This document shows positions 1 to 25,617 of a stretch of 25,617 nucleotides of DNA, one piece after another. The DNA is from a virus (lineage: Duplodnaviria; Caudoviricetes). Position 1 is the stretch's first letter. Each line of letters opens with the position of its first letter. Where the stretch lies: IMG/VR virus record IMGVR_UViG_3300025803_000088, positions 1-25,617 of that record; one strand, given 5' to 3'. Both the position numbers and the translations under genes were made by a program. The notes beneath the pieces are model-generated. The model was not told where the DNA came from. It did no database searches and worked only from the letters and a program-made list of their open reading frames with translations.

Positions 1-306
1 GACACTGTGACGTTTGAGCTGGCTAGCAAGTTTGATTTGGCGGGTCAAAAGCTGCCGAAACGACAGGTCATTGCCAACGTTTGCCAGTGGATCTACAAGT
101 CAACGGAATGCGGGTACGACCCAACCGCCGGCCCAGGTAAAACAATCGACGGCACTAACTTCAGGCGTTTTGACGTAAACAACGAAGGTGTGACCACTGA
201 TGCTGAGGACGTGTGCGGGAAGCGTATTGCTAGTTGCAAGTGCCGTTTTGGTGATAACGCTGAGCTGCCATTTGGATCGTTCCCTGGAGCAGGTCTTACC
301 AAGTGA
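1..306 (+). CDS. Minor tail protein L-like (lambda gpL family), 5'-truncated by the window edge
   Basis: Open frame from the window start. It has FELASKFDLAGQKLPKRQ, the C-terminal cysteines (CQW..C, C...C.CRF) and the LPFGSFPG ending typical of gpL, and it precedes K-I-J-like genes. Confidence 0.85.
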   Translation, partial: DTVTFELASKFDLAGQKLPKRQVIANVCQWIYKSTECGYDPTAGPGKTIDGTNFRRFDVNNEGVTTDAEDVCGKRIASCKCRFGDNAELPFGSFPGAGLTK

Positions 307-1013
307 TGCGGCTGTCAACAGCCATGAAGGCTGAGATTCTGGAGCACGCTAAAGCTGAAACTCCTCGTGAGTGTTGTGGTTTGGTTGCTGTTGTCAAAGG
401 ACGGCGCAGGTACTTTCCGTGCCAAAACATCGCTCAAACACCTGATGAGCACTTTGTTCTTAGCGGTTGGAACGAAGTAGAGGACCAAGGCGAGGTGGTG
501 GCGATTGTGCATAGCCATCCGATTACGAATCCTCAGCCGTCAACAGCTGATCGAGTGGCCTGCGAAAAGTCGGAGCTGCCTTGGTTCATTGTCAATCCAA
601 ACACTGAGGCATGGGGCTACTGCGAACCAGCTGGTTTTGAGCTGCCGTATGTGGGGCGGGAGTTTTCGTTTGGAGTGGTGGACTGCTACACCCTTGTGCG
701 TGATTGGTACGCAAGGGAGTACGGGATTGAGCTGAGGGACTACCACCGGCAGGACAAGTTTTGGGACCGTGGCGAGAACTTGTATATGGATAACTTTGCA
801 GCGGAGGGGTTTCGCAAGATTCCAGTAGAAGAGGTGCATCCTGGGGACTTGATCTTGATGAATCTGGTTTCACCGTTGCCGAACCATGCAGCGATCTACA
901 TGGGCGATCAACAGGTGTTGCATCATGTGCAGGGCAGGTTGTCTAGCCGAGACCTTTACGGCGGTTATTATGGGAAAAGCACTGCCTGCGCCTTGAGGCA
1001 TGAAAGTCGTTAA
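306..1013 (+). CDS. Tail tip assembly protein K-like (JAB/MPN domain + NlpC/P60 domain)
   Basis: JAB motif E-CCG...HSHP...PS.AD, then NlpC/P60 motif DCYTLVRDWY...NHAAIY...LHH. Start is coupled to the upstream stop (TGATG at 304-308). Confidence 0.9.
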   Translation: MRLSTAMKAEILEHAKAETPRECCGLVAVVKGRRRYFPCQNIAQTPDEHFVLSGWNEVEDQGEVVAIVHSHPITNPQPSTADRVACEKSELPWFIVNPNTEAWGYCEPAGFELPYVGREFSFGVVDCYTLVRDWYAREYGIELRDYHRQDKFWDRGENLYMDNFAAEGFRKIPVEEVHPGDLILMNLVSPLPNHAAIYMGDQQVLHHVQGRLSSRDLYGGYYGKSTACALRHESR

Positions 1014-1677
1014 GGTCTATGGCGCTTTGCGTAAACGGCTTGGTCAATGCCGGTTTGAGTTTGACGTAACAACACCAGCACAGGCAATCAAAGCATTGTG
1101 CGTCAACTTTCCGGGTTTAGAGAAATGGTTAATTGATAGCCAAAAAGATGGTGTTGGCTATCGGGTAGCAATTAGCAAAGAAAAAGTAGCTGAGAACGAT
1201 GTGACTCCTTTGCTTGCGCCATTTAGCGATCGAGAGGTGTTTAGCATTACGCCTGTTATTGCTGGCGCTGGAGGGAGCACAAGTCAGATTTTGCTTGGAG
1301 CGGCCTTGATCGGAGCATCGTTTCTGCTCCCTGGTGCAGGATTGTTTGGCACAACTAGCGTTTTTGGAGTAAGTGCTGCAGGAACTGCAGCAGGTGCTGG
1401 TGTTGTTGTAGGAAGTGCTGCAGCAACTGCAGCAGGCACAGCACTTAGCGCTATAGGCGCTGGATTGGTTTTGCAGGGAATCGCGGGGATCATTTCGCCT
1501 CAACCAGACTTGGGATTGGAACGTGGGCGTGAAGCAGCAAAGTTGGAATCTTTTGTTTTTAATAACGTGGTCAACACCTCTAAGCAGGGCTTGCCTGTGC
1601 CAATAGCCTATGGGCGGGTGTTCGTTGGTTCGGCAGTGCTATCCAGCGGTCTCGACGTTGATCAGAAACAGGTATGA
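1000..1677 (+). CDS. Tail assembly protein I-like
   Basis: N-terminal ubiquitin-like VKVYGAL..., Gly/Ala-rich hydrophobic middle, C-terminal QGLPVPIAYGRVFVGSAVLS motif; lies between K and J. Confidence 0.9.
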   Translation: MKVVKVYGALRKRLGQCRFEFDVTTPAQAIKALCVNFPGLEKWLIDSQKDGVGYRVAISKEKVAENDVTPLLAPFSDREVFSITPVIAGAGGSTSQILLGAALIGASFLLPGAGLFGTTSVFGVSAAGTAAGAGVVVGSAAATAAGTALSAIGAGLVLQGIAGIISPQPDLGLERGREAAKLESFVFNNVVNTSKQGLPVPIAYGRVFVGSAVLSSGLDVDQKQV

Positions 1678-4600
1678 CACAAACCAAGTACGTTCAAGGC
1701 GCTGGTGGCGGCGGTAAAGGCGGCGGTGGAGCGCATACGCCAACCGAGGCAGACGATACTCTGCAGTCAATCCAGTTTGCCAACGTGCTGGATTTAGTTG
1801 GCGAAGGCGAGATCCAAGGCTTAGACGATGGCAACAAAAGTATTTTCTTGGACAACACTCCAGTCCAAAACGCAGACGGCAGCAACAACTTTTCTGGCTA
1901 CACCGTTGTTACGCGCAATGGCACTCAAGCGCAGAACCACATTCCTGGTGATTTTGGATCAACGCAGGTCGAAAGAGCGGTCAACATTGAAGTAACCAAC
2001 AGCGCCTCTGTTACTCGACCTGTTGAAGGCACAGAAGTTGATCGTCTTCGGGTAACGCTAACTATTCCTAGCCTTCAAAAAGTAGAAGATGATGGCGACA
2101 TTGTTGGTCACACTGTTGAAATTAAAATCCAAATTCAATATGACGGCGGGGGTTTTAACGACGTAGTTACAGACACGATCAGTGGTAAAAGCAGCAACCG
2201 TTATCAGCGTGACTACATGATTACGCTAAGCAGCAGCACCAATGTTTTGGTCCGTATGGTGCGTGTCAGTGCTGACGAAACCAGTCAAAAACGAGCCAGT
2301 ACCACGATTTTTCAAAGCTTTACCGAGATTATCGACGAAAAGTTCAGCTACCCAAACTCTGCACTTGTTGCGCTTCGTTTTGACTCGCGTGAGTTCAGCA
2401 GCATCCCAAGTCGTAAGTATCTGATTCGTGGAATCAAAGTCAAGATTCCAAGCAACGCAACGGTAGACACCACTACGCATGTGGGACGAATCACGTATTC
2501 CGGCATCTGGGACGGCACGTTCCAAGCGGCTACATGGACGAATGATCCAGCCTGGTGTTTGTATGACCTGCTGATTTCAGACCGCTATGGCGCGGGCATT
2601 CCTGAAGAGACGCTCGACAAGTACGACTTCTTTTCTGTAAGCCAGTATTGCAACGCTCTTGTTGATGATGGCAAAGGCGGTCAAGAGCCACGATTCAGCC
2701 TCAACATGCTGATTAACAGCCGCGCTGAGGTTTACAACGTCATCCAAGAGATGACAGCTATTTTTAGGGGCATCGCCTACTACGGCGCAGGCTCTTTGGT
2801 GCTCAACCAAGACAAGCCGACTGATTCAAGTTATGCACTTGGCCCATCAAACGTTATAGATGGGCTGTTTACATACGCTGGAACGTCTCAGAAAGCCCGC
2901 CATACCGTTGCGACGGTTGCGTACCAGAACTACGACACACAAGGCGATACAGAGTTTGAGTACGTCGAAGACCACGACGCTGTAGCCAAGTACGGCATCA
3001 TCAACAAAGACATCAAGGCTGTTGGTTGTTACAGCCAAGGTCAGGCGCACAGGATTGGCAAATGGACTTTGTTGTCAGAGCAGAATCTGACTGAGACGTG
3101 CCAGTTTGCTGTTGGTATTGAAAGCGGCATCATTCTTCGCCCTGGGCAGGTTGTAGACATTGCTGATCCCGTTAGAGCTGGTGTCAGGCGTAGTGGTCGC
3201 GTTCGTTCTGCCACCACAACACAACTGACGGTTGATAGCAGCACCAACCTGTCGGTCAGCGTGGCAACCAGCGATAACGATCCAAAGGTGTCAGTCATGC
3301 TGCCAAGCGGTATTGCTGAAACACGCAGTATCCCGGCAGGTGGTATTCAGCCACAAGCCAATGGAACGGCAACGATTGACGTGACATCTGCGTTTAGTCA
3401 AACACCTACAGCTGGATCGGTGTTTTTAATTCAGACATCTGACATTCAGTCACAGCAGTTCAGAGTTCTTTCTGTTGCCGAATCAGAGGATGGTGTTTAT
3501 GGCGTTAGCGCAGCTGCTTACAACGCCACGATCTACGACGCGGTTGAGTCTGACAATGAGCTGACTAACCGCGACATCACGAACCTATCAGCCATTCCTA
3601 ATGCTGTTGATTCAATCACGGCAGAAGAGTTCCTTTACGAAACAGGCCAGGGCGTGTTTGTTGGTGCGTCAATTAGTTGGCAGCATGATCGCGTCAACAT
3701 CAGTGAGTTCCGCGTCCAGTTCCGCATTGACGATGACAACTTTGAGACGCTGACTACAGCATCACCGTCAATCACCATCCGTGACATTCGAGCTGGCAAC
3801 CTGCAGGTTCAAATCCAAGCCAGAAACTATCTGAATCGCGGCAGTGTTATCACAAGCGACACATTTACGATCCAGGGCAAAACTGCACCGCCGCAGCTGG
3901 ACAATAATGAGTTCTTGACGGATGGGACTACGCCTAACCCCAGTTACATCAACTTCGACATGATCCCGGTTAATGGTCAGGCCAAGTTGACTTGGCGTCA
4001 GTCTCTTGACCTTGACGTGCGGAACGGCGGTCACGTCAGGCTGCGTCACTCGCCAAACACGTCCAACGTGACGTGGAGCAACTCAACCAGCATCTCTGAA
4101 GAGATCGCAGGTGCCGCGACGGAAGCCTATGCAGACCTGAAGTCTGGAACGTACTCAATGAAGTTCATCGACTCTGGCGGTCGCGAGAGTCAGAATTTTG
4201 CTCTAATCGAGTACACCAAGCCAGAGCTTGAGAGCACTGAGGAAGTGTCAGCGTTGTCGGCAACAGAGGATCCGACATTTCCTGGAACGAAAACCAACCT
4301 CAGCGTGGACAGCGTTGACCAAGAGCTGGAGATGGCAGCAAACGGCTCTGTGCTGCACACGACTGGAGAGTATGTGTTCAACGGCAATCCATTTACGTTG
4401 ACGCATGTGGGAAGCCTGCGGCTTGAAAGCACTCTGCGAGCCCGGTCTTACTTCCCAGCAACCAACCTGATCGATAACGTTGCTGACTTTGACTCGATTG
4501 CAGATTTTGACGGCACGACGCCAACAACCTGTGATGTCAAGTTGTACGTGCGAACAACGGAAGACGATCCAAGCGGTTCTCCCACTTACACCTCTTGGCG

Positions 4601-4967
4601 TCACTTCAACAATGCAGAGATCAAGTGCCGTGCATTTGAGCTAAAGGCTGAGTTTGAGACTGGTGACGATGACGCCCAAATTTCAGTAGACCAGCTGCGC
4701 GTCAAGGCGTTGATGCCTTTCCGGTCGTTGTCCGGCGAAGTAACGACTAGCACTAGCGGTGACACGACCGTTAATTTTGGGACGGGCAACAGGTTCTACG
4801 TCAAACCGTCGATTGGCATCATTTTTGCCGCGTCTAACACCACGGATTACTACGTCATCTCCAACGACAGCAGCGGTTCCAGCTTTGACATCTCCGTCTA
4901 CAATTCAAGCAACACCCGGATCGCTTCAACGGTCCGCTGGAACGCTGTCGGTTACGGACGAGGCTAA
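1674..4967 (+). CDS. Tail tip / host-specificity protein J-like (central fibre)
   Basis: 1097 aa with GAGGGGKGGGG N-terminus, DLVGEGEIQGL, YSGIWDGTF...WTNDPAWCLYDLL..RYG, YCNALVDDGKGGQEPRF and FN3-like C-terminal region. Confidence 0.92.
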   Translation: MTQTKYVQGAGGGGKGGGGAHTPTEADDTLQSIQFANVLDLVGEGEIQGLDDGNKSIFLDNTPVQNADGSNNFSGYTVVTRNGTQAQNHIPGDFGSTQVERAVNIEVTNSASVTRPVEGTEVDRLRVTLTIPSLQKVEDDGDIVGHTVEIKIQIQYDGGGFNDVVTDTISGKSSNRYQRDYMITLSSSTNVLVRMVRVSADETSQKRASTTIFQSFTEIIDEKFSYPNSALVALRFDSREFSSIPSRKYLIRGIKVKIPSNATVDTTTHVGRITYSGIWDGTFQAATWTNDPAWCLYDLLISDRYGAGIPEETLDKYDFFSVSQYCNALVDDGKGGQEPRFSLNMLINSRAEVYNVIQEMTAIFRGIAYYGAGSLVLNQDKPTDSSYALGPSNVIDGLFTYAGTSQKARHTVATVAYQNYDTQGDTEFEYVEDHDAVAKYGIINKDIKAVGCYSQGQAHRIGKWTLLSEQNLTETCQFAVGIESGIILRPGQVVDIADPVRAGVRRSGRVRSATTTQLTVDSSTNLSVSVATSDNDPKVSVMLPSGIAETRSIPAGGIQPQANGTATIDVTSAFSQTPTAGSVFLIQTSDIQSQQFRVLSVAESEDGVYGVSAAAYNATIYDAVESDNELTNRDITNLSAIPNAVDSITAEEFLYETGQGVFVGASISWQHDRVNISEFRVQFRIDDDNFETLTTASPSITIRDIRAGNLQVQIQARNYLNRGSVITSDTFTIQGKTAPPQLDNNEFLTDGTTPNPSYINFDMIPVNGQAKLTWRQSLDLDVRNGGHVRLRHSPNTSNVTWSNSTSISEEIAGAATEAYADLKSGTYSMKFIDSGGRESQNFALIEYTKPELESTEEVSALSATEDPTFPGTKTNLSVDSVDQELEMAANGSVLHTTGEYVFNGNPFTLTHVGSLRLESTLRARSYFPATNLIDNVADFDSIADFDGTTPTTCDVKLYVRTTEDDPSGSPTYTSWRHFNNAEIKCRAFELKAEFETGDDDAQISVDQLRVKALMPFRSLSGEVTTSTSGDTTVNFGTGNRFYVKPSIGIIFAASNTTDYYVISNDSSGSSFDISVYNSSNTRIASTVRWNAVGYGRG

Positions 4968-6070
4968 TGGCACAAGCTGACCAGCAGATTCAAAACGCCA
5001 GCGGCAGCTCAGTACGTGCTGACCTCAATAACAACTTTGACGCGCTGTTTAGCAATAACTCTGGATCGTCTGATCCTTCAGTTACCACAGCGTTCATGTG
5101 GTTCGCTGATACCACAAATGATGCGCTGAAGATCCGCAACGCTGCTGACTCTGCGTTTATTACTGTTGGCACGCTATCCGAGACCAATCTTGGTCTTGCG
5201 CTGAAAGCCAGTCCCACGTTTACCGGCAACGTCGGAGTACCTGCTGGAACGGTTAGCAGCTTGCCGATCAGGCGATCTGACGACACCAACACGGGGATCT
5301 ACTTCAGCGCAGCCGATACGCTTGATATTGCAACGGGTGGAACGCGCCGCGCTCACTTCGACAGCAACGGCATCACCATCCGTGATCGCAAAGCACTAAG
5401 GCTGCGAGATACGAGCAATAGCAACTTTGTTGCGATTCGCGCTCCATCAGATGTCAGCAGTGACGTAACGCTGACTCTGCCCAACAGTGATGGCAATGCT
5501 AACGACGTGTTGCAGTCAGATGGCAGCGGCAATCTGAGCTTTACTGCTTTGCCGCAAGCTGTGCCGACTGGATCGGTCCACTTGATGGCTAGCACTACCG
5601 TTCCTAGCGGATATGAAAAGTGCAATGGCCAAGCCCTGAGTAGAACGGTTTACGCCGACCTGTTTGCTGAGATTGGAACGGCGTTTGGCGCGGGTGATGG
5701 CAGTACCACCTTTAACGTTCCAGATCTACGTGGCGAGTTTGTCCGTGGCTGGGACGACTCTCGTGGCGTTGATAGCGGGCGCAACTTTGCTACAGCTCAG
5801 AGCGACCAAAACAAGCAGCACAATCACAGTGCTTCTGCGACTTCGACCGTTACTGACCCTGGTCACAACCATGTTTATATCGACCAGCAAGCTCATAACG
5901 AGGGTTATCGACCTTGGAAAGCAGGCGATAACGACTGCGGACAAAGAAATAAGAACACAAGCAATGCCTTTACTGGCATCAGCGTCTCAACGTCAGTCAG
6001 TGTTGCCAACGATGGTGGCAACGAGGCCAGACCGCGTAACATTGCAATGATGTACGTCATCAAAACGTAA
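4967..6070 (+). CDS. Tail fibre protein with phage tail collar domain
   Basis: Collar motif VPTGSV...PSGYEKCNGQALSRTVYADLF.EIGT.FGAGDGSTTFNVPDLRGEFVRGWD and C-terminal EARPRNIAMMYVIK. Confidence 0.85.
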   Translation: MAQADQQIQNASGSSVRADLNNNFDALFSNNSGSSDPSVTTAFMWFADTTNDALKIRNAADSAFITVGTLSETNLGLALKASPTFTGNVGVPAGTVSSLPIRRSDDTNTGIYFSAADTLDIATGGTRRAHFDSNGITIRDRKALRLRDTSNSNFVAIRAPSDVSSDVTLTLPNSDGNANDVLQSDGSGNLSFTALPQAVPTGSVHLMASTTVPSGYEKCNGQALSRTVYADLFAEIGTAFGAGDGSTTFNVPDLRGEFVRGWDDSRGVDSGRNFATAQSDQNKQHNHSASATSTVTDPGHNHVYIDQQAHNEGYRPWKAGDNDCGQRNKNTSNAFTGISVSTSVSVANDGGNEARPRNIAMMYVIKT

Positions 6071-6075
6071 GCGTC

Positions 6076-9000
6076 ATGGCAAATAAGAAGATCACGGAAC
6101 TCGATGCCATCACCACACTGGCGTCAACTGACGTGGTGCCTGTCGTTGACGTAAGCGCGGATACAACCAATAAGATCACAACGACCAACCTGTTCCGCAC
6201 GTTGCCTGATGGAACGGCAGCTGCTCCAGCGTTGGCGTTTAGCTCGGACCAAGCAAACGGTGTTTACCTTGCTGGTACGGATACGGTCGGCATTAGCACT
6301 GGTGGAACGCAGCGCGTCACGGTTGATGGAAGCGGCAATGTCACCATTTCTGGTGATCTGACGGTTAGTGGTGCGACCACAACGGTTGAAAGCACGACCG
6401 TCACGATCGACGACAAGAACATTGAGCTGGGTTCTGTTGCATCACCCAGTAACACCACTGCTGATGGTGGCGGCATCACGCTGAAAGGTGCGACTGATAA
6501 GACTCTGAAGTGGATTAACAGCACTGGTTCTTGGACTTTTAACCAGTCGTTGCATATCGACTATGCAAGCAACAACCCAGCTGTTTTTACTATTGAGAAC
6601 AACGAAGGTTCTTTCAAGCTTTCAGCCAACGCAAATCTTGGGCTTCTTGATGCTGCTCAGCATGTATTCAGAAATGCTGCAGGCAGTAGTGAATATGCAC
6701 GCATCGACAGCTCAGGCAACTTGGGCGTGGGAGACTCCAGCCCAGATGCACGTTGTGTTGTTTACCGAGCAACACAGTTTTCTGGCAACACAGTATTCGC
6801 CGTAAAGAGTGATGCTGACAGCACAAAATCAACCAAATTTATGGTTGATGGTGATGGCAAAGTTGGCATTGGAACAACGTCGCCTGCACAAGGCCCGCTT
6901 CACGTCCATTCTTCGACTACAAATGCATATTTTCATCTAACAAACTCAACAACAGGAAGTGCTGGGTCTGACGGTTTTAGTCTGCACCAAAGTGGAAATT
7001 CGACGATTCTTAATAACAGAGAGTCGGACGCTATGCGGTTCTTTACGGCAAACACCGAGCGCCTCCGAATCGACAGCTCTGGGAATGTTGGCATTGGGAC
7101 ATCCTCGCCTACCAAGCATCTTGTTATTAGTTCCGGCGGAGCCGCTGGAATGGAAATAGGCGCTGGCAACGGAAGCGCTAATGGCGGCACACTTATCGAA
7201 CATTACAACAGAAGTTCTTCCGCCTATGTCCAATCCAGGACGATTGCGTCTGATTTTTTGTTTAATGCAGGATCAAACACTTTTGCTATCGACAGCTCAG
7301 GCAACGTCGGCATTGGAACTACCAGCCCACAGACTGAATTACATCTAAATGATGCAACTGGTTTGTCGCGAATTCGCTTATCTGGCGGTGCGTCTGGAGC
7401 AGATAACTTTGAGTTTGGTCAGGGCACAACTGGCGTAACTAATGGTGGATTTGAGATTAGAGATGTAGATGCAAGCGCGACACGCTTTGTTATCGACAGC
7501 TCTGGCAATGTGGCTATCGGCAGTACGTCAGCTCCAGACAGATTAAATGTCGGAAGCACTAGCAACGGCTTTACTGCAATCAGAATTCTTACGTCAAATG
7601 ATGGTAACGGTGAAGTTAGATTTGGTGATGCTGGCTCGGGAAATGCAGGCTATATAAGGTATGCACATAATGGTAATCACTTAATTTTTGCTAGGGATAA
7701 CACGGAAGCGATGCGCATAACAAGCGGTGGAAATGTTGGCATTGGAACTACAAGTCCTCGCACCAAATTAGATGTAAGTGGAGGAATCTATGCTGCTGCT
7801 GGAAATCAAATTCAGATAACTGGAAGTCCAGGCAGCGCAGGTTTGCAGCTTATTGGAAATGATTCTGACGCTTCATACGTTGGCACTATGAGTGCTCAGG
7901 CGTTAGTTTTTAGAACAAACTCTGCCGAGCGCCTACGCATAGATACATCTGGCCGGCTCCTTCTGGGCACATCGTCTGCACAACTTTCTCCAACTGGTTC
8001 GGCACTTCAGGTTTCTGGTAACGGTTTTGCAACCAGTTCTGTTAGACAAACTCGCTATGAGTCAGGTATTTCTGGCGCGAGCATAATTCTTGCTCATGCA
8101 AGAGGCACCGAAGGTTCAAAAGCAATACTTAATAATAATGATGAAATTGGTAAAATTCGATTCTACGGATACGACGGATCTAGTTTTGCTAGTTGGGGAG
8201 CAGAAATAAAGGCTGAAGTCGATGACACTCCAGGCACAAGTGACATGCCAGGCCGTCTTATATTTTCTACTAATAGCGGTGCAGGTAACGCTACAGAGCG
8301 GATGCGGATTGACAGATTGGGAAATGTAAGCATTGGAAATAGCACCCCTATTAACTCTACTGGTTATAGAACCTTAACGATTGGCGATGGCAGTACCTCT
8401 GGGGGACAAATTCACATTGAAGCCCCTAACGGCAATAATTTTCAGATATGGCATGGTAATACCAGTGTTAATTTTTATGCTGCACAATCAGTATCGCAAA
8501 GGTTTTACACGGCTGGCTCCGAGCGGATGCGAATCGACAGCTCTGGGCGGTTGTTGGTTGGGACAAGTTCTGCTCGTGGGCGCTATACCTTACAGCTAGA
8601 AGGCAACTCAGAAAGCTCAACCGATGTAGGTGAAATTTGGATAGGACGTCCACTTGTTGATGCTTCAATAAATTCTGGTACTGGCTTAGGTAAGGTTTAT
8701 TTCGGCGGTCAAAGTGGCGGCGTAGGTGCAAAGATTGAAGGGCTTGCTGATGCGCAATGGGGAACAAATGATTATCCAGGTCGCCTTATGTTCTTCACCA
8801 CAGCGGACGGTGCGAGCAGCCCGACCGAACGGATGCGAATCGACAGCTCGGGCAGGGTTGGAATCAATGAAACGGCCTTATCGTCGTTCAACACTATCGC
8901 TGATGATCTTGTAATTTCGCAGGCTTCTGGCAGTGCTGGAATCACTGTTCGTAGCAGCACCTCAGGGTCTGGAACGCTTGCATTTACAGATGGCGCAAAT

Positions 9001-9996
9001 ACCCTCTTCCGTGGTGATATTCGTTATGTGCATAACGGCGATTACATGCGCTTAAGTACCGCTGGTGAAGAGCGGATGCGTATCGACAGCTCGGGGCGGT
9101 TGCTTGCGGGAACTACAAGCAGCTCTGGAAACTTCCGTGCAGTTTTTCAAGGCAACGCTGGAAACAACGCCGCTGGTGGTGATGTTGTTTTAGCAAGAGG
9201 TGCTGCAACACCTGCAAACGCGCAAGCCCTTGGTTTAGTCGGCTTCTCAGACAATACCCACACAGTTTCTGGAGTAATTCAATGCAACAGGGATGGTGGC
9301 ACTTGGAGTGGCAGCTCTAAGCCAACATTGATGGCATTTCAAACCTGTGCAGACGGTAGTACGACGCCGACTGAGCGGATGCGAATCAACAGCTCCGGAC
9401 ATCTTTCAATCGGGACAACAGCTACAAATCCTGGCGACAATAATACTACTACTGGCTCTAGCATTAACTCAAATGGCAAATACTTTTTTAGTTGCGCCAG
9501 TGATGGAGGCCACATAAATAGGAATAATGCTGGGTATATTTTGCACGCTAGAAATAATAAGAATCTCGTTGGGGGTATTACTGTCAACTCAAACAGCACT
9601 GCTTACAACACAAGTTCTGATTACCGTCTCAAAGAAAACGTTGTTGATCTTGACGGCGCTATCGGTCGTGTAAAACAACTTGCGCCTAAACGCTTTAACT
9701 TTATTACTGCGCCTGATGCGACAGTTGACGGCTTCCTTGCTCACGAAGCGCAAACCGTCGTACCAGAAGCGGTCTTTGGAACGCACAACGGCGTTGAAGT
9801 TTGGAAAGAAGGCGAAGAACTGCCTGATGGTGTTTCTGTTGGTGACAACAAGCTGGATGGAGATGGCAACACGATTCCTGATTATCAAGGCATTGACCAA
9901 TCCAAACTGGTGCCACTGTTGACTGCGGCACTGCAAGAAGCAATCGCCAAAATTGAGACGCTAGAAACCAAAGTTGCCGCCCTTGAGGCGCAATAG
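6076..9996 (+). CDS. Long tail fibre / receptor-binding protein with C-terminal peptidase S74 intramolecular chaperone
   Basis: About a dozen (ER)MRIDSSG(N/R)VGIGT-type repeats. C-terminal TSSDYRLKENV...DGFLAHEAQ.VVPEAV...LVPLLTAALQE plus coiled coil is the typical S74 signature. Confidence 0.88.
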   Translation: MANKKITELDAITTLASTDVVPVVDVSADTTNKITTTNLFRTLPDGTAAAPALAFSSDQANGVYLAGTDTVGISTGGTQRVTVDGSGNVTISGDLTVSGATTTVESTTVTIDDKNIELGSVASPSNTTADGGGITLKGATDKTLKWINSTGSWTFNQSLHIDYASNNPAVFTIENNEGSFKLSANANLGLLDAAQHVFRNAAGSSEYARIDSSGNLGVGDSSPDARCVVYRATQFSGNTVFAVKSDADSTKSTKFMVDGDGKVGIGTTSPAQGPLHVHSSTTNAYFHLTNSTTGSAGSDGFSLHQSGNSTILNNRESDAMRFFTANTERLRIDSSGNVGIGTSSPTKHLVISSGGAAGMEIGAGNGSANGGTLIEHYNRSSSAYVQSRTIASDFLFNAGSNTFAIDSSGNVGIGTTSPQTELHLNDATGLSRIRLSGGASGADNFEFGQGTTGVTNGGFEIRDVDASATRFVIDSSGNVAIGSTSAPDRLNVGSTSNGFTAIRILTSNDGNGEVRFGDAGSGNAGYIRYAHNGNHLIFARDNTEAMRITSGGNVGIGTTSPRTKLDVSGGIYAAAGNQIQITGSPGSAGLQLIGNDSDASYVGTMSAQALVFRTNSAERLRIDTSGRLLLGTSSAQLSPTGSALQVSGNGFATSSVRQTRYESGISGASIILAHARGTEGSKAILNNNDEIGKIRFYGYDGSSFASWGAEIKAEVDDTPGTSDMPGRLIFSTNSGAGNATERMRIDRLGNVSIGNSTPINSTGYRTLTIGDGSTSGGQIHIEAPNGNNFQIWHGNTSVNFYAAQSVSQRFYTAGSERMRIDSSGRLLVGTSSARGRYTLQLEGNSESSTDVGEIWIGRPLVDASINSGTGLGKVYFGGQSGGVGAKIEGLADAQWGTNDYPGRLMFFTTADGASSPTERMRIDSSGRVGINETALSSFNTIADDLVISQASGSAGITVRSSTSGSGTLAFTDGANTLFRGDIRYVHNGDYMRLSTAGEERMRIDSSGRLLAGTTSSSGNFRAVFQGNAGNNAAGGDVVLARGAATPANAQALGLVGFSDNTHTVSGVIQCNRDGGTWSGSSKPTLMAFQTCADGSTTPTERMRINSSGHLSIGTTATNPGDNNTTTGSSINSNGKYFFSCASDGGHINRNNAGYILHARNNKNLVGGITVNSNSTAYNTSSDYRLKENVVDLDGAIGRVKQLAPKRFNFITAPDATVDGFLAHEAQTVVPEAVFGTHNGVEVWKEGEELPDGVSVGDNKLDGDGNTIPDYQGIDQSKLVPLLTAALQEAIAKIETLETKVAALEAQ
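6703..9092 (+). repeat. Dispersed 11-nt repeat ATCGACAGCTC at tail-fibre module junctions
   Basis: Exact copies start at 6703, 7069, 7288, 7492, 8533, 8839 and 9082; a one-mismatch variant lies near 9384. Confidence 0.85.
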
Positions 9997-10024
9997 GTAA
10001 ACTTCACCTGCAAGGACTTTCCCA

Positions 10025-10348
10025 ATGTCTACACCCACCACAACGTTCACCTGGGCCGTTGGCTCTATGGATCGTCAGCTGAGCAACGGTGCTGTTCAAA
10101 CAGTCCACTACACCGTTTCAGCTTCTGACGGCACCTATTCCGCTGGTGCGTATGGCAGCGTTGGTCTTGACCAGCCTGAAGATGATTCCGAATTGACCGC
10201 GTATTCGGAACTAACAGAGTCTTGGGCAATTTCAGCTCTGCAAGCCAAGCTTGGTGGTGCGGACAAGGTTGCTGAAATCGAAGCTGCGCTCCAGGTACAG
10301 ATTGACGTGCAGCGCACTCCTGTTTCAGGTTCTGGAGTTCCTTGGTGA
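10025..10348 (+). CDS. Small tail-fibre-associated phage protein
   Basis: 107 aa directly after the fibre; TFTW...V.TVHY.V...G.YGSVGL...GVPW pattern commonly seen after marine phage fibres. Confidence 0.7.
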   Translation: MSTPTTTFTWAVGSMDRQLSNGAVQTVHYTVSASDGTYSAGAYGSVGLDQPEDDSELTAYSELTESWAISALQAKLGGADKVAEIEAALQVQIDVQRTPVSGSGVPW

Positions 10349-10539
10349 TGCAGCGTCCAGATCCAATGATCGCCGCTAAGCCTGGTGCGGAGGATGTCCA
10401 GGCTATGGCGGCTAGAACGCTGTGGCTTGAAGAGCTGTACTTCCTTGATGGCCGTGACCAGATCAGCCATCCTCAATATGGTTTGTTCACAGGTCTGGCT
10501 CTGAAGTATCAGAACTTGACTTCGACTGACGGCATCTGA
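10348..10539 (+). CDS. Hypothetical phage protein
   Basis: 63 aa (MQRPDPMI...LYFLDGR...HPQYGLFTGL); TGATG coupling at both ends. Confidence 0.7.
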   Translation: MQRPDPMIAAKPGAEDVQAMAARTLWLEELYFLDGRDQISHPQYGLFTGLALKYQNLTSTDGI

Positions 10540-10664
10540 TGGCTAAGTCACTTAGCGGACAAAATTTTGTCCCTAGCAAGCCAAAAAAGACACGTCAAGG
10601 TAATGGATCACATTCCAAACCGTCCCATGGACGGAAGAAGTATCGTGGCCAGGGAAAACGCTAA
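10539..10664 (+). CDS. Small basic protein (41 aa, ends KKYRGQGKR); not in the ORF track
   Basis: Reads MAKSLSGQNFVPSKPKKTRQGNGSHSKPSHGRKKYRGQGKR*. ATG overlaps the upstream TGA, and the KKYRGQG ending is recurrent in marine phage microproteins. Confidence 0.75.
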   Translation: MAKSLSGQNFVPSKPKKTRQGNGSHSKPSHGRKKYRGQGKR

Positions 10665-10675
10665 TTCTCCTTCCA

Positions 10676-11017
10676 ATGTTCAAACTTCTCATTGCGAGTG
10701 GTGTCGTCGTTTCAGCAGCTGTGCTGGCATCTCCTGCTCAAGCCGACTGGTACGTCAACCCTGAGCTGAACATGTCAGCTGGGCTGGATTCTGGAACGGG
10801 ATCAGGCATTCTCGAAGGTCACATTGGGTATGACTTCGACAACGGTGCCTACGTGCAGGCTGGTCCTGCTGCAATCTTCCCTGATGCAGGTGACAAAGAG
10901 ATCGAGCTGACCGGCAAAGCTGGTATCAGCGGTGGTCCTCTTTACGGTGAGGTTTCTTTCAGCACTGGCGATGAAGTCGGCCTTGGTTTCAAGACTGGAG
11001 CCAAGTTCAGCTTCTGA
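10676..11017 (+). CDS. Secreted small outer-membrane beta-barrel-like protein
   Basis: Signal peptide ending ASPAQA, alternating hydrophobic beta-strands (WYVNPELN, LEGHIGYDF, AYVQAGP, LYGEVSF) and C-terminal GAKFSF BAM-type signal. Confidence 0.75.
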   Translation: MFKLLIASGVVVSAAVLASPAQADWYVNPELNMSAGLDSGTGSGILEGHIGYDFDNGAYVQAGPAAIFPDAGDKEIELTGKAGISGGPLYGEVSFSTGDEVGLGFKTGAKFSF

Positions 11018-11030
11018 GCTATAACTAAAT

Positions 11031-11089
11031 CGTCTCCTCACACAGACGGCAAGGAGCCCCCGTACTTGTGCAGAGCGCGGGGGCTTTTT
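11031..11089 (+). ncRNA. Candidate Yfr1-like small RNA
   Basis: TATAAC -10-like box at 11020-11025. Hairpin CGTCT/AGACG displays CCTCACAC; TCTCCTCACAC matches the Yfr1 motif ACTCCTCACAC at 10/11. Ends in an intrinsic terminator; about 58 nt. Confidence 0.55.
11055..11089 (+). terminator. Rho-independent terminator
   Basis: Stem AGCCCCCG (11055-11062) / CGGGGGCT (11078-11085) followed by a T-run. Confidence 0.75.
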
Positions 11090-11105
11090 GTTGACCCAAA
11101 CGATT

Positions 11106-11345
11106 ATGCAAAAGGTCTACAACGTGCTCGGCGTGCTGGGCTTCGTGATGTCTGGAACGTTGGTTGGGCTGAGCATTGCTGCTTTTGCTCGCATCCCAGG
11201 ATGGATTGATGACTACGCAGCAACCATTACTGATGACATCACTGGTACGGTGACTGAAATGGTGCCGGGTCAAGTTGAAGAACTGATGCCTGAGATCCCT
11301 GAGCTACCTAAAGCAACTGGTCCTGCTATCCCATCTATTCAGTGA
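11106..11345 (+). CDS. Single-pass membrane protein, hypothetical
   Basis: MQKVYNVLGVLGFVMSGTLVGLSIAAF hydrophobic N-terminus and Pro-rich C-terminus (ELPKATGPAIP). Confidence 0.7.
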   Translation: MQKVYNVLGVLGFVMSGTLVGLSIAAFARIPGWIDDYAATITDDITGTVTEMVPGQVEELMPEIPELPKATGPAIPSIQ

Positions 11346-11866
11346 AGATTGAGGTTTTTGATAATCAGGTGCCTTTTTCCGTTCGCGAAAAAGCGCTTGA
11401 TTACTGTTCACGCACCAATTTCACTCTTGGTTGGACAGATCGACCTGTTGTTGACAATGAAAAGTCTGTCCCTAATGTCCATGCGTCTTGGAGCCAAGAA
11501 CAGCTAGACGCCAGCGGGATCTTCACTTACATCGCCCCGTGCATAGAGGAAACGGCTTTTTTCACGTCTCGACGGATTGAAAGCGCAGTGGTGAATCTGG
11601 TACGTCCTTCAGACGTGCATTACATCCACTCGCACCCCGGCAAGCAGGTTGCGTTGTACTACTGCAATCTGGACTGGGAGGACGGTTGGTACGGAGAAAC
11701 CTTATTCCACGACCCAAAAGACTTGAGCAGGATCAGTTTTGCGTCGTCTTACACGCCAGGCAGAATCATTTTGTTTGACGGCAGCATCCCCCATGCAATC
11801 AGGCCGCAGTCAATCAATGGTCCTAAGTACCGTATCTCGCTGACTGTCCTGCTTTGCGAGGACTAG
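11342..11866 (+). CDS. 2OG-Fe(II) oxygenase superfamily protein
   Basis: HYIHSH, LYYCNLDWEDGWYGETLF, PGRIILFDGSIPHAIRP and YRISL are DSBH/prolyl-hydroxylase-like motifs. Confidence 0.8.
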   Translation: MKIEVFDNQVPFSVREKALDYCSRTNFTLGWTDRPVVDNEKSVPNVHASWSQEQLDASGIFTYIAPCIEETAFFTSRRIESAVVNLVRPSDVHYIHSHPGKQVALYYCNLDWEDGWYGETLFHDPKDLSRISFASSYTPGRIILFDGSIPHAIRPQSINGPKYRISLTVLLCED

Positions 11867-12177
11867 GTGATCATCTTGGTATTGGCAGTTGGATCGTCGT
11901 CATGAGCTTCAGGCCCGAAGCCTTCAGCCTTAATTTTTGCCATATCAAGTTCTGGCGCGGGTGCTTGAGGTTCCTGCTCAAACGACGCCAACCATTCGCG
12001 TAAAGCATCACCAGTTGGTGTGCCTTTAGGCCACTTCACCCACTTGAGGATTGCTTTTGGATCGGTAAATGGCCTGGCAGATTTGCCGCACAGTACGGTG
12101 TAGACAACAGGCGGTCCTTCACGTCTGCGGTTACGTTCAATCCAAAGTTGACCTGCTGTAAACCGCTCTGACTTCAT
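11863..12177 (-). CDS. Hypothetical phage protein
   Basis: 104 aa ORF exactly fills the gap between two + strand genes; no long + strand ORF occupies it. Confidence 0.65.
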   Translation of the reverse strand: MKSERFTAGQLWIERNRRREGPPVVYTVLCGKSARPFTDPKAILKWVKWPKGTPTGDALREWLASFEQEPQAPAPELDMAKIKAEGFGPEAHDDDPTANTKMIT

Positions 12178-12700
12178 GGAGATCCGAGAGATCGTTGTGC
12201 CTGAGATTAACGTGGTTCACGATTTGCCACAGGTAGCAATACCGCAAGCACCGCCGGTCACCCTAGATGTCGGCGTTCCAGTCATCAATTTGCCTCACTT
12301 CAATCCAATGGAGATGGAGCCTGAGGCTGAGCCAGAACCTGTTAAACCTGTCGCTCCAAGACCTGCTGATCCACCAGCTGCAGAACCACCACCAGTCAAA
12401 CTCCCCAAAAGAGAAGAATCAAAATCAGAAACACCGCCAGTAGTTCCAAAACCAAAGGTCGAAGAAAAGACACTGCCTCAACGCATCATCGAAGCAGTTC
12501 CAACCATTCCGCAAGCGGTCAACACCGCTGGAACGTCAGCGATTGCAGTGTCAGCAGCCTTGGCAACTCCCTTGCTGCTGAAGGCGATCAGGCCGACCAT
12601 AAAAAAGTTGGCGAAGAAACTTCAAAAGGCATTGGGTAAGAAGGTCAAAGTAGAAAGCGTCAGGGAGCGGAGGAAGTTCCAGAGGTCGTTACGGGGATAG
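12176..12700 (+). CDS. Pro/Glu-rich protein with C-terminal membrane anchor and basic tail
   Basis: PPVTLDVGVPVINLP N-terminus, Pro-rich linker, hydrophobic TSAIAVSAALATPLLLKAI segment, then a Lys/Arg-rich tail. Confidence 0.75.
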   Translation: MEIREIVVPEINVVHDLPQVAIPQAPPVTLDVGVPVINLPHFNPMEMEPEAEPEPVKPVAPRPADPPAAEPPPVKLPKREESKSETPPVVPKPKVEEKTLPQRIIEAVPTIPQAVNTAGTSAIAVSAALATPLLLKAIRPTIKKLAKKLQKALGKKVKVESVRERRKFQRSLRG

Positions 12701-13457
12701 AATGGGTGTGTGGAACGGGCCGGTAAACACGCACGTCACGACAGACTTTTTCGTAAGGGCTGCCTTTGGCGAAGCGAATACCCTTCATCATCAGCTCACC
12801 GCAATGCTTTAGTCGGCTGATCTCGAAGTCAAGCCGTTTGTTGGCGAGAGCCTGTTGCTGAATCGCAAGCTGCGTATCGACTGCTTCTTTACAGCGTCGT
12901 TGCAGACCTTGGTCCAGTGGGATGGTTGCCTGAACAGATAAGCCCAGATTCCAGTTGTGGTTGTCCTTTTGTCCTGTGCGCGTGTCTTTGAAGAAGAGCA
13001 CGTCGCCTGGATTGTCTAACCGACCATCGTCGTTCAGATCGGAAAGGTCATAGACCGGATCTGGATAGCTGTATTCGTAGGGCAGCCCCCATGATTTGGT
13101 GCGGTTGAGGTATGGCGTGACAGTCAGTGTTGGACCTTGGCATTGAATGTTGCCGCCATAGGTGTTGGTAATTGCTGAGCCCTGCATGATCTGCACAGCC
13201 TGGTTAGACACCGACCCAGATGATGTGGCAGTTGGCGATGCGGTTGCAGAGATTCCGCCAACGTCTTGCGCGTTGACTGGAGCAGTGGCGATTATTCCGA
13301 GAAGGAGGAAACCGTATCGGTAACGCTTGTGATTTCGGTGGTGCGTTGAATGGTGGTGACGTTCGACAAGCCCGGTCCCTTCAGGCTTTCGACGAACTGA
13401 AAGGCTTCTCCAGGTTTGACGATTGACCAGTTTGGTCGTTCTCCTAAGGAGGTCCAT
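12660..13457 (-). CDS. Probable secreted protein; true start uncertain
   Basis: Signal-peptide-like KRYRYGFLLLGIIATAPVNA begins only at about 13328. The mature part has beta-rich segments, four Cys and a coiled-coil-like region. The only upstream ATG (13457) lies deep inside the preceding gene. Confidence 0.7.
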   Translation of the reverse strand: MDLLRRTTKLVNRQTWRSLSVRRKPEGTGLVERHHHSTHHRNHKRYRYGFLLLGIIATAPVNAQDVGGISATASPTATSSGSVSNQAVQIMQGSAITNTYGGNIQCQGPTLTVTPYLNRTKSWGLPYEYSYPDPVYDLSDLNDDGRLDNPGDVLFFKDTRTGQKDNHNWNLGLSVQATIPLDQGLQRRCKEAVDTQLAIQQQALANKRLDFEISRLKHCGELMMKGIRFAKGSPYEKVCRDVRVYRPVPHTHSIPVTTSGTSSAP

Positions 13458-13684
13458 CCGTTGACCGTTGTGTTGGAGACGGGGTTAATTGCGCCGTCTG
13501 GCTTGATGTTTACACCGCTAGCACTGTATTCAAACCCCGTTGAATAGTTCTCACTGACAATCGTCTCAGTGACCTTACTGGTTGTCTCTGTATGAGACGA
13601 CATTGTGCCCTGCGTGAAGTTGGGGATCACAGGAACAGCGTGAGCCGCTGGAGCGGATAGCAACAGCAGCAGAAGCCAGCGCAT
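13292..13684 (-). CDS. Secreted Thr/Ser-rich beta protein, hypothetical
   Basis: Signal peptide MRWLLLLLLSAPAAHA, mature VPVIPNFTQG...; coupled to the upstream stop. Confidence 0.8.
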   Translation of the reverse strand: MRWLLLLLLSAPAAHAVPVIPNFTQGTMSSHTETTSKVTETIVSENYSTGFEYSASGVNIKPDGAINPVSNTTVNGWTSLGERPNWSIVKPGEAFQFVESLKGPGLSNVTTIQRTTEITSVTDTVSSFSE

Positions 13685-14175
13685 CACTTGATGGTGATTT
13701 CAGTCACGAGCTGACCTACAGCCAGCGTGTTTGCTCCACCACCAACGATTGTCATGCCACCGTCAGAGGAGATCGTGCCTGCCAAGTCACCTGCCGTGCC
13801 AGAAGCCGTGGATGTCAGGCTGCCGAAGTTGCCAACAGCGCCAGTGGTGACAGCGGATGTTGGAACGGCATCAGCTTGGCGGTAGGTCTGGCTAAAGGAG
13901 AACGCATCCCCTGGAACGTCTTGCGTTGCGGAGATCGTGCCGGGTGCGTAAACACCGCTAGTAATCGTGCCAGCAGAAACTGTGTTGGCGGTAGTGCCGT
14001 CAGTTGTGTCGATGTTGGTGCCGGAGATGCTGAACGAAGAGCCAATCCGTTCTGCTGTGGTTACAGCACCACCGACTTGCAGCTGAACCGACGACATGAT
14101 TTTGTGCTGGAGATCAGCACGGGCAGGCAATCCAGCTGCCAATGTGATGCCCAATACCAAAAGTGTCCGGGTCAT
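13684..14175 (-). CDS. Secreted Gly/Thr/Ser-rich beta protein, hypothetical
   Basis: Signal peptide MTRTLLVLGITLAAGLPARA; ATGA overlap with the upstream gene. Confidence 0.8.
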   Translation of the reverse strand: MTRTLLVLGITLAAGLPARADLQHKIMSSVQLQVGGAVTTAERIGSSFSISGTNIDTTDGTTANTVSAGTITSGVYAPGTISATQDVPGDAFSFSQTYRQADAVPTSAVTTGAVGNFGSLTSTASGTAGDLAGTISSDGGMTIVGGGANTLAVGQLVTEITIK

Positions 14176-14438
14176 TTGATGCCAGCTTTGGTGTCTTTGT
14201 TGTCAACAATAGTCGGCTTCTTATTTCCATTGCCATTGCTCTTGCGCTCGATGCCAAATGAAGCCATTGCGCCAGTCAGCAGAGAAGCGACAAAGGTGTT
14301 GTCCATCTTCATTTGGGGGTAGATCCCTAGGTACGAGATGGTCAGCAGTGTGGCGCTCCAGGCGAGGACACCGCATTTGACGACATCAGCAACGCAGATG
14401 CCTTCCTTTTCGTGCTGCTCTTCGGGGTTGTTGGCCAT
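14172..14438 (-). CDS. Small two-TM membrane protein
   Basis: Two hydrophobic segments (VVKCGVLAWSATLLTISYLGI; TFVASLLTGAMASFGI) and a charged C-terminal tail. Confidence 0.75.
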   Translation of the reverse strand: MANNPEEQHEKEGICVADVVKCGVLAWSATLLTISYLGIYPQMKMDNTFVASLLTGAMASFGIERKSNGNGNKKPTIVDNKDTKAGIK

Positions 14439-14480
14439 GACGCAACAGAGCTACCGTTACAGCGTAACTAGGTCAATCCA

Positions 14481-14654
14481 ATGCTTCTGGTTCTTAAGCC
14501 TCTGGTCATGACGATGTGGCGCTCCAGAGCGTTCAAAGAGTTGATCATTGCGATGTTGGAGCGGATCGTTACTCGCACCGACAACGATTTGGATGATCTT
14601 GCGGTCAAGCATCTGAAGGATTTGCTGTTGCCTGACACAAGGATTGAAAAGTAG
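14481..14654 (+). CDS. Small lysis-region protein (57 aa); not in the ORF track
   Basis: Reads MLLVLKPLVMTMWRSRAFKELIIAMLERIVTRTDNDLDDLAVKHLKDLLLPDTRIEK*; amphipathic, TDNxxDD motif, directly upstream of the peptidase. Confidence 0.75.
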   Translation: MLLVLKPLVMTMWRSRAFKELIIAMLERIVTRTDNDLDDLAVKHLKDLLLPDTRIEK

Positions 14655-15404
14655 GTGTTATCCGGCATTATCCAAGTGACCTTGCTGCTGCTGGCCATGG
14701 GTCTTGCCCTACTGCCGTTTTTCCAGTTCTTTCGTGGCACGCCCCACCAGCTGGCTGCAATTAAACAACTTGAGGAGTCAATGCCAGCGGAACTACTGGA
14801 GGAGCACGAAGCTGACTGGTTTCAGGCGTGGAAGGAGAGTGGATATGACCAGCAGATCTACATGCCTTACTTCAGGCAGCTCGACAACAAGACTGGAACG
14901 GGATACCGCGAGTGCTTCAGTTCAGCAGCTGCGATGGTGGCAGCGTTTTACAAGAAGGTTCGTACAGACGATGAGTACAACGAGATCCGTGCTCAGTTTG
15001 GTGATACAACCTCTGTCGATGCACAGCTTTTAGCTTTGGGCACTCTTGGCTTAAAAGCTGAGTTTCGTAAGGATGGTGATGCTGATTTGGTGGAACGGGA
15101 GATTGAAGCGGGCAGGCCAGTACTAGCCGGGTATCTGTCTGCTGGAAATATGCTTCGTGGCGAACCACCAATGTGCAGCGGCTTAGGTTGCGGACACTGG
15201 CTAGTGATCAGCGGGTTTGCGGGGAAGAACAGTAGTGACCCGGAATGGATCGTCCAAGACCCTCGTGGCTACCCAGAAATGGAAAAAGGTGGTCACAGCA
15301 ACCCACACCTAGGACGAAACGTTCGAGTAAGACAGGCTGCGTTTTACCAGCGTTGGCAGGCTGAAGGCCCTGGTACGGGTTGGGTGATTTTGGTCAGCGA
15401 GTAA
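14655..15404 (+). CDS. Peptidase C39-like (papain-fold) protein, probable endolysin; alternative start ATG 14697
   Basis: PYFRQLDN...RECFSSAAAM (Gln, catalytic Cys), GHWLVISG (His), VQDP (Asp), preceded by a small N-terminal helical domain. Confidence 0.75.
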   Translation: MLSGIIQVTLLLLAMGLALLPFFQFFRGTPHQLAAIKQLEESMPAELLEEHEADWFQAWKESGYDQQIYMPYFRQLDNKTGTGYRECFSSAAAMVAAFYKKVRTDDEYNEIRAQFGDTTSVDAQLLALGTLGLKAEFRKDGDADLVEREIEAGRPVLAGYLSAGNMLRGEPPMCSGLGCGHWLVISGFAGKNSSDPEWIVQDPRGYPEMEKGGHSNPHLGRNVRVRQAAFYQRWQAEGPGTGWVILVSE

Positions 15405-15456
15405 TCGACATACACGAAAACGCTGCTTACCATTTTAAAAAGTACACTCTGTAACA

Positions 15457-15666
15457 ATGGGCTGGGCAGACTGGATGATCGTCCACCAAAGCCTTGAAGA
15501 GGAGTTGGAACTGGAGCGGACAGTTCGAGACGTTCAAAGCTGTGGCGACGAAGATGCCTTAAAGCAGCTTTGCGTATCTCTGGTGCGAACCAACTGGCAT
15601 CAGGCCAAGTTGCTAAAGCAAGCAGTTGGCCACATCGGTCAATTTGATGCGTCGATGTCTTGTTGA
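15457..15666 (+). CDS. Hypothetical phage protein (helical)
   Basis: 69 aa ORF with a TACACT -10-like box at 15443-15448 just upstream. Confidence 0.7.
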   Translation: MGWADWMIVHQSLEEELELERTVRDVQSCGDEDALKQLCVSLVRTNWHQAKLLKQAVGHIGQFDASMSC

Positions 15667-15929
15667 AACTGCATGACTCTGGAGCGGCGATTCTTGGCCC
15701 TGCCTTCAAGCCTGGCGTCTACAGCGTCTTGCCACTTTTGCTTGTCATTGACAAGAGCATCGCAATAGGCTTCTTCATCAGTATTTTCTGCTAAGTAGTT
15801 GTAGACCAGCTGACGGATTAAGGCAGACGGTTTGATGCCTTGAGCCTCAGCCTCTTGCATAAAGAGTTCACCGCGAAAAGGCTCAAGTAAGACTTGGATA
15901 TATACCCGGTTGCCGTGCTTCGTTGCCAT
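15639..15929 (-). CDS. Hypothetical protein, possible ribbon-helix-helix DNA binder
   Basis: RVYIQVLL strand followed by EAEAQGIKPSALIRQLVYNYL helices. Confidence 0.6.
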   Translation of the reverse strand: MATKHGNRVYIQVLLEPFRGELFMQEAEAQGIKPSALIRQLVYNYLAENTDEEAYCDALVNDKQKWQDAVDARLEGRAKNRRSRVMQFQQDIDASN

Positions 15930-15953
15930 CGGCTCTAAAATACTAAACGAATG

Positions 15954-16163
15954 TTACCATGTTATCGAGTCGTCAACCTTTTTCTTCCACGCAGTTGCTT
16001 GAGCAGAGCGTGCATTGGTGCGTTGACGACGAGAGCCAAGCCTGACCTGTCTGGCTCCTTCTAGGAACATTGCAGCCCTTTGAAGGTCAGCTGTTGTCGA
16101 TAGCTGAATTGCTTTGTTGAGACGCTCCATGATGATCTGACGCCCCGATTTCGGTTGCGGCAT
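15954..16163 (-). CDS. Hypothetical basic protein
   Basis: MPQPKSGRQIIMERLNKAI...; part of the leftward operon downstream of the primase. Confidence 0.6.
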   Translation of the reverse strand: MPQPKSGRQIIMERLNKAIQLSTTADLQRAAMFLEGARQVRLGSRRQRTNARSAQATAWKKKVDDSITW

Positions 16164-16260
16164 GATCCATCGCCCCAGCAAGCGTTCGGTGGAACGTTAG
16201 CGCGTAAGACTCAGTTAGCACAATCCATTCTTTATCGTGCCGAAAAATCTGCACGTTCAT
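16087..16260 (-). CDS. Hypothetical 57-aa protein; not in the ORF track
   Basis: MNVQIFRHDKEWIVLTESYALTFHRTLAGAMDHAA...; ATGA coupling to the stop at 16257; fills an otherwise empty gap but overlaps the next gene by 77 nt. Confidence 0.5.
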   Translation of the reverse strand: MNVQIFRHDKEWIVLTESYALTFHRTLAGAMDHAATEIGASDHHGASQQSNSAIDNS

Positions 16261-16514
16261 TTGTCATTGTTGAACAAGTAATACAGTCGTTTAAATTCGT
16301 GGATTGGTGTTGCTGTGAGGATGCTGACTTCGACGTTGCAAGATAGTGCGTTGATAACTTGCCGCTCCATGTAATCCATGTTGGATTCATAGGTGACTTG
16401 CTCAACAGCAAGCGGCTTGTCGTCCATATCAAACGACGTAAACCGAGTAATTGCTAAAGGGCAGTGTTCATCAGCGATCTGACAATAGTGAAGCTGAACA
16501 TTTTTAGTCGCCAT
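16257..16514 (-). CDS. Hypothetical phage protein
   Basis: Likely start MATKNVQLHYC at 16514, overlapping the end of the RHH gene by 11 nt. Confidence 0.65.
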   Translation of the reverse strand: MATKNVQLHYCQIADEHCPLAITRFTSFDMDDKPLAVEQVTYESNMDYMERQVINALSCNVEVSILTATPIHEFKRLYYLFNNDK

Positions 16515-16767
16515 CTCTGGAGCTGAAGAGTTCGTTGAAGACAGTGGCGACAATGCTTTCAGCCTGCTGCCTATCCAGACCATAGCTGGATCGACGACGC
16601 ACCTTTGTAACAGCTTTATGAAAATCACTGGTGGTGAGTCCGTAGTGATTGGGCGGTTGGGAGAGGCGTTCACGGATCAATTCTGACCTATGAACACCTT
16701 TTTCCTTAGCTTCGATGGAGAGCCGATCGACAAGCTCTTCAGGAAGATAGGTTTTGATTTCTTTCAT
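16504..16767 (-). CDS. CopG/ribbon-helix-helix family DNA-binding protein
   Basis: MKEIKTYLPEELVDRLSIEAKEKGVHRSELIRERL matches the RHH pattern. Confidence 0.75.
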   Translation of the reverse strand: MKEIKTYLPEELVDRLSIEAKEKGVHRSELIRERLSQPPNHYGLTTSDFHKAVTKVRRRSSYGLDRQQAESIVATVFNELFSSRDGD

Positions 16768-16776
16768 GGCAGGATG

Positions 16777-16920
16777 TTACTTACGCCTCTTAGGTTTTTT
16801 CCTTTTTTGAGACGGTTTGACACGCGGTTTGTCTGGCTTGGACTTTAGGCGAGCAATGGTCTCGTGATAGCCAGGAGGTTCTGGGACGTTGCCCCGTTTC
16901 AAGATCTCAGTCCAGTTCAT
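16777..16920 (-). CDS. Small basic hypothetical protein (47 aa)
   Basis: MNWTEILKRGNVPEPPGYHETI... with a Lys/Arg-rich tail. Confidence 0.6.
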   Translation of the reverse strand: MNWTEILKRGNVPEPPGYHETIARLKSKPDKPRVKPSQKRKKPKRRK

Positions 16921-16945
16921 CCCTCGCGCGTATAGATGAAAAATA

Positions 16946-17149
16946 TGTCCCCGAAGCCCAGATGCCAGTCGTACCAATGGATCTGGGTGGGGACAGGGTA
17001 TGGGGACAACTAGATTTGTCCCTGTTCTTCCTCGCTCAGCTCAATCTCAACCGCTCCATTCATCAGATGGGGACAAGAGAGTGTGTCCCCCTCCTGTTGT
17101 CCCCCATCAGATCCGTTGTCAGCACTGGCATACGCTCCAGAAGGGGACA
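16946..17149. repeat. GGGGACA/TGTCCCC iteron-like cluster, putative replication origin
   Basis: Seven exact heptamers (16946, 16989, 17002, 17069, 17084, 17098, 17143) plus a variant at 17017, in both orientations, across the primase 3' end. Confidence 0.6.
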
Positions 17150-19271
17150 CCTTCCACACCTCTCCACACGCGAGGTTGGCTTTGTATTGCTTGGTTCGAG
17201 ATCCTTCTGGGACGTGCGAGACGATCAGCTGTTGAGATTCCAGCCTTTGGAGCGTTTTCTTGATGGCAGCAGGAGAGCCTGCAACCAAGCGATCCAGGAT
17301 CAAGTCATTTTTGGAGCGAGATTCAGGGTGAGCAACTCGAAGGCGGCTAAGAACCCGACCAGTCACTGACGCTGGAGCGGTGTCGTCGTCATCGACTTCA
17401 GGAGTGAAGTCTTCGATGTAGAAGTTGAGGTCTTCGTTCTGACCCAGCTTGAGCTTGGTCCCAGAGCGTCCACAACGGCTCTTCTCGATGAAGATGACCC
17501 GTTCATGCTTTTCGATCCGTTCGTCCTTCATGAGGCGGTTCTCAAGCTTCTTCTCGGCGCTATGGGGGTTGTGGAGCGCCCAGGTCTCATCAACGGCATC
17601 ACGGATGGCTGAGGTGCCACGGAAGCCACCGTTCTTGTTGGCGTGGTGGATGATCAAGATCGTGGTGGCTGGGAACAGATCACCGTTGTTCTTGGTCAAC
17701 CAGTACAGCGGTGTGGCGAAGTCAGACTTGTTCTCGTCAAATGCCTTGCCACCAGAGCATCCGATCAAGGAGTCGATGACCACCAGCTTGGGCTTGTAGG
17801 TCTCCATCAACTTGATGAACTGGGCGTAGCGCTGAAGCTGCCAGTCGGTCTGAATGAAGGTCTGATCGTTGATCGGGAAGTCGTTTTCAGTCAGCTGTTC
17901 TTTGAGCTGAATCAACGGTTGATCGCCATTCAAGAGAAGGACAGGGCCTTGCTCTACAGGAACCTCTGCGCCACGAACCTTGAAGGCTTTGCCGCTAACG
18001 ATGTGCTTAGCAAGGGTCCAAGCGGCTGTGGACTTGCCATCACCACCAGCGCCATAAATCAGGATCACTGAGGGGTGCGGAAGGACATCAGGGATCAAGT
18101 AGCCACGCTTGTCTTCCAGCTCCATGAGCTTTTCAACGGTCATCAGCGACTGCGCCTTCTCAAATGCGATCTGATCAACGATCAGTTTCTCAAGAGCGGA
18201 CTGATCGCGATAGCCAGCTTGAAGCGCAAGAGAGTTGAGCTTGTAGTTGACCTCAGCGGGGTTATCAATTTCAAGGATGCGCTTGGCACGCTTCATCACC
18301 TCCTCAAATTCAAGAGTTGCCTGGCGGTATTCAGTTACAACCTTGGCTTCTGCGGATTGAACGATCTGGGAGATGTCGTCTGAAAATCGTTTCCGTTGAG
18401 GATCCTCCCGGTCTGCAAGCCAGATCAGAGTTCCCAGGCCAACGCCATTGCCCTTAAAGGAGTACCAAGGCTCTTCACAAGGGTTTTCGTCCTCCCATTC
18501 AGAGGCGTAATCAGGATCTTCACAGGACCAAGCTGCCCAGAGGTGGAGTCCCAGATCATTGGGAAGGGCAGAGTGAATTGCCATCCCGATTTTGACCCAG
18601 TGATCACGGGTGCCTTTCCCTTGGGGCGTGATGACAGAAAGGCATTCATGAATGATCTGAGCGATTTCATCCTGAGTGCGATCGGAGAAGTCGAGATCTT
18701 TTTTGTTGATGGTGCGTGGAGGTTGCTTCATTTCTGCCAGCAACCAGTCAGGAGCTGTCGGGATGTTGTTCAGATCACCTTGTAAGAGGTATTGGCCAGG
18801 CTCGGAAACTTTGCCACCGGGGTAAGCACCACAAACAACGCCCTGACGCCCCCAGAGGATCTCGTAGTCTCCACCGTCTTCCTTACGGAGTCCATGACCC
18901 TTTACGTCGGCCCACAGTTCTTCAGGGACACGGAAGAGGTACTTGGCTGCGTTGGTTTTAGTAGAGAGAACTTTTGGAGCGTCATCCAGCGTGGAACCCC
19001 AAGCGTGCAGGTACTTCGAGAGGTTCCGGTCAACGTCAAGGATGACGATGCCATTGCCACGGATACCAGTGAAGACACCAACAGCCTGGAGGTCAGGGTT
19101 GCGTTGGATCGCGAGAGCTACATCAGCAGGTCCGAACTTCTGTTCGTAGCTGGCCTCTAAGGGGTTTTTACCTGTTGCAGGTTTGCCAGACAGCATTGAA
19201 GTGCCTTTGGCATAAATCGGTGCATATACCAGTCCTTCAGGAAGTGCCTTGACGAACTCTTGAAATTTCAT
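17010..19271 (-). CDS. Primase-helicase (Prim-Pol + PriCT-2 + RecA-like AAA_25 helicase)
   Basis: GIVILDVD (AEP acidic motif), DHWVKIGMAIH...W..WS (PriCT-2), GAGGDGKS Walker A, LVVIDSL Walker B, IIHHANK..GFRGTSA and a wHTH-like C-terminus. Confidence 0.9.
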   Translation of the reverse strand: MKFQEFVKALPEGLVYAPIYAKGTSMLSGKPATGKNPLEASYEQKFGPADVALAIQRNPDLQAVGVFTGIRGNGIVILDVDRNLSKYLHAWGSTLDDAPKVLSTKTNAAKYLFRVPEELWADVKGHGLRKEDGGDYEILWGRQGVVCGAYPGGKVSEPGQYLLQGDLNNIPTAPDWLLAEMKQPPRTINKKDLDFSDRTQDEIAQIIHECLSVITPQGKGTRDHWVKIGMAIHSALPNDLGLHLWAAWSCEDPDYASEWEDENPCEEPWYSFKGNGVGLGTLIWLADREDPQRKRFSDDISQIVQSAEAKVVTEYRQATLEFEEVMKRAKRILEIDNPAEVNYKLNSLALQAGYRDQSALEKLIVDQIAFEKAQSLMTVEKLMELEDKRGYLIPDVLPHPSVILIYGAGGDGKSTAAWTLAKHIVSGKAFKVRGAEVPVEQGPVLLLNGDQPLIQLKEQLTENDFPINDQTFIQTDWQLQRYAQFIKLMETYKPKLVVIDSLIGCSGGKAFDENKSDFATPLYWLTKNNGDLFPATTILIIHHANKNGGFRGTSAIRDAVDETWALHNPHSAEKKLENRLMKDERIEKHERVIFIEKSRCGRSGTKLKLGQNEDLNFYIEDFTPEVDDDDTAPASVTGRVLSRLRVAHPESRSKNDLILDRLVAGSPAAIKKTLQRLESQQLIVSHVPEGSRTKQYKANLACGEVWKVSPSGAYASADNGSDGGQQEGDTLSCPHLMNGAVEIELSEEEQGQI

Positions 19272-19278
19272 GTAAGAT
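19249..19278 (+). promoter_or_regulatory. Sigma70-like promoter antisense to the primase start
   Basis: TTGACG (19249-19254), N18, TAAGAT (19273-19278). Confidence 0.5.
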
Positions 19279-19283
19279 TGGAA

Positions 19284-19343
19284 CGGAATGTGAAACCAAC
19301 CCGATCTGCCCCTTGATCTCCAGGGCGGGTCGGGTCTTTTTTT
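19284..19343 (+). ncRNA. Candidate counter-transcribed antisense RNA to the primase leader
   Basis: Bounded by the promoter above and a + strand terminator; contains no ORF; fully overlaps the predicted primase 5' UTR. Confidence 0.5.
19299..19343 (+). terminator. Rho-independent terminator (+ strand specific)
   Basis: 13-bp stem ACCCGATCTGCCC/GGGCGGGTCGGGT with two G-U pairs that form only on the + strand RNA, followed by T7. Confidence 0.75.
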
Positions 19344-19386
19344 ATCCTACCGAAGGTTGACGATGGGGTCAATCGCGTCTTACACT
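19344..19386. promoter_or_regulatory. Overlapping divergent sigma70-like promoters (primase leftward, SSB-like gene rightward)
   Basis: Leftward TTGACC (19372-19367), N17, TAGGAT (19349-19344). Rightward TTGACG (19357-19362), N18, TACACT (19381-19386). Confidence 0.65.
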
Positions 19387-19432
19387 GCTTAGGCGTCTTT
19401 ATTGGCGCGACAACCCGCTACACAATCCCACG

Positions 19433-20038
19433 ATGAAGTTCTCCGCCGAATTGATGGCTCTTGCCGAGAACGAAAGCTCTGGCAAGTCCTCTGCTGATAA
19501 CTACCTTCGTTATACGAAGCTGGAGTCTGGCAAGCCTGTCAACTTTGCTCTGCTTGACGAGGATCCCCTTGAGTATTGGCTCGCTTGGGGCGAAGCGAAA
19601 GCTGATGGTTCAATGCGTCCTTTCCGGTTCCTGACTGAACCGAGCGAGGATGACATTGAAGCTGAGTTCGGTCCTGAGTTCACTCAGTGCCTCAACTATG
19701 AGCGCACTGGCCCTCGTAAGCCGAACAAGTGCTGCACCTATCCGGTTTACAACTGGGACATGAAGTGCGTACAGGTGCTGGAGGTTTCTCACATCACCGT
19801 GATCAAGCAGTTCATGAAGTACGGCTTGAACAAGAAGTACGCCCGCAACATCCTGGACTGGGACTTCGAGCTGTCCAAGATCTCTGGCGATCGGACGCGC
19901 TATGAGCTGATGCCTGTTCCTCGTGATGAGGATGAGCACGATGAGGACGAAATGGCCAAGGACTGGAAAGCAGCTCAAAAGGCTGGTTTCGACCTGAACC
20001 GGATCGTGGCTGGCGGTGATCCTTTCAGTGATAGCTGA
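19433..20038 (+). CDS. Probable ssDNA-binding / recombination-associated protein
   Basis: Aromatic-rich beta core (NYLRYTKL, YWLAWGE, YPVYNWD, WDFELSK, TRYELMP), acidic C-terminus ending GGDPF; divergent from the primase. Function is inferred. Confidence 0.55.
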   Translation: MKFSAELMALAENESSGKSSADNYLRYTKLESGKPVNFALLDEDPLEYWLAWGEAKADGSMRPFRFLTEPSEDDIEAEFGPEFTQCLNYERTGPRKPNKCCTYPVYNWDMKCVQVLEVSHITVIKQFMKYGLNKKYARNILDWDFELSKISGDRTRYELMPVPRDEDEHDEDEMAKDWKAAQKAGFDLNRIVAGGDPFSDS

Positions 20039-20063
20039 ATAGGTTTACACAACTAAAACGATT

Positions 20064-20086
20064 AGGGGCTTGACAGCCCCTTTTTT
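20064..20086 (+). terminator. Rho-independent terminator overlapping a promoter
   Basis: AGGGGCT-tgac-AGCCCCT plus T-run; overlaps TTGACA (20070-20075), N18, TACATT (20094-20099). Confidence 0.75.
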
Positions 20087-20130
20087 CGTGGCTTACATTG
20101 CCGATGTCTCTCTCTCATGGCTCTCTAGCT

Positions 20131-20784
20131 ATGCAGTCTTCTCAAAAGCAACAAGGGCTTTCCCAAGGAAGCGCCGTAGTGCGTCTCGTGGACATTGCGC
20201 CTGAAGGCAAAAAATGGGCAAAGGGAATCTTTGCTCAGGACACTCCTGAAGTCGCAAACCAAGCAACGTTTGTATGGCCTGACGACAGTCGCAGTTTTGA
20301 TCTGCACGATCTGTTCGTTAAGCACCAAGCGAGTCAAGCCGAAAAAGGTTGCTTGATTCCGTCCGGCATTGACATCATCGTTTATCAGATTCGGCCTGCT
20401 GGTGCTGGAGCGACCCAGTGGAAGGCAAGTGCAATGCCTTTGGACTGGCAGCCCCAAGAGGTAGTGGACTTAATTGTTCCGCCTACTGAAGCGATCAAAG
20501 AGTTTCGTGAACCTACTGGTGTAGAGGCTCTGCTTCAAAAGACCGATTTCGCCACTAAAGCCATGAAAGCTGTGGCGCGTGCGCTTGAAAAGGATCCCAA
20601 CGGTGTAAAGCCTTGGACTTTGACCGGAGTTACTTGCGAAGGCAAGCAGGCTCACATGATGCGTGAACTGGGCATTGAATTTGGGGTTACCCAGCGTGGG
20701 CTCCTTGCCAATATGGTTGTCCATGAGTATTTGAGTCTGGTGGAGGATCACCTCCGCGATTCAGCTGACGCCAACCCTTTCTGA
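20131..20784 (+). CDS. Hypothetical protein (start uncertain, 20098-20131)
   Basis: Long open frame downstream of the predicted promoter; no motif recognised. Confidence 0.7.
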   Translation: MQSSQKQQGLSQGSAVVRLVDIAPEGKKWAKGIFAQDTPEVANQATFVWPDDSRSFDLHDLFVKHQASQAEKGCLIPSGIDIIVYQIRPAGAGATQWKASAMPLDWQPQEVVDLIVPPTEAIKEFREPTGVEALLQKTDFATKAMKAVARALEKDPNGVKPWTLTGVTCEGKQAHMMRELGIEFGVTQRGLLANMVVHEYLSLVEDHLRDSADANPF

Positions 20785-20794
20785 GGTTCAGGCA

Positions 20795-21508
20795 ATGTTT
20801 GAATCAAAGAGAGTTACTCGCGACGAGCAAGTCCTCGTCATCGACGATGCTGAGCTGACAGGCATCACCAGTTCCGGCAAGGACAAAGGCTTTGTCGTCA
20901 ATTTTGTGATGGAGCGTGAGGGTGTGGAGACGCATCTTCATGTGCATCTGTCTCGTTCTCACCTTGAAGCGATCAGGGATGCACAGGTTTTAACTGTGCC
21001 TCAGCTTCGAGCTGTTCACGCTAAGGCTGCTAAGGCAGAGGAGGTCTCGAAAGAGCCCCCAAAGCCCGAAGTTGAAGTGGTTGAGGTTCCAAAGAACACC
21101 CCGGTCAAAATCGAGACCAAGGTGACGGTATTGGAACCCGGTCCTGCTGAACAGGTCAACTGGAAGGATCCCAAGCTCAAGACACCACCGAAACGTCAGC
21201 AAGAGTCTCGCCGTCTTTCTAACAAGGAGGTTGAAGAAATGATGCACCAAGTGTTTCGGTGGTTTACCCGGTGGCGTCACAACAAAGGCCGCAACCGGAA
21301 GCATTCGTCACTGGAGCGTTATTTGCATGTAACGCTGCCCAATCAGTTTGGGATCACGCTGGAAGTTGCCAAAGGTATTTATCGTGGAGATAAGTATCGA
21401 AGCGTTAGCGGTGGCTATCGCAACCAGTGGGGCATCTTCATCCACAACTTAAAAAAGAGTGGGATAGAAAGCGAATTACCGTTTTACCTACTCAAAAAGT
21501 ACAGCTAG
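20795..21508 (+). CDS. Hypothetical protein (beta N-terminal domain, Pro/Glu/Lys linker, basic helical C-terminal domain)
   Basis: 237 aa ORF with GAGGT SD-like sequence upstream and a terminator downstream. Confidence 0.75.
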   Translation: MFESKRVTRDEQVLVIDDAELTGITSSGKDKGFVVNFVMEREGVETHLHVHLSRSHLEAIRDAQVLTVPQLRAVHAKAAKAEEVSKEPPKPEVEVVEVPKNTPVKIETKVTVLEPGPAEQVNWKDPKLKTPPKRQQESRRLSNKEVEEMMHQVFRWFTRWRHNKGRNRKHSSLERYLHVTLPNQFGITLEVAKGIYRGDKYRSVSGGYRNQWGIFIHNLKKSGIESELPFYLLKKYS

Positions 21509-21531
21509 GGGCCTTGTGCCCCTCTTTTTTT
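21507..21531 (+). terminator. Rho-independent terminator overlapping a promoter
   Basis: AGGGGC-cttgt-GCCCCT plus T7; overlaps TTGTGC (21514-21519), N17, TATATT (21537-21542). Confidence 0.7.
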
Positions 21532-21562
21532 ATGTATATATTAGTTTCGGGAAGGAGTGCCT

Positions 21563-21724
21563 ATGAAACCGCCCGACACAGTTACAACATTCATGGAGGA
21601 CGGTTGTGTCTCTGTGACTGTGGGTAATCTGACCGGGGTTGTTTCGAGCGCTCATCTCGTGGAGCCCAAGGAAAATCAGCTCCGTCAAAGGTGGCTGGAA
21701 GAAAACGCCATTCATGACGACTGA
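21563..21724 (+). CDS. Hypothetical 53-aa protein; not in the ORF track
   Basis: MKPPDTVTTFMEDGCVSVTVGNLTGVVSSAHLVEPKENQLRQRWLEENAIHDD*; strong SD (GAAGGAG) upstream; overlaps the nuclease start. Confidence 0.7.
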   Translation: MKPPDTVTTFMEDGCVSVTVGNLTGVVSSAHLVEPKENQLRQRWLEENAIHDD

Positions 21725-22535
21725 AACTGATCCGCAGAACATTTTGGCTTCACTGCGTCAATGGCAGTTGGAGCAGGACAATTCAGGCAGGTTCAGGGTT
21801 TACAGGGATCAACATGGGCAGATTTATCACTCTGTCACGCATATCCTGAAGAACACAGCCCCTCAATCACAGAAGGATGCTTTGGAGCGTTGGGCACAGC
21901 GAGCTGGCAGTGCTTTGGAGCGTGACCTTGCTTGTAACCGTGGCACCGTTGCTCATGAGCATTGTGAATATGTTCTCAAGACCGCAGCAAAGTTGGCTCG
22001 ACAGAGCGCTAACAAGAAGGGTTCATGGAAGGTCTGGGATGATGGATTGGCTCGCCCTCCAAAGGCGATCACCAGTTGGGCACTCAAGAAAGCGAAGGAA
22101 AGTTCGCCAAAGGTTGCATGGCCAGCCCGTGAGTACGCCAGAGGTTTATCCGACTGGTTGGTGAGTGGCACAGTAACGGCGATTCACGCATCAGAGTTCA
22201 GCGTCAGCAGTGATGAAGGGTTTGCTGGAACGGCAGACGCTTTGATCGACACGCCATTGGGTTTGACGATCTGCGACTTCAAGACGACGAGCCGTGGGAC
22301 TGACAAACCAGAAGCATGGCTAAAGGATCATCAGGACCAGCTCGGTGCTTATAGCTTGGCGTTACGAGAGCGAGCTGGGATCCGTGTTGATGCTGGAGCG
22401 GTAGTGATTGCGAAACCGGATGGCAATGTCCAGCTACGAATGTTGTCAGAGCTTGAGATGAGAGGTTGTGAAGCTCGATGGACGGAGCGGAACAACTTGT
22501 ATAAGGAGATGTTGTTGAGCGGCGAGGTTATGTAG
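21714..22535 (+). CDS. PD-(D/E)XK exonuclease (Cas4/RecB-like, phage type)
   Basis: YHSVTHIL, RGTVAH, SEF...FAGTADAL...ICDFKT, QLGAY motifs. Confidence 0.85.
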   Translation: MTTETDPQNILASLRQWQLEQDNSGRFRVYRDQHGQIYHSVTHILKNTAPQSQKDALERWAQRAGSALERDLACNRGTVAHEHCEYVLKTAAKLARQSANKKGSWKVWDDGLARPPKAITSWALKKAKESSPKVAWPAREYARGLSDWLVSGTVTAIHASEFSVSSDEGFAGTADALIDTPLGLTICDFKTTSRGTDKPEAWLKDHQDQLGAYSLALRERAGIRVDAGAVVIAKPDGNVQLRMLSELEMRGCEARWTERNNLYKEMLLSGEVM

Positions 22536-22720
22536 TGGAGGAAGCATTTGATCTGCTGTATCGCGGCAAATGCAACGTTTGTGTTGCAGCAAAAAAAGCA
22601 GGCGTCTCACCGGAAGAGATGAAACGCCTGTTCAGAGGTTATGTAGCGGAGCGTCCAATCAATGTGAACGATCCGGATGTGTGGCTAGGAGACGTGGAGC
22701 TAGGTTGGCCCTGGGTTTGA
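22535..22720 (+). CDS. Small HTH-like protein
   Basis: NVCVAAKKAGVSPEEMKRLF resembles an HTH; GTG start overlaps the upstream stop. Confidence 0.6.
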   Translation: MEEAFDLLYRGKCNVCVAAKKAGVSPEEMKRLFRGYVAERPINVNDPDVWLGDVELGWPWV

Positions 22721-22873
22721 TCTAACGTTTACCAGCTCCCAAGGCATTGCTGGATCATGGAGTCCTTGGAGCCATTCGATGACCGTTAGCTTGCTGCGTG
22801 CGTCTTCTTCACTGGAAGCCTCAATGGCATTTTCCATGTGATAGAAGTAAGAATAAAAAACGTAGAAAGCCAT
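22700..22873 (-). CDS. Hypothetical protein
   Basis: MAFYVFYSYFYHMENAIEASSEEDAR...; TGATG coupling to the upstream gene; contains the phage-typical IEA.SEE.A motif. Confidence 0.55.
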   Translation of the reverse strand: MAFYVFYSYFYHMENAIEASSEEDARSKLTVIEWLQGLHDPAMPWELVNVRSNPGPT

Positions 22874-23067
22874 CAAGTGCATTCCTCCATGGCTCTACGT
22901 TCGTAATAACGCTTGAGGCGAAGGCAATCGTTGGCGCGGACGTAGTTCCCCCATTCTTCAAAGATGACTGCCCGAGCTGCTTCATAACGGATAGCAGTAG
23001 GCAGGAGATCTGTTGGAACGCGGGAACCGGAAGGTGAGAACTTGTTGCCGTTGAGTTTGGTGCTCAT
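22873..23067 (-). CDS. Hypothetical phage protein
   Basis: 64 aa; coupled at both ends within the leftward array. Confidence 0.7.
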   Translation of the reverse strand: MSTKLNGNKFSPSGSRVPTDLLPTAIRYEAARAVIFEEWGNYVRANDCLRLKRYYERRAMEECT

Positions 23068-23348
23068 TGGTTGTACTTGCGGTTGTAAGCGGCAGTGTGC
23101 ATTTCATCCAGGGTTACTGGAGGTTCACCACCAGAGTTGTCCCAAAGGTATTGGGGCGTTGGATCGAAGTCCAGTTCATTTTCCAGTTGGGGGATAATTT
23201 CATCTTCCAGAAGCATCCGCATGGAAGTGGTGAGATGTTGATCCATCATGTGAAGTCTGTCTTCACGAGCGATAACACCTTTGAGAATTTCTAGAGCACG
23301 TTCAATCTTTTTTGTTTCGGGCTCTTGGACGGGGCGGTAGTGGTACAT
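23064..23348 (-). CDS. Hypothetical phage protein
   Basis: TGATG-coupled start; C-terminal FDPTPQYLWD..GGEPPVTLDEMH motif. Confidence 0.7.
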   Translation of the reverse strand: MYHYRPVQEPETKKIERALEILKGVIAREDRLHMMDQHLTTSMRMLLEDEIIPQLENELDFDPTPQYLWDNSGGEPPVTLDEMHTAAYNRKYNQ

Positions 23349-23620
23349 CACCATTCGACCTCTTGAATGAGTTGGTTAAGGGTTTTCAGGGATTGGAGAC
23401 TGGAGAGCTGACGCTGACCATCGCTGAGAGCCTTCTGCAAAGCATCAGGATCAGCGGTACGGACGGCTTGCTCCATCTCTTGTTGAATGAGCTTGAAGCA
23501 AAACTCAAGACGTTCTGCGGGGTTGTAGCTGAGATGAGTTGAAGCTCTGGACTTCTGTCCACCAAGGATGAGACAGAGGAGTTGATTGATGGAGCGGTGA
23601 CAGTCTTGACGGGTAATCAT
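23348..23620 (-). CDS. Hypothetical helical protein
   Basis: 90 aa; ATGA coupling. Confidence 0.7.
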   Translation of the reverse strand: MITRQDCHRSINQLLCLILGGQKSRASTHLSYNPAERLEFCFKLIQQEMEQAVRTADPDALQKALSDGQRQLSSLQSLKTLNQLIQEVEW

Positions 23621-23781
23621 TTGAGGTTGCGGTTACGTTCAGCAGCGTCAGGGATCGAGTTGTAGTAGTCGTCCCATTCGGCTTGGCGTTGACGTTCTTC
23701 AATCTCCTCGTCCGACAGTGGCGGCCAAGGGTCAAGTTCAAAGCCAAGAAGCTCTGGATCGTCGTTGCGGATGATGGTCAT
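23617..23781 (-). CDS. Hypothetical acidic protein
   Basis: MTIIRNDDPELLGF...SIPDAAERNRNLK; ATGA coupling at 23778-23781. Confidence 0.65.
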   Translation of the reverse strand: MTIIRNDDPELLGFELDPWPPLSDEEIEERQRQAEWDDYYNSIPDAAERNRNLK

Positions 23782-23996
23782 TTTTTTGTAGTGAAGGAAT
23801 ACTTGTCCACCATGCGGCGACAGCCTTGGCATGTCACAGCACACCATGAGAAGTGATAGACACGATTCTCATGGCCACAGTGTGGACATTTGATCAACCT
23901 GCCAAAGGAGTTGGCACGGGTGTACCGAGTGACAGGTTGCCAATCGGATGTTGTTGGAGCGGTGGAGCTGATGAGGCGATTGGGGAAATAGGTCAC
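23778..23996 (-). CDS. Small zinc-ribbon protein
   Basis: CPHC...VYHFSW...CQGC (two CxxC motifs). Confidence 0.7.
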   Translation of the reverse strand: MTYFPNRLISSTAPTTSDWQPVTRYTRANSFGRLIKCPHCGHENRVYHFSWCAVTCQGCRRMVDKYSFTTKK

Positions 23997-24349
23997 GATT
24001 CGAGTTTGGCGATAGTTGCTTGGAGCGTTGCGGGATCATTGGTGCCAAAGGGGCTTTTCCGCAGAGGAACAGAGTCCCAAATCTCAGCGCACATCGGCAA
24101 AGGGAGTTCGTAGGCATCCACCTCGTCGCAATCGGGATCGTTGTGGAACAACCACTTGCCGACGATTGCGATTTCGTCTGGAGCGACATCCATGCCAGTG
24201 CGTTCGCCCAGGGCGATTGCCATGGATTCGCGTTGATCTGTTGTGAGCTTGGTTGGAGTCATTGGAGGAATAATTTCACCAGTGGACAGGGAGTGGATGT
24301 AACAGTCTGGGTTTGCATCAGCCCAGGCTTGTAGGAGAGGGTTGGTCAT
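23993..24349 (-). CDS. Hypothetical protein
   Basis: Likely start MTNPLLQAW at 24349; coupled to the downstream gene. Confidence 0.65.
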   Translation of the reverse strand: MTNPLLQAWADANPDCYIHSLSTGEIIPPMTPTKLTTDQRESMAIALGERTGMDVAPDEIAIVGKWLFHNDPDCDEVDAYELPLPMCAEIWDSVPLRKSPFGTNDPATLQATIAKLES

Positions 24350-24372
24350 TGGAACGGGATGAGACAAAGGTC

Positions 24373-24729
24373 TCAATAGTTTTGAGACTGATTACCGCCC
24401 ATGCGGTGGAGACGCTCGAAGGCTCTGGAGAGTTGCATCAGCTCTTGCACGTTGTGCTGTGCTGAAGCTTCCATCCAAGCTTGCTCAAGGTCACGGAGCA
24501 TGGCGTCACGCTGTTCGATCAGTGGTGTTGGATCGGTGTCAGCATCAAGCTGGATGTTTTCAGCATCCATCTCAGCACTGGCAGTTTCAACATCACGGAA
24601 GCTGGTTGCGCGACTCATGCCAAACAAGCGTTCTAAGCGCAGAGCAACTGCCCCTGGCCTGTAACCAAGGCTTAGAAGGCGCTTGGCTTCCCGGACGTGT
24701 TTGGCTTTGGTGTCATTGGAACGTTTCAT
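24373..24729 (-). CDS. HTH-domain DNA-binding protein
   Basis: AKRLLSLGYRPGAVALRLERLFGMSRATSFRDV is HTH-like; likely start MKRSNDTK. Confidence 0.65.
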   Translation of the reverse strand: MKRSNDTKAKHVREAKRLLSLGYRPGAVALRLERLFGMSRATSFRDVETASAEMDAENIQLDADTDPTPLIEQRDAMLRDLEQAWMEASAQHNVQELMQLSRAFERLHRMGGNQSQNY

Positions 24730-24781
24730 AGAATGAGGGACAATGGAGCGGAGCAGGCTTGGCCTTGACTCCACTGATAAA

Positions 24782-24810
24782 ATCTTACAGGAACAATCCA
24801 ATCAAGGCAA
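24782..24810 (-). promoter_or_regulatory. Sigma70-like promoter for the leftward small-gene operon
   Basis: TTGCCT, N17, TAAGAT on the minus strand. Confidence 0.5.
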
Positions 24811-24821
24811 TCAACTCATTC

Positions 24822-25007
24822 ATGGCTGATTCAACCCCTACCAAGACCATTCACTTCTGCCCTGATGAATGGGCTCTCCTTCTGGAAGCTCTCCATTCAT
24901 ACAAGGACACTAATGATGGCCGTCGAGTTGCCGGTCGCCTCAACTGGGTTCGAGCCAAGCTGGAAGACTGTCGTTCTGAAGAATGCCTTATCCGGCTTAG
25001 CGCATAA
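24822..25007 (+). CDS. Hypothetical 61-aa protein
   Basis: MADSTPTKTIHFCPDEWALLLEAL...; ends at a hairpin. Confidence 0.6.
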   Translation: MADSTPTKTIHFCPDEWALLLEALHSYKDTNDGRRVAGRLNWVRAKLEDCRSEECLIRLSA

Positions 25008-25029
25008 AAAAAGCCCCGTTATGGGGCTT
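25006..25029 (-). terminator. Terminator between convergent genes
   Basis: A7 followed by AAGCCCC-gttat-GGGGCTT. Confidence 0.7.
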
Positions 25030-25032
25030 CAT

Positions 25033-25284
25033 TCATAGATAGAACGTGAACTCCAGGCAGTCGCAAGCCTTGATCCCATAAGGTTGCGCGTCGTGATACT
25101 TGCTAAAGAATGGTTCTTCAGAACAAGTAACGATCGCACCCTCTCCAATGTCATTCATGAATTCATCAATGACTGCTATCTCAGCATCACCGGCTCCAGC
25201 ATCATTCAAGCTGAATGATGTTGCGTCTCCGTTGATAAGATAGCTAGCCCAATGTGCGGGCAGATCATACTTTTCAGTGATCAT
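25033..25284 (-). CDS. Hypothetical phage protein
   Basis: MITEKYDLPAHWASYLINGDATSF...FFSKYHDA; pattern typical of small early phage genes. Confidence 0.7.
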   Translation of the reverse strand: MITEKYDLPAHWASYLINGDATSFSLNDAGAGDAEIAVIDEFMNDIGEGAIVTCSEEPFFSKYHDAQPYGIKACDCLEFTFYL

Positions 25285-25287
25285 AAG

Positions 25288-25312
25288 AAAAGCCCCGGCG
25301 ATTAAGCCGGGG
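25288..25312 (-). terminator. GC-rich hairpin, weak terminator or translational control element
   Basis: CCCCGGC-gattaa-GCCGGGG with a short U-tract on the minus strand, just before the ATG at 25284. Confidence 0.45.
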
Positions 25313-25324
25313 GATAAGGTGCAT

Positions 25325-25486
25325 TCAATACTCCAGGTCGTAACCGTCGAACCATTCACCCGGTTTTCGGGTTTCTGGATTCTTGCAATGCTGCTGTGCT
25401 TCCGCAAGCGTCAAACCGCGCTTAATAACGCGGGTGCGCTTATCTATGTGTGGAGCGTAAAATCGTTTGATGCAGTAAGTTTCCAT
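25325..25486 (-). CDS. Hypothetical phage protein (53 aa)
   Basis: METYCIKRFY...GLTLAEAQQHCKNPET...WFDGY; likely start 25486. Confidence 0.7.
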   Translation of the reverse strand: METYCIKRFYAPHIDKRTRVIKRGLTLAEAQQHCKNPETRKPGEWFDGYDLEY

Positions 25487-25519
25487 AATAGAAAAGGCGA
25501 TTAAATAACATTCAAGAAA

Positions 25520-25555
25520 GCCATTCAAGCCATTCAAGCCATTCAAGCCATTCAA
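25520..25555. repeat. Tandem repeat (GCCATTCAA)x4
   Basis: Four perfect 9-nt units, plus a partial copy (CATTCAAG) just upstream. Confidence 0.9.
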
Positions 25556-25617
25556 GACTGCCAGGCCATAAGGTAGCTCAGGGCCTAGCGCCACTGGAGC
25601 GGATTAGAGCCAGGGCG

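Follow-up and report, generated by a model that had tools for sequence, protein, structure and literature searches.

An outer-membrane protein gene and a candidate small RNA in the window

The stretch of DNA analysed here (the window) is a single virus record of 25.6 kb, with lambda-like tail genes, a primase gene and an endolysin-like gene. On its + strand, at 10676..11017, lies an open reading frame for a 113-aa secreted, beta-rich protein that matches Phage_OMP (PF24653; PHROG 417) at E 3.5e-16, which gives a family to the secreted beta-barrel-like gene noted in the original prediction. The product of this gene (hereafter OMP) has a signal-peptide-like N-terminus and a C-terminal Phe, and its stop codon is at 11015-11017. 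In its AlphaFold model (pLDDT 70.5) the mature part of 90 aa is predicted to form six strands, whereas the smallest outer-membrane protein barrels known have eight. Foldseek returned no fold match for the model at E<=0.001, and the protein's atlas features point to the KdgM-domain, OMP_b-brl and YfaZ beta-barrel clusters (0.93-0.94).

The OMP stop codon is followed directly by GC-TATAAC (11018..11025, + strand), a predicted –10 box that is conserved among related phages and has no –35 box. As expected for a missing –35 box, a sigma-70 scan called no promoter at the unit; both the box and the missing –35 box are as originally described. Behind it we predict a small RNA of 58 nt (11032..11089, + strand), a delimitation that relies on the spacing between box and start purine and on the fold. 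The RNA would begin with a 5' hairpin, GUCU/AGAC (11032..11047, + strand), whose loop carries the seed CCUCACAC (DNA CCTCACAC; 11036..11043, + strand), which is complementary to the GUGUGAGG present at Yfr2 5' ends and in the leaders of host som porins. The RNA would end with an intrinsic terminator-like hairpin and U run (11055..11089, + strand), comprising a GC-rich stem and a T5 ending at 11089, and this terminator would end the OMP message as well. The scan also reports a terminator-like site at 11065-11081. The earlier picture of a self-contained unit of ~58 nt with its own terminator is supported. The 5-bp hairpin CGTCT/AGACG of that picture is present at 11031-11048, but only four of its pairs fall within an RNA that starts at the predicted position. 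Folding of 11032-11093 gives two hairpins with a total energy of -32.7 kcal/mol (z -5.4; 0/200 shuffles as good), a stability that comes mainly from the terminator, the small hairpin alone being weak (z -1.45).

The motif in the loop region, TCTCCTCACAC, agrees with the published Yfr1 11-mer ACUCCUCACAC (PMC2190773) at 10/11 positions, as the original prediction had it. Since the 10-mer CTCCTCACAC is also present in 18/300 shuffles of the window, this match by itself may be due to chance. Assembled contigs from eight of 21 RNA runs cover the OMP gene and the unit, and one bridges 10943-11092; these runs were selected with the window, their contigs may derive from DNA, and RNA ends are invisible in them.

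The gene downstream of the unit (11106..11345, + strand; PHROG 568, labelled plasmid stability) provides context only, and other genes take its place in some relatives. Two further features of the neighbourhood may be recorded. A very basic 41-aa open reading frame lies just 5' of OMP (10539-10664) and ends in KKYRGQGKR, an ending found again in most phage OMP leaders, and the PHROG 564 gene at 13684-14175, called OMP1 in several cyanomyoviruses, encodes a second putative outer-membrane protein.

The OMP reading frame matches 218 GenBank phage records, 214 of which are named Synechococcus, Prochlorococcus or Cyanophage, and among cyanophages the tail J protein is matched best, at ~33%, by Prochlorococcus phages, namely P-HS2/MED4-184 and MED4-117. 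From these two observations we infer that the host is a picocyanobacterium; marine Synechococcus, suggested by a GC content of 51%, is a guess. P-HS2 and MED4-117 have tail genes and local gene order in common with the window, yet carry neither OMP nor the unit. No close cultured relatives were found, and the window primase has no match among GenBank phages.

Conservation of the unit downstream of phage OMP genes

Two protein-led scans of IMG/VR yielded 77 and 80 overlapping loci, the second set being the best 80 of 433. The 152 loci in which the OMP end was complete and followed by another 80 bases reduce to 84 distinct 60-mers after the stop codon, which we compared with 601 control post-stop 60-mers. 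YTCACAC occurs in 65/84 of the post-OMP sequences and 3/601 controls, a degree of conservation that shows the motif not to be there by chance. The corresponding counts are 68/84 and 6/601 for TCACAC, 44/84 and 0/601 for CCTCACAC, and 20/84 and 0/601 for CTCCTCACAC; TCACAC is found in 20/27 clusters at 80% identity and 8/13 at 70%. The two positions 5' of TCACAC hold C or T in 65 of the 68 sequences.

Of the 66 units folded, 63 place the motif within the loop of a hairpin, although the loop in question differs by family, being that of the 5' hairpin in some and that of the terminator in others. For the small stem, an alignment of 18 hand-picked two-hairpin sequences has 2/3 counted pairs changing on both sides, with 100% of cells paired; because these sequences are related, the shuffle counts for this alignment are not probabilities. 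An invariant seed on covarying stems had been proposed as a check on the original prediction: the stems differ or covary and the TCACAC half of the seed is nearly invariant, but the longer CTCCTCACAC is not. The 16/84 post-OMP sequences without TCACAC include some that retain box and terminator. L021, L022, L034-L041, L028, L056 and L068 keep box, start purine and terminator with a degenerate seed, which in two of them reads TTACAC.

A box of the form TAnnn(T/C) follows the OMP stop in 77/84 sequences and 24/27 clusters, against 89/601 controls. Where several boxes fitted, the one with G two bases upstream was preferred, and one subfamily was placed by eye. A purine stands exactly 7 nt behind the box in 77/77 sequences (74 of them G) and 24/24 clusters, against 46/89 controls, and in the two-hairpin families this purine is the first base of the first hairpin. 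Given the fixed position of the purine in all 24 clusters, we consider G11032 the likely start of the RNA. Taken at the level of sequence, the unit is real and conserved, and is probably a phage RNA gene with its own transcription.

The predicted RNA and the OMP gene occur without each other

The original prediction cast the unit and OMP as parts of one RNA-plus-protein module. Among the 119 matches listed from a pattern scan, 19 are OMP-adjacent by HMM and 2 more have OMP-type flanks, 21 are AT-rich units and 77 look chance-like by eye. The AT-rich phages (33-38% GC) carry a unit of identical geometry with the full Yfr1 11-mer behind a divergent gene, and have homologues of the window's genes at 13-14.6 kb. 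In one such AT-rich genome of 40.6 kb, rated 100% complete, the unit is present and no OMP match was found, while two control records were positive. The AT-rich unit has no match among GenBank phages. The AT-rich units behind the divergent gene make up two further families (L171, L193-L195, L208, L234, L237, L565). A third context, likewise without OMP (L566, L568, L569, L571, L573), is a 42-nt unit in phages of 53-55% GC, again with the full Yfr1 11-mer and unchanged box-to-start geometry, behind a 252-aa gene that probably encodes a major tail protein.

Conversely, the motif was found directly behind the OMP stop in 0/12 GenBank myo- and podovirus OMP genes, and across five whole myo/podovirus records it has 3 matches against 4 for a control pattern. 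With the RNA occurring without OMP and OMP without the RNA, an obligatory module is so far not supported: their pairing, as far as gene content reveals it, is common in one lineage and not obligatory, and OMP is a frequent neighbour of the RNA rather than its required partner.

Different structures accompany OMP elsewhere. Syn33 (L080) and P-TIM68 (L083) have another hairpin, GAGACC-loop-GGTCTC, just after the OMP stop, which has no Rfam match, and the myovirus OMP leaders of L079, L080 and L083 have in common a structured motif containing CATCCG, without an Rfam match at the gathering score. In L579 (around G217:16371-16403), OMP lacks the downstream motif, and three tandem intergenic copies of ACTCACAC occur with 13-nt spacing; these could be a multi-site sponge.

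The OMP gene itself appears, from its distribution, to be almost exclusively a phage gene. A match was found in 2/201 host-family genomes, of which one lies in what reads as a phage capsid-psbA region and the other is a 67-aa fragment, and a pattern scan found no host origin for it. In one host-family genome bin (L448, G099), capsid, OMP and psbA genes occur together in a segment of phage-like character, likely as contamination or from an infected cell.

Comparison with known small RNAs

The unit had been described as a Yfr1-like RNA, and a search with the Rfam Yfr1 model was the suggested check. The RF01116 covariance model has no hit at E<=10 in the window and none in five other phage loci, while host Yfr1 controls score 58.6-69.2 bits. 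Against the whole of Rfam, no family reaches its gathering score in the window, where the five hits at E<=10 are unrelated and due to chance, and 20 OMP loci yield no relevant match. The likenesses to Yfr1 (RF01116), as far as it is described in the parts of PMC2190773 and PMC2796815 available to us, are the 10/11 motif bases, the length, the terminator hairpin and the predicted som targets. The perfect ACUCCUCACAC 11-mer is absent from the window and is full in its AT-rich relatives. However, in the Yfr1 so described the motif lies in an unpaired linker of 16-20 nt between two hairpins, whereas the phage motif lies in a loop; and Yfr1 stands at guaB-yfr1-trxA, whereas the phage unit is flanked by PF24653 and PHROG 568.

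A Yfr1 motif in a loop atop a stem is what defines the Yfr10-like class in the accessible portion of PMC6778093. That arrangement is common to the phage unit and to Yfr10, Yfr12 and Yfr18 of Prochlorococcus MED4 (PMC2518516, PMC6778093, in part), the phage motif having one mismatch. In both, sequence, structure and position are otherwise poorly conserved, and pairing with Yfr2 is predicted. The phage unit differs from the Yfr10-like RNAs covered by those excerpts in being a phage-encoded, predicted RNA, in its motif, often shortened to YUCACAC, and in its place behind an OMP gene rather than beside yfr2. The lack of an Rfam match and the wrong architecture lead us to conclude that, judged by sequence and predicted fold, the unit is not Yfr1 but Yfr10-like; of the earlier assignment, the Yfr1-type seed stands.

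The nearest functional precedent, going by what the available text of PMC12197685 and PMC10690425 says of it, is IpeX of E. coli phage PA-2, likewise a small RNA associated with the gene for a phage outer-membrane protein; IpeX lowers a host porin, an effect that for the phage unit is predicted only. The candidate small RNA accompanies 65/84 of the OMP 3' regions, its linkage not being obligatory. The same text describes IpeX as a processing product of the phage porin transcript and reports no complementarity to ompC. The phage unit, by contrast, comes with a predicted promoter of its own and a direct host-regulator seed, in phages in which an integrase was not found. The anti-sRNAs of EHEC phages, such as AgvB (PMC4104026, in part), are phage RNAs too, with the potential to titrate a host sRNA, which in the present case would be Yfr2; the phage unit differs from them in copying the host regulator itself, in having another host and in the lack of prophage evidence.

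No phage-encoded RNA with the Yfr1/Yfr10 motif was found in a literature search that took in the accessible parts of PMC9964418, PMC7368042, PMC5069720, PMC6596454 and PMC12197685, among others, and few subscription papers. PMC10690425 catalogues candidate RNAs of viruses; six of its supplements contain no match to the motif, and three large ones could hold it.

Predicted partners in the host

The window seed is complementary to GUGUGAGGA, with core GTGTGA. Among 57 distinct som-type porin genes of host-family genomes, 50 have GTGTGA no more than 25 nt from the start codon (consensus GTGTGAGGA); by contrast, GTGTGA or GTGAG was found in 0/70 distinct phage OMP leaders. Pairing energies were computed with our own script, which evaluates ungapped helices plus opening energies and is not IntaRNA. 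Between the window RNA and 24 porin leaders the median energy, with accessibility taken into account, is -6.5 kcal/mol, a value matched by 3/155 control leaders, and the same script found no interaction with the phage's own OMP leader. In all 26 seed contexts the porin median is better than the control 5th percentile. The original proposal that the RNA represses porins or titrates Yfr2 thus gains predicted complementarity to both the porin ribosome-binding site and Yfr2.

Published work (PMC2796815, in part) found two som 5' UTRs to be repressed by Yfr1, by factors of 3.0 and 2.7, through the UCCU of its motif, and this repression is reversed by Yfr2 (PMC6778093, in part). The UCCU is intact in part of the phage family only (CTCCTCACAC and CCTCACAC being retained at the frequencies given above, 20/84 and 44/84). 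Host Yfr1 is already abundant (same portion of PMC6778093), which makes the gain from an added seed less evident.

Interpretation and alternative explanations

We judge it somewhat better than an even chance that the unit, as a conserved phage gene, encodes a Yfr10-like RNA of likely ~58 nt, and that the seed in the loop of this RNA is predicted to lower translation of som porins during infection. By pairing with GUGUGAGG, the ribosome-binding site on som porin messages, the seed CCUCACAC would block their translation as host Yfr1 does. Binding to Yfr2 would act in the same direction, by freeing host Yfr1/Yfr10, so that direct repression and Yfr2 titration would each lower porin output. The phage OMP, which has no target site in its leader, would escape.

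We see a lesser though serious possibility that the RNA chiefly soaks up host Yfr2, as a sponge would, with indirect effects on porins and on carbon and nitrogen genes. The sequence GTGTGAGGAG, a 10-bp match to the window seed, heads 16/29 Yfr2 copies, and the median energy of the window RNA with the 29 Yfr2 heads is -7.75 kcal/mol against -6.5 for porins; these heads (RF01701) were extracted on the requirement of GTGAGGA or GTGTAGGA. By hybrid energy, Yfr2 is equal to or better than porins in 22/26 seed contexts (better in 10, equal in 12, worse in 4), although our energy model has no power to separate the two as partners. The available part of PMC6778093 also describes Yfr2 outcompeting an mRNA target for Yfr1/Yfr10 in vitro, and the full 11-mer is retained in the OMP-free AT-rich units. 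The pattern of conservation argues the other way. GUGUGA, which faces the conserved half of the seed, is present in 50/57 porin leaders and 17/29 Yfr2 heads, while the half that would pair with the GGAG of Yfr2 is the variable one: the bases that extend pairing into it vary, with CTCC retained in 20/84, and the variants GUUCCUCACAC, GUCCUCACAC and GGUUCUCACAC extend the pairing with porin leaders instead. As an aside, a Yfr2 copy is convergent with the 3' end of rplL in many host genomes (L387/L434, L369/L446).

It is improbable, in our estimation, that porins are not the selected target at all, and that the seed acts on the broad Yfr1/Yfr10 regulon or binds a host protein recognising looped UCACAC. 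Sites of the form GTGTGAGR-N2-12-ATG number 15-25 per genome in four host genomes, against 3-6 for a control pattern, and the published pull-downs, so far as PMC6778093 was available, returned 206 mRNAs with Yfr1 and 253 with Yfr10, in different target sets; porins may therefore be one target among many. A protein-binding role has been proposed for Yfr1 (PMC2190773, in part), and the three tandem ACTCACAC copies of L579 also speak for this reading. Against this, the C or T at the positions facing GG (65/68) is what G:C/G:U pairing predicts, and the link to the OMP gene, together with motif copies at host porin 3' ends (18/55), points to the envelope.

We think it more improbable still that the unit is merely the 3' end of the OMP message, that is, a terminator with an inherited or stabilising motif that does not act in trans. 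The unit does adjoin the stop codon, the motif is present in host porin 3' UTRs, and it has been lost in some lineages; yet the start-site geometry holds in all 24 clusters, the phage OMP leader offers no pairing site for action in cis, and the AT-rich unit cannot be a 3' UTR because the gene ahead of it is divergent.

Another possibility is that the hairpin imitates the anticodon arm of tRNA-Val(CAC) and so serves as a decoy, either for a nuclease that attacks the anticodon or for RNAs antisense to tRNA-Val carried by competing cyanophages. In its favour are the host arm, which reads CTTCC-TTCACAC-GGAAG, the 25/66 units able to form a 7-nt loop on a stem, TTACAC (the other Val anticodon) in two clusters and the wide occurrence of the antisense head in viral contigs. 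We regard it as very improbable, given that the window has the 8-nt loop CCUCACAC rather than 7-nt UUCACAC on a 5-bp stem (family loops are 4-11 nt), that the first loop base is C in 58/68 rather than the U of the tRNA, that the 5' flank is like Yfr1 and unlike the tRNA, that pairing of the antisense head with the window 5' hairpin, at -13.0 to -14.5 kcal/mol in three examples, is weaker than the medians for porins (-17.0) and Yfr2 (-19.2), and that the tRNA pattern is absent in 17/61 host-family genomes, all of 1.6-2.0 Mb, while AT-rich phages still carry the unit. The antisense head is an observation in its own right: 14 nt antisense to the tRNA-Val(CAC) arm occur in at least 120 viral stretches (L585-L704), in many of them between a –10 box and a terminator.

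Returning to porin repression, the original prediction saw in it a means of superinfection exclusion. Tyrosine integrase (PF00589) and resolvase (PF00239) were found in 0/5 complete genomes, with controls positive in 14/14 and 12/14 respectively, and our literature search found no paper showing porins to be cyanophage receptors. Neither result favours that proposal; a lytic phage may nevertheless exclude superinfecting phages, and the envelope swap or exclusion part of the reading is speculative.

Origin of the seed and implications

YTCACAC lies within 90 nt of the stop codon in 18/55 host porin genes, all of them in loci of at least 55% GC; the control count is 21/399, which is inflated by the choice of some loci. 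In Synechococcus/Cyanobium-type som porin loci (L450-L479, L510-L549), the CCUCACAC of the 3' UTR is complementary to the gene's own ribosome-binding site, and none was seen in low-GC loci. Such a 3'-UTR seed and its own ribosome-binding site may form a self-limiting porin circuit, a possibility read from their complementarity. The host also has units that stand alone and whose boxes or terminators resemble those of the phages (L371, L376, L382). The phage probably acquired its seed from this host circuit of Yfr1, Yfr10 and porin 3' UTRs, to the extent that shared motifs can indicate descent.

A fuller scenario, which we offer tentatively and think unlikely as a whole, is that marine cyanosiphoviruses captured a porin-control seed and tuned it to shut GUGUGAGGA of som porins, some lineages evading Yfr2, and that their own immune OMP takes the assembly capacity so freed, which would remodel the surface of the infected cell and close it to rival phages.

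Should the prediction for the RNA hold, phages of the ocean's dominant phototrophs would steer host expression by a copied sRNA seed, beyond the auxiliary metabolic proteins, a case without parallel in the literature that we searched. The 26 natural seed variants, which separate pairing with porins from pairing with Yfr2, would bear on the question of which partner the ultraconserved Yfr1 motif serves. Also at stake is the role that som porins, or outer-membrane assembly, may have in cyanophage infection.
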